Below, one piece after another: positions 1 to 64,000 of a stretch of DNA of 64,000 nt. The translations under genes and the position numbers were made by a program. Numbering within the stretch: position 1 is the first letter of the stretch; each line of letters opens with the position of its first letter. Below the pieces are notes generated by a model. That model was not told the origin of the DNA. It saw only the letters and a program-made list of their open reading frames with translations, and searched no databases. The stretch lies in NCBI GenBank assembly GCA_000437855.1, contig FR902206.1, forward strand, positions 5,080 to 69,079, in the 5' to 3' direction. The stretch comes from Clostridium sp. CAG:567 (GTDB taxonomy: Bacteria; Bacillota; Clostridia; TANB77; CAG-508).

Positions 1-1
1 T

Positions 2-151
2 TACTCAATCGAAATATCTGATGAAAATTATCAAGAAGAATATAAGGTAATAGATGATCATGGTGAAACTATTGCAAAATGGATTGATATTGATGAATTT
101 AAAAATAAGAACAAAATACTGTATCCAAAAGAAGTATTTAAATATATTTAA
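2..151 (+). CDS. 3' end of a CDS that starts left of the window (function unknown)
   Basis: Frame 2 is open from the window edge to TAA 149-151 (..HGETIAKWIDIDEFKNKNKILYPKEVFKYI*). No start codon in window. Confidence 0.4.
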   Translation, partial: YSIEISDENYQEEYKVIDDHGETIAKWIDIDEFKNKNKILYPKEVFKYI

Positions 152-172
152 TTCATAGCTATTCCCTACCAC

Positions 173-1348
173 ATGAAAGGAGGTGATAAAGGTGTGGTAG
201 GAAATATCGAAAAACGTGGAGAGAATTCATATAGATTAAGAGTTTCTGGTGGCTACACAGGAGAAGGCAAAAAAATTATCTATAAAAAGACTGTTCAAGC
301 TAAAAACAAAAATGAAGCTAGAAAAGAATTAGCATTATTTATATCTGAAATAGAAACTGGACAAGCCTTATCTGCAAAAAAGATGCGTTTTAGAGATTAT
401 GCTGATTTTTGGATTAACAATTATGCTATTCCAAATTTGTCTCCTAAAACTTATGAAAGATATAAAAGTATGTTAAGGTCAAGGATTCTCCCCTATCTCG
501 GCAACATGTATTTAGACAAAATTCAACCAATGCAATTAATGTATTTATATCAAGAATTAAGTGAATCAACATATATTAGAAAAAATATTAAACATAAGTT
601 ATCTTCAAAAACTGTACTGGAACATCACAGATTATTACATTCTATGTTACAACAAGCAGTATATTGGCAAATGATTCCATACAATCCTGCATCAAGGGTA
701 AGACCACCTAAAGCTAAAAATCCAAGTATTAATTTCTATGATGATGTACAAACAATTGCATTAATTAAGGCATTGGAAAGTGAAGAATTAAAGTTTCGAG
801 TCATTATCCTTTTAACAATTTTCACAGGATTAAGACGTGGAGAAGTTTTAGGATTAGAATTGCAAGATGTAGACTTAAAAAATTCTTCAATTACTGTAAG
901 ACAGGCTAGTCAATATGTTTCTTCTATTGGTATCTATACAAAAGATCCTAAAACTGAAACATCAAACAGGGTTATTAGAATCCCTGATTCAATTACTAAA
1001 CTTTTAAAAGATTACAAAAGAAAACAATCAAAAAAAAGATTAAAATTAGGAGACAAATGGCAAAATACAAATCGATTATTTGTACAATGGAATGGTTCTC
1101 CTATGCATCCAGATACAATTACAAAATGGTTTAGGCAGTTCCTAGAAGATAAAAACTTGCCACATATTACATTTCATGGCTTACGCCATACACATGCAAC
1201 TTTGCTTATTGCACAAGGATTAGATGTTAGAACTGTTAGTAATAGATTAGGACATGCTCAAACATCTACAACATTAAATATCTATGCCCATGCATTTGCG
1301 AGAATGGACAGAGAGGCATCAGATAAACTTGATAATCTTTCTTTATAG
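173..1348 (+). CDS. int: tyrosine-type site-specific integrase (phage integrase family)
   Basis: C-terminal catalytic signature ..GLRRGE.., HGLRHTHATLL, RLGHAQTSTTLNIYAH (R..HxxR..H..Y). The true start is probably GTG 194, 8 nt after AGGAGGTG. Confidence 0.93.
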   Translation: MKGGDKGVVGNIEKRGENSYRLRVSGGYTGEGKKIIYKKTVQAKNKNEARKELALFISEIETGQALSAKKMRFRDYADFWINNYAIPNLSPKTYERYKSMLRSRILPYLGNMYLDKIQPMQLMYLYQELSESTYIRKNIKHKLSSKTVLEHHRLLHSMLQQAVYWQMIPYNPASRVRPPKAKNPSINFYDDVQTIALIKALESEELKFRVIILLTIFTGLRRGEVLGLELQDVDLKNSSITVRQASQYVSSIGIYTKDPKTETSNRVIRIPDSITKLLKDYKRKQSKKRLKLGDKWQNTNRLFVQWNGSPMHPDTITKWFRQFLEDKNLPHITFHGLRHTHATLLIAQGLDVRTVSNRLGHAQTSTTLNIYAHAFARMDREASDKLDNLSL

Positions 1349-1475
1349 GGAAGATACAAAAAAATATTTTAAAGCCAATTAGATGCTTATCACATAAATT
1401 TATACAAAAAATTGAAAGGAAAAAAATTCTATGAAAAATTATAATAATAAAGAAGTAAATCAAGACATAACAGTT

Positions 1476-1530
1476 TCTGCTTAAATACTTTTAATTAATT
1501 TCACAATTTAATATTTTATATTTAAGCAGA
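1476..1530 (+). terminator. possible integrase terminator (12-bp perfect inverted repeat, large AT loop)
   Basis: tctgcttaaata (1476-1487) pairs with tatttaagcaga (1519-1530) and is followed by atctttttt. The loop is 31 nt, so this is weak. Confidence 0.4.
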
Positions 1531-1713
1531 ATCTTTTTTATTTTATTTCAAATAGAATTTAATCAAATATATTTATAAATATCGAAAATTCAAGGTTTAC
1601 CAAAAAACCTTTTTATATAGATTTGTGCCAAAATGGTGCCCAATTCATTTTATGTAACTTAAAATGAGCAAAAAATAAGAGTCCACAATCTCTTGCGACT
1701 CTAATAAAATTTT

Positions 1714-1761
1714 TGGTTGCGGAGGTAAGACTCGAACTTACGACCTTAGAGTTATGAGAAC
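1714..1761 (-). other. tRNA-fMet-like 3' half (anticodon loop to CCA), not part of a complete tRNA; att-type remnant
   Basis: The reverse complement reads GTTCTCATAAC-TCTAAGGTC-GTAAG-TTCGAGT-CTTAC-CTCCGCA-A-CCA (CAT loop, T arm, acceptor 3' strand, CCA). No D arm or 5' acceptor strand lies upstream. Confidence 0.7.
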
Positions 1762-1763
1762 CA

Positions 1764-1825
1764 GCGGTCAAATCCCGTTATTTCCATTGTTTTTTGTTTC
1801 GGTTGTGGTCAAAAAAGTGGTCAAA
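1764..1825. repeat. three direct copies of (G)NGGTCAAA next to the tRNA fragment (candidate arm-type recombinase sites)
   Basis: gcGGTCAAA at 1764-1772; gtGGTCAAA at 1805-1813 and 1817-1825. Confidence 0.45.
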
Positions 1826-1830
1826 TTATG

Positions 1831-2286
1831 CTAATCGTCTAGTGAGACTGCATCTTTAGCTTTAGCTGCATCTTTAGCTTTAGCTGTATCTTTAGCATTC
1901 TCTTTATCTAAAATACTAATTGTCTTATATTTTTTGCCTTGTATTTCAATATAACCATTTTCATTTTCTTCATAAATGATTGCATAACTTATTTTATCGG
2001 ATGTGTCTTCAAAAAAATATTTAATAACACAGTTTCCCTTTTTTAAACATATCTTTGCTGATTCGTACCATAAACATGAATTTGGTTCTTTTAAATCAGG
2101 ACAATATACATCCAAAAGTTCAAATTCTCTATTATTAATTAATACACTTATTGATTCATCTTCTAACTTAAAGCTAGGGTCATTTGTAATTGTTTTTAAA
2201 CACTCTATTAATGATATATGCTCTCCAACTCTTGGGTAATCTGCTTTGGCAAAATTTTTTATTTTTTCTTTTAGTTCTTCATTCAT
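1831..2286 (-). CDS. hypothetical protein, C-terminal AKD-rich repeat
   Basis: 151-aa ORF in an operon-like arrangement with the 2303-2491 gene (16-nt gap). No motif recognised. Confidence 0.6.
   Translation of the reverse strand: MNEELKEKIKNFAKADYPRVGEHISLIECLKTITNDPSFKLEDESISVLINNREFELLDVYCPDLKEPNSCLWYESAKICLKKGNCVIKYFFEDTSDKISYAIIYEENENGYIEIQGKKYKTISILDKENAKDTAKAKDAAKAKDAVSLDD
1849..1896. repeat. 18-bp tandem repeat, about 2.7 copies, inside the CDS
   Basis: tgcatctttagctttagc x2 plus a partial third copy. It encodes AKDAAKAKDAAKAKDT on the minus strand. Confidence 0.8.
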
Positions 2287-2302
2287 ATTATTTCCTCGCT
2301 TT

Positions 2303-2491
2303 CTAAACTATGGCTTCACTAATTATATTACCGCAATCTTTACACATTATATCTGGATCTTGCTCATCTGCACTTTCATTTAATAATGTTCCTGTTAAAT
2401 GTATACCTCCACATATTGGGCATACTGCTAATTTATATCCGATAGGAAGTGGTACACATCTACTAAATTTTATAGAATTATGTTTTTTCAT
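2303..2491 (-). CDS. small zinc-ribbon protein (two CxxC pairs)
   Basis: 62 aa with CPICGG ... CKDCGN. A GAGG-type RBS lies upstream (aggaggtaaaaaaatg on the minus strand). Confidence 0.55.
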   Translation of the reverse strand: MKKHNSIKFSRCVPLPIGYKLAVCPICGGIHLTGTLLNESADEQDPDIMCKDCGNIISEAIV

Positions 2492-2598
2492 TTTTTTACC
2501 TCCTCGATTTATCTTAATTATATTATAAACTGATTCAAATGTTATGTAAAATACAAAAAAATTATAGAGTTATAACTTTTGGTTATAACTCTATTTTC

Positions 2599-3489
2599 TT
2601 ATTTATTTTCTCTTATAAATTTTACTAATTGATTTAATTCTTTAAACTTATTTTTCTTATTTATATATACACCATATTCTATCGGTGGAATTTTAAATTC
2701 TGTTGTCAACTCTGATATTTCTTTATTATTCAATTCCTTTTCTATATATTGTTTACTTATAAGCCCAACAACCTCATTATTTTCTTCTATTATATCTAAC
2801 ATAGCATTATATGTAATATGCTTTGCATTTACTAATTTATCTTCTTCTATTTGTAATGCGTTAATAAAATTATTGGTTGTTACAGACCCCTTTCTAGGCA
2901 AACATATTTGCATATCTATTATATCTTCAATTCTAATTTTCTTTCCTAATAATTTTGAATTATTATTAACTACTAAAATATCTTGAATTTCTCCAATATT
3001 TATAAATTCTATTTTATTATGATTATAGTTATCTGTTTTTTTTGAAATAATAATATCAAGTTTTTCATTTTCTAGTTTGCTTATCATATCAGATAAATCT
3101 GGAGCTAGCATATTTATTAAATCTGTATCAGATATATTAATTGTAATATTCTCATTAATATTAGAAAATTTAGTTAATATTTTACTAAACATTTTGTACA
3201 TACTTACATGTACTCCTAAATTTATATTTCTGTTTTTTCCATATTTAATAAAAATACTATTTAGCGTTTCTACCGCTTCTTTTGCTTCTTCATATATTTT
3301 TTGACCATCAGAAGTTAATTCTATTCCATGATTAGTTCTATTAAATAGTCTTAATTCAAGAGCATTTTCTAAATTTTTAATGTGTTTTGTAACAGCTGGC
3401 TGAGAAATATTTAATTTTTCACTTGCCTTTGTTATATTTTTCTCGTTTGCAACAATTGTAAATATTCTATATAATTCTAAATCTACCAT
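2599..3489 (-). CDS. LysR-family transcriptional regulator
   Basis: N-terminal wHTH NITKASEKLNISQPAVTKHIKNLENALELRLFNRTNHGIELTSDGQ plus a ~200-aa substrate-binding-like C-terminus. Confidence 0.9.
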   Translation of the reverse strand: MVDLELYRIFTIVANEKNITKASEKLNISQPAVTKHIKNLENALELRLFNRTNHGIELTSDGQKIYEEAKEAVETLNSIFIKYGKNRNINLGVHVSMYKMFSKILTKFSNINENITINISDTDLINMLAPDLSDMISKLENEKLDIIISKKTDNYNHNKIEFINIGEIQDILVVNNNSKLLGKKIRIEDIIDMQICLPRKGSVTTNNFINALQIEEDKLVNAKHITYNAMLDIIEENNEVVGLISKQYIEKELNNKEISELTTEFKIPPIEYGVYINKKNKFKELNQLVKFIRENK

Positions 3490-3491
3490 AT

Positions 3492-4313
3492 TTAAATCTC
3501 TCTTTCTACTTGTTTTTGGTCTAATAAATATTCCTCTCCTACTCTCATTGTTTTTGCTCTATATGGCATACGTTTCTCAAATTCCTGACAAACTTCATCT
3601 GATGTGCAATGTGCTAAATAAACACCTTGAACATTATTATTTTGCATATATGATATTGTTTCTAAAGTACTTTCATCCACATTCTTTAAGTGAAAACCTC
3701 CTATAACTGCCAGTATATTTCTTTCACCTGTTATTTTTTTTGCAAATTCAACCGTATTGCATATTCCACTATGTGCACAACCTGATATTACAATTAAACC
3801 TTTTGAAGTCTTTATTGCAATCCCTGTGTCATCTATTGCTACATCATCAGTACCATCTTCTTTTGTCATTGGAAAACTCTTTGTTTCAAAATCAGTTTTT
3901 CTTTCTATTTGACCTAAAAAGAAAATATTTTCTGTTATTTTATATGGTTCTGTAGTTTGTATTAAATCAAACTTTTCTGATAATTCTTCTACCTTTTGAT
4001 TTAATCCTCCATAATTTCCTGTTCTTTTACTTACTCTATAACAATCGCATCCCGGACAGCATATTAAAGGAATCTTTTTATCTATATGTTTTAAACCATT
4101 TCCATGGTCATAATGTCCATGACTTAATACGATTGTATCTAGATCATCTAAATTTACACCTAATTTTTTAGCATTTTTCTTAAATATATCAGTTTGTCCT
4201 GCATCTAACAAAATTTTATATCCATCAACTTCAATATATAATGAAAGTCCATGTTCATTTTCTAATTGTGGATTATTTTTTCTATTATCATTTAAAACAA
4301 CTATTCTAACCAT
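3492..4313 (-). CDS. MBL-fold metallo-hydrolase
   Basis: LSHGHYDHGNG (HxHxDH motif) and later SGCAHSG / LAHCT metal ligands. Only 2 nt from the LysR gene. Confidence 0.88.
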   Translation of the reverse strand: MVRIVVLNDNRKNNPQLENEHGLSLYIEVDGYKILLDAGQTDIFKKNAKKLGVNLDDLDTIVLSHGHYDHGNGLKHIDKKIPLICCPGCDCYRVSKRTGNYGGLNQKVEELSEKFDLIQTTEPYKITENIFFLGQIERKTDFETKSFPMTKEDGTDDVAIDDTGIAIKTSKGLIVISGCAHSGICNTVEFAKKITGERNILAVIGGFHLKNVDESTLETISYMQNNNVQGVYLAHCTSDEVCQEFEKRMPYRAKTMRVGEEYLLDQKQVEREI

Positions 4314-4482
4314 ATATTCCTCCTAAAACTTATATTACAATTTTAACATATTTTTCTATTTTTGTATATGTTTTAAACCAAAACGCTTTTATTTATAACA
4401 GATTTTTCTTAATTATTATGTTATATAATTTAAGTTCTTTTGTCCATTTAAATAGATGAATTTTTCAATTTAGACTTCAAAT

Positions 4483-4623
4483 TTGCCTTCTAGATTACTT
4501 TAATAAGTGAGAAAATTATTTTTCACCTTTTATACATTAATAAAAAAATTTTAGGAAATTTTCAAATTAGGGTTTATTTTTTCCTTCTAAGTGACTGTAC
4601 AAGTGAGAGGATATTTTCTCAAT
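4483..4623. repeat. two related ~40-nt direct repeats in the 374-nt gap upstream of the xis-like gene
   Basis: ccttctagattactttaataagtgagaaaattatttttcac versus ccttctaagtgactgtacaagtgagaggatattttctcaat (shared CCTTCTA..ACT..AAGTGAGA..ATTTT). Confidence 0.4.
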
Positions 4624-4705
4624 TGTTTTTTTACATTAATTATTTCTATTTAATACCCACTTTAGAAATGTACATTAACCAAAAATTATGAAAGGAGGAA
4701 TGCTT

Positions 4706-4909
4706 ATGCAAAGTAGTTTTAAAGCAAAAGAAGATTTACCAGCTGTATTATCTGCAAAAGATATTAGTAAATATTTAGGAATATCAAAAGCTAATTCATA
4801 TCAACTTATGGATAGCAAAGGATTTCCTATATTGAGAATTGGTAAAAGAAAACTTGTACCCAAAGATAAATTTTTGATTTGGATTAACAACAATTTAAAT
4901 TTTAATTAA
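4706..4909 (+). CDS. excisionase-family helix-turn-helix DNA-binding protein
   Basis: LSAKDISKYLGISKANSYQLMDSKGFPILRIGKRKLVPKDKFLIWI matches the MerR/Xis-type HTH pattern. ATG 4706 sits 7 nt after AGGAGG; the track start is 4688. Confidence 0.8.
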   Translation: MQSSFKAKEDLPAVLSAKDISKYLGISKANSYQLMDSKGFPILRIGKRKLVPKDKFLIWINNNLNFN

Positions 4910-5013
4910 CGTCATTTCTTCTTTTGTTTTTCGAATATATAGAAAAATTTGTGTAAAGTTTAAAAATACACCTTCTTATGATATTATATAAATGTCATAA
5001 GGAGGTTTTTTAT

Positions 5014-6239
5014 ATGGCAAAAAGAGAAAAATAAGTGAAGAAAGAAGAAAATTGATTAAGGAATTCATAAGTAGTAATGAATTAAAGACGGCTGGTGATG
5101 TTGAAGATGCATTGAAAAATTTATTCAAAGATACACTTCAAGAAATGTTAAATGCCGAATTAACAGAGCATCTAGGTTACGAAAAAAATGAATATACAGA
5201 TGACAACGAGAATTATAGAAATGGATATTCTAATAAAACCATACATTCATCTCAAGGAGATATATAGTTAAATGTTCCAAGAGATAGACAAGGAAGTTTT
5301 GATCCAATAGTTGTTGAAAAAGGACAAAAAGATATTTCAAACATTGAAAATAAAATAATAATAATGTATGCAAGAGGAATGTCAAATAAGGATATCCATG
5401 ACCAAATAGAAGAAATATATGGCGTAAAAATAAGTCTAGACATGGTAACAGCCATAACAGATAAAATAATACCAGAAATACAAGAATGGAAACAAAGACA
5501 ATTAAATGAGCAATATGCAATAGTATTTGTAGATGCAACATATTTTAGTGTTAAAGAAAATGGAGTTGTAGTGAAAAAAGCCGTATATATAGCATTAGGA
5601 GTAGCAATGGAAGGAGAAAAAGAAATACTTGGATTTTACATAGGAGATTCAGAAAGTGCAAAATATTGGATGAGTGTACTTAATGAATTTAAAAATCGAG
5701 GATTAAAGGATATTCTAATAATGTGTGCAGATGGCTTAAAGGGATTAAAAGAAGCAATAGCAGCAGTATATCCAAAGACTGAATTTCAAAGTTGTATAGT
5801 ACATTTAATTAGAAATACATTGAAATATGTTTCGTACAAAGATAGAAAAGAATTAGCACAAGATTTGAAGTTAATATATACAGCATCAAGAGAAGACGAA
5901 GCATATAGCAATTTACAGGAGTTAAAAGAAAAATGGTCAAAAAGAAAAGTTTCATTAGAAAATTGGGAAAATAATTTGGATAATGTACAGCCATTCTTCA
6001 AATATAGACCACAAACAAGGAAAATTATGTATACAGCAAATGCAATAGAAAGTTTAAATAATTGTTACAAAAGATTAAATAAAGGAAGACGAGTATTTCC
6101 AACGGTTCAAGCATTAGAAAAAGGTATGTATTTATCAACTCAAATGATTATTGAAAAATGGACTAGTAGATACGCAAATTTGGGTGTAACATTGGCAGAA
6201 TTAAATATTTATTTTCCAGATAGGGTTATTATTGACTAA
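5014..6239 (+). pseudogene. IS256-family transposase, disrupted
   Basis: MAKREK then a stop; the frame shifts in the A-run near 5027-5032. The other frame continues ISEERRKLIKEF... There is an in-frame TAG at 5265-5267 inside the conserved GDI*LNVPRDRQGSFDP block. The rest (5364-6239) is a typical DDE mutator transposase. Confidence 0.85.
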
Positions 6240-6255
6240 TTGAAAAAGGCTAATT

Positions 6256-6291
6256 TTAAGCCTGCTAAAATCGAAATTTCAGCAGGCTTAA
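6256..6291 (+). terminator. hairpin after the transposase gene
   Basis: ttaagcctgct ... agcaggcttaa, 11-bp perfect stem. Confidence 0.5.
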
Positions 6292-6455
6292 AAATCATAC
6301 CTTGACAAATTTAAATTTGTCATTTATATTAATTTTTGTTAAAAACATAAATAAATTTTTTCATATTTATGTTTTATATCATAAGAAGTTTAAAGTTTAC
6401 ACAAACTTTTCGATACTCTCATTTACTATGGTCTCAAAGTTCCCACTTATACTTT

Positions 6456-7094
6456 TTATTGTTTTTCTTTATTCCTATTTATTAATTCTTCTACAGCTTT
6501 ATAAACTCCTGTGTATGGATTACAAGTTTCGCTGTCTAATGCTTGTCCTTCTTTTAATTGATATTGTTCTAATCTTTTAGCATTTTCAATAGCTTGTCCT
6601 GTTAAATCTTTAACAGTTAAATATGTATTATTGATCTTTGAATAATTTGGTATTTTTCTTGCCAATTCCTCCTTCAAAGCCTTATTTGAAACAAATACTT
6701 TTGTAGTAAATCCGAAGTGTAGCAAAAACCATAATTCGAATGTAGGAGTTGAAGTTATTATTTCAACCCCATTCTCTGCTGCTAAACTTTTTGCTTCTTC
6801 TATTCGTTGTTTCTTATTTTGTCCTACATCCGTATCAAATACCGCATAAACTTTATCATTTTCTTCTAATTCAATTTCATTGCTCTTGATAAAATTTATT
6901 AAATCTTGCACAATTCCTATAGGGTCTGTGCTATTTCCTTTAGAAAATTTAATAATACATTGTCGACTATTGAAATTATTAAAATATATTTTTTCAGTTT
7001 TATTTTTTCCTTCACATCCAATTATAACAAATGGATTTCTTTTTCTTTTCTCAGTATTTCTTCTTCTTTGTTCAAATCTTCTCATTCCTGCCAT
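6456..7094 (-). CDS. rloB: RloB-like protein (Toprim-like fold)
   Basis: FVIIGCEGKNKTEKIYF, AVFDTDVG (DxD) and STPTFELWFLLHF match the RloB family pattern. The start overlaps the upstream ATPase stop by 13 nt. Confidence 0.85.
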   Translation of the reverse strand: MAGMRRFEQRRRNTEKRKRNPFVIIGCEGKNKTEKIYFNNFNSRQCIIKFSKGNSTDPIGIVQDLINFIKSNEIELEENDKVYAVFDTDVGQNKKQRIEEAKSLAAENGVEIITSTPTFELWFLLHFGFTTKVFVSNKALKEELARKIPNYSKINNTYLTVKDLTGQAIENAKRLEQYQLKEGQALDSETCNPYTGVYKAVEELINRNKEKQ

Positions 7095-8365
7095 AAGCTA
7101 TCACCTGTGGCTACAAAAGGGATTGCTCCATATCTTCCATTTAAATATCCTTTCTGAATATTTTCTGTTTTTCTTACTGAAAAATCATCTAATGGATATA
7201 ATTCAGTAGCACCTTTCTTTGGATCTTTTTCTGCAAACCATATCTGATCTCTTCTAAATAGATCTAATGATAATAAGTTTGTATCATGTGTATTAAATAT
7301 TAACTGAGCATTTCCTTTATTTATTTCTGAATTATGGAAAAATTTGATTATCATTTCTACTAAACTTGGATGTAAACTTCTTTCTATTTCATCAATTCCA
7401 AATATCTTGCCTCTCTCAAATACATTTTTTAACAATGGAGCCATTGCAAATATTATTTTAGTTCCAGAAGATTCATTTGCTAAATCTAAGTTGTATACTT
7501 TTGTTTCCCCGTTTTCACTTGTAATTTCATGAGACATAGTTATACTTTTTATTATGGTTGTTTTTGGTGTAATTACATGTGGTGGAACATTCATGCTTCT
7601 TAATTGCATTATCATATTTGCATCCATTTCAGCTTCTTCTATTTCTATATTATAGTCTTTAATAACAATATCTGCTTCTTCCAACAATTTTAATGTGAAT
7701 TTTTTTAGGCTTTCATTTTCATCATCATTATTATAAGCTTCTATTGAAAATGGATTAAGTTCATTACCTCCTATATAAGTATCAATCATTTCTGCAAACC
7801 ATAAATATGGTGCTCTTGTTTTATCATAATTCCATGTTGTTGCAGTTGCTAGGAATAATTTGTTTTCTAGGTTTTGACTTTTAATTGAATTTAATTTTCC
7901 TTCATCAGACTGTAAGAATTTATATTCTTCACCTGTTCTTTCAAATATTCTGGTCGCTTTTGCTGAAAAATACTGATATAAATACTCTTCATGTATTTTA
8001 TTTTTATCTGCTTTAAAACCATATACATATTTACTATTATTTGTATAAAAAATAAATTCAAATTCGCATGGTTCCACTTTTGTTTTATCATCAAATGCAA
8101 ATGGTTCCATCTGCATTAATTTTTCCCCAGGTTGTCTATTGTTTGATAATCTAACCATCATTATTGCAGCAGAAAATGCACTTATCAAATTAGTTTTTCC
8201 TGATGCATTTGCTCCATATAAAGCTGTAGTTTTTAATATTCTTTCATTGGTTTCATTGAGCGTAACTATATTCTCAATATTTTCATCACCAGTTCCTGCT
8301 TCCATACTAAAAACCTGTTCTTCTTTAAATGATTTGTAATTTTTAACACTAAATTGAATTAACAT
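7082..8365 (-). CDS. AAA/ABC-type ATPase (AAA_21-like, RloA/AbiLi-like)
   Basis: Walker A GANASGKTN, Walker B IFGIDEIERSLHP, H-loop FNTHD, and C-terminal LNGRYGAIPF. ATG 8365 follows AGAGGTG; the track start GTG is 8374. Confidence 0.88.
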   Translation of the reverse strand: MLIQFSVKNYKSFKEEQVFSMEAGTGDENIENIVTLNETNERILKTTALYGANASGKTNLISAFSAAIMMVRLSNNRQPGEKLMQMEPFAFDDKTKVEPCEFEFIFYTNNSKYVYGFKADKNKIHEEYLYQYFSAKATRIFERTGEEYKFLQSDEGKLNSIKSQNLENKLFLATATTWNYDKTRAPYLWFAEMIDTYIGGNELNPFSIEAYNNDDENESLKKFTLKLLEEADIVIKDYNIEIEEAEMDANMIMQLRSMNVPPHVITPKTTIIKSITMSHEITSENGETKVYNLDLANESSGTKIIFAMAPLLKNVFERGKIFGIDEIERSLHPSLVEMIIKFFHNSEINKGNAQLIFNTHDTNLLSLDLFRRDQIWFAEKDPKKGATELYPLDDFSVRKTENIQKGYLNGRYGAIPFVATGDSLWQE

Positions 8366-8475
8366 TTCTCTCACCTCTCTTTATATATTATACTCTATTT
8401 TTCAAAAAATGCAAGTGATTTCAATATTATTTTTATCTTTTTTGTATTTTTTATGCAAATGTTTTAAAAATAATA

Positions 8476-8504
8476 TTGATTTTCTATGTTTTATCTGTTA
8501 TAAT
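8476..8504 (+). promoter_or_regulatory. sigma-A type promoter for the small + strand gene
   Basis: TTGATT (8476-8481), 17-nt spacer, TATAAT (8499-8504). Confidence 0.55.
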
Positions 8505-8577
8505 TAGCTTATCATCAAATTTTTAGAATAAAGTCAAATGGAGGAAGGATTTTAATCCTAGAAAGGCGGTGATATTT

Positions 8578-8724
8578 ATGGCAGGATGTAAAAAGACATC
8601 TGCAGGAATTGCTTCTAAAGCTTCAGAAGTTTTAAGAGATGGTAGATCTTCAGCAAGAACAAAATCTATTGCTGGTTCTGCACTTTCACAGAGGCAACCA
8701 AAACATTCACATAAGAAAAAATAA
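8578..8724 (+). CDS. small basic Ser/Ala-rich protein (48 aa), unknown function
   Basis: ATG follows AAAGGCGGTGA. MAGCKKTSAGIASKASEVLRDGRSSARTKSIAGSALSQRQPKHSHKKK. Locally higher GC, with its own promoter and a downstream hairpin. It is below the ORF-track cutoff. Confidence 0.5.
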   Translation: MAGCKKTSAGIASKASEVLRDGRSSARTKSIAGSALSQRQPKHSHKKK

Positions 8725-8735
8725 TTAAATTGGAA

Positions 8736-8760
8736 GAGCAGACTCATTAATGGTCTGCTC
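8736..8760 (+). terminator. hairpin after the small gene
   Basis: gagcagac-tcattaatg-gtctgctc. The T-run is not immediately adjacent. Confidence 0.4.
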
Positions 8761-8819
8761 CATATCATCTGCTTTTTTGTGTCTACTTTTTGTTGACAAC
8801 TTCACTCTTTAAGCTCTGT

Positions 8820-9905
8820 CTATTTTACTTGTTTTTTTCTACTACCAATTACCTTATCTATTGCCTCATTATTCTCTTCTGCTATTTTATACATTTCTTC
8901 AACAATTTTGTTCAAATTTTCAATAATACTTTTTGAATCATTCATTCTATAACTCTCTGTTTTAAATGTACGATGTTTGATTTCTGGAAATATATTTCTC
9001 GTTTTTCCTTCATTATGTATCGCAAAAATTATTTTAACATTATTTCCAATTATTCCATCTTCGTTCCACAAAATCTCATAATGTATACCACTATACTGTT
9101 CATTTGTCCAGCTCTTCTTCCAAATTTGAATACATTTCCATTTGTTATTAGTATATACCTCAAAATTTTCGCCAAATTTACGTTTAACTATTTCTTCCAG
9201 CTTTTCTGCTATTACTTCAGATTGCTTTTTATAATTTGAAATCATTGTATCTATTATTTTTTGATTATCAATATATACTTCCACATCTTCTGTTATTTCT
9301 AATTGTGCCTCATTCATTAAATATCCCTCCACATGTTTAATAAAATCTTCTATAAAGCAATAGTTTTCTTGTTCTTTTAAATCATATTTTGTAACGTTTT
9401 TCAGTATTTCTACTATTTGGCTATATGTAACATGTGCAAATTTTTCATTTACCATTATAGTAGGATTATATTTAGGTTTAATACAAATATACTTTATAGG
9501 TTTTATATTTCTTTCTAAATCTTTTTCATACTTAACTGATTGAATGTCATTTTCCATAGAATTTATCTTGTTTTCTATTACTATTACAAAAGTTGAAAAT
9601 TCAATCTTAATATCTATCCTACTTCTCTCTGAAATAGCCTCTTCCAGTTCTATGTTTTCAAAATATGTGTTTTCATTTTCTAATAATTCACAAAAATTCT
9701 TCTCATCCTCTGGAATTTTAGAAACATTTAGCAATTCTTTTATGATCTTTGTTGTAGTATTTTGCGGGTTTAATAGAAATGCTAAACATCTTGAAATTGT
9801 TACCTCATCAAACTTTTTATTGATAATACTTAAAAATGTATTTGGCATCTTTTTTATTCTAATTCTTTTAAGTTTTCTATCTATTTTTTCAAGTTCAGCT
9901 TTCAT
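8820..9905 (-). CDS. PD-(D/E)XK nuclease family protein (PDDEXK_4-like)
   Basis: N-terminal FLSIINKKFDEVTISRCLAFLLNP, then SRIDIKIEFSTFVIVIENKINSMENDIQSVKYEKDL (D...E-x-K core). Confidence 0.8.
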   Translation of the reverse strand: MKAELEKIDRKLKRIRIKKMPNTFLSIINKKFDEVTISRCLAFLLNPQNTTTKIIKELLNVSKIPEDEKNFCELLENENTYFENIELEEAISERSRIDIKIEFSTFVIVIENKINSMENDIQSVKYEKDLERNIKPIKYICIKPKYNPTIMVNEKFAHVTYSQIVEILKNVTKYDLKEQENYCFIEDFIKHVEGYLMNEAQLEITEDVEVYIDNQKIIDTMISNYKKQSEVIAEKLEEIVKRKFGENFEVYTNNKWKCIQIWKKSWTNEQYSGIHYEILWNEDGIIGNNVKIIFAIHNEGKTRNIFPEIKHRTFKTESYRMNDSKSIIENLNKIVEEMYKIAEENNEAIDKVIGSRKKQVK

Positions 9906-10051
9906 CTTTTTCCTTCCTTTTTTATGCTCCTATCTTTTCATCTCATATTCTATCATAATTTTCTAGTTTGTTCCACTTATTTTGTTAAAATTTTTATGAT
10001 ATAATATATCAAAATAATTTTTAACAAAATCTTATGCAAGGAGGTAATACA

Positions 10052-10525
10052 GTGAAAATAATAGAATATGAAGATAGATATGCTGAAGAAATATCAAAAA
10101 TTATTATACAAAACCTATTAGAAGTAAACTCAAAAGATTACGGCATTGAATTTGTTCAAAACTTTTCTAAAGAATTTACACCTGAAAAAATTCGAAAAGT
10201 TCTTCCTGAAAGAACAAAAGCCTTTGTAGCTTTAGAAAATCACAAAGTTGTTGGTACAGCTAGCATTGATAAATCATGGTATAACGATAATGGAGAGTAT
10301 TGGATACTGGCTGTATTTGTTGACACAGCTCACCACAAGCAAGGTATAGGTAAAATGTTAATTAATGAAATTGAAAAATTTGCTTTAACCATTCCTGCAA
10401 AAAAACTGGTAATTCCCGCCTCTATTACTGGATGTGAGTTTTATCACAAACTAGGATATGAGTATGCTAATAACAAAAAGGAATTAAATGAAGAACAAAT
10501 GTATATAATGGAAAAATATTTATAG
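10052..10525 (+). CDS. GNAT-family N-acetyltransferase
   Basis: VVGTASI..., acetyl-CoA motif HHKQGIGKMLINEIEKFA. GTG 10052 sits 7 nt after AGGAGG; the track start is 10034. Confidence 0.85.
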   Translation: MKIIEYEDRYAEEISKIIIQNLLEVNSKDYGIEFVQNFSKEFTPEKIRKVLPERTKAFVALENHKVVGTASIDKSWYNDNGEYWILAVFVDTAHHKQGIGKMLINEIEKFALTIPAKKLVIPASITGCEFYHKLGYEYANNKKELNEEQMYIMEKYL

Positions 10526-10531
10526 CAGATA

Positions 10532-10568
10532 AAAAGTAGATGAATTAATATTCTCATCTACTTTTTAT
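10532..10568. terminator. bidirectional terminator between convergent genes
   Basis: aaaagtagatga-(10 nt)-tcatctactttt, 12-bp stem flanked by A and T runs. Confidence 0.8.
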
Positions 10569-10586
10569 TATAAATTTAATATTCTA

Positions 10587-11568
10587 CTATAACTCAATTT
10601 CTCTTTCCGCAATTTTTCTCGCAAAATACCTATCATGTGAAACAAATAATATAGTTCCTGAATACGCCTTTAAGTTATCTTCAAGTATTTCTCTTGTTGA
10701 AATATCCAAATGATTAGTTGGCTCATCCAGTATTAAAAAATTGGTTTGCTTAATTACTAGTTCAGCAATTAAAAGTCTTACTCTTTCTCCTCCAGATAAT
10801 TCTTTCATCCTTTTAAAAACATTTTCCCCGTAAAACATATATCTAGCTAAAATTGTTCTTGCCTGTGTTTCACTGCCACCAAAATTTTTCAAGAAGTACT
10901 CTAATATTGTATCAGATTCATTTTGAAACTTTATTTCCTGAGGAATATATCCAATTTTTACTGATGGATTTATTTTTATTTCTCCACTAAAATCATTATC
11001 CTTGCCCAAAATTATTTTTATAAGTGTTGATTTTCCAGAGCCATTTTTGCCTTTTAATTGCACTTTTTCTCCTCCACTTAATGTGTTATATTCTTTCTTT
11101 AAAAAATCATCATCAAATTTAAATCCTGAACAAATCTTTTTAAATTTTTCTTCTAATTCATATCCTCCTAAAGCAATATATTTTTCTTGCAATCTTCCAT
11201 ATTTTTGAAGAACTCGCTCTAAATTTTGATTTGGATTTGCCATTTCGTTTTCTAATTCTCTTAGCCTGTTTTTCATGAGAGTAAATTATTTAAAGCTTTC
11301 TTTTAGGTAATTTCCAACTATTATATCTTCTTGTTCTTTTTCATATATTTGCTTTAAGTACCCTATAGTAGCACCTTTTCTTATATTTACATTGCCGAGT
11401 ATCTTGTTTTTCATCACCACTAATTATTTTTAAAATAGTTGATTTTCCAGAGTCGTTTTCTCCGATTAGTGAAATTCTTTCTCCTGTCTTTACTTCAAAG
11501 CTTACTCCATCTAAAACGTTTTTCAAACCAAAATTCTTTTTTACATTATTTAATTCTATTTCTATCAT
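10587..11568 (-). pseudogene. ABC-F (ARE-type) ATPase, decayed
   Basis: NBD1 Walker [10 protein letters not shown] is present, then a frameshift near 11405 (the other frame gives [17 protein letters not shown]) and a stop near 11290. An internal deletion fuses the NBD1 signature to the NBD2 Walker A (LSGGEKVQLKGKNGSGKST). The NBD2 tail is intact (LSGGERVRL..ILDEPTNHLD..VSHDRYF). Confidence 0.85.
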
Positions 11569-11595
11569 CTTTTATATCTCCTTATCTTTTAATTC

Positions 11596-11668
11596 TTAAA
11601 AATAACGAGATATATTTGCTATAACTTTTAACTATTACAACCTATAGCAATTATCTCGTTGTAATAGC
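11596..11668 (-). promoter_or_regulatory. attenuator-like alternative hairpins between the leader ORF and the ABC-F start
   Basis: Perfect complementarity: 11632-11641 with 11659-11668 (10 bp), 11604-11612 with 11652-11660 (9 bp), and 11616-11623 with 11643-11650 (8 bp). On the mRNA the long helix is followed by AUUUUUAA. Confidence 0.5.
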
Positions 11669-11725
11669 TACACAGCCGAAGCTTCTGTTTTTTATTTTGT
11701 TCATAAAATTTTGTTTTTTATTCAT
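11651..11725 (-). CDS. 24-codon leader peptide upstream of ABC-F
   Basis: TAGGAGGAAAATT-ATG; MNKKQNFMNKIKNRSFGCVAITTR*. Its 3' codons overlap the first attenuator strand. Confidence 0.5.
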   Translation of the reverse strand: MNKKQNFMNKIKNRSFGCVAITTR

Positions 11726-11740
11726 AATTTTCCTCCTATA

Positions 11741-11775
11741 ATAATAACTCCTAGCTAATCTCTAGGAGTTATTAT
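11741..11775 (-). terminator. 14-bp perfect hairpin immediately downstream (minus sense) of the tRNA fragment
   Basis: ataataactcctag-ctaatct-ctaggagttattat. Confidence 0.55.
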
Positions 11776-11934
11776 CTTACTTTGGTTGCGGGGGGATAGA
11801 CTCGAACTATCGACCTTCGGGTTATGAGAACTCTCCGAGTCGTTTTGGTCTTTTATTGAAATTTGTAGTTTATCCTTATATTTCAATGGTTTTGTGAGTT
11901 TTTCATTTTTTTCTTTTTCTACTTTTTTACCCAT
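11755..11934 (-). CDS. doubtful small ORF running into the tRNA fragment
   Basis: Strong RBS (AAGGAGGG, 8 nt) before ATG 11934; MGKKVEKEKNEKLTKPLKYKDKLQISIKDQNDSE.... The last ~25 codons are simply the tRNA fragment read as protein. Confidence 0.3.
   Translation of the reverse strand: MGKKVEKEKNEKLTKPLKYKDKLQISIKDQNDSESSHNPKVDSSSLSPRNQSKIITPRD
11783..11831 (-). other. second tRNA-fMet-like 3' half, not part of a complete tRNA
   Basis: The reverse complement reads GTTCTCATAACCCGAAGGTC-GATAG-TTCGAGT-CTATC-CCCCCGCAACCA. It closely resembles the bacterial initiator tRNA 3' half (..CTCATAACCCGAAGGTCG....CCCCGCAACCA). No 5' half is present. Confidence 0.7.
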
Positions 11935-12263
11935 AGAAAAATCCCTCCTTGATATTTTATATTTTATCACGGAAGGATTTATTTACACAATTTTTTCTAT
12001 ACTCTCAATACGACAATATTGTAAATGATGTAATAGGAACAAGACAAATGATTCTTATAGGAAAATGTTCAACGGCTGAAAATACATCAAGTTCTGAAAT
12101 TAGAGATACTGACACTGCAGGTGAAATATAAAAAAGTTAATAGATAAAAATAGAAGCCTACAAAATTGTTTGTAGACTTTTCACATGTAAATCATCTATT
12201 GAAAAACTCAAATATTTAATATATAATAAACATGCAAAAAACATCGAAAAAAGGAGTGAAAAA

Positions 12264-15200
12264 GTGGCAGAAGTTAAATGGACTAATGAACAATTACAAG
12301 CAATACAAGAAAAAAATTCAAACATATTAGTAGCTGCTGCAGCAGGTAGTGGTAAAACTGCTGTACTTGTAGAACGTATTATTCACAAAATAATTGATGA
12401 GCAAATGGATATTGACAAAATATTAGTTGTAACATTTACAAATGCAGCAGCTAGTGAAATGCGTGAAAGAATACTAGAAGCAATATACAAAAAGTTAGAA
12501 GAAAATCCTGAAAATGTTCATTTACAAAGACAAATAATACTTTTAAATAAAGCAAGTATATGCACAATACACTCTTTTTGCTTAGACGTTATTCATAATC
12601 ATTTTTATGAAATTGATTTACCAAGCAATTTTAAAATTGCAGATACAGCTGAAATAGATCTTCTTAAACAAGAAGTATTAGATGATTTATTTGAGCAAAA
12701 ATATACTGAAAATGATAAAAATTTTATAGAACTTTTAGAAAATTATACAAATTATCGTGGAGATGAAGCTTTACAAGAATTAGTATTAAAAATATATAAA
12801 TTTATACAAAGTAGTCCATTTCCAATAAAATGGTTACAAGAAAAATTAGAATTATTAAAAATAGAAGATAAAGACATATCTCAAACAATATGGGGAAAAC
12901 TTATAATTCAAACAGTAGACGATGATATACAAGAGAGTATTATGCAACTTGAAGTTACTAAATCTAAAATGGCGTTATATCCTGAAATGACTAAATTTTA
13001 TCAAACAATAAGTGAAGATATAATAAACCTTCAAGATTTGCAAAAATATAATTCTTGGGATGAATTATATATAAAATTATTAAATTTTAACTTTAGTAAA
13101 TGGCCAGTTGACAAAAAAGTAATAAATGACTTAAAAGAAGATTCAAAAGAAATAAGAGACAAAGTAAAAAAACATATTAAAGAAAAAACTGCAAAGCTAT
13201 TAAGCTGTTCACAAGAACAAGCCGTAAAAGACTTGAAAATTATTACTCCAATACTAGAGAAACTTTCAAATTTGGTAACAGAGTTTACAAAAAACTTTGC
13301 AGAAAAAAAGAAAGAAAAAAATTGCATTGATTTTAATGATATTGAACACTTTGCATTAAAAATATTATTAGATGAAAATAATAACCCAACAGAAGTTGCA
13401 AAAAAATATAAAGAAAAATTTGAAGAAATTGCAATTGACGAATATCAAGATAGTAACTTGGTACAAGAAGCTATATTAACAAGCATTTCCAAAGGTAACA
13501 ACATTTTTATGGTAGGAGATGTTAAACAAAGTATATATAAATTTAGACAAGCAAGGCCAGAGCTATTTTTACAAAAATATGATGAATACAAAAATAAAGA
13601 AGAAAAGGCACAAGAAGATAATTTGAAAATACAGCTATTTCGCAATTTTAGAAGTAGGCAAAACATATTAAATATTACTAACTTAGTATTTGAATCAATA
13701 ATGAGCAAAGAACTAGGAGATATAAATTACAACGAAAACGAATACTTAAACTATGGAGCAAATTACCCGGAACCAGAAGAAATAAAAAATTATGCAGGTA
13801 TTGCTGAGTTAGATATTATAGATTTAAAAGAAGATGAATCAATTACAGCTTTTGAAGGTGAAGAAGACGAAGAGGAACAAGAAAGAGTTGAAGATGATGT
13901 ATTAGAGGCTAAGTTTGTAGCAAACAAAATACAAGAATTATTAAATAGTAATTATATGGTATTTGACAAGAAACAAGGCTATAGAAAAATTAGACCAAAA
14001 GATATTGTAATTTTACTAAGAGCAACATCGAATTTATCTCCAATATATGAAAAAGAACTATCTGATTTGGAATTACCAGTATTTAGTGATACATCAGGAA
14101 CTTATTTAGATACAGTAGAAATACAAACAATATTATCAGTACTAAAAATTATTGATAACCCATTACAAGATATTCCACTTGTAGTAGTATTAAGGTCATC
14201 AATTTGCAATTTTACAGATAATGATTTAATTACAATAAGATTAACAGATAGAAATTGTAATTTTTATGAGGCTTTAATAAAAACAAGGCTAATATGTGAT
14301 GGAGATTTAAAAAACAAAATAGAAAGCTTTTTAGAAAAACTTGAAAAGTGGAAAAGTATATCACAATATATGCCTTTAGATGAATTTATATGGCAAATAT
14401 ATTTAGATACAGGATATTACCAATATGTCGGACTACTTCCAAATGGAGCAATGAGACAAGCAAACCTTAAAACATTATTTGAAAAAGCTAAACAATATGA
14501 AAAAGCAAGTTTTAAAGGGTTATTCAATTTTATACAATTTATAGATAAACTAAAAAAACAGAATGGAGATTTAGCTTCAGCAAAACTTATTGGAGAAAAT
14601 GAAGATGTAATTAGAATCATGAGTATTCATAAAAGTAAAGGATTAGAATTTCCAGTTGTGTTTTTGTGCAACTCTCATAAAAAGTTTAATATGCAAGATT
14701 TAAATGACAATATTTTATTACATCAAGATATTGGCTTTGGTCCAACAATTATGGATACAACTAGAAAAATTAAGTATTCTAGCATAGCAAAAGATGCAAT
14801 TAAATTAAAAATGAAACAGGAAACACTTTCAGAAGAACAAAGAATTTTGTATGTTGCATTAACAAGAGCAAAGGAAAAACTATATATTACAGGAAGAAGC
14901 AAAGATTTTACTAAATATGTACAAGATAAAAATAAAGTACTTGAAATGTATGAAAGTGAAAACATAAAACTAGATGCTAAACTTATGAAAAAAGCCAATT
15001 CATACTTAGACTGGCTTATGTATGTGTATTTGTTTAATCAAGGAAGAACGATTACACTAAAAGGAGAATCATACAAATTAAGTGATATTATAACTTTAAA
15101 TGTTAGTAATAAAAAAGACTTGTTAAAAGCTTTAGCAAAAGAAGAAGTAGTTGAGCAAATTGATTTAAAAGAAAAGATAGAACAAATATTAAAAAATAAA

Positions 15201-15947
15201 TCAGATGAAGAAAATAAAAAATCTGAACAAGCATTAAAAGAATTACTAGAATGGAAATATGACTATATTGTAGACACAACACTTCCTACTAAATCATCTG
15301 TTACAAAAATTAAGCAAGAAAAAATCAAATTAGAAGAAATACTAAAAGGAATAGAAAGTGAAGAAGTAGAATACAAAAAATCATATACACCCAAATTCAT
15401 GCAAGAAGATAAGAAAATATCAAGTGCAGAAAAAGGTACTTTAGTACACTTATGTATCCAAAGATTAGATGAAAGAAAAGACTATGAGTTAAAAGATATT
15501 CAAAACATGATACTTAACTTAGTTGAAAAAGAAATAATTACACAAAATGAAGCAGATGCAATTGATGTAAATTTAATTTATCAATATACAAAATCACAAT
15601 TATTTGAAGAATTAAGGAAAGCAAAAGAAGTACATAAAGAGCAACCATTTTATATAAACATACCTGCAAAAGATGTTGTAAGTGAAGCGGAAAATTCAAA
15701 GAAAAACATTTTAGTACAAGGTATTATAGACTTATATTATATTGATAAAAACGATAATTTAGTGTTAATTGATTTTAAAACAGATTACATTTCAAATGAA
15801 CCAAATGCAAAAGAAAAAATACTTGATAAATATAAAGTACAATTAGAAATATACAAAACAGCACTAGAGCAGGCATTAAATAGAAAAACAAGTAAGACTG
15901 CTTTATGCTTAGTTAAAAGTGAGTATGAAGAAGTTGTACTTGAATAA
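12264..15947 (+). CDS. addA: helicase-exonuclease AddAB, subunit A
   Basis: WTNEQLQAIQ..ILVAAAAGSGKTAVLVERII (UvrD-type helicase motifs). C-terminal RecB nuclease motif GIIDLYYIDKNDNLVLIDFKTDY. GTG start 7 nt after AAGGAG. Confidence 0.95.
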   Translation: MAEVKWTNEQLQAIQEKNSNILVAAAAGSGKTAVLVERIIHKIIDEQMDIDKILVVTFTNAAASEMRERILEAIYKKLEENPENVHLQRQIILLNKASICTIHSFCLDVIHNHFYEIDLPSNFKIADTAEIDLLKQEVLDDLFEQKYTENDKNFIELLENYTNYRGDEALQELVLKIYKFIQSSPFPIKWLQEKLELLKIEDKDISQTIWGKLIIQTVDDDIQESIMQLEVTKSKMALYPEMTKFYQTISEDIINLQDLQKYNSWDELYIKLLNFNFSKWPVDKKVINDLKEDSKEIRDKVKKHIKEKTAKLLSCSQEQAVKDLKIITPILEKLSNLVTEFTKNFAEKKKEKNCIDFNDIEHFALKILLDENNNPTEVAKKYKEKFEEIAIDEYQDSNLVQEAILTSISKGNNIFMVGDVKQSIYKFRQARPELFLQKYDEYKNKEEKAQEDNLKIQLFRNFRSRQNILNITNLVFESIMSKELGDINYNENEYLNYGANYPEPEEIKNYAGIAELDIIDLKEDESITAFEGEEDEEEQERVEDDVLEAKFVANKIQELLNSNYMVFDKKQGYRKIRPKDIVILLRATSNLSPIYEKELSDLELPVFSDTSGTYLDTVEIQTILSVLKIIDNPLQDIPLVVVLRSSICNFTDNDLITIRLTDRNCNFYEALIKTRLICDGDLKNKIESFLEKLEKWKSISQYMPLDEFIWQIYLDTGYYQYVGLLPNGAMRQANLKTLFEKAKQYEKASFKGLFNFIQFIDKLKKQNGDLASAKLIGENEDVIRIMSIHKSKGLEFPVVFLCNSHKKFNMQDLNDNILLHQDIGFGPTIMDTTRKIKYSSIAKDAIKLKMKQETLSEEQRILYVALTRAKEKLYITGRSKDFTKYVQDKNKVLEMYESENIKLDAKLMKKANSYLDWLMYVYLFNQGRTITLKGESYKLSDIITLNVSNKKDLLKALAKEEVVEQIDLKEKIEQILKNKSDEENKKSEQALKELLEWKYDYIVDTTLPTKSSVTKIKQEKIKLEEILKGIESEEVEYKKSYTPKFMQEDKKISSAEKGTLVHLCIQRLDERKDYELKDIQNMILNLVEKEIITQNEADAIDVNLIYQYTKSQLFEELRKAKEVHKEQPFYINIPAKDVVSEAENSKKNILVQGIIDLYYIDKNDNLVLIDFKTDYISNEPNAKEKILDKYKVQLEIYKTALEQALNRKTSKTALCLVKSEYEEVVLE

Positions 15948-15971
15948 TTATTATATAAGGAGAATATTTTT

Positions 15972-17420
15972 ATGAGTGAAAAATATGATGTAATAGCAGT
16001 TGGAATGGGACCAAGTTCAATATTTATGGCTTATGAATTAATAAAATTAAAAAAAGCACATAAAGTTTTATTAATTGAGCAAGGAAAAAAAGTAGAAGAT
16101 AGGTATTGTCCAATAGAAAAAACAGGAAATTGTATTAAATGCAAACCATTCTGTAATATTACTAGTGGATTTTCTGGAGCTGGAGCGTTTTCAGATGGAA
16201 AATTATCTTTATATAATAAAGAAGATGATGACATATATATTGGTGGAATTTTACATGAATATATTGGAGTAGAAGAAACAAAAAGATTAATAGATTATAC
16301 AGATAAAATATATTTAGACTTTGGTGCAGATACTAAACTTGAAGGAACAGAACACCAAGAAGAAATAAAAAAGATTTCAGATAAAGCAAAAAAAGAAGGG
16401 ATAAACCTTATAAATATTCCTATACGACATTTAGGAACAGAAAAAGCACATGAATTATATAAAAGATTAGAAGATTATTTATCAGAACATCACATTGAAA
16501 TGAAATATCAAACAATAGTTGAAGATTTAATTATTGAAAAAGGAAAAATAAAAGGCGTTAGAATAAAGCCAGCTAAAGAATTAAACAACGAGGATGCTGA
16601 ACTTGAAGAAATATATGCAGATAATGTAGTTATTGCAGTTGGAAGAAAAGGTGCTAACTGGCTGGTAAATATGTGTGAAAAGCATAATATAAAAACTAAG
16701 TCTGGAATTGTAGATATAGGGGTTAGATATGAATTACCAGATAGAATAATGAAGGACATAAATACTTACATGTATGAAGGAAAGTTCATAGGAAAACCAG
16801 AACCTTTTAAAGACAAAGTAAGAACATTTTGCCAAAATCCAAGTGGATTTGTTGCATCAGAAGTATACGATAATAACCTAAGCTTAGTAAATGGACATTC
16901 ATATAAAGAAAGAAAAAGTACAAATACAAACTTGGCTATTCTTGTTTCACATCATTTTACATATCCATTTAATAAACCAATTGATTATGGAAGAAATGTT
17001 GCAAAAAATTTAAATGAATTAGGTGCAGGCAACATACTAGTACAAAGATTGGGAGATATTTATAGAGGAAAAAGAACTTGGGAACAAGAATTAAAACAAA
17101 ATACTGTTATTCCAACTTTAAAATCAGCAGTACCAGGAGATATTACTTATGCAATTGGCTATAGAACAATGACAGATATTTTAAATTTTATACGTAGTAT
17201 GGATAAAGTTGTTGAAGGATTTGCTGATCCAGATAATTTACTATATGCACCAGAAATAAAATTTTATAGTAACCAAGTTGTAATAGATAACAATTTTGAA
17301 TCAAACATAAAAGGATTATACTCAATAGGAGATGGAGGAGGAATGACAAGAGGACTAATGATGGCATCTGCTTCTGGAGTACAAATGGCCAGAATATTAG
17401 CACAAAAAGGAGAAAAATAA
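15972..17420 (+). CDS. FAD-dependent oxidoreductase (COG2509-like)
   Basis: N-terminal dinucleotide-binding YDVIAVGMGPSSIFMAYEL..LLIEQG and C-terminal GDGGGMTRGLMMASASG. Confidence 0.8.
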   Translation: MSEKYDVIAVGMGPSSIFMAYELIKLKKAHKVLLIEQGKKVEDRYCPIEKTGNCIKCKPFCNITSGFSGAGAFSDGKLSLYNKEDDDIYIGGILHEYIGVEETKRLIDYTDKIYLDFGADTKLEGTEHQEEIKKISDKAKKEGINLINIPIRHLGTEKAHELYKRLEDYLSEHHIEMKYQTIVEDLIIEKGKIKGVRIKPAKELNNEDAELEEIYADNVVIAVGRKGANWLVNMCEKHNIKTKSGIVDIGVRYELPDRIMKDINTYMYEGKFIGKPEPFKDKVRTFCQNPSGFVASEVYDNNLSLVNGHSYKERKSTNTNLAILVSHHFTYPFNKPIDYGRNVAKNLNELGAGNILVQRLGDIYRGKRTWEQELKQNTVIPTLKSAVPGDITYAIGYRTMTDILNFIRSMDKVVEGFADPDNLLYAPEIKFYSNQVVIDNNFESNIKGLYSIGDGGGMTRGLMMASASGVQMARILAQKGEK

Positions 17421-17421
17421 A

Positions 17422-20400
17422 ATGTCAAATTTTGTACATTTGCATATACATAGTGAATTCAGTTTACTAGATGGAGCAAATAGAATAAAAGACTTACCGG
17501 TAAGGGCAAAAGAATTAGGAATGAATGCTATGGCAATTACAGACCATGGCGCTATGTTTGGTGCAATTGACTTTTATAAAGCATGCAAAGCAAATGACAT
17601 TAAACCAATAATAGGTTGTGAAGTTTATGTTGCACCAAGAAATAGAAAAGATAAAGACCCTAATTTAGATGCAAAATATAATCATTTAATATTATTAGCT
17701 AAAGACAACCAAGGATATAAAAATCTTGCAACTTTAGTTTCTTTAGGTTATACAGAAGGTTTTTATTATAAACCTAGAATAGACCACGAAATAATAGAAA
17801 AATATCATGAAGGGATAATATGCTTAAGTGCATGTTTAGCAGGAGAAGTAAACCAAGCAATACTTGCAAATGATATGGAAAAAGCAAAAGAAGTTGCTTT
17901 ATGGTATAAGTCTATATTTGGAGAAGACTATTACTTAGAAATCCAAAACAATGGAATAAAAGAACAAGTTTTAGCAAATCAAAAATTAATACAATTATCA
18001 AGAGAGCTAGATATTCCACTTGTAGCAACAAATGATGCTCACTATTTAAAAAGAGAAGATGCATATAACCATGAGGTTTTACTTTGTATACAAACTGGAA
18101 AACGTATGACAGATGAAGACAGAATGAAATTTGACACAGATGAGTTATATGTTAAATCACCAGAAGAGATGAGTGACTACTTTAAAAATGTACCAGATGC
18201 GATTGAAAATACAGTGAAAATAGCAGAAAAATGTAATGTAGAATTTGAATTTGGACATACAATTTTGCCCAATTATGATGTGCCACAAGAATTTGCAACT
18301 CACTATGATTACTTAGAAAAACTTACTTATGATGGACTAAAAAATAGATATGGAGAAAACCTAAGTAAAGAAATATTGGAAAGAACAGAATATGAACTAA
18401 GTGTCATTAAAAAAATGGGATATGTAGATTACTTCTTAATTGTATGGGACTATATTCATTATGCTAAAACACATAATATACCAGTTGGACCAGGTAGAGG
18501 TTCAGGGGCTGGTTCAATAGTTGCATATAGTATTGAAATTACAGATATTGACCCTATTCAATATAACCTAATTTTTGAGCGATTTTTAAATCCTGAAAGA
18601 ATTAGTATGCCTGATTTTGACGTTGACTTTTGCTATGAAAAAAGAGATAAAGTTATAGAATATGTTGAGCAAAAATATGGTAAAGACCATGTTTCACAGA
18701 TTATTACATTTGGAACAATGTCTGCTAGAATGGTTATTCGTGATGTTGCAAGAGTATTAGATATGCCTTATGCAGAAGCAGACAAACTAGCTAAAATGAT
18801 ACCAAATGAAATACATATTACAATAAAAAAAGCTATGGAGCAAAACAAAGAATTAAAAGACCTTTACGATACAGACGAAGAAATTAAAAAAATGTTAAAT
18901 ATTGCCATGGCTTTAGAAGGAATGCCAAGACAGGCTTCAACACATGCTTGTGGTATAGTTATTACAAAAGAACCAGTAGTAAGCTATGTGCCACTGTATG
19001 TAAGAGATGGAGCTATATCAACACAATATATAATGACAACACTAGAAGAACTTGGACTTTTAAAAATGGATTTCTTAGGATTAAGAACATTAACTGTTAT
19101 TCAAGATACAATAGACTTGGTAAAACAAAATCAAGGAATAGATGTTAAGTTTGACGAAAAGATGAATGATCCTAAGGTATACAAACTATGGCAAAATGGA
19201 GAATCAGTTGGTATATTCCAGTTTGAAAGTCAAGGAATGACAAACTTCATGAAGGAATTGAAACCAGACTGCTTGGAAGATATAATTGCGGGAGTTTCTT
19301 TATACAGACCTGGCCCAATGGATCAAATACCAAGATATATTGCAAATAAAAAAGATCCAGAACATGCAGTATATACACATCCAGCACTAAAACCAATTCT
19401 TGAAGTTACCTATGGCTGTATGGTTTACCAAGAACAAGTTATGCAAATAGTTAGAGACTTAGCTGGTTATTCATTAGGCAGAGCTGACTTAGTAAGAAGA
19501 GCCATGGGTAAGAAAAAGCTAGATGTAATGGCAAAGGAAAGAGAAATATTTATACATGGACAAATAGATGAAAATGGGAATATTGTTGTTCCTGGTTGCA
19601 TTAGAAATGGCATAGATGAAAAGTCTGCAAATAAAATATTTGACGAAATGGCTGAATTTGCTAAATATGCATTTAATAAGTCACATGCTGCAGCTTATGC
19701 AGTTATATCATTTAGAACTGCATATTTAAAAGCATATTATCCAACAGAATTTATGGCTGCAATGCTTAATAGTTTTTTAGGAAATCTAGATAAAGTACCA
19801 GGTTATATTGAAGAATGCAAAAGACTATCAATTCAAATATTAAAACCAGATATAAATAAAAGCTATACAAGGTTTACAGTTGATAAAAATCAAATTCGTT
19901 TTGGACTTGGAAGTATTAAAAATGTGGGAACAGCTGCTGTTGACGAAATTGTAGAAGAAAGAACAAAACATGGAGAATTTAAAGATTTTAGTGATTTTTG
20001 TGAAAGAATAAAAGAAACAACAGTTAATAAAAAATGTATTGAAAGTTTAATAAAAGCGGGAGCTTTTGATGAACTAGGACAAACAAGAAAAACATTTATG
20101 GCATCTTATGAAAATATTATTGATACAATAAGCAATGACAAAAAGGGATTTGATGGTCAAGTTTCAATGTTTGACTTAGGAGGAGAAACTCAAAAAGAAG
20201 AAATAAAATATAATTATATAATTGAACCTGAATATGATGAAAAAGAGAAACTTTCAATGGAAAAAGAAATGCTTGGAATATATATTTCGGGACATCCACT
20301 GGAAAAAATGAGAGCACAAATCGAAGCAAAAACTACTATAAATAGCTTGAAACTAAGAGAATTATCAGAACCAAGTGAAATAGAAGAAGATGAGAAAGTT

Positions 20401-20895
20401 ACAGAATATCAAGATGGACAAAATGTAATATATGCAGGCATAGTTACAAGTGTTAAAAAGAAATATACTAAAAACAATACAATTATGGCATTTGTTACAA
20501 TTGAAGATTTATATGGCACAACTGAATTTATAGTTTTTGATAGTTGCTATAGACAATGTTCTGATATATTAGTAAATGACAATATTGTTGAAGTAGAAGG
20601 CAGGTTAAGCATTAGAGAAGATGAAGAACCTAAAATTGTAGCTAGAACAATAAAAGAATTTGCAGAAATCAAGAAAAAGGCATTTGAACTAAATGTTACA
20701 AATCTTAACGAAGAAACTAAAGAAAAACTTAAAGGAGCAATTCACTTCTTTAATGGAGAAAGAAGTAATATGCAAATGCAAATAAAAAATGGAGAAAAAC
20801 TTGATAAAGCAGGTGGAATTTATATGACACCAGAAATTTTAAAACAATTTCAAGAGCTAGTTGGAGAAGAAAATGCTCAAATTATTTTAATATAA
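17422..20895 (+). CDS. dnaE: DNA polymerase III alpha subunit (DnaE type)
   Basis: PHP domain FVHLHIHSEFSLLDGA, PDFDVDF catalytic motif, HhH and OB regions. The start lies 1 nt after the upstream stop. Confidence 0.95.
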   Translation: MSNFVHLHIHSEFSLLDGANRIKDLPVRAKELGMNAMAITDHGAMFGAIDFYKACKANDIKPIIGCEVYVAPRNRKDKDPNLDAKYNHLILLAKDNQGYKNLATLVSLGYTEGFYYKPRIDHEIIEKYHEGIICLSACLAGEVNQAILANDMEKAKEVALWYKSIFGEDYYLEIQNNGIKEQVLANQKLIQLSRELDIPLVATNDAHYLKREDAYNHEVLLCIQTGKRMTDEDRMKFDTDELYVKSPEEMSDYFKNVPDAIENTVKIAEKCNVEFEFGHTILPNYDVPQEFATHYDYLEKLTYDGLKNRYGENLSKEILERTEYELSVIKKMGYVDYFLIVWDYIHYAKTHNIPVGPGRGSGAGSIVAYSIEITDIDPIQYNLIFERFLNPERISMPDFDVDFCYEKRDKVIEYVEQKYGKDHVSQIITFGTMSARMVIRDVARVLDMPYAEADKLAKMIPNEIHITIKKAMEQNKELKDLYDTDEEIKKMLNIAMALEGMPRQASTHACGIVITKEPVVSYVPLYVRDGAISTQYIMTTLEELGLLKMDFLGLRTLTVIQDTIDLVKQNQGIDVKFDEKMNDPKVYKLWQNGESVGIFQFESQGMTNFMKELKPDCLEDIIAGVSLYRPGPMDQIPRYIANKKDPEHAVYTHPALKPILEVTYGCMVYQEQVMQIVRDLAGYSLGRADLVRRAMGKKKLDVMAKEREIFIHGQIDENGNIVVPGCIRNGIDEKSANKIFDEMAEFAKYAFNKSHAAAYAVISFRTAYLKAYYPTEFMAAMLNSFLGNLDKVPGYIEECKRLSIQILKPDINKSYTRFTVDKNQIRFGLGSIKNVGTAAVDEIVEERTKHGEFKDFSDFCERIKETTVNKKCIESLIKAGAFDELGQTRKTFMASYENIIDTISNDKKGFDGQVSMFDLGGETQKEEIKYNYIIEPEYDEKEKLSMEKEMLGIYISGHPLEKMRAQIEAKTTINSLKLRELSEPSEIEEDEKVTEYQDGQNVIYAGIVTSVKKKYTKNNTIMAFVTIEDLYGTTEFIVFDSCYRQCSDILVNDNIVEVEGRLSIREDEEPKIVARTIKEFAEIKKKAFELNVTNLNEETKEKLKGAIHFFNGERSNMQMQIKNGEKLDKAGGIYMTPEILKQFQELVGEENAQIILI

Positions 20896-20909
20896 AAGGA
20901 GAGAAATAT

Positions 20910-21077
20910 ATGAAGAATGAAAGAATGATAACAAGAAAATTATTCATATCATGTATTTTGATACTAAGTATTATATTTACTACTATTATAATTTTGCAAA
21001 AAGAGCATTATGAAAAAATAATAGAGGAAAATAATAACAATACTGAAATCCAACTTAATATTATTGAGGCTAATTAA
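20910..21077 (+). CDS. small membrane-anchored protein (55 aa)
   Basis: AAAGGAGAG RBS, ATG 20910, one TM segment (LFISCILILSIIFTTIIIL), followed by a strong terminator. Below the track cutoff. Confidence 0.5.
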   Translation: MKNERMITRKLFISCILILSIIFTTIIILQKEHYEKIIEENNNNTEIQLNIIEAN

Positions 21078-21123
21078 ACAAATTTAAAAACAATAAGAGA
21101 GTGGAAAAAATTATTGGAAATAG

Positions 21124-21157
21124 AAAGACACCTAGGCTATATCTAGGTGTCTTTTCA
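21124..21157 (+). terminator. rho-independent terminator of the addA-dnaE block
   Basis: aaagacacctag-gctatat-ctaggtgtcttt followed by tc. Confidence 0.85.
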
Positions 21158-21239
21158 TGTTAATTGGTAAAAGATGTTTTTGAACGACAATTATTGACAA
21201 AAAAATACCTAAATATTAAAATTAATTTAGGTGAAACAA

Positions 21240-22469
21240 ATGAGAAAAATAAACCATAAAATAAAAACACAAGTATTAATCATAAGTCTACTACTAATTA
21301 TAGGATTAGTAGTAAGTTTGTGTGCATATATGTTTATTTTTCAAAAGAAAACAGCTTATGCAGCCACACAAAACGTTGAAGAAGAATACGAAACTATAGA
21401 AAAAAAATTCATAGACATAAATGAAATATTAGAGAAAAATACTCAAAATAAAAAGAAAGAAGAAATAGTAAAAAAAGAAATAGATTTAGAATATATTACA
21501 AAATATCAAAATAATCCTGAGTTACCTAGTGGAATGATACAGGTGGTACAAGAAGGAATAGATGGAAAACAAGAAGAAATAACTAAAAAAATATATGAAG
21601 GAGATAAACTTACTGAGGAAAAAATAGTTGGAAATACAGTCACAAAAGCGTCAGTAAATAAAATAGTAGAAGTGGGAACAGGAAGGCATATAATAAATTA
21701 TAATGCTGAAATTGGAGATGACATATATATAACGCCGAGTTTTCTTGCAATAAGGATTGAACCAAATGAAAAAAGCGAAAAATTAATAACATTAAATAAA
21801 AACACAAAAGTTGAATTAATTGAAAAGAAAAAAGAATGGTATAAGATTCAATATCAAAGTTATGCAGGATGGGCAAAAGCAGAATGTTTTACAAGCATAA
21901 ATCCAAACGAGCTAAAACAAGATGAAATTGAGATAGTGCAAGGCAGCAAATATACAAAACAACAGTTGATAAGAAGTTTAAGCTTTAACATGAAATTGAA
22001 CAAACCAAGTGGGTTATCATTAGAACAATTTAAAAAAATATTTGCAAATGAAACAAAAGACAAAAATAATATTTTTAAAGATAATGCACAATATTTTTAT
22101 TATGCTGAAAAACAATATAATATTAATGGAGTATTCTTGGCAGCTGTAGCAATACATGAAAGTGGATGGGGAGGATCAAGTATAGCATCAAATAAAAACA
22201 ATTTATTTGGGTATGGAGCTTATGATAGAGACCCATATAATAGTGCTTATGAGTTTTCAGATTATTCAGAGGGAATAGACTTGTTAGCAAGAGTATTTGC
22301 AAAATACTATTTAAATCCAAAAGGTACAAAAATATATGATGGAAATATTGCTGATGGATGTTATTACAATGGAGAAACTCTTACAGGAGTTAATAAAAAA
22401 TATGCAACAGATAAAAACTGGGCAAATGGCGTATACTACTGGATGAAACATTTATATAATAACTTATAA
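21240..22469 (+). CDS. secreted peptidoglycan hydrolase: G5 + SH3 + glucosaminidase domains
   Basis: TM/signal segment; G5-like ELPSGMIQVVQEGIDGKQEEITKKIYEGDKL..VEVGT; SH3-like WYKIQYQSYAGWAKAECF; glucosaminidase NGVFLAAVAIHESGWGGS..NNLFGYGAYD. ATG 21240 follows AGGTGA. Confidence 0.85.
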   Translation: MRKINHKIKTQVLIISLLLIIGLVVSLCAYMFIFQKKTAYAATQNVEEEYETIEKKFIDINEILEKNTQNKKKEEIVKKEIDLEYITKYQNNPELPSGMIQVVQEGIDGKQEEITKKIYEGDKLTEEKIVGNTVTKASVNKIVEVGTGRHIINYNAEIGDDIYITPSFLAIRIEPNEKSEKLITLNKNTKVELIEKKKEWYKIQYQSYAGWAKAECFTSINPNELKQDEIEIVQGSKYTKQQLIRSLSFNMKLNKPSGLSLEQFKKIFANETKDKNNIFKDNAQYFYYAEKQYNINGVFLAAVAIHESGWGGSSIASNKNNLFGYGAYDRDPYNSAYEFSDYSEGIDLLARVFAKYYLNPKGTKIYDGNIADGCYYNGETLTGVNKKYATDKNWANGVYYWMKHLYNNL

Positions 22470-22473
22470 AGGC

Positions 22474-22506
22474 AACTGGATATTTTTATAAAAATATCCA
22501 GTTTTT
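22474..22506 (+). terminator. rho-independent terminator
   Basis: aactggatattttt-ata-aaaaatatccagtt followed by ttt. Confidence 0.8.
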
Positions 22507-22578
22507 CCTTGATATTTTCTGGACTTTATTGTATGATATAATATATGAAAGTGAAAAAATGAAAAGGGGCAGTATTTT

Positions 22579-22986
22579 ATGAAGAAAGTAATTTCAATAT
22601 TATTTATATTATTAATCATATTTGGAACAGTTACTGTATATGCAAGTAACGCTCAAGAAAATACAATAACCTCAGAAACAGCTACAACTAATCTAGTAGG
22701 ATTAAAAGATAAAGCATTAAAAGCATTAGAAGATTATCAGGTAGCTTATGGAGACAATACTTACGGACTTGTTGCATATATTTTAAATATAGTTAGAATA
22801 TATAGCATTCCATTTGGTTTTGTAGGAATTGTTTTAGCAGCAATTTACCGTTATGTTATAGGTATTAGAAAACTAGATGTTCAAGATAAAGGATTTGGTG
22901 TACTAGTAGCTATTATTACAGTAATGGTAATTTGTCAAGTACTACCATTAATCTTTGCGATAGTTGTAAGAGGTTGGAGGGGTTAA
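22579..22986 (+). CDS. small secreted membrane protein (signal peptide + two TM helices)
   Basis: MKKVISILFILLIIFGTVTVYA/SNAQ, then two hydrophobic helices. The stop is followed within 5 nt by the next gene. Confidence 0.7.
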   Translation: MKKVISILFILLIIFGTVTVYASNAQENTITSETATTNLVGLKDKALKALEDYQVAYGDNTYGLVAYILNIVRIYSIPFGFVGIVLAAIYRYVIGIRKLDVQDKGFGVLVAIITVMVICQVLPLIFAIVVRGWRG

Positions 22987-22991
22987 AACGA

Positions 22992-25343
22992 ATGAAAGTA
23001 TTATTTGCAGTTAATAATGAAAGCATTTCTGAGTCAATAACAAAAAAATATCAACAAGAATATAAAGAAATTATCTCAGCAAAAAATGTGTATTATTTTA
23101 ATGCAATTATTAAAGAATTACAAAGAGATAAATCTTATGATAGAATTGTTATAAGTGAAGATTTACAACCATTTTCTAATAATAATTATGATCAAATAGA
23201 TAAATTTATTTTTGAGAAAATGGATAATATTAGCGATGAAGCAACAAAGCAAAATGGAAATGATATTCCAATAATTTTAATATGTGCTGATAGAAGAGAA
23301 AAATCAGATCCATTACTAGTTAAAATGTTTGGAATAGGTGTTTATAATGCTCTTATTGGAAAAGATAGGAGTATTACTGCTGTGTGTCAATTATTAAATA
23401 GACCACGTAGTAAAAAAGAAGCAAAAGTGTATTACCACATAGATCCTGATGATGTGGATTATAAAGTAGAAAATGAAGGAGACGTTAGTGAAGTTGAAAT
23501 TCAGAATATTTTAAATCACTATAAAAGACTTGGAAGGAATGAAGAACAATATGTTGAGAGCTTTGACCATATTGCGAGCCAATATACAGATTCACAATTA
23601 AGATTAATTGCTAAATTCTTACCACTAAACGTAAAAGCAGTACTAGAAGCTAATAGTCCAAAATATCAAGAAGTTGTTGCTTTAGGAATGCCTTCAAAAC
23701 CTGATAGAAAATACAATCAATATAATAATTATAAAAAGGATAAAGATAAAAACAAAGATAAGAATCAGAAAAATGTAAAACCAGTTGATGACACAAAAGA
23801 TTTAGATATAATAAAACAAAACTTAGAAAAAAATGTAATAACTGAACCAGTTATTATACCTTCAGCAATAAATACTAATTCAGTAAGAAAAGTGAACAGT
23901 GTAAAGCCAAAAGAAGAGCCAACAATTTCGCAACCAATATATCAGAATGAAAATGAAGAAGAAGATCTATTTGAAGATATAGTAACAGATGATGAACAAA
24001 TTGAAGAAAATCAAGAAGTTGAATTAGAACAACCAAAAAGAAGAGGAAGACCTAAAAAAATAAAAGCAGGACAAGAAGTGAAAGAACAAGAGGCAACAGT
24101 TGTAAAAAGAGGAAGAGGAAGACCTAAAAAACAACAAGAAGAAATAATAGAACAAGATGATGAAAACAGCGAAGAAGCAAATATTTTACCAGGCTTAGAA
24201 GAAGATGTATCATCTCCAGTAAATTTATTTGAACTAGGAGATGAAGAACAAAAAAGCAATACAAATCAAGAATCAGATAATGACATAATTTTACCAGGAA
24301 TAGATAATGAATTCCTATTTGCACAAGATGGTGATCAAAATGAAAGAAGTCATATAGGTGTTTCTAATTTGAATGAAAACAATAATATATCTTCAACTCC
24401 AAGAAATAATGATAGCATGGACTTGACACAAACAACAACAAATAATTATAATAACACAAGTACAGCGAGCATCATATCAAAGGATAAAAAAGTAGTTACA
24501 TTTATAGGAACATCAAAAAATGGAACATCATTCTTAGTAAATAATACTGCGGAAATTATTTCACAAAAAGGAATTAACACTGCAATTCTTGACTTAACTC
24601 AAAACAAAAATGCTTATTATATATACACTGAAAATGATGAAAACCTACGTAACATAGCTTATTCATCTATAGAAAACCTAAAAATTGGAAATGCTAAAGG
24701 AATTCAAGTACATAAAAATTTAGCAGTATATACTTCATTACCAGGTAAAAAACAAGATACTTCAAATTACACTAATATATTAGAAACTTTGACTAAAAAT
24801 TATTCTTTGGTAATTATTGATTGTGACTATGATACAGACTATAATTATTTTGCACAAGCACAAGAAATATATCTAGTGCAAAGTTTAGACATTTTAACTA
24901 TACAACCATTAACAGCATTTTTAAGAAATTTAAAAGCTAAAAATGCATTGAATCCAGAAAAAATCAGAGTAGTTTTAAATAAAATGGTTAACTTAAAAAG
25001 TGTAACAGAGAAGACAATTATTGGAGGAATGGCATATTACAATGACCCATCAATGTCATTTATGACAGAATTATTTAATAAAGACACTGTTAAATATTGT
25101 GTAATTCCGTTTGAAGAACAAACTTATGCAAAATACCTAGATGGAATTATCAATTGTAAAATTTCTTTAAATGGATATTCTAGAAATTGTATGACAGCAC
25201 TTAATACATTGAGTGATATGGTATATCCTTTAGTTGAAAATAATACAACAAGAAACAATAAAACATATAATTCATATAGCAGTGGAAACAATTTCTCAGC
25301 TAGTATGAATAGCACACTAAATAAAATGAAAAATAACTATTAA
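22992..25343 (+). CDS. receiver-like / AT-hook / degenerate ParA-MinD (CpaE/TadZ-like) protein
   Basis: ATG 22992 follows GGAGGGG. N-terminal CheY-like fold (MKVLFAVNNE..RIVISEDL). Low-complexity centre with PKRRGRPKK and KRGRGRPKK. C-terminal ParA-like region whose P-loop reads GTSKNGTS (no Lys). Confidence 0.7.
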   Translation: MKVLFAVNNESISESITKKYQQEYKEIISAKNVYYFNAIIKELQRDKSYDRIVISEDLQPFSNNNYDQIDKFIFEKMDNISDEATKQNGNDIPIILICADRREKSDPLLVKMFGIGVYNALIGKDRSITAVCQLLNRPRSKKEAKVYYHIDPDDVDYKVENEGDVSEVEIQNILNHYKRLGRNEEQYVESFDHIASQYTDSQLRLIAKFLPLNVKAVLEANSPKYQEVVALGMPSKPDRKYNQYNNYKKDKDKNKDKNQKNVKPVDDTKDLDIIKQNLEKNVITEPVIIPSAINTNSVRKVNSVKPKEEPTISQPIYQNENEEEDLFEDIVTDDEQIEENQEVELEQPKRRGRPKKIKAGQEVKEQEATVVKRGRGRPKKQQEEIIEQDDENSEEANILPGLEEDVSSPVNLFELGDEEQKSNTNQESDNDIILPGIDNEFLFAQDGDQNERSHIGVSNLNENNNISSTPRNNDSMDLTQTTTNNYNNTSTASIISKDKKVVTFIGTSKNGTSFLVNNTAEIISQKGINTAILDLTQNKNAYYIYTENDENLRNIAYSSIENLKIGNAKGIQVHKNLAVYTSLPGKKQDTSNYTNILETLTKNYSLVIIDCDYDTDYNYFAQAQEIYLVQSLDILTIQPLTAFLRNLKAKNALNPEKIRVVLNKMVNLKSVTEKTIIGGMAYYNDPSMSFMTELFNKDTVKYCVIPFEEQTYAKYLDGIINCKISLNGYSRNCMTALNTLSDMVYPLVENNTTRNNKTYNSYSSGNNFSASMNSTLNKMKNNY

Positions 25344-25362
25344 AATATTCTTACAAAAAGGG

Positions 25363-26445
25363 GTGAGCTTTTTGCCATTAGCAATAATAATAATATTAAT
25401 ACTAATAATTGTAGCATTACTTGCATATAACTTATCAATAAGTAAAAAAATAGAAAACTTTAACAGCATAAATCAAAAAATAACCAATTTAAATATACTA
25501 CAAGATTTTATGAATACTATAAGCGAAGTCACCTCTGTAAATGAAAAAATTCAAAAAATCAATAATATATTAATTGAAAGATACAATATTAAATATTCTA
25601 CAATAGTTGTATATAATGGTACTGAATATGTAATTAAAGCATCAAATGTTGATAAAAAACATTGGGAAGTGTTAAGAAACTTACAAAGTGAAGAAACATT
25701 TAAAGACAGTATACAGTCAGCAATTCCAAAATATATTACAATTGAAAAAGAAGGGGAAAGATTACCATATCAAAAAATGGAATTTGAAAGAGCTAAATCA
25801 GCAATATTTTTCCCACTTTACATAGATAATGTATATATTGGTTATTGGATTATTGAAGGCAGTAAACCTCATGAATTTGATAATATTGATACAACAATAC
25901 TAGAAGTTGTAAAAAATAATATTGTATCAGTATTAAAGACTGTAGAAAAACAACAAATAATAGAAAATATAGTTAGAGAAGATAAATTAACAAAATTAAA
26001 ATCAGCAGAGTATTTGTTTGGAGAAGGTAAAAGGACAATAGACAAATATACAACCTCAACAGTGTGCTTATTTAAAATTACAAACTTAGAAGAAATAAAT
26101 GAAACAATAGGTAGAAAAATAGGAAATGAGATAGTCACAAAAGTAAGTGAAAAAGTAAAACAAGATTTATCAGATGAATATATATTTGTTAGATATATGG
26201 GACCAAAATTTGCTATAGTCTTTTCTGGAATTGAAATGGATGCTATTGTTAGTTTTATGAGTCAAGTAAAAGAAAAAGTTGAAAACATAAAAATAACTGT
26301 AGACAAAAATAAAGAAGCAATTCCAAAAATAAATGTAGTATTATCTACATATTATAAAGGAACTGCACTAGAAGGACTTACAAAAAAATTAGAAGAGTAT
26401 TTAGATACAGCTTCAAATAATGAAAATACAATTAATTATTTATAA
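25363..26445 (+). CDS. membrane-anchored GAF-like + degenerate GGDEF domain protein
   Basis: N-terminal TM helix and a GAF-like middle. The GGDEF-fold C-terminus has [11 protein letters not shown] in place of the R-x-GGDEF motif. The start is uncertain (GTG 25363 or TTG 25372). Confidence 0.65.
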
Positions 26446-26459
26446 GGAGGAAAATCAAT

Positions 26460-26714
26460 ATGATATCAGATGAAACAGTTAGCTTTAAAGTTGAAAAGGA
26501 CAAAAACATAAAGGCAAGGGAAATCTTAAAAGAAGTATATCATGCTTTAGAAGAAAAAGGATATAATCCTATAAATCAAATAGTTGGATATATTTTATCA
26601 GGAGATCCAACATATATTACAAGTCATAATGATGCAAGAAATCTAATTAGGCAAATTGAAAGAGATGAACTTTTAGAAAAAATGGTAAAAAACTATATAG
26701 GATTGGACGAATAA
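26460..26714 (+). CDS. ireB: IreB-family regulatory phosphoprotein (UPF0297)
   Basis: ..[39 protein letters not shown].. is typical of the family, and it sits in the conserved position before ruvX. Confidence 0.85.
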
Positions 26715-26718
26715 TAGA

Positions 26719-27144
26719 ATGCGTAAATTAGGAATTGATTATGGAGATAGTAGAGTAGGACTAGCTATAACAGATGAATTAGAAATTACTGCACAAGGTT
26801 TAGAAACTATTCACCATAATGGAAATGATAAGTTAATCTTAAAAAGGTTGGATGAAATTTTATCTCAATATTCAATTGATACATTTGTTATTGGAATGCC
26901 AATAAATATGGATGGAAGTAAAACAGAAAGAGTAGAAGTAACAACTAAATTTATACATAAATTAAAATGTAAATTTCCTAAAATTTCAATAGAAACAATA
27001 GATGAAAGACTAACTACAGTAGCAGCGCATAAAACAATGAACTATTTGAATATTGATAAAAATAAAAAGAAACAATTAGTAGATACAATTTCAGCAGTAT
27101 ATATTCTTGAAACATATATGAATAAGCGAAAAAACAATGTATAA
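26719..27144 (+). CDS. ruvX: Holliday junction resolvase-like RuvX/YqgF
   Basis: LGIDYGDSRVGLAITDE.., ..IGMPINMDGS.., DERLTT. Confidence 0.9.
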   Translation: MRKLGIDYGDSRVGLAITDELEITAQGLETIHHNGNDKLILKRLDEILSQYSIDTFVIGMPINMDGSKTERVEVTTKFIHKLKCKFPKISIETIDERLTTVAAHKTMNYLNIDKNKKKQLVDTISAVYILETYMNKRKNNV

Positions 27145-27248
27145 ACAATATAAAAATACAAATAATAAATAAAGAAAATTAAACAGATATTAACATTGTA
27201 GAGATACAATATTTATAATATATAAAAAACGAGAGGAGAAAAAATAAA

Positions 27249-27575
27249 ATGAGTGAAGATCTAAACAAGAAAGTTGAAAATGAAAATGAAGGAGAAGAAT
27301 TAGACAATATATTAGTACTTAATGATGAGGAGGGAAATGAAGTAGAATTTGAATTTCTAGACTTAATTGAATATGAAGGAGAAGAATATGTTGTTCTTTT
27401 ACCAGTAGATGAAGAAGAAACAGAAGAACCAGGAGAGGTTGTAATCTTAAAACTAGAAGATACAGAATCAGAAGAAGAAGAATCTTATGTTAGTGTAGAA
27501 GATGAAAATGTACTTAACAAAGTATTTGAAAAATTCAAAGAGAAATTTGAAGATGAATTTAATTTTGTAGACTAA
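27249..27575 (+). CDS. DUF1292-family acidic protein
   Basis: EFEFLDLIEYEGEEYVVLLP core, and the conserved ireB-ruvX-DUF1292 order. Confidence 0.8.
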   Translation: MSEDLNKKVENENEGEELDNILVLNDEEGNEVEFEFLDLIEYEGEEYVVLLPVDEEETEEPGEVVILKLEDTESEEEESYVSVEDENVLNKVFEKFKEKFEDEFNFVD

Positions 27576-27649
27576 TAAAAAATTATGTGTGAAGTTTTCA
27601 GGTTTGATAACTCCACATATATACATAAGAAACTTGTTTAGTAAAAAGG

Positions 27650-28135
27650 ATGGAAAAATATATGAAAAATTTATCTAGTTGGTTGATTGCTATATTTGCA
27701 TTTGCCTTTTGGTTATATAGAGTTGTAGCAACAGCATTATATTCTATGGGAACAGAGCTTGTTTTACCACCAATGGACATGATAATGGAAATATTATTGT
27801 TATTCATTACATTTATATGTATATGCTTTATTATAAAAAGAAAATTATTATCTGCAATAATATATTTAATATCACATATATTCTACTATGGAATATATAT
27901 GTATCAAAATGTAGAAACTATGATAAATAATTCGGGAACATTAAACTTATACATGGGATTACTTGTATGTTTGGTTGCTTTAGTAATACCAGTAGCAGCT
28001 TTATTTGATGTATTAGTTGATAAAAGCAGAAAAGTTAACCCTGTGGATAAACAAACAGACTGGTTTTATAAAAATAAAGAATATGATAGAAAGCTTGATG
28101 AAAGAGCAGATAAAAATCAATATAGAACTTTATAA
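27650..28135 (+). CDS. integral membrane protein, unknown function
   Basis: 161 aa with four hydrophobic helices and a basic C-terminal tail. Confidence 0.65.
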   Translation: MEKYMKNLSSWLIAIFAFAFWLYRVVATALYSMGTELVLPPMDMIMEILLLFITFICICFIIKRKLLSAIIYLISHIFYYGIYMYQNVETMINNSGTLNLYMGLLVCLVALVIPVAALFDVLVDKSRKVNPVDKQTDWFYKNKEYDRKLDERADKNQYRTL

Positions 28136-28147
28136 AAATAATATCAT

Positions 28148-28185
28148 AAATACTACTGACAATGTTATTATTGTCAGTAGTATTT
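28148..28185 (+). terminator. 16-bp perfect hairpin
   Basis: aaatactactgacaat-gttatt-attgtcagtagtattt. Confidence 0.6.
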
Positions 28186-28216
28186 ATATAAATAAGTATA
28201 GGGAGACTAATTAAAA

Positions 28217-28771
28217 ATGAAAAAAGGCGAATTAGAACTAATTGATTATGCTATATATTTTGCAACAAAAGCACATACTGGTCAAAAAAGAAAAACAGAA
28301 CAAGATGTGGATATGATATTTCATCCATTCACAGTTGGAATGATTTTACAAAGAGCAGGAGCAAAGACTGAATGCGTAATAGCGGGGATATTACATGATG
28401 TGGTAGAAGACACAAAATACACACTAGAAGATATAAAAGAACAATTTGGAACTCAAGTTGCTAATATAGTAGATGAAGTTTCAGAAAATAAAAGTTTACC
28501 ATGGAAAGAAAGAAAAATAGAAGCAATAAATAAAATAAAAACAGCAAGTATGGATGGAAAACTTGTGGAATGTGCAGATAAGATCAGCAATTTAGAGTCT
28601 TTGTACAATTTGTATCAAGAAGAAGGGGAAGAAGTTTGGAAAAGCTTTAATAAACCAAAAGAAGAGCAAAAATGGTATTATACTAATATGTTTCAAGCCG
28701 TTTTAATGAATACTACAGAAGAAAATATGTTATTTGACAGATATAAAAGAATATTAAATAAAGTTTTTTAA
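28217..28771 (+). CDS. HD-domain protein of the RelA/SpoT hydrolase type (small alarmone hydrolase-like)
   Basis: ..KAHTGQKRK.., HPFTVGMIL, AGILHDVVEDT. There is no synthetase domain. Confidence 0.85.
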   Translation: MKKGELELIDYAIYFATKAHTGQKRKTEQDVDMIFHPFTVGMILQRAGAKTECVIAGILHDVVEDTKYTLEDIKEQFGTQVANIVDEVSENKSLPWKERKIEAINKIKTASMDGKLVECADKISNLESLYNLYQEEGEEVWKSFNKPKEEQKWYYTNMFQAVLMNTTEENMLFDRYKRILNKVF

Positions 28772-28783
28772 AGGAGTATTTTT

Positions 28784-28915
28784 ATGCAGTATTCATCTGA
28801 AGGAATAAATGAACAAAAGAATAAAATAGAAGAAAATTTAAAATATATATGTGACAATATAGCTAAGATGAAAGGACCAATTTTTATAGAATTACTAGGA
28901 ATGGCTAAAAATTGA
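28784..28915 (+). CDS. small ORF, possibly the 5' part of a frameshifted gene
   Basis: AAGGAG 7 nt before ATG; 43 aa. A protein-like frame (IDFSVHEGSIPQRDGELLKQLLI*) continues in another frame to about 28982. Confidence 0.35.
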   Translation: MQYSSEGINEQKNKIEENLKYICDNIAKMKGPIFIELLGMAKN

Positions 28916-29104
28916 TTTTTCTGTACATGAAGGTTCAATACCACAAAGAGACGGAGAACTATTAAAACAATTACTAATATAAAAATACATAAATAAAATG
29001 TCTTAGAGTAATCTGAGGCATTTTTTAGTACATTGTAATTTTATTGAAAATTATTTTTTGTTATGTTAGAATATGAATGAATTGAAAGAGAAAGGAAATA
29101 AAAT

Positions 29105-32100
29105 ATGGATGAATATGTTTTAAAAAAATTGGAACTAATAAAAGCAAAATGGAAAGAAAAAAATGACTTTCAAGAAAAAGGAGTAATATTATTACCTAAA
29201 ATTATTTCTATAAACAATGTATATTACTTTGCTTATCCAATACTTAGCAAAAATGAAAATTCTGAATATGAATTGCAAAATTGGATATATCAAGAATTGA
29301 AAAAATTAGTATTAAAATATTCTCTTAAAAATAGTGATGATTATATTGGAAAAGTAAACTTTGATGAAGAAATGATAAACAATACATTAGATAATAAAGA
29401 TATATCAAAAGAATTTTTGAATCTATATAAATATATTACTGCAATTGTAACAAACAAAGAGAATAAAGAAATAGAACAAGGAAAATTAGATAAATTAATA
29501 GAGAAATATAATAAAAATTTACATGATAATTTAAATGAAGAAATTTTTAAAATTTATGAAAAAAATAATAATAGTGAAGATAATACAAGAGATAATCTTA
29601 AAGAAGTAAAGGTATCAGATGAGAAAGAAGGAAAGAATCAAAAAAATGGTGAAAATACAACAAATAGTAGTGAAAATGTAGTCGATAAATATTCTAAAGA
29701 AACAAAACAAATTTTAAAAGATATAGGTACTTTAAAAAATCTTGAAATAGTTGATTATGACTTTGAATGGAATTTGGTTCAAGGATTAAGATTTGCTTCA
29801 TTAGATTTTATAGAACTGTGTATCACAATACTAAAGAAAGGAGAAGTTTCATTAAAACAAGTTGTTGTAAATGAAAAGAATAAAATTGAAATTTCAAGTA
29901 AAATTCTTAGTTTATGTGATAACAGATTTCAAAAGGAAGAGACAAATGATGTTATATTAAAGAAAAAAATAGAAAATAATGAGATGATAAATAAAAGTTC
30001 AAATAATTTTACAACATTACCAAATGATTATGAAAACAGTTCATGTATTAAATGTAAATATAGTAAATGTCCTAAGTACTATGCTGGTTACATTTTATAT
30101 TTGAAAAACAAGGGATTATTAGAAACAAAATTAAAAGATAGAGAAGAATATAGAAGAAATAAATTTGAAAGTGATTATTTCACATTTAGATGGACTGTAG
30201 AAGACGGAGTTAAAAAAATTCCAGGGAAAACATTTGATATAGCATTAGCATTATTTAAAAATAATATGGTGTTTGTAGAACAAGGAGGAAGCCAAGACGG
30301 AGAAAATGCATCAGCAAAAATACATCTACCATTTGACTGTAATGTATATAAATTTAATTCGGATAATATTGAAAATATATTAAAGTATAAAGATACTCCT
30401 GTTAAAGGATGGAGAAATGTTACAAGAAATGTAAAAAAATTATTGTATAAATGTAATAGCTGGAATTGTGCACTACCATATTGTATATTTGATGTTGCTG
30501 GATATCTTTTTTATCTTGATAAAACAGGGCAATGGAAACAAGCTGAAGAAGATAGAAAATATTATGAAGAAAATAAAAAAGAAATAGAAGAACAGGCTTT
30601 GAAAGAACAAGAAGAACAGTTATGTAAATTTGAAGAAGAAGCTAAACAAAAAAGAGCTCAAGAAACTGAAAGAATATTAGAATATAAGAATAAAGCTCAA
30701 AATATTGAACAACTAATAGATAAAATAAATACAGAAGAAGGATTACATATATCTATTGAGGGTGAAAGAGGTACAGGAAAAATTGAATTGGCCAATAGAA
30801 TATGCAAATTACTAAAAGCAAATAATAAAATTGATAATGATGAACCGGAATACTTAAGCATTCATAATTTAGCATTCAAAAATACATACGAGAAGCTGGA
30901 AATTCCAGGTACTACAACATGGACTGTAAAAGAACTTTCTATTAGCAATAAGCATTTGTATGTTTTAACAGATATAAAAGAATTTATTAAGGAATATAAA
31001 AATATAAATAGTGAAGATAATGTTAATTATATTACTTTAAAAAGAATTAATAGAGTAATTGAATTGATAACATCTTTATTTGGAGAAGATTATATTATAT
31101 TGGCATCTGACAAAAAGTCGATTGACGAATTTTTAATGTTAGATTCAAAAATTAAATTTGTATATCAAAATAATAGATATGAAATTTCAAACTTATCAAT
31201 AGATGATTTATTTGAGTTATATTATAAAAGTTTAAATAATGAAATGTTGAACAAGCTAAGAAATGATACAGAACTTAGAGAAAAAATTAAAGAAAAATTT
31301 ATAGATTATGTGAGTATAAATGCAGAGTTCTTTCCATTTCAAAATGAGGAATTAGCAAGATACTTAGCAAATTATAGTATAAGTAAAAAAGATTTTGTTT
31401 TACCAGATAATATTTATAGAAGAGAAACTGTAGAGGAAAGCTTAAAGAAAATAATAGGCTTAAATACAGTAAAAGAAAATATAAAAAAATTTGAAAAGTA
31501 TGCACTATATACAGTAAAAGCTAGAAACTTAGGATTAGAAATGAATAAATCAAATTTACACATGATTTTTACAGGTAATCCTGGTACTGGAAAAACAACG
31601 GTGGCAAGAATTATGGCTAAAATGTTATATGATTTAGCTTTAATTTCAGAAAACAAATTAGTAGAAGTTGAAAGAAAAGATTTAGTTGCAAGTTATATTG
31701 GACAAACAGCACCGAAAACAGCAGAAGTAATTGCAAAGGCAATGGGAGGGGTCTTATTTATAGATGAAGCTTATACTCTAGCACAAGGAAATAAAGCAGA
31801 AAATGATTATGGAGCTGAAGCGGTTGCAACTTTAACCAAAGCAATGGAAGATCATAAGGATGATTTAGTGGTTATTTTTGCAGGATATAAAGATGAAATG
31901 AAGACATTTTTAGATATAAATCCAGGAATATCTTCAAGAATTGGTTATACATTTCACTTTGAAGATTATACTAGTGCTGAACTAAATCAAATGTTCTTTA
32001 TGAAAATGATGAATATGGGATATTCAGTGGATAAGAATGTGAATAAAAAACTATTAAAGATTTTCGACTATTTTATTAAGAAAAAGAACTTTGGAAATGG

Positions 32101-33586
32101 ACGTTTTATAGACAAACTAATTCAGGAAGTTGTTATGCAACACGCATTAAGAGAAACAAAAGATATAAGAGTAATTACTATAGATGACATACCAACAATA
32201 GAAGAATTAAATAATACAAATTATACAAATTATGATGCAGATAAAATGCTTAATGAGTTGGTAGGACTAAAAGATTTAAAAGAAAAAATTAAAGAATTTG
32301 AGAATTATATAAAATTCTTGAAAAAAGCAGAAGAGCAAAACTTAGTTATACCAAATCAAAATTTACACATGATTTTTACAGGAAACTCAGGTACGGGAAA
32401 AACAACTGTAGCAAGAATTATTGCAAAAATTTTATTTGATTTAGGAATGATTCATGAAAATAAACTAGTAGAAGTTGAAAGAAAAGATTTAGTGGCAGGT
32501 TATGTAGGACAAACAGCACAAAAAACCTCAGAAGTAATTGAAAAAGCAATGGGAGGAGTGTTATTTATAGATGAAGCCTATACTCTAGCACAAGGTAGTA
32601 AATCAGGAAATGATTTTGGTTCAGAAGCAGTTGCAACTTTAATTAAAGCAATGGAAGTCCATAAAGGAGAATTTGTAGTAATATTTGCAGGTTACAAAGA
32701 AGAAATGGGTGAATTCTTAAATATAAATTCAGGTATTGCATCAAGAGTTGGTTATATATTTAATTTTCCGGATTATACAGATGAAGAGTATTGTGAAATA
32801 TATTATAGAAAAATATCAGCATTAGGCTTGAAAATTGAAGATGATGCAAAAGAAAATGTTGAACAAGTGATGAAGTATTTTTGTAATGTGGAGAATAATG
32901 GAAATGGTAGGTTTGTAGATAAAGTTGTACAAAATACATTATTAAAACTTGCAAAAAAAGATGGGGACATTACTTTAGTAACAAAAGAATGCATACCATC
33001 AATTCAAGATATGACAAGAACTATGTTTGCTGGTGAATCTATGATAAATCCGGATTTTATTGATGAAAAATCTCAAAGAAGAACAGCAATTCATGAAATT
33101 GGACATGCAACTATAAGATATGTATTAGAAAAATTACCAGGAATTAAAAAAATTACTATAAATGCTGAAGGTACTGGAACACTAGGATATGTTGAATACA
33201 ATAATACTAATTTTAAATATACATCAAGCAAAAATGAATATTTGAATAGAATATGTGGACTTTTAGGTGGAATGTGTAATGAAATAATTTATTTTGGAGA
33301 ACATGAATCTGGTAATGGTAGTGATTTAGAAAAAGCTTCTAAGATTGTAACTAATATGATTACAAGATTTGGAATGTCAGACATGGGATTATATACATTT
33401 CCAGATGAGAAAGACACTGGTAAATACATATATGAGGAAGCTAATAAAATACTTGCCGAATGTTATGATAAAACAATTAAAATATTGACAGAAAATAAAG
33501 AAAAAACTCAAAAAGCAGTTGAATATTTACTTGAACATAAAGAAATTGACGAAAGTCAATTTGTAAAAATTATGAATAAATCATAA
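29105..33586 (+). CDS. 1493-aa soluble multi-AAA+ (SpoVK/CbbX-type) ATPase fused to an FtsH-type M41 metalloprotease
   Basis: Degenerate P-loop GERGTGKI (about aa 553). Two canonical modules with GNPGTGKTTVAR / GNSGTGKTTVAR Walker A and VLFIDEAY Walker B. C-terminal AIHEIGHA..GTLGYV..LLGGMCNEIIYFG..GSDLEKASKIV..FGMSD. No hydrophobic TM stretch. Confidence 0.9.
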   Translation: MDEYVLKKLELIKAKWKEKNDFQEKGVILLPKIISINNVYYFAYPILSKNENSEYELQNWIYQELKKLVLKYSLKNSDDYIGKVNFDEEMINNTLDNKDISKEFLNLYKYITAIVTNKENKEIEQGKLDKLIEKYNKNLHDNLNEEIFKIYEKNNNSEDNTRDNLKEVKVSDEKEGKNQKNGENTTNSSENVVDKYSKETKQILKDIGTLKNLEIVDYDFEWNLVQGLRFASLDFIELCITILKKGEVSLKQVVVNEKNKIEISSKILSLCDNRFQKEETNDVILKKKIENNEMINKSSNNFTTLPNDYENSSCIKCKYSKCPKYYAGYILYLKNKGLLETKLKDREEYRRNKFESDYFTFRWTVEDGVKKIPGKTFDIALALFKNNMVFVEQGGSQDGENASAKIHLPFDCNVYKFNSDNIENILKYKDTPVKGWRNVTRNVKKLLYKCNSWNCALPYCIFDVAGYLFYLDKTGQWKQAEEDRKYYEENKKEIEEQALKEQEEQLCKFEEEAKQKRAQETERILEYKNKAQNIEQLIDKINTEEGLHISIEGERGTGKIELANRICKLLKANNKIDNDEPEYLSIHNLAFKNTYEKLEIPGTTTWTVKELSISNKHLYVLTDIKEFIKEYKNINSEDNVNYITLKRINRVIELITSLFGEDYIILASDKKSIDEFLMLDSKIKFVYQNNRYEISNLSIDDLFELYYKSLNNEMLNKLRNDTELREKIKEKFIDYVSINAEFFPFQNEELARYLANYSISKKDFVLPDNIYRRETVEESLKKIIGLNTVKENIKKFEKYALYTVKARNLGLEMNKSNLHMIFTGNPGTGKTTVARIMAKMLYDLALISENKLVEVERKDLVASYIGQTAPKTAEVIAKAMGGVLFIDEAYTLAQGNKAENDYGAEAVATLTKAMEDHKDDLVVIFAGYKDEMKTFLDINPGISSRIGYTFHFEDYTSAELNQMFFMKMMNMGYSVDKNVNKKLLKIFDYFIKKKNFGNGRFIDKLIQEVVMQHALRETKDIRVITIDDIPTIEELNNTNYTNYDADKMLNELVGLKDLKEKIKEFENYIKFLKKAEEQNLVIPNQNLHMIFTGNSGTGKTTVARIIAKILFDLGMIHENKLVEVERKDLVAGYVGQTAQKTSEVIEKAMGGVLFIDEAYTLAQGSKSGNDFGSEAVATLIKAMEVHKGEFVVIFAGYKEEMGEFLNINSGIASRVGYIFNFPDYTDEEYCEIYYRKISALGLKIEDDAKENVEQVMKYFCNVENNGNGRFVDKVVQNTLLKLAKKDGDITLVTKECIPSIQDMTRTMFAGESMINPDFIDEKSQRRTAIHEIGHATIRYVLEKLPGIKKITINAEGTGTLGYVEYNNTNFKYTSSKNEYLNRICGLLGGMCNEIIYFGEHESGNGSDLEKASKIVTNMITRFGMSDMGLYTFPDEKDTGKYIYEEANKILAECYDKTIKILTENKEKTQKAVEYLLEHKEIDESQFVKIMNKS

Positions 33587-33616
33587 TAATAGAAATTTAT
33601 TAAGGAGATATATGAG

Positions 33617-33751
33617 ATGAGAGATAGTGAACTTATAAACAATTTAAGATATATTTTAGATAAAGATTGTGTAGAAAAATTAATAAAACACCATGATGAA
33701 GAATATGAAAAAACATTAAAAGAAATACGTAAAAAGGGAATGATTTTCTAG
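33617..33751 (+). CDS. possible small ORF (44 aa)
   Basis: AAGGAG upstream; MRDSELINNLRYILDKDCVEKLIKHHDEEYEKTLKEIRKKGMIF*. Below the track cutoff. Confidence 0.3.
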   Translation: MRDSELINNLRYILDKDCVEKLIKHHDEEYEKTLKEIRKKGMIF

Positions 33752-33793
33752 AAATATAAGTTATGATATACAAGAGGCCTGTTTGGAAAAAGG

Positions 33794-34291
33794 ATGGAAA
33801 ATATTATGAAAAATGAATCAAATTTAAAATATACATATAAACATAGAAAAGTAGTTATGTACTTAGCAAATAAGTACATAAAAGAAAATAAAGATGCAAT
33901 TTTATGTAGGATGAAAAATCATGATTTAGATAAAATGTTTATGTATTTGTTTTATGATAAAAAGGATGTGTCTCAAATACATAGAAGATTATCGTCACAT
34001 CATAAAAATGAACTAGAAAAAGACTATATAGATTATGTTGAAATGGTATTAGATTGGGAAAGTGCCAGATATACAAAACCAGATAAACCATTAAATGCTT
34101 ATGATACATTATACAAATATTATCCTACAATGGAAGAAAAAATAATACCAATATTAGAAGAATTTGAAATTAACAAATCAAATTTACCAATGGAAGAGGA
34201 TGTACTTGAATATGCTAATAGTATAAGTGAAGTATCAAATGAAGAAATAAAAAATGAGCTATTAAATTATATAAACAGTGAATGTATTTAG
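33794..34291 (+). CDS. hypothetical protein with His-rich putative metal motifs
   Basis: 165 aa; KNHDLDK and LSSHHKNE motifs. No confident family assignment. Confidence 0.55.
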   Translation: MENIMKNESNLKYTYKHRKVVMYLANKYIKENKDAILCRMKNHDLDKMFMYLFYDKKDVSQIHRRLSSHHKNELEKDYIDYVEMVLDWESARYTKPDKPLNAYDTLYKYYPTMEEKIIPILEEFEINKSNLPMEEDVLEYANSISEVSNEEIKNELLNYINSECI

Positions 34292-34355
34292 TTTATATTA
34301 ATAAGCATAAAATATTTGACAAGGAAAGTATGTAAAACTCAATATAAATTTTATG

Positions 34356-34389
34356 AAGCAAGTGATTAGTTGAAAATCACTTGCTTTTA
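34356..34389 (+). terminator. rho-independent terminator
   Basis: aagcaagtgatt-agttgaa-aatcacttgctt followed by tt. Confidence 0.8.
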
Positions 34390-34435
34390 TGATAAAATAT
34401 AGAATGTATTTAAAATAAAAAAATAGGTGAATAAA

Positions 34436-34470
34436 ATGAGTAATGAAAATAAGATGAATATTAACTGGTA
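34436..34470 (+). pseudogene. rbgA: stranded ancestral 5' end of rbgA (MSNENKMNINW-Y)
   Basis: AGGTGA RBS, then ATG ... ATG AAT ATT AAC TGG TA, interrupted by unrelated DNA. M-N-I-N-W-Y is the canonical RbgA N-terminus. Confidence 0.7.
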
Positions 34471-34634
34471 AAGAACGACTTATATAAACTTTCTCTTAAG
34501 CCCTTATTTTATAAGACTTTTTATTTAACTTCTTTTTACATTTTATAAGTAAAAATCAATTGGATTTTGAGGAAAAATGGGGTAATTACGACTTAAGGAA
34601 AACTTTTATATAAAAAATGAAGAAGGAGGTAGTA

Positions 34635-34930
34635 ATGAAGAAAATTGTAGATAGATATACTAATAATATTTTTGAAAATATTAAACATATGGATGAATAT
34701 GGAAATGAATATTGGTATGCTAGGGAACTTTCAAAAGTTTTAGAATATAGAGATTGAAGAAATTTTTTAAAGGTTTTAAATAAAGCAAAAGATGCTTGTA
34801 AAAATTCTGGGTTTAATATAGATGGACAACTTGTTGAGGTCAACAGGTTGTCAAAAAAAAACAATAATGCTATTGCTAATATACAAGATTATAAACTTTC
34901 AAGAAGAAAGGGAGCTTTCAAAAACAAAAT
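34635..34930 (+). pseudogene. DinD-like (DNA-damage-inducible protein D) gene remnant
   Basis: ..NIFENIKHMDEYGNEYWYARELSKVLEYRD*RNFLKVLNKAKDACKNSG... The TGA at 34755-34757 replaces the conserved Trp, and the 3' part diverges or is frameshifted. Confidence 0.65.
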
Positions 34931-34966
34931 CTTTTTAAAAGATGTTGAGGAGGATTAGATTTTATA

Positions 34967-35611
34967 ATGAAATTAATAGATGATACAGAATTTTTAGTAA
35001 TAGATTTTGAAACGATTACTCCAAAAGGAAGACCACCAGAGCCAATAGAAGTAGGAATATTAAGAATAAAACAAAAAAAAATAGATAATAATGCATCAAT
35101 TGATTGGCTGATTAAGCCACCAGAAGGTTTACACTTAACGCGTTTTGATACTTCACAAACAGGTATAACAGAACAAGATTTAATGCATGGTATAGATGCT
35201 AAAAGAGCAATGAGAATAATTGATAAATCTTGTTCAAAAAAAGACTATGTATTTATTGCACAAAATGCTAAATATGAAGCTAATATTTTATCTCATTATA
35301 CAGATGAATGTAAAGGAATAGCTAAAACACCAATAATAGATACTATTTTATTAGCCAAACATGTTTTACCAAAATTGTCAAATTACAAATTAGATACCTT
35401 GGCAAGCACATTGGGATTACGAATCCCAGAAAATAGGCATAGAGCTCTTTCTGATTGCTTTTTAACAGCAGAAGTCTTTTTAAAATTACTTGAACTACAA
35501 AAAGGAAAGCATGAGATAATATATTTGGATGAGTTATTAAATATTGCGAAAATAAAAACAAAATATAGCGAACCTCAACAATTGACATTGGGAGATTTCA
35601 TGGGATTGTAA
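34967..35611 (+). CDS. DnaQ-like 3'-5' exonuclease (DEDDh)
   Basis: LVIDFETITP (Exo I), FIAQNAKYEANIL (Exo II), HRALSDCFLTAEVF (Exo III, H-x4-D). Confidence 0.8.
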   Translation: MKLIDDTEFLVIDFETITPKGRPPEPIEVGILRIKQKKIDNNASIDWLIKPPEGLHLTRFDTSQTGITEQDLMHGIDAKRAMRIIDKSCSKKDYVFIAQNAKYEANILSHYTDECKGIAKTPIIDTILLAKHVLPKLSNYKLDTLASTLGLRIPENRHRALSDCFLTAEVFLKLLELQKGKHEIIYLDELLNIAKIKTKYSEPQQLTLGDFMGL

Positions 35612-35648
35612 AGATAACTTTTATTTAACGAAATGGGGTGCGATAATA

Positions 35649-35690
35649 ATGCAAATTGGAATTGATGTAGATGGAGTATTACTTGATTAA
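35649..35690 (+). pseudogene. 13-codon stub resembling an HAD/5'-nucleotidase N-terminus
   Basis: MQIGIDVDGVLLD* (DxDGVL motif), then a stop. Confidence 0.3.
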
Positions 35691-35700
35691 AATATTAAAG

Positions 35701-36455
35701 TAAATATTACAAACATAGATGATAATGATTATATTTGTATTTCTGATTTTGGTAAATACAAAGAGGGAAAATCGAAAGCTGATGACATTATAAGAAACTG
35801 GTTAAGAAATAGAATTACTTTGGAATTTTTAGGAACATGGGAGTCTATTTATAATCCAAATTTTAATTCCGTCGAATTCGACGGGTTTAGAAAAAGTGCA
35901 GGACTTCATACATTTACATTAAGTGTTACTGAATGGTGTGATAAAACAAATGCGATTGGAATATATTCAAAGCGTGGAAAATATGGTGGAACATATGCAC
36001 ATAAAGATATTGCATTTGAATTTGCATCAGCAATTAGTCCCGTTTTTAAATTGTATTTAATAAAGGAATTTGAGAGATTAAAGGAGTTAGAAAATCAGAA
36101 TAGAGAAGGGGATGTAAAAAGAATACTAACGAAAAATAATTATTTGATACATACTGATGCAATTAAAAATTATATATTGCCAGATAATGATTTTTATAAA
36201 AATAGAGAATGGTTAAAGCATGCTGAAGAAGCAGATTTTTTGAATGTTGCAGTATTTAATACAACGGCTAAAAAATGGAGAGAACTTAATCCTGAATTAG
36301 CAAAAACATCTAATTTTGCAAGAAGTCATATAGAAGCAGATATGTATTTTGAAAATATTTTTCCAGCTTTAAATATTAGGTTTATATCTATTATAGAAAA
36401 TATAGATAGCATAATTATATTTCAAAATGGAGAAATAAACGTAAAATTCAAGTAA
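35701..36455 (+). pseudogene. KilA-N domain gene lacking its start, 3' end fused to a recombinase-tail-like segment
   Basis: The open frame without ATG begins ..NITNIDDNDYICISDFGKY..IIRNWLRNRITLEFLGTWESIYNPNF..YAHKDIAFEFASAISPVFKLYLIKEF. The last ~19 aa (IENIDSIIIFQNGEINVKFK) resemble serine-recombinase C-termini. Confidence 0.6.
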
Positions 36456-36677
36456 AGGAGTGAACATAGATGAATAAAGAAAAAGATCAAAATAGTTATC
36501 ACAAAATCAACCTTAACTGGTAAAGAACGACTCATATAAACTCTCTTTAAAACTCTTATTTTATAAGGCTTTTAATTAAATTTCTTTTTACAATTTTTAA
36601 TAAAAAATTAACAAAAATTATAAGAAAAATTGGGTAAGAACTACTTAAAGAAACTTTTTTATAAGAAGGTGAATATT

Positions 36678-37364
36678 TTGAAGATAGAAGATTTAAGAAA
36701 AGATTATGATGAATTACAAGTTAAATATGGTGCTAAGGAATTAGATTCTATATATAATGGTGGATGTGAAAAAAATCCTGATATATGTTTTGTTTTTATG
36801 AATCCTACCGGAAAAAATATTGCCAGTGATAAATCTTGGAAAGGTAGAAAGTCTCCATGGTTAGGAACTAAAAATATATGGAAGTTGTTCTATAAAGTTG
36901 ATTTATTAAGTGAAGAAACATTTAACAAAATTCAAGAAAAGAAACCAAAAGAATGGGATTATGAGTTTTGCAACTATGTTTACGAAGAAATTGAAAAAAA
37001 TAAATTGTTCATTACTAATTTAGGTAAATGTACACAAATAGATGCAAGACCGTTGCCTGATGAAGTGTTAAAAAAATATCTTGATTTATTATTCAAAGAA
37101 ATAAACATAATTAAACCAAAAATAATTATTACTTTTGGAAACCAAGTTAGTTCTATTATTTTAAATAAAAAGATATCTGTATCTGAAAATAGAAAAAAAT
37201 GTCACAAAATACAAATTAATAAAAACGAATATAAAGTTTATCCTGTTTATTATCCAGTAGGTAATGGCATATTTAATATTGATAAATCGATAGAAGATAT
37301 AAAATGGATAATTGAAAATGAAATAAAAAAAGAAGAACAAAATCTTCTTTGTAAAATTTTATAG
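36678..37364 (+). CDS. uracil-DNA glycosylase superfamily protein (tentative)
   Basis: CFVFMNPTGKN and ITNLGKCTQ resemble UDG-superfamily active-site motifs. TTG 36678 follows AAGGTGAA; the track start 36630 lies in the repeated element end. Confidence 0.55.
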   Translation: MKIEDLRKDYDELQVKYGAKELDSIYNGGCEKNPDICFVFMNPTGKNIASDKSWKGRKSPWLGTKNIWKLFYKVDLLSEETFNKIQEKKPKEWDYEFCNYVYEEIEKNKLFITNLGKCTQIDARPLPDEVLKKYLDLLFKEINIIKPKIIITFGNQVSSIILNKKISVSENRKKCHKIQINKNEYKVYPVYYPVGNGIFNIDKSIEDIKWIIENEIKKEEQNLLCKIL

Positions 37365-37381
37365 AAAGTTGTAATAATAAG

Positions 37382-37633
37382 ATGACATATAAGGTAGCAG
37401 CGTATCTTCGTTTATCAAAAGAAGAATATAGTAATGAAAAAGAATCAAATAGCATAACTAATCAAAAATTAATTATAGATAATTATTTAAAAGAACATAG
37501 AGAATATAAATTAATTGATTATTATATAGATGATGGTTATTCGGGTACTAATTTTGATAGATTAGAATTAGAAAATAAAGTAAAATGTATTTATATTGAT
37601 AAGAATAAAAATGTTAAAATTGATATTAAATAA
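37382..37633 (+). pseudogene. large serine recombinase, internally deleted (N-terminal catalytic segment fused to the C-terminal tail)
   Basis: KVAAYLRLSKEE..NSITNQKLII..YYIDDGYSGTNFDR (catalytic Ser motif) runs directly into ..VKCIYIDKNKNVKIDIK*. It is only 83 aa instead of about 500. Confidence 0.8.
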
Positions 37634-37661
37634 AAAATTTAAAAGAAAGGAAGGATAATAT

Positions 37662-46520: not shown

Positions 46521-46560
46521 TCTTCCAAATGTTTACATATTTTTAAATTTGAGGTATAAT
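46521..46560 (+). promoter_or_regulatory. promoter of the M50-protease/tsaD operon with the same upstream block
   Basis: TCTTCCAAATG-TTTACA-17 nt-TATAAT. Confidence 0.6.
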
Positions 46561-46600
46561 ATTAAATGTAAAATTGAAAAATGAAAGGCTTGAATATTAT

Positions 46601-47329
46601 ATGAATTTTGATAATAGATATGTATATATAATTTTAGCTATTATAGTATTGGCAAGTGTAATGGGTGGAGGATTTGACTTATTAAGTATATTATTTACAA
46701 TACCAGGAGTACTTTTAGCAATTACATTTCATGAATATGCACATGCTATAGTTGCATATAAACTAGGAGATGATACTCCAAAGGTACAAGGAAGACTTAG
46801 CTTAAATCCATTTACACATTTAGATCCGATTGCAGTTGTTTTGCTAGTTTTTACACATATTGGATGGGGAAGACCAGTAGAAATAAATCCAAATAATTTT
46901 AATAAAAAAATATCAGCAAAAACAGGTGAAGCAATTGTCGCAGCTGCTGGACCTATTATGAATTTCTTACTAGCTATAGTATTAACAATAATATTATATG
47001 CTTTACAAATATTTGCAACTAATTTTGTTAATATTTCAAGAATAGGAATAATTATATTTACAATGTTACAATATGCTGTAATAGTAAATGTAGGATTAGG
47101 AGTATTTAATTTAATACCATTACCACCACTAGACGGATCAAAAGTATTAATGGCATTTTTACCATACAATGCTAAAAGATGGTTTGAAAACCATGAAAGA
47201 ACTTTTTATATAATATTTTTAATTATTTGGATTACACCGATTGCAGGTGAAATTGTATCACCAATAATAAGTGCAGTTAGTTATGGAATTAGTAGTATGG
47301 TACTTAATTTATTTAGTATATTTATGTAG
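46601..47329 (+). CDS. site-2 protease family (M50) membrane metalloprotease
   Basis: HEYAHAIVAYKLGD (HExxH), multiple TM helices, NLIPLPPLDGSK. The start is uncertain (TTG 46574 or ATG 46601). Confidence 0.85.
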   Translation: MNFDNRYVYIILAIIVLASVMGGGFDLLSILFTIPGVLLAITFHEYAHAIVAYKLGDDTPKVQGRLSLNPFTHLDPIAVVLLVFTHIGWGRPVEINPNNFNKKISAKTGEAIVAAAGPIMNFLLAIVLTIILYALQIFATNFVNISRIGIIIFTMLQYAVIVNVGLGVFNLIPLPPLDGSKVLMAFLPYNAKRWFENHERTFYIIFLIIWITPIAGEIVSPIISAVSYGISSMVLNLFSIFM

Positions 47330-47343
47330 AAGGAAATTAAAAA

Positions 47344-48333
47344 ATGAAAGATATATTAACCTTAGGAATAGAATCGAGTTGTGATGAGACTTCAGCTTCT
47401 ATAGTAAAAAATGGAAGAGAAGTTCTTTCAAATGTTATAAACTCACAAATAAAAATACATGAACAATTTGGAGGAGTAGTACCAGAAATAGCTTCTAGAA
47501 ATCATATAGAAGCTATTTCAAATGTTGTAAAAGAAGCAATAAAACAAGCTAATATTACAATGAATGATATAGATGTAATAGCATGTACCTATGGACCAGG
47601 TTTAGTTGGTGCTTTGTTGGTTGGAGTATCTTATGCAAAGGCATTAAGTTATTCTTTAAATAAGCCACTAGTTGGAACAAACCATATACATGGACATATA
47701 GCTGCAAATTATATTAGTCACCCAGAACTAGAACCTCCATTTTTATGTCTAGTTATATCAGGTGGACATACTCACTTGGTACATATAAAAAGCTATTCTG
47801 AGTTTGAAGTGTTAGCTAAAACAAGAGATGATGCAGTGGGAGAGGCTTTTGACAAGGTTGCAAGAGTAATAGGACTAGGGTACCCAGGTGGACCAAAAGT
47901 TGATAAGTTAGCAAAAAAAGGAAAACCAACCATTGAGTTACCTAAGACTCATATAGATAATTTGGATTTTAGTTTTAGTGGAATAAAAACAGCAGTTATA
48001 AATTTACACCATAAAACTCCAGATATTAATAAAGCAGACTTATGCAATAGCTTTGAAAAAACTATTACAGAAGTACTATTAGACCATACTCTAAGAGCAG
48101 CAAAAGAATTAAATATAACTAAAATAGCATTAGCAGGAGGTGTATCTGCAAATAGTTATATAAGAAATGAATTTTTGAAATTAGGTGAAAAAGGATATCA
48201 GGTTTATTATCCGGAACCTGTATTATGTACAGATAATGCTGCAATGATTGCTTCAGCAGGATATTATACATATACAGCGGGAAATATATCAGATTTGACT
48301 TTAAATGCAATACCAAATCTAGGAATAAATTAA
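47344..48333 (+). CDS. tsaD: tRNA N6-adenosine threonylcarbamoyltransferase
   Basis: [15 protein letters not shown].., ..HIHGHIAAN.., ..[10 protein letters not shown]... Confidence 0.95.
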
Positions 48334-48351
48334 AAAGAAAAGGAATAAAAC

Positions 48352-49044
48352 ATGGCAATATATGTAATAGCTGACTTGCACTTATCATTTTCTCAGGATA
48401 AGCCAATGAGCATATTTGGAGAAAGTTGGGAGGGGCATAGCGATAAAATAAAAAATAATTGGATATCAAAAGTAAAACAAGAGGATACAGTTGTGTTGCC
48501 TGGGGATTTTTCATGGTCTATGCATTTAAAAGACACATATAAAGATTTTGAATATTTGAATATGTTACCAGGTAAAAAACTATTATTAAAAGGAAATCAT
48601 GACTACTGGTGGACTACTATTACAAGTATGAAGAAGTTTTTGAAAGATAATAAATTTGAAAATATAGACTTTATATATAACAATAGTTTTTTGATAGAAG
48701 ATAAGATTTTAATAGGTACCAGAGGATGGAACTTATTAGATACAGAAAATGATAGTAAAATGATAAAAAGGGAAAATATAAGATTAAAACTTGCAATAGA
48801 ACAAGGAATAAATCAATATGGAAAAGAAAAAGAAATAATAGCATTTATGCATTATCCACCAATAACTAAAAAAAATAAAACATCAGAATTTATTGATACA
48901 TTAAAACAATATGGAATAAAAAAATGCTATTATGGACACTTGCATGGTAAATCACATCAAGATGCAATTGAAGGATGCGTTGATGGAATAAATTTCAAAC
49001 TTGTAAGTGCAGACTATTTGAATTTTGATTTGATTAAAATATAA
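48352..49044 (+). CDS. metallophosphoesterase
   Basis: IYVIADLHLS, LPGDFSW, KGNHDYWW, HYPP, GHLHG motifs. Confidence 0.85.
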   Translation: MAIYVIADLHLSFSQDKPMSIFGESWEGHSDKIKNNWISKVKQEDTVVLPGDFSWSMHLKDTYKDFEYLNMLPGKKLLLKGNHDYWWTTITSMKKFLKDNKFENIDFIYNNSFLIEDKILIGTRGWNLLDTENDSKMIKRENIRLKLAIEQGINQYGKEKEIIAFMHYPPITKKNKTSEFIDTLKQYGIKKCYYGHLHGKSHQDAIEGCVDGINFKLVSADYLNFDLIKI

Positions 49045-49119
49045 GCATAAACACTTGAAATACTTGAAAAATGTGGTATAATATAAAAGCTAATTATTTT
49101 TTGAAAGGAAGATTATAAA

Positions 49120-50403
49120 ATGAGTGTAAAAGTAGAAAACACAGAAAACAAAAATGAAGTAAAATTAAGTTTCGTAGTAGAAGCAGAAAAATTTGATGAA
49201 GCAATGAAAAAAGTATATGCTAAAACAGCTAAATACTTTACTATACCTGGATTTAGAAAAGGTAAAGCACCAATGAATATGGTAGAAAAACAATATGGAA
49301 CAGAAATATTCCACGAAGATACATTTAATGAACTAGTACCAGAAATTTATGAAACAGCAATTAAAGAAAATAATATTCAAGTTGTAAGCAATCCTGACAT
49401 AGATATTACTCAAATTGGAAAAGGAAAAGACCTTATATTTACAGCAATAGTACAAATAAAACCAGAAGTAAAATTAGGAAAATATAAAGGTATAGAATTA
49501 AAGAAAATTGAGTATAATGTATCTGATCATGATATTGAACATGAATTAGGACACATGGCAGAACATAATGCAAGATTAGTAAGCATAGAAGATAGACCTG
49601 TTGAAAAAGGAGACATAACAGTTATTGACTTTGAAGGTTCTATTGATGGTGTACCTTTTGAAGGTGGAAAAGCTGAAAAACATGAACTAGAAATTGGAAG
49701 CAATACATTTATTCCTGGATTTGAAGATCAAATAGTTGGAATGAAATTAGAAGAAGAAAAAGATATTACAGTTACATTCCCAGAAGATTATTTTTCTAAA
49801 GAACTAGCAGGAAAACCAGCTGTATTTAAAGTAAAATTACATGAAATTAAGAAAAAAGAGCTTCCAAAAATTGATGATGAGTTTGCAAAAGACGTTAGTG
49901 AATTCGAAACATTAGCTGAATTAAAGAATAGTATTAAAGAAAGAATGCAAAAAGCAAACGAAGAAAAAGCTAAATATGAAATGGAAGATGCTGCGCTAAA
50001 AGCTGTTAGCGACAATGTAGAAATAGACATTCCATCTGGAATGATTGATGCTGAAATTGACAACATGATGAAAGACATTGAACAAAGATTACAATACCAA
50101 GGTTTAACATTAGCTCAATATTTTACACTATCAGGAAAAACAGAAGCACAAGTTAGAGAAGAAATGAAAGAACAAGCTAAAAAAGCTGTTAAATCTAGAT
50201 TAGTAATAGAAGCAATTATTAAAGCAGAAGACATAAAACCAGAAGAAAAAGAAGTTGAAGAAAAACTTAAAGAAATGGCTAAAAACTATGGCAAAACTGA
50301 AGAAGAAATGTCTAAAAATGAATACATAAAAGAATATATTGAAAATAATATGAAAGTAGAAAAAGCAATAGAATTCATCGTTAACAATGCTAAAATAAAA
50401 TAA
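49120..50403 (+). CDS. tig: trigger factor
   Basis: ..IPGFRKGKAP.. ribosome-binding motif and an FKBP-type middle domain. Confidence 0.95.
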   Translation: MSVKVENTENKNEVKLSFVVEAEKFDEAMKKVYAKTAKYFTIPGFRKGKAPMNMVEKQYGTEIFHEDTFNELVPEIYETAIKENNIQVVSNPDIDITQIGKGKDLIFTAIVQIKPEVKLGKYKGIELKKIEYNVSDHDIEHELGHMAEHNARLVSIEDRPVEKGDITVIDFEGSIDGVPFEGGKAEKHELEIGSNTFIPGFEDQIVGMKLEEEKDITVTFPEDYFSKELAGKPAVFKVKLHEIKKKELPKIDDEFAKDVSEFETLAELKNSIKERMQKANEEKAKYEMEDAALKAVSDNVEIDIPSGMIDAEIDNMMKDIEQRLQYQGLTLAQYFTLSGKTEAQVREEMKEQAKKAVKSRLVIEAIIKAEDIKPEEKEVEEKLKEMAKNYGKTEEEMSKNEYIKEYIENNMKVEKAIEFIVNNAKIK

Positions 50404-50449
50404 GTTTTAATTTAATTGATCAAAAGAGAAAGGTTGGTAATTAATAAAT

Positions 50450-51055
50450 ATGAAAGAACAAAATAGTTTAGTTCCTTATGTTATTGAACAAACAGCAAAA
50501 GGAGAAAGATCTTATGATATTTTCTCAAGACTTTTGAAAGATAGAATTATATTTTTAGGTGAAGACGTTAATCAAACTTCAGCAAGTTTAGTAATTGCAC
50601 AATTATTATTTCTTGAATCAGAAGATCCAGACAAAGAAATTCACTTATACATAAATAGCCCAGGAGGATCTATTACTGACGGAATGGGAATTGTTGATAC
50701 AATGAATTATATTAAATGTCCAGTTTCAACTATATGTATAGGTATGGCTGCAAGTATGGGAGCAGTTCTTTTAGCAGCAGGTGAAAAAGGAAAAAGATTT
50801 GCAACACCAAATGCAGAAATTCTAATTCATCAACCATTAATTGGTGGTGGCGGACTATCAGGACAAACAACAGAAATTAAAATACACGCAGACCACATGG
50901 TAAAAACAAGAGAAAAATTAAATAAGTTCTTAAGCGAAAGAACAGGTCAACCATTAGATATAATTAATAAAGACACAGAAAGAGATAATTACATGACAGC
51001 AGAAGAAGCACTTAAATATGGATTGATTGATGGCATTATGGAAAAAAGAATTTAA
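50450..51055 (+). CDS. clpP: ATP-dependent Clp protease proteolytic subunit
   Basis: [19 protein letters not shown].., GMAASMGA (Ser), IHQP (His). Confidence 0.97.
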
Positions 51056-51090
51056 TTAAAAACAAAAAATGGAAAGGAAATTAGCTGAGA

Positions 51091-52401
51091 ATGACAAATA
51101 AAACTAAAGGCGTAAAATGTTCTTTTTGTGGTAAATCACAAGAAGCAGTAGGTAGAATTATTGCAGGACCTGGAGTATATATTTGTGATGAATGCATAAA
51201 AGTATGTAACAATATTTTAGAAGAAGAAATATATGAAGATGCAGAAATGACATACACAACTAAAGTCGAAGATAAACTACCAAAACCAGCTGAAATAAAA
51301 GAAGTTTTAGACTCGTATGTAATTGGTCAAAATGAAGCTAAAAAAACGCTATCTGTTGCAGTATATAACCATTACAAAAGAATAAATCACCAAGAAGAAT
51401 CTGATGATGTAGAATTGCAAAAAAGTAATGTTTTATTATTAGGACCTACAGGTTGTGGAAAGACTTTATTAGCACAAACACTAGCCAAAATATTACAAGT
51501 TCCATTTGCAATTGCAGACGCAACAACATTAACAGAAGCAGGTTATGTTGGTGAAGATGTCGAAAATATTTTACTAAAACTTATTCAAGCAGCTGACTAT
51601 GACATAGAAAAAGCAGAAAAAGGAATTATATATATTGATGAAATAGATAAAATTTCTAGAAAATCTGAAAATCCTTCAATCACTAGAGATGTTAGTGGAG
51701 AGGGGGTGCAACAAGCTTTGCTAAAAATAGTAGAAGGAACTGTTGCATCAGTACCACCACAAGGTGGCAGAAAACACCCTCATCAAGAATTTATACAAAT
51801 AAATACATCAAACATATTATTCATTTGTGGAGGAGCTTTTGAAGGACTTGAAAAAATAGTAAAAGATAGAATTGGTCAAAAATCAATAGGCTTTGGAGCT
51901 AAAATTGAAAGTAATAAAGATATAGATAAATATAAGGTATTTGAACAACTATTACCACAAGATTTGTTGAAGTTTGGTTTAATACCAGAGTTTGTTGGAA
52001 GATTACCAATTATAGCAACATTGCAAGAATTAGACAGAGATGCCTTAATTGATATTGTTACAAAACCTAAAAATGCGTTAGTAAAGCAATACCAAAAATT
52101 GTTTAAGCTAGACAACGTTGATTTAGAGTTTGAACAAGAAGCATTGAATTTAATAGTTGATAAAGCGATTGAAAGAAAAACAGGAGCAAGAGGTTTACGT
52201 TCTATTATAGAAGAAATTATGAGAGACATTATGTTTGAAATTCCTTCCAACCCTAAAATAGAAAAATGTATAATAACTGAAGAAACGGTTAGAAATGGAG
52301 AACCTCCTAAAATTATTATAAATAATAATAGAGAGATTATTGAGCCTAAGACTGTTAAAGTTAAAAGACAGGCAACAACTAAAAAAATTGGAACCGCATA
52401 A
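51091..52401 (+). CDS. clpX: ATP-dependent Clp protease ATP-binding subunit ClpX
   Basis: Zinc ribbon CSFCGK..CDEC, Walker [25 protein letters not shown]. Confidence 0.97.
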
Positions 52402-52404
52402 AAA

Positions 52405-52432
52405 ATGTCAAATATTTGTTTGACATTTTTTT
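52405..52432 (+). terminator. rho-independent terminator of clpX
   Basis: atgtcaaa-tatttg-tttgacat followed by tttttt. The 3' arm also supplies a TTGACA -35 for lexA (17 nt to TATTAT). Confidence 0.8.
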
Positions 52433-52535
52433 GTTTGTATGCTATTATATAAAAGAATACGAAAAACTGGATATATTAACCAGTGCAAGAGATAAAATAA
52501 GGAGTGATGTTATTTTGGCTAAAAAAAAGGACCCA

Positions 52536-53174
52536 ATGTCAATTAATAAAAGAGAAAAAGCAATATTAAGATTTATTGAAAAACAAGTTGAAGAAAAGGG
52601 ATATGCACCATCTGTAAGAGAAATAGGAAAAGCAGTTGGATTAAAATCAACAGCAACAGTACATGGGTATTTAGCAAAATTATCTGAAAAAGGATACATA
52701 AAAAAAGAAGACCAAAAAGGTAGAACTTTGCGCTTATTAAAAGGCGGAGATGGAGAACCAGTAAAAAAACATGAAGATAAAAATTATTATACTGGAAGAG
52801 AAATGGTTGATGTTCCTGTTATTGGCAAAATAACAGCCGGAGAACCAATACTAGCAGTAGAAAATATTACAGATACATTTCCTATTCCAATTGATTTTGT
52901 TGGAAACAGTGAAAGTTTCATGCTTACAGTTAGAGGAGAAAGCATGATAGAAGCAGGTATTTTAAATGGGGACTATATTTTAGTTAAAAAACAAAATACA
53001 GCTTTAAATGGAGAAATAGTTGTAGCATTAATAGGAGATGAAGCAACAGTAAAAACATTTTATAAAGAAAAAGATCATATAAGATTGCAACCACAAAATA
53101 GCACTATGGATCCAATAATTGTACCAACATGTGAAATTTTGGGAAAAGTTGCAGGAGTATTTAGAAAACTATAA
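52536..53174 (+). CDS. lexA: LexA repressor
   Basis: wHTH ..GYAPSVREIGKAVGLKSTATVHGYLAKL.., cleavage/peptidase S24 part ..RGESM..ALNGEIVVA... The start is ATG 52536, or TTG 52515 (9 nt after AAGGAG); the track start 52416 is unlikely. Confidence 0.9.
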   Translation: MSINKREKAILRFIEKQVEEKGYAPSVREIGKAVGLKSTATVHGYLAKLSEKGYIKKEDQKGRTLRLLKGGDGEPVKKHEDKNYYTGREMVDVPVIGKITAGEPILAVENITDTFPIPIDFVGNSESFMLTVRGESMIEAGILNGDYILVKKQNTALNGEIVVALIGDEATVKTFYKEKDHIRLQPQNSTMDPIIVPTCEILGKVAGVFRKL

Positions 53175-53190
53175 ATGAAAGGGGTATAAT

Positions 53191-53712
53191 ATGAGCGATT
53201 ATTTGTCAATATGGATATATAATAGTAGACCTAGAGTAAAAGTACTTTTATGCTATGTATTACTGTTTTTAATAGTGTTTGTATTTTCAAATATAATGAT
53301 ATATTTATATACTAAATCATTATATAAACCTATGGAAAAATATGAAGTGAATATAGAAACACCTCAAGTAACAGTTAATGTAGCAGAAGCAACAAACGTA
53401 AACGGTAATGTAAAAGGAACTATTAAAAATACTACAGAAGAAAGAGTTACAGATAAATACTTAAGATTTGACTTTTATACGCCAAGAGATGTTAATATAG
53501 GAACAAAATATTTGAAAATAGATAGTTTAGAGGTTGGAGAAGAAAAACAATTTGAACTTGGATTTAAATATGATAATGTAAGTTCAGTAAAAATTACAGT
53601 TGCAGGTAACGATGATGTATTAAAAGCTACACCTGAAGAATTAGAAATAACTCCACCATTTGGTCCAGCCGGAATATTACAATTGGTATTTTTAGGAAGG
53701 TTATTTGTATAA
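53191..53712 (+). CDS. membrane-anchored protein with a beta-rich ectodomain (FxLYD-like, tentative)
   Basis: One TM helix, then ..NVNGNVKGTIKNTTEERVTDKYLRFDFYT..LEVGEEKQFELGF... Confidence 0.6.
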   Translation: MSDYLSIWIYNSRPRVKVLLCYVLLFLIVFVFSNIMIYLYTKSLYKPMEKYEVNIETPQVTVNVAEATNVNGNVKGTIKNTTEERVTDKYLRFDFYTPRDVNIGTKYLKIDSLEVGEEKQFELGFKYDNVSSVKITVAGNDDVLKATPEELEITPPFGPAGILQLVFLGRLFV

Positions 53713-53730
53713 AATAATAAAATCAAGGTA

Positions 53731-53763
53731 AAATAGAGTATAAGATTATACTCTATTTTTTTA
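53731..53763 (+). terminator. rho-independent terminator
   Basis: aaatagagtata-agat-tatactctattt followed by ttttt. Confidence 0.85.
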
Positions 53764-53869
53764 TTTAAAAAATATTAAAAAATACATTGCTATTTTAAAT
53801 GCTTTGTAATATAATTGTAACAGAATTGTAATAAAAACGAAATGTGCTTTGTCGAAAGGAAAGATTTAA

Positions 53870-54874
53870 ATGTTTAAGTATGGACAAGATATAGGAATAG
53901 ATTTAGGTACAGCAACAGTTATTGCCTATGCTAAAGGTAAAGGGATAGTATTAAGAGAACCATCTGTAGTTGCAGTTGATAACAACACAGGAGAAGTATT
54001 GGCAGTAGGAAAAGAAGCAAGACGAATGCTTGGAAGAACACCAGGAAATATAGTTGCTACAAGACCATTAAGAGATGGTGTAATCTCTAATTACACTGTA
54101 ACAGAAAAAATGCTTAAATATTTTATAAATAGAGTATGTGGAAAATTTATATTTGCACCAAGAATTATGATTTGCATACCATCAAAAGTAACTGAAGTAG
54201 AGAAAAAAGCTGTTATAGATGCTGCATCACAAGCAGGAGCTAGAAAAGTTTATCTAATAGAAGAGCCAATTGCAGCTGCAATTGGAGCAGGACTTGATAT
54301 ATCTAAACCATGTGGAAATATGGTTGTTGATATTGGTGGAGGAACAACTGATATTGCTGTTATATCTTTAGGAGGATCAGTAGTAAGCAGTTCTATTAAG
54401 GTTGCAGGAGATAAGTTTGATGAAGCAATAGTTAAATATATAAAGAAAAAGTACAATATAGTTATAGGTGAAAGAACAGCAGAAGATTTAAAGATTAATA
54501 TAGGATGTGTATATCCAAAAATTCAAGATATGGAAATGGACATAAGAGGAAGAGATTTAGCTACAGGACTTCCAAAAACAATAACAGTTCGTTCAAGCGA
54601 AATGTTAGAAGCTTTAATAGAACCTGCAATGATGGTGGTTGATGCCGTACATAGTGTGCTAGAAAAAACACCTCCAGAATTGTCTGCTGATATTAGCGAT
54701 AGAGGAATATATATGACAGGTGGAGGATGCTTAATTGATGGACTAGATAAGTTGTTACAAGAAAAAACAGGAATTAATGTAATGATTGCACAAGATGCTG
54801 TATCATGTGTAGCTTTAGGAACAGGTAAAGCTTTAGATAATTTAGATGCTTTAGACGGAAAAAGAAGAAAATAA
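53870..54874 (+). CDS. mreB: rod shape-determining protein MreB/Mbl
   Basis: IGIDLGTATV.., ..DIGGGTTDIAV.., actin-fold motifs throughout. Confidence 0.95.
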   Translation: MFKYGQDIGIDLGTATVIAYAKGKGIVLREPSVVAVDNNTGEVLAVGKEARRMLGRTPGNIVATRPLRDGVISNYTVTEKMLKYFINRVCGKFIFAPRIMICIPSKVTEVEKKAVIDAASQAGARKVYLIEEPIAAAIGAGLDISKPCGNMVVDIGGGTTDIAVISLGGSVVSSSIKVAGDKFDEAIVKYIKKKYNIVIGERTAEDLKINIGCVYPKIQDMEMDIRGRDLATGLPKTITVRSSEMLEALIEPAMMVVDAVHSVLEKTPPELSADISDRGIYMTGGGCLIDGLDKLLQEKTGINVMIAQDAVSCVALGTGKALDNLDALDGKRRK

Positions 54875-54880
54875 TAAAAA

Positions 54881-54906
54881 AACATAGTGGCAAACACTAT
54901 GTTTTT
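54881..54906 (+). terminator. rho-independent terminator
   Basis: aacatagtg-gcaaa-cactatgtt followed by ttt. Confidence 0.8.
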
Positions 54907-55015
54907 ATTTTGCTTGTAACTAAAAACTTGCAAAATTTAAAATAAAAATGTATAATAGTTTTATTGTAAAAGCTATTTTATGAGACTTTAATATATATTA
55001 TGGGAGTGAAATAAA

Positions 55016-56878
55016 ATGAGAGGATTAAGAGATTTTAAAGTTCCAGACTTCAAATTTCCAAAATTTAAAATGAGAGATATATCAGAAATTGAAGAAATGA
55101 ATATGAGTAATGAAGAAATAGAAAAACAAAAGGAAGAAAGAAAAAAAGATAAGAAAGAATATGTGGCAACAAATTATTCTGATATAAAGGAAATATTTGA
55201 ATATGCAATAAAAAAGTATTCAGATAAAGAATTTATACTTGAAAAATTTGATCCAAAAGGCAAATACGAAGAAATTACATATAAAAAATTTGGAGAAGAT
55301 GTTAAAAGTTTTGGTACAGCAATAAATAAAGTATTGGAATTAAATGAAAAACCAAGAATTATGATATTGAGTGAAACAACTTACGATTGGTATGTATCTT
55401 ATGTTACTTCACTTTGCATTGATGCAATTGCAATCCCAACAGATAAAGAACTACCAGAAAACGAATTAGAAAATGTAGTAGGAAGATCTAAAGCTAATAT
55501 TATTATATATTCAGAAAAGAAAGCAGACTCTGTAAAAAAACTAATAGAAAAATTCCCTAACGTAAAATATTTTATAAAAATGTATTCAGATGAAGATATA
55601 AAAGATAGAAATGTAGGAATGCAATATCTTATAAATGAAGGAATGAAATTTATTAATTCAGGAGACAAAAGCTTTGAAAATATTAAAATAAATCCGGATG
55701 AATTTAAGGTATTACTATTTACATCTGGAACTACATCAAGTGCTAAAGGAGTTATGCTAACAAGCCGTAACTTGGCAGAAAATATAAATGCAGCTACAGC
55801 TTATGCAAAGGTTTATCCAGAAGACAGATTCTTTTCAGTATTGCCTTTACATCATACTTATGAATCAACTATTGGATTTTTACTTCCAATGGCATGGGGA
55901 TGTTCAATAGCAGTTTGTCAGGGATTAAAACATATAGTTCCTAATATGTTGGAAACAAAGCCAACAGTTTTAATATCAGTTCCTTTATTGATTGAAAACT
56001 TATACAAAAAAATAAATGCAAGTATAAAAAAAGCAAATAAAGATGGATTGGTAAATTCAATGATACATGTGACAAATGCATTAAAGGTGGTAGGAGTAGA
56101 TATAAAACGCAAAGTATTTTCAGACATTTATGAAAATTTAGGAGGAAACTTAAGATTTATAGTGTCTGCAGCAGCTCCAATAGATGCAAAAGTAGGAAAA
56201 TGGGTAGAGGATATAGGAATAATATTCCTACAAGGATATGGACTAACAGAAACAGCTCCAATTGCAGCTTTGACACCAGAATATCAAACTAAAGTTGGCT
56301 CAGCAGGTAAAGCAATACCAAAAGGAAAAATAAAAATTGAAGATCCAAACGAAAATGGAGAAGGTGAAGTACTTATAAAAACACCTACATTAATGCTTGG
56401 ATATTATGAAGATGAAGAAGCAACCAAAAGTGTTATTGAAGAAATAAATGGAGAAAGATGGTTTCATTCTGGAGATATAGGTTATTTAGATAAAGATGGA
56501 TTCTTATACATAACAGGAAGAAGCAAAAATGTAATTGTTACTCAAAATGGAAAAAATATTTATCCAGAAGAAATAGAATTACTATTATCTCATGTACCAG
56601 AAATAAAAGAATGTATGGTATATGGTAAAGAAGACGAAAAAGATAAAAGTAATAAAGAACTTATTGTTTCTGTAAAGGTTATACCTAACTTTGAAAAAAT
56701 AGGAAAAGACTTAACTGATGAACAAATTAGAGAAATTATTTGGCCTAAAATAAAAGAGGTAAATAAAAAGCTAACTTCATATAAAGCAATAAAAAATCTT
56801 GAAATTAAACATGATGAATTTGAAAAAACTACTACAATGAAAATTAAAAGATATGCAGAAATAAAAAAGAATAAATAA
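55016..56878 (+). CDS. AMP-binding long-chain acyl-CoA ligase
   Basis: LLFTSGTTSSAKGVMLTSRNL (AMP-binding motif), GYGLTET, and a C-terminal ..KIKR. Confidence 0.88.
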   Translation: MRGLRDFKVPDFKFPKFKMRDISEIEEMNMSNEEIEKQKEERKKDKKEYVATNYSDIKEIFEYAIKKYSDKEFILEKFDPKGKYEEITYKKFGEDVKSFGTAINKVLELNEKPRIMILSETTYDWYVSYVTSLCIDAIAIPTDKELPENELENVVGRSKANIIIYSEKKADSVKKLIEKFPNVKYFIKMYSDEDIKDRNVGMQYLINEGMKFINSGDKSFENIKINPDEFKVLLFTSGTTSSAKGVMLTSRNLAENINAATAYAKVYPEDRFFSVLPLHHTYESTIGFLLPMAWGCSIAVCQGLKHIVPNMLETKPTVLISVPLLIENLYKKINASIKKANKDGLVNSMIHVTNALKVVGVDIKRKVFSDIYENLGGNLRFIVSAAAPIDAKVGKWVEDIGIIFLQGYGLTETAPIAALTPEYQTKVGSAGKAIPKGKIKIEDPNENGEGEVLIKTPTLMLGYYEDEEATKSVIEEINGERWFHSGDIGYLDKDGFLYITGRSKNVIVTQNGKNIYPEEIELLLSHVPEIKECMVYGKEDEKDKSNKELIVSVKVIPNFEKIGKDLTDEQIREIIWPKIKEVNKKLTSYKAIKNLEIKHDEFEKTTTMKIKRYAEIKKNK

Positions 56879-56943
56879 TATAATAATTAGAAAAAATGAA
56901 TGAAGAAGCGCTACAAAAAAATACATTTTATTACAAAATATCC

Positions 56944-56972
56944 TTGACTTTGCAAAAATGTTGTAATAAAAT
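56944..56972 (+). promoter_or_regulatory. sigma-A type promoter
   Basis: TTGACT (56944-56949), 17 nt, TAAAAT (56967-56972). Confidence 0.55.
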
Positions 56973-57087
56973 CGTTATAGAAAAGAAAAAAGAAAAAAAG
57001 ATGAAGTCCTATTGTGGTTTTTTATAATTCAGTATATAATAGTAACGCATAGGAAAAATAACATAGGATAAAGGAGGGAAGTTTACG

Positions 57088-57930
57088 ATGTCTAGATCTG
57101 GCATAGTAAACGTGAGAATGGTTATCACGGAAGAAAAAATATTATCAAATATGGATAAAGTACAAAAACTAATAAATCCTAACAGCAAAAAGCAAATTGT
57201 ACAATTAGAAGAAGATGCTTTTTTCAAGGATTTAATAGAATCTATAAAAACCTATTTAATTGAGTATCCAAAAAAGAAAAACTTTCCTAAAGCAGTATAT
57301 AAAGCTGCTTATGAGTTAGTTGAATATGCAACAAATCAATTTGAAGAAAACACAAAAAAAATAGAAGAATTAATTCGTCAAAGAGAAAAAAATATTGCAT
57401 TAGCTAATAAATTAAGGGAAACATTAGAAATAGTACAAAATAAAGAAGAAAACTGGAAAGAAGCTGTAAAAAGTGTTTCAAGAGATTTTCCAGAAGATAT
57501 AATTGATACATTAAGTTTAATAGGTAGAACAAAATCAACAAAATCACAAAATTATCAAGATGCAGTAAAACTAATAAATGCAAGAATTGTTAATCTAGAA
57601 TCAAACTTACATATAGAAATAGATATGGAAAGAATAGAAGATAGATCAAAAGCTTTAAGCTACATTGGAATTGAAATAGCAGATGCATTAAAATTGATAC
57701 CAACTCCACAAGATGATAGCAATGAAGTTGAAGCAATACTAAATGAAATAAAAGAAGAAACTCCAGAAGAAAAGACATACTTTGAACAAACAAGAGTAGA
57801 AGTAAAACCATCTTTATGGCAAAGAATTAAAAATAGCAAGATTGTAAGAGCAATAAGCTATGCAATGAAGATTAAAGTTGTACTTCAAGTACCAGCACTT
57901 CCAGAGGGAAGAGGAGAACAACATAACTAA
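57088..57930 (+). CDS. hypothetical coiled-coil protein
   Basis: 280-aa ORF with AAGGAGGG 9 nt upstream. No motif recognised. Confidence 0.6.
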   Translation: MSRSGIVNVRMVITEEKILSNMDKVQKLINPNSKKQIVQLEEDAFFKDLIESIKTYLIEYPKKKNFPKAVYKAAYELVEYATNQFEENTKKIEELIRQREKNIALANKLRETLEIVQNKEENWKEAVKSVSRDFPEDIIDTLSLIGRTKSTKSQNYQDAVKLINARIVNLESNLHIEIDMERIEDRSKALSYIGIEIADALKLIPTPQDDSNEVEAILNEIKEETPEEKTYFEQTRVEVKPSLWQRIKNSKIVRAISYAMKIKVVLQVPALPEGRGEQHN

Positions 57931-58011
57931 TGATATATTGTTAAAGTGGTTAGATAAAATCTAACTACTTTAATTGTATAATCAAAAAATAAAAAAATAT
58001 AAACAAAACTA

Positions 58012-64000: not shown

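Follow-up and report, generated by a model that had tools for sequence, protein, structure and literature searches.

The window, a stretch of 64,000 nucleotides from Clostridium sp. CAG:567, an uncultured human-gut Clostridium, carries at positions 29105..33586 of its forward strand (the strand of all features described here) an intact coding sequence that specifies, from an ATG start, 1493 aa plus a stop codon. The product is identical in sequence to CDE97125.1, which is labeled "stage V sporulation protein K [Clostridium sp. CAG:567]" at NCBI. From the N- to the C-terminus, it combines an N-terminal extension, two ~140-aa Cys4 modules, a long helix, a degenerate AAA module, two complete AAA modules, and an M41 peptidase domain, and the Pfam matches are AAA (twice), AAA_lid_6 (twice), and Peptidase_M41. 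As the initial annotation had it, this is a single open reading frame without a transmembrane segment anywhere in its 1493 aa (the maximal 19-residue Kyte-Doolittle mean is 1.36). A Shine-Dalgarno-like GAAAGGA can be read at 29090-29096. The best plus-strand promoter-like match (10/12), TTGAAA-17-TAGAAT with a TG extension, occupies 29044..29072, with the ATG 33 nucleotides further downstream; it might serve as the promoter, though such sites are no more frequent in this AT-rich DNA than in its shuffles.

The neighborhood is as first described, with a gene for an HD_4/RelA-SpoT hydrolase-type protein alongside and a variable island of ~7.9 kb downstream. Comparison lends no support to a functional link with this HD neighbor, as that gene accompanies ours only in the same species (L001) and is absent from the syntenic relative L011 and all other contexts compared. 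No neighbor is conserved across these contexts; those present are mostly housekeeping genes that differ between species, which fits a self-sufficient single-chain machine. In two species the gene lies in the syntenic core chromosome (ruvX ... ylqF), adjoining the hotspot and outside it. A Tig-ClpP-ClpX cluster is present in the same window, with ClpXP encoded 17 kb downstream of the gene.

The C-terminal region (aa 1311-1493; 33035..33583) is, as had been recognized by eye, an FtsH-type M41 zinc metallopeptidase domain (Peptidase_M41 at aa 1318-1489, E 9e-31). It is collinear with Thermotoga maritima FtsH, with AIHEIGHA aligning with AYHEAGHA and GNGSDLEKAS with GAANDIERAT, and the collinearity extends into the preceding ATPase, so that aa 1058-1491 correspond to residues 21-457 of the FtsH structure 2ce7. 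The H1330-E1331-x2-H1334 motif and D1407 are invariant in ten aligned members, down to 37% identity, and omega across the domain is 0.09-0.15.

Upstream of the peptidase are two AAA modules, each comprising AAA plus AAA_lid_6, whose assignment to the SpoVK/CbbX/EccA type in the initial annotation is borne out by NCBIfam models and by the closest PDB sequence, CbbX (E 1e-52). Module 1 (aa 773-1040; 31421..32224) displays a Walker A motif GNPGTGKT (K830), a pore loop Y864-I-G, a Walker B motif FIDEAY (D887, E888), a sensor-1 FAGY, an arginine finger (R945), and a sensor-2 GNGR (R1000). It scores 255 bits on the SpoVK model, 233 on CbbX, and 210 on EccA, in each case below the equivalog cut-off. 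Module 2 (aa 1042-1300; 32228..33004) has the corresponding GNSGTGKT (K1099), Y1133-V-G, D1156 and E1157, R1214, and GNGR (R1269), and by itself reaches 245 bits on the SpoVK model, likewise below the cut-off. All these residues, namely K830, Y864, D887, E888, R945, and R1000 in module 1 and K1099, Y1133, D1156, E1157, R1214, and R1269 in module 2, are invariant among 10 members whose identity goes as low as 37%. Of the two SRH arginines that CbbX and SpoVK possess, the first is missing (NPGISSR versus NPGFRSR), a change that could alter communication between subunits.

The two modules had been interpreted as a recent tandem duplication with an offset of exactly 807 nucleotides and about 80% nucleotide identity. 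The offset is exact, and the identity estimate holds for the core of the repeat (31552..31851 and 32359-32658; 85% identical) but only there, because copies of the whole 261-codon module are 67% identical in nucleotides and 52% in amino acids. The recent date is only partly borne out, the two-module state being ancient: both modules are already present in relatives down to ~30% N-domain identity, and by phmmer E-values each whole module resembles its positional counterpart in other species more than it does the neighboring copy of its own protein. Nevertheless, the cores show signs of homogenization. Identical residues of the repeat use the same codon at a frequency of 0.79, versus 0.61 expected from the codon usage of the gene, the nucleotide identity within a protein equals or exceeds the amino acid identity in several species, and modules 2 and 3 of the relative L012 are 97% identical. 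Given these identities, and a module number that ranges from 1 to 3, the similarity of the cores more likely reflects strong constraint combined with intragenic recombination or gene conversion.

A further P-loop module, which the initial annotation had noted as degenerate, precedes these two (aa 540-772; 30722..31420) and proved to be a bona fide CbbX-like AAA module. It was recovered by hhalign against AAA module 2 (probability 82%, E 1e-5) and by Foldseek, where the top matches of its model are the CbbX structures 3zuh/3syk (E 3e-5 to 7e-4, probability 1.00); it has no NCBIfam match. Its Walker A motif, G553-x5-K559 (GERGTGKI, starting at G553, nucleotide 30761), is retained, with G553 and K559 invariant in the family alignment, whereas the Walker B position (LYVLTDIKEF) lacks the catalytic Glu and the arginine finger is absent. 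Its omega is 0.05-0.09.

The N-terminal region consists of several distinct segments. The extension (aa 1-192; 29105..29680) begins as an alpha/beta region and ends in a disordered K/E/N-rich linker (aa 153-192). It is without a Pfam match and missing from some members of the family (alignment A1); its AF2 model has a pLDDT of about 70-80 that drops below 50 for aa 153-192. It is also the fastest-evolving part of the protein, with omega up to 0.27-0.39. Two modules follow, the first at aa 193-355 (29681..30169; invariant C271/C314/C317/C322) and the second at aa 356-500 (30170..30604; invariant C412/C450/C455/C460), which hhalign identifies as homologous repeats of ~140 aa (probability 97%, E 1e-10). 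Module 1 is composed of a YDFEWN motif, a helix plus beta-hairpin, and the AGYILYL and DREEYRR helices, the helices of module 2 being AGYLFYL and DRKYY. The Cys motifs had been correctly located (C314 at nucleotide 30044; C450 at nucleotide 30452) but described as three-Cys motifs; with a fourth invariant Cys upstream of each (C271 and C412), they are Cys4 motifs, giving eight invariant Cys in the N-domain. The modules are joined to the ATPase tiers by a charged linker (aa 501-539; 30605..30721) that holds most of a long helix predicted by AF2 at aa 491-526, with pLDDT below 50 for aa 519-539; this helix might have a coiled-coil or oligomerization role.

The initial impression that the N-terminus resembles nothing recognizable was upheld in every database searched. 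No Pfam or PHROG match falls in aa 1-500; the best 25 NCBIfam families and the listed PDB sequence matches all have their strongest stretch outside aa 1-478; and PADLOC yields no match before aa 493. The AF2 model of aa 193-500 is of good quality (mean pLDDT 85.5, pTM 0.82) and has no Foldseek match in PDB or BFVD, and a model of aa 1-790 retrieves from PDB only AAA+ ATPase structures. Even when E values up to 10 were admitted in Pfam, no zinc-finger or SWIM domain came up, and Foldseek gave none either. The ~140-aa Cys4 module is thus a previously undescribed domain by these comparisons, and probably a zinc-binding one. Zinc would not be universally required, since the Cys ligands are lost in some family members (e.g., P0015) and the last two Cys are kept in only about 80% of all module instances.

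All 16 GTDB species in which this layout was seen are uncultured gut Clostridia, and the family amounts to 83 clusters (at 50% identity) among 1.84 billion proteins. The 16 genome loci agree in domain order with one another and with about 40 long representatives; only the copy number varies between species, from 1 to 3 zinc-type modules and from 1 to 3 live AAA modules. Representatives without M41 end at or just past an AAA module and appear cut off at the C-terminus, and one entry (P0091) shows a zinc-type module only. Purifying selection acts on each domain, including the dead AAA tier, the zinc-type modules, and M41 (omega 0.01-0.39).

Taken together, what was first seen in this gene is confirmed, and its interpretation stands in part. 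In particular, the proposal of a cytosolic unfoldase-protease with a dedicated N-domain is supported by all the computational tests applied, through the invariant motifs, the conserved architecture, the purifying selection, and an N-terminus without known counterpart. We consider it likely that the protein is a lineage-specific, soluble, and self-contained ATP-dependent AAA+ zinc metalloprotease with stacked rings, in which a new N-domain chooses dedicated substrates; it is best read as working like FtsH or ClpAP yet belonging to neither the FtsH nor the SpoVK family. The ATPase and proteolytic activities, the oligomeric state, and zinc binding are predicted from motifs and homology. As in FtsH, the M41 domain would build the protein into a ring that encloses a proteolytic chamber, topped by two presumably active CbbX/SpoVK-type tiers whose aromatic pore loops (Y864-I-G and Y1133-V-G) would grip and thread a polypeptide at the expense of ATP. 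The degenerate tier, which probably binds nucleotide but could not hydrolyze it, may act as a structural or regulatory collar. The long helix, the two Cys4 modules, and the variable extension would sit on top as a receptor for a dedicated substrate or adaptor, and the threaded substrate would then be cut in the M41 chamber. Such a receptor would fit the narrow-client habit of the SpoVK/CbbX/EccA clade, the dedicated client being an argument by analogy. The number of tiers and zinc-type modules may change between species through intragenic recombination, and since each ranges from 1 to 3, stacked tiers fit better than a single in-plane ring. Our best guess is that the protein subjects a few cytosolic clients to regulated degradation or quality control, adding to ClpXP rather than replacing it.

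The strongest competing view, though an unlikely one, is that of an anti-phage or conflict effector, a fused IetAS-like system in which the zinc-module receptor recognizes a protein of phage or other foreign origin and licenses destruction of essential host or invader proteins by an abortive-infection logic. The family is rare and taxonomically narrow; the bordering island encodes RhuM, KilA-N, a DEDDh exonuclease, and recombinase or relaxase fragments; a DUF4435 (Toprim-like) gene lies directly downstream in one relative; and L020 has tandem paralogs. Moreover, the N-terminal parts evolve fastest, and their synonymous divergence exceeds that of motor and protease several-fold, suggesting that the receptor part has been exchanged independently. 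However, the domain-averaged omega is well below 1, phages, plasmids, and IMG/VR contigs have no homologs, and the gene itself, in two species, keeps its core-chromosomal place outside the island, with neighbors that are mostly housekeeping genes. The AAA modules do match IetA models weakly (PADLOC E 5e-19; NCBIfam IteA 77 bits), but at 77 bits against a cut-off of 510 this is generic AAA similarity, far below the SpoVK/CbbX matches, and the rest of the protein matches no PADLOC model.

That the protein is a SpoVK ortholog or paralog in spore cortex or coat assembly, as its NCBI name implies, is very improbable. The host is a Clostridium-like Firmicute, and on TIGR02881 the full-length product reaches 484.5 bits (cut-off 422.95), but this threshold is passed only because two modules are summed, each alone being well below it and near-equal on CbbX and EccA. 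SpoVK has about 320 aa, a single AAA module, and a short N-domain of beta-strand/alpha-helix composition (PMC11513918), as against the 1493 aa, different N-terminus, three AAA modules, and protease seen here. Furthermore, SpoVK tracks sporulating Bacillota, whereas this family is restricted to its 16 species. The M41 domain of FtsH is a hexamer platform, and one could envisage a non-proteolytic remodeling chaperone in which M41 is only an oligomerization scaffold, as in the inactive plant FtsHi. For characterized members of the SpoVK/CbbX/EccA clade, the fate of a client is indeed remodeling, not degradation (PMC11513918). Yet the HEXXH motif with its catalytic Glu and the third-ligand Asp, residues lost in FtsHi proteins, are invariant in all ten aligned members and line up exactly with those of active FtsH, and together with the low omega of M41 they make this highly doubtful. 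Finally, shorter variants (P0002 of 1200 aa; P0011 and P0013 with one AAA module and no second zinc-type module) and frameshifted copies in L020 and L022 might recall an assembly chimera or decaying fusion of separate genes, which is effectively refuted by the architecture conserved in many species, the purifying selection throughout, and the identical 1493-aa protein on many independent contigs of up to 1.39 Mb (a cluster of 558 members).

The favored self-contained protease can be compared with known systems. With FtsH (TIGR01241) it shares a C-terminal M41 domain with HEXXH and an Asp ligand, a collinear AAA module directly N-terminal to it, and presumably the threading into a proteolytic chamber. 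Unlike FtsH, it lacks both a transmembrane anchor and a periplasmic domain. Its tandem AAA modules number three, where FtsH has one, and are of SpoVK/CbbX type with AAA_lid_6 rather than of FtsH type with AAA_lid_3, and it has in addition a putative receptor region, soluble and N-terminal, of 540 aa; TIGR01241 matches the M41 part only (103 bits versus a cut-off of 600). Type II unfoldase-proteases, such as ClpA/ClpC-ClpP and Cdc48/VAT-20S, combine two stacked active AAA tiers with a compartmentalized protease and an N-domain receptor. An analogy may be drawn to the two presumably active aromatic-pore-loop tiers and the putative substrate or adaptor receptor described here, but the protease is in cis, is a metalloprotease, and is coupled to another AAA clade with a varying number of tiers. 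IetAS likewise pairs a distantly similar AAA+ ATPase (IetA) with a protease (IetS), though the latter is an S8 serine protease absent here, where the protease is M41 and fused, and the gene lies outside any defense island. The ClpX zinc-binding domain also places a Cys-rich, presumably zinc-binding unit at an unfoldase N-terminus, and the CxxC knuckle followed by a Cys at a predicted helix start recalls SWIM and treble-clef fingers, but the present module, an alpha/beta unit of ~140 aa, is far larger and is duplicated in tandem. All three AAA modules find their best matches, in sequence and in structure, in the CbbX/SpoVK/EccA clade of classical AAA+ ATPases (as delimited in PMC11513918), with which they share the GY sensor-1, the Asn at the SRH start (NPG), and the sensor-2 Arg (GNGR); a variable N-terminal recruiting domain is likewise typical of that clade. 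Departures from it include the Ser or Ala in place of the first SRH Arg (NPGFR) of CbbX and SpoVK, scores of each module below the SpoVK, CbbX, and EccA equivalog cut-offs, and the presence of one to three tandem modules plus a dead copy. Above all, the family represents a peptidase fusion in a clade for which PMC11513918 reports neither fusion nor association with a peptidase anywhere.

The 1493-aa protein is encoded by a single, uninterrupted ORF (window positions 29105 to 33586, forward strand), as the initial annotation had proposed, and profile searches bear out the two SpoVK/CbbX/EccA-type AAA modules and the C-terminal FtsH-type protease domain that it had recognized. Pfam identifies two AAA plus AAA_lid_6 units followed by a Peptidase_M41 domain at residues 1318 to 1489 (PF01434; E = 9e-31), and in NCBIfam the SpoVK, CbbX, and EccA models come out on top. 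The FtsH model is matched over the M41 part only (TIGR01241, 103 bits against a cut-off of 600, profile positions 411 to 597). In a search of PDB sequences, AAA module 1 (residues 773 to 1040) matched CbbX at E = 1e-52 and EccA1 at E = 2e-44, and no other AAA protein was found at an E value of 1e-20 or better; AAA module 2 (residues 1042 to 1300) and the M41 domain are together collinear with FtsH structures (residues 1058 to 1491 against residues 21 to 457 of 2ce7). The absence of a transmembrane segment is equally clear: the maximum 19-residue hydropathy is 1.36, below transmembrane grade, and the protein is therefore soluble.

The active-site residues of both live modules are invariant in a 10-sequence family alignment whose lowest identity is 37%. 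These include the Walker A lysines (K830, K1099), the Walker B acidic pairs (D887/E888, D1156/E1157), the pore-loop residues of the pattern Y-[IV]-G (Y864-x-G866, Y1133-x-G1135), and the arginines of the sensor-2 GNGR motif (R1000, R1269). Both modules carry a sensor-1 FAGYK motif with invariant G927, Y928, G1196, and Y1197, and the asparagine starting the SRH is likewise fixed (N939, N1208), with Ser/Ala rather than Arg at N+4 and an arginine kept only at N+6. The latter arginines, the invariant R945 and R1214, occupy the position of the second Arg in the CbbX NPGFRSR motif, which we take to be the tested arginine finger R194. In the M41 domain, aligned to 2ce7/3kds, the residues H1330, E1331, H1334, and D1407 are invariant, so that both the HEXXH motif and the Asp, presumably the third ligand in FtsH, are intact.

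Upstream of the live modules, a third, degenerate P-loop module had been noted, and it is now identified as an AAA module (residues 540 to 772), over which Pfam returned P-loop matches at noise level only and NCBIfam none. The family alignment of this region matches AAA2 by hhalign (probability 82%, E = 1e-5), with collinearity across Walker A, Walker B, the sensor-1 strand, and the lid. An AF2 model of residues 1 to 790 displays a beta-alpha-beta core and a helical lid in this module, and all four significant Foldseek matches of the model in PDB are to CbbX (E = 3e-5 to 7e-4, probability 1.00). Of the P-loop, the module retains an invariant Gly (G553) and an invariant Lys (K559), and it lacks both the Walker B Glu (LYVLTDIKEF) and an arginine finger; at best, it would constitute a nucleotide-binding, non-hydrolyzing tier. 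Its omega values of 0.05 to 0.09 indicate strong purifying selection.

The N-terminal region, described earlier as matching nothing recognizable, has remained so. Residues 1 to 500 have no match in Pfam or PHROG, the NCBIfam, PADLOC, and PDB sequence searches reported no best-matching stretch before residue 479, and Pfam matches to the N-terminus at E values up to 10 were noise (DUP, SLATT_fungal). Modeling of residues 193 to 500 by AF2 was confident from just nine sequences (mean pLDDT 85.5, pTM 0.82), and Foldseek found no match for the model in PDB (best E = 0.74) or BFVD (best E = 0.08). The region comprises an internal duplication, with repeat 1 (residues 193 to 355) and repeat 2 (residues 356 to 500) aligned by hhalign at a probability of 97% and E = 1e-10. 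Each repeat contains, in order, a YDFEW-type motif, a helix and beta-hairpin, a loop with a CxxC-type knuckle, a Cys that starts the conserved AGY(I/L)xYL helix, and a helix with (D/E)RxxY. The two copies of a three-Cys motif reported previously are indeed present; the count of cysteines needs correction, because a fourth invariant Cys lies upstream of each (C271 and C412), giving two putative Cys4 metal sites (C271/C314/C317/C322 and C412/C450/C455/C460), which might bind zinc. Counted over 113 to 131 module instances of the wider family, about 80% retain the last two Cys and 82 to 89% the AGY..Y helix; one divergent member, P0015, has lost the cysteines. Membership in the ClpX ZBD, SWIM, and similar N-domains was rejected, as neither Pfam profiles nor Foldseek gave a match; a resemblance to SWIM/treble-clef, drawn from the motif and predicted secondary structure, is only an impression. 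The approximately 140-aa Cys4 module is proposed as a candidate new fold and Pfam family confined to the architecture of this family. It is preceded by a variable alpha/beta extension (residues 1 to 192) that is missing from several members.

Because hits to AAA or low-complexity K/E/N words swamped the word-indexed homology searches, which yielded few members, the family was defined by an exhaustive N-domain profile search and a scan of GTDB genomes. The former recovered only 83 clusters from 1.84 billion representatives, and the latter 16 loci from 185,579 species genomes, all of them in metagenome-assembled genomes of uncultured Clostridia or Eubacteriales from human, mouse, roe deer, and sheep guts. 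Domain mapping reveals a single architecture throughout, namely, one to three zinc modules, the dead AAA module, one to three live AAA modules, and M41. In the few long representatives that lack M41, the sequence stops at an AAA module or shortly beyond it and appears cut off C-terminally, P0091 has a zinc module only, and no other architecture of the N-domain was found. In the homology searches made here, the combination of AAA_lid_6 with M41 is seen in this family only. A mobile or viral origin was rejected, with no match by tblastn of residues 193 to 770 in 50,697 phage or 72,556 plasmid records and none of the profile of residues 193 to 500 in IMG/VR contigs. Three further proteins, P0110, P0115, and P0118, consist of about 220 to 240 aa that are essentially M41 alone or lid plus M41; their contigs are 9 to 23 kb long, and they are thus probably not truncated but are probably stand-alone M41 peptidases without an ATPase.

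The two live modules had been viewed as a recent internal tandem duplication. The exact offset of 807 nt on which this view drew is correct, and their 300-nt cores are 85% identical; recency as the sole explanation did not survive a cross-species comparison of modules. Members with only about 30% N-domain identity already possess both live modules, and in whole-module comparisons, the positional counterpart in another species is closer than the sister module in the same protein; the two-module state is, therefore, not recent. At the same time, there are signs of ongoing intragenic recombination. Within-protein nucleotide identity of the cores equals or exceeds amino acid identity in several species (85% versus 81% in the window; 81% versus 73% at the family locus L002), modules 2 and 3 of L012 are 97% identical, and identical residues in the window share the same codon in 79% of cases, versus the 61% expected from the codon usage of the gene. 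The number of live modules varies from one to three, and in two relatives of P0003/P0004, the proteins P0011 and P0013, the single AAA module is a hybrid of a 5' module 1 and a 3' module 2. These two also lack the second zinc module through a deletion between two KLL repeats, and they represent either real recombinational collapse or assembly collapse of an internal repeat. The live modules are best described as an ancient tandem array in which unequal recombination or gene conversion would have altered the number of copies and kept them partly homogenized. Among the other loci, the MAG locus L020 carries two tandem paralogues (L020:3409-8646 and L020:9929-13802), the first with three live AAA modules and the second interrupted by a frameshift or stop, so that it falls into two ORFs; at L022, the family gene is also split into two ORFs.

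Selection was measured in four species pairs, three of which were divergent enough for estimates on the AAA tiers. All domains are under purifying selection, with omega values of 0.01 to 0.09 for the AAA tiers, 0.09 to 0.15 for M41, 0.08 to 0.35 for the zinc modules, and up to 0.39 for the N-extension. Synonymous divergence is uneven along the gene: between L015 and L016, dS is 0.44 to 0.71 in the zinc modules and N-extension versus 0.07 to 0.12 in the live AAA modules and M41, and between L018 and L019, it is 1.4 to 1.7 in the zinc modules versus 0.30 in M41. This suggests that the receptor half (the zinc modules and N-extension) undergoes exchange separately from the motor and protease, although differing codon constraint may also explain the pattern.

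The window is core chromosome, with AddA, DnaE, a GGDEF protein, RuvX, an HD_4 protein, and the target gene followed, after an island, by YlqF, RecN, LysS, Tig, ClpP, ClpX, LexA, and MreB. With ClpP and ClpX encoded 17 kb downstream, the target protein is no replacement for ClpXP. A related locus, L011, is syntenic on both sides and lacks both the HD gene and the approximately 7.9-kb island; hence, the target gene is a chromosomal resident beside an insertion hotspot and not its cargo. The suggested functional link to the HD gene fails: there is no co-variation, as that gene occurs only in the same species (L001), and no partner gene is conserved. The HD_4 protein itself (28217 to 28771) is a stand-alone protein of 184 aa that matches the hydrolase part only of RelA/SpoT and resembles a small alarmone hydrolase; its gene is missing at the same position in L011. 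The island (33600 to 41450, between the target gene and ylqF) encodes a DEDDh/RNase T exonuclease (34967 to 35611), a KilA-N protein (35820 to 36455), a UDG-superfamily protein (36630 to 37364), an 83-aa ORF that by eye resembles a resolvase N-terminal fragment (37382 to 37633), RhuM (37662 to 38684), and a SAG1250-type relaxase fragment (40625 to 41134). Given its absence from L011, it looks like a decayed integrative element. Further upstream, an 803-aa ORF (22932 to 25343) with a long low-complexity acidic/Q/N-rich middle has no Pfam or NCBIfam match, and its C-terminal part contains, by eye, a P-loop-like motif, GTSKNGTS.

In other species, the gene is flanked by wholly different neighbors, among them DUF4116 and Sel1, an ABC-F ATPase, a methyltransferase, and a DUF4435 protein. 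A conserved operon partner was rejected: none emerged from all-against-all neighbor clustering of the 16 loci, from the immediate upstream genes, or from the called genes around the representatives P0001, P0010, P0006, and P0014, which fits a self-sufficient single-chain machine. Only three loci (L005, L015, and L016; not the window) have GroES/GroEL genes 3 to 5 kb upstream of the family gene, including species with N-domains only 37 to 38% identical to that of the window; this may reflect residual synteny, a proteostasis neighborhood, or chance. The target gene has a G+C content of about 0.24 to 0.27, and its G+C and skew are like those of the flanking DNA. It is preceded by a GAAAGGA ribosome-binding site 8 nt 5' of the ATG and by a promoter-like site, TTGAAA-17-TAGAAT with a TG extension (29044 to 29072), although matches of this type are not above chance in the AT-rich DNA of the window. 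Heat-shock control was rejected, as neither CIRCE nor CtsR operators occur anywhere in the 64 kb.

Taken together, these observations are probably best explained by a lineage-specific soluble AAA+ metalloprotease with stacked rings and substrate selection by the N-domain. M41 would drive ring assembly, as in FtsH, and the AAA tiers would be stacked rather than in-plane, since per-chain totals of two, three, and four modules cannot all close one six-module ring. An in-plane pseudo-hexamer of tandem AAA modules is thought unlikely on the same count, with M41 presumably still ring-forming. The zinc modules would pick a substrate or adaptor, and the pore loops (Y-[IV]-G) would use ATP to thread the substrate toward proteolysis in the M41 chamber. 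By analogy with CbbX, SpoVK, and EccA, the range of clients could be narrow (PMC11513918).

The most interesting alternative, albeit an unlikely one, is that the protein is a defense or conflict effector. Hints in this direction come from its rarity, the fast-evolving receptor half, the uneven dS, and occasional defense-like neighbors. A true SpoVK-type role in sporulation, as implied by the name "stage V sporulation protein K [Clostridium sp. CAG:567]" of the identical GenBank entry CDE97125.1, is decidedly improbable. The whole protein scores 484.5 bits with the SpoVK model TIGR02881, above its equivalog cut-off of 422.95, only as the sum of two modules that individually score 255 and 245 bits. 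This accounts for the name, and summation of sub-threshold modules looks like a general mechanism of mis-annotation, and thus a pitfall, for tandem-domain proteins. Even less credence is given to a non-proteolytic chaperone, a role to be set beside an intact M41 active site. That the ORF is an artefact, such as an assembly chimera, can be dismissed: the 90%-identity cluster of the protein has 558 members on contigs of up to 1.39 Mb, which, with the identical NCBI entry, marks it as a real, conserved, and functional gene of a common human-gut organism.

If the soluble metalloprotease is as envisaged, it could, we suggest tentatively, be a previously unrecognized type of bacterial cytosolic ATP-dependent protease and the first peptidase-coupled member of the SpoVK/CbbX/EccA clade, with a tandem Cys4 zinc-fold receptor, a dead ATPase collar, and one to three stacked tiers evolving by intragenic recombination. 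It would take its place alongside ClpXP/ClpAP, HslUV, Lon, FtsH, and the proteasome. As a bolder extension of this idea, the receptor half could be exchanged between strains independently of the motor, tracking a changing target such as a phage or competitor protein. Its narrow host range, in uncultured gut Clostridia, limits its significance, but it is clearly noteworthy for specialists in AAA+ proteins and proteolysis. Membrane anchors make FtsH and its mitochondrial relatives difficult to study, so that soluble hexamers have had to be engineered (e.g., PMC5095350). A native soluble FtsH-like machine that comes with one, two, or three motor tiers would be valuable for comparing how stacked AAA rings cooperate.

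Among known systems, membership in IetAS was rejected: NF042959 reaches 77.5 bits where the cut-off is 510, the PADLOC match to IetA falls on generic AAA regions only, and no S8 protease was found among the Pfam-scanned flanking ORFs or the Pfam-matched called genes of related loci. Nor did PADLOC place the protein in any other defense system, its matches being to generic AAA regions. With FtsH, the target protein shares the M41 peptidase domain, including the HEXXH motif and Asp. However, FtsH has two N-terminal transmembrane helices with an extracytoplasmic domain, whereas the target has no such segment, and the single AAA domain of FtsH bears AAA_lid_3, whereas the AAA_lid_6 lids of the target denote a different AAA clade. 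It is thus not a member of FtsH, though it is proposed to work like FtsH or the ClpA-ClpP double ring. Neither is it SpoVK, which is a protein of about 320 aa with an N-domain of three beta-strands and one alpha-helix (PMC11513918), in contrast to 1493 aa, an unrelated N-terminus, and modules individually below the SpoVK cut-off. The GY of sensor-1 and the sensor-2 Arg are shared with the SpoVK/CbbX/EccA clade, and the SRH signature is kept in part, with its starting Asn present and the Ser/Ala at N+4 a deviation; by these signatures and their best matches, the live motors do belong to this higher-order clade. The 2024 study that defined the clade found no peptidase fused to or associated with it, unlike other classical AAA+ groups, and argued on this basis that its members are remodeling chaperones, with RuBisCO as the client of CbbX, MurG as that of SpoVK, and T7SS substrates as those of EccA (PMC11513918). 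We found no description of a soluble SpoVK-type/M41 fusion in the literature. The target family joins a protease domain that is already known to a new receptor domain and to motors of a clade in which no protease had been seen before, and it offers, by sequence, a clean counter-example to the view of the clade as peptidase-free: one of its motors wired to a degradation chamber.
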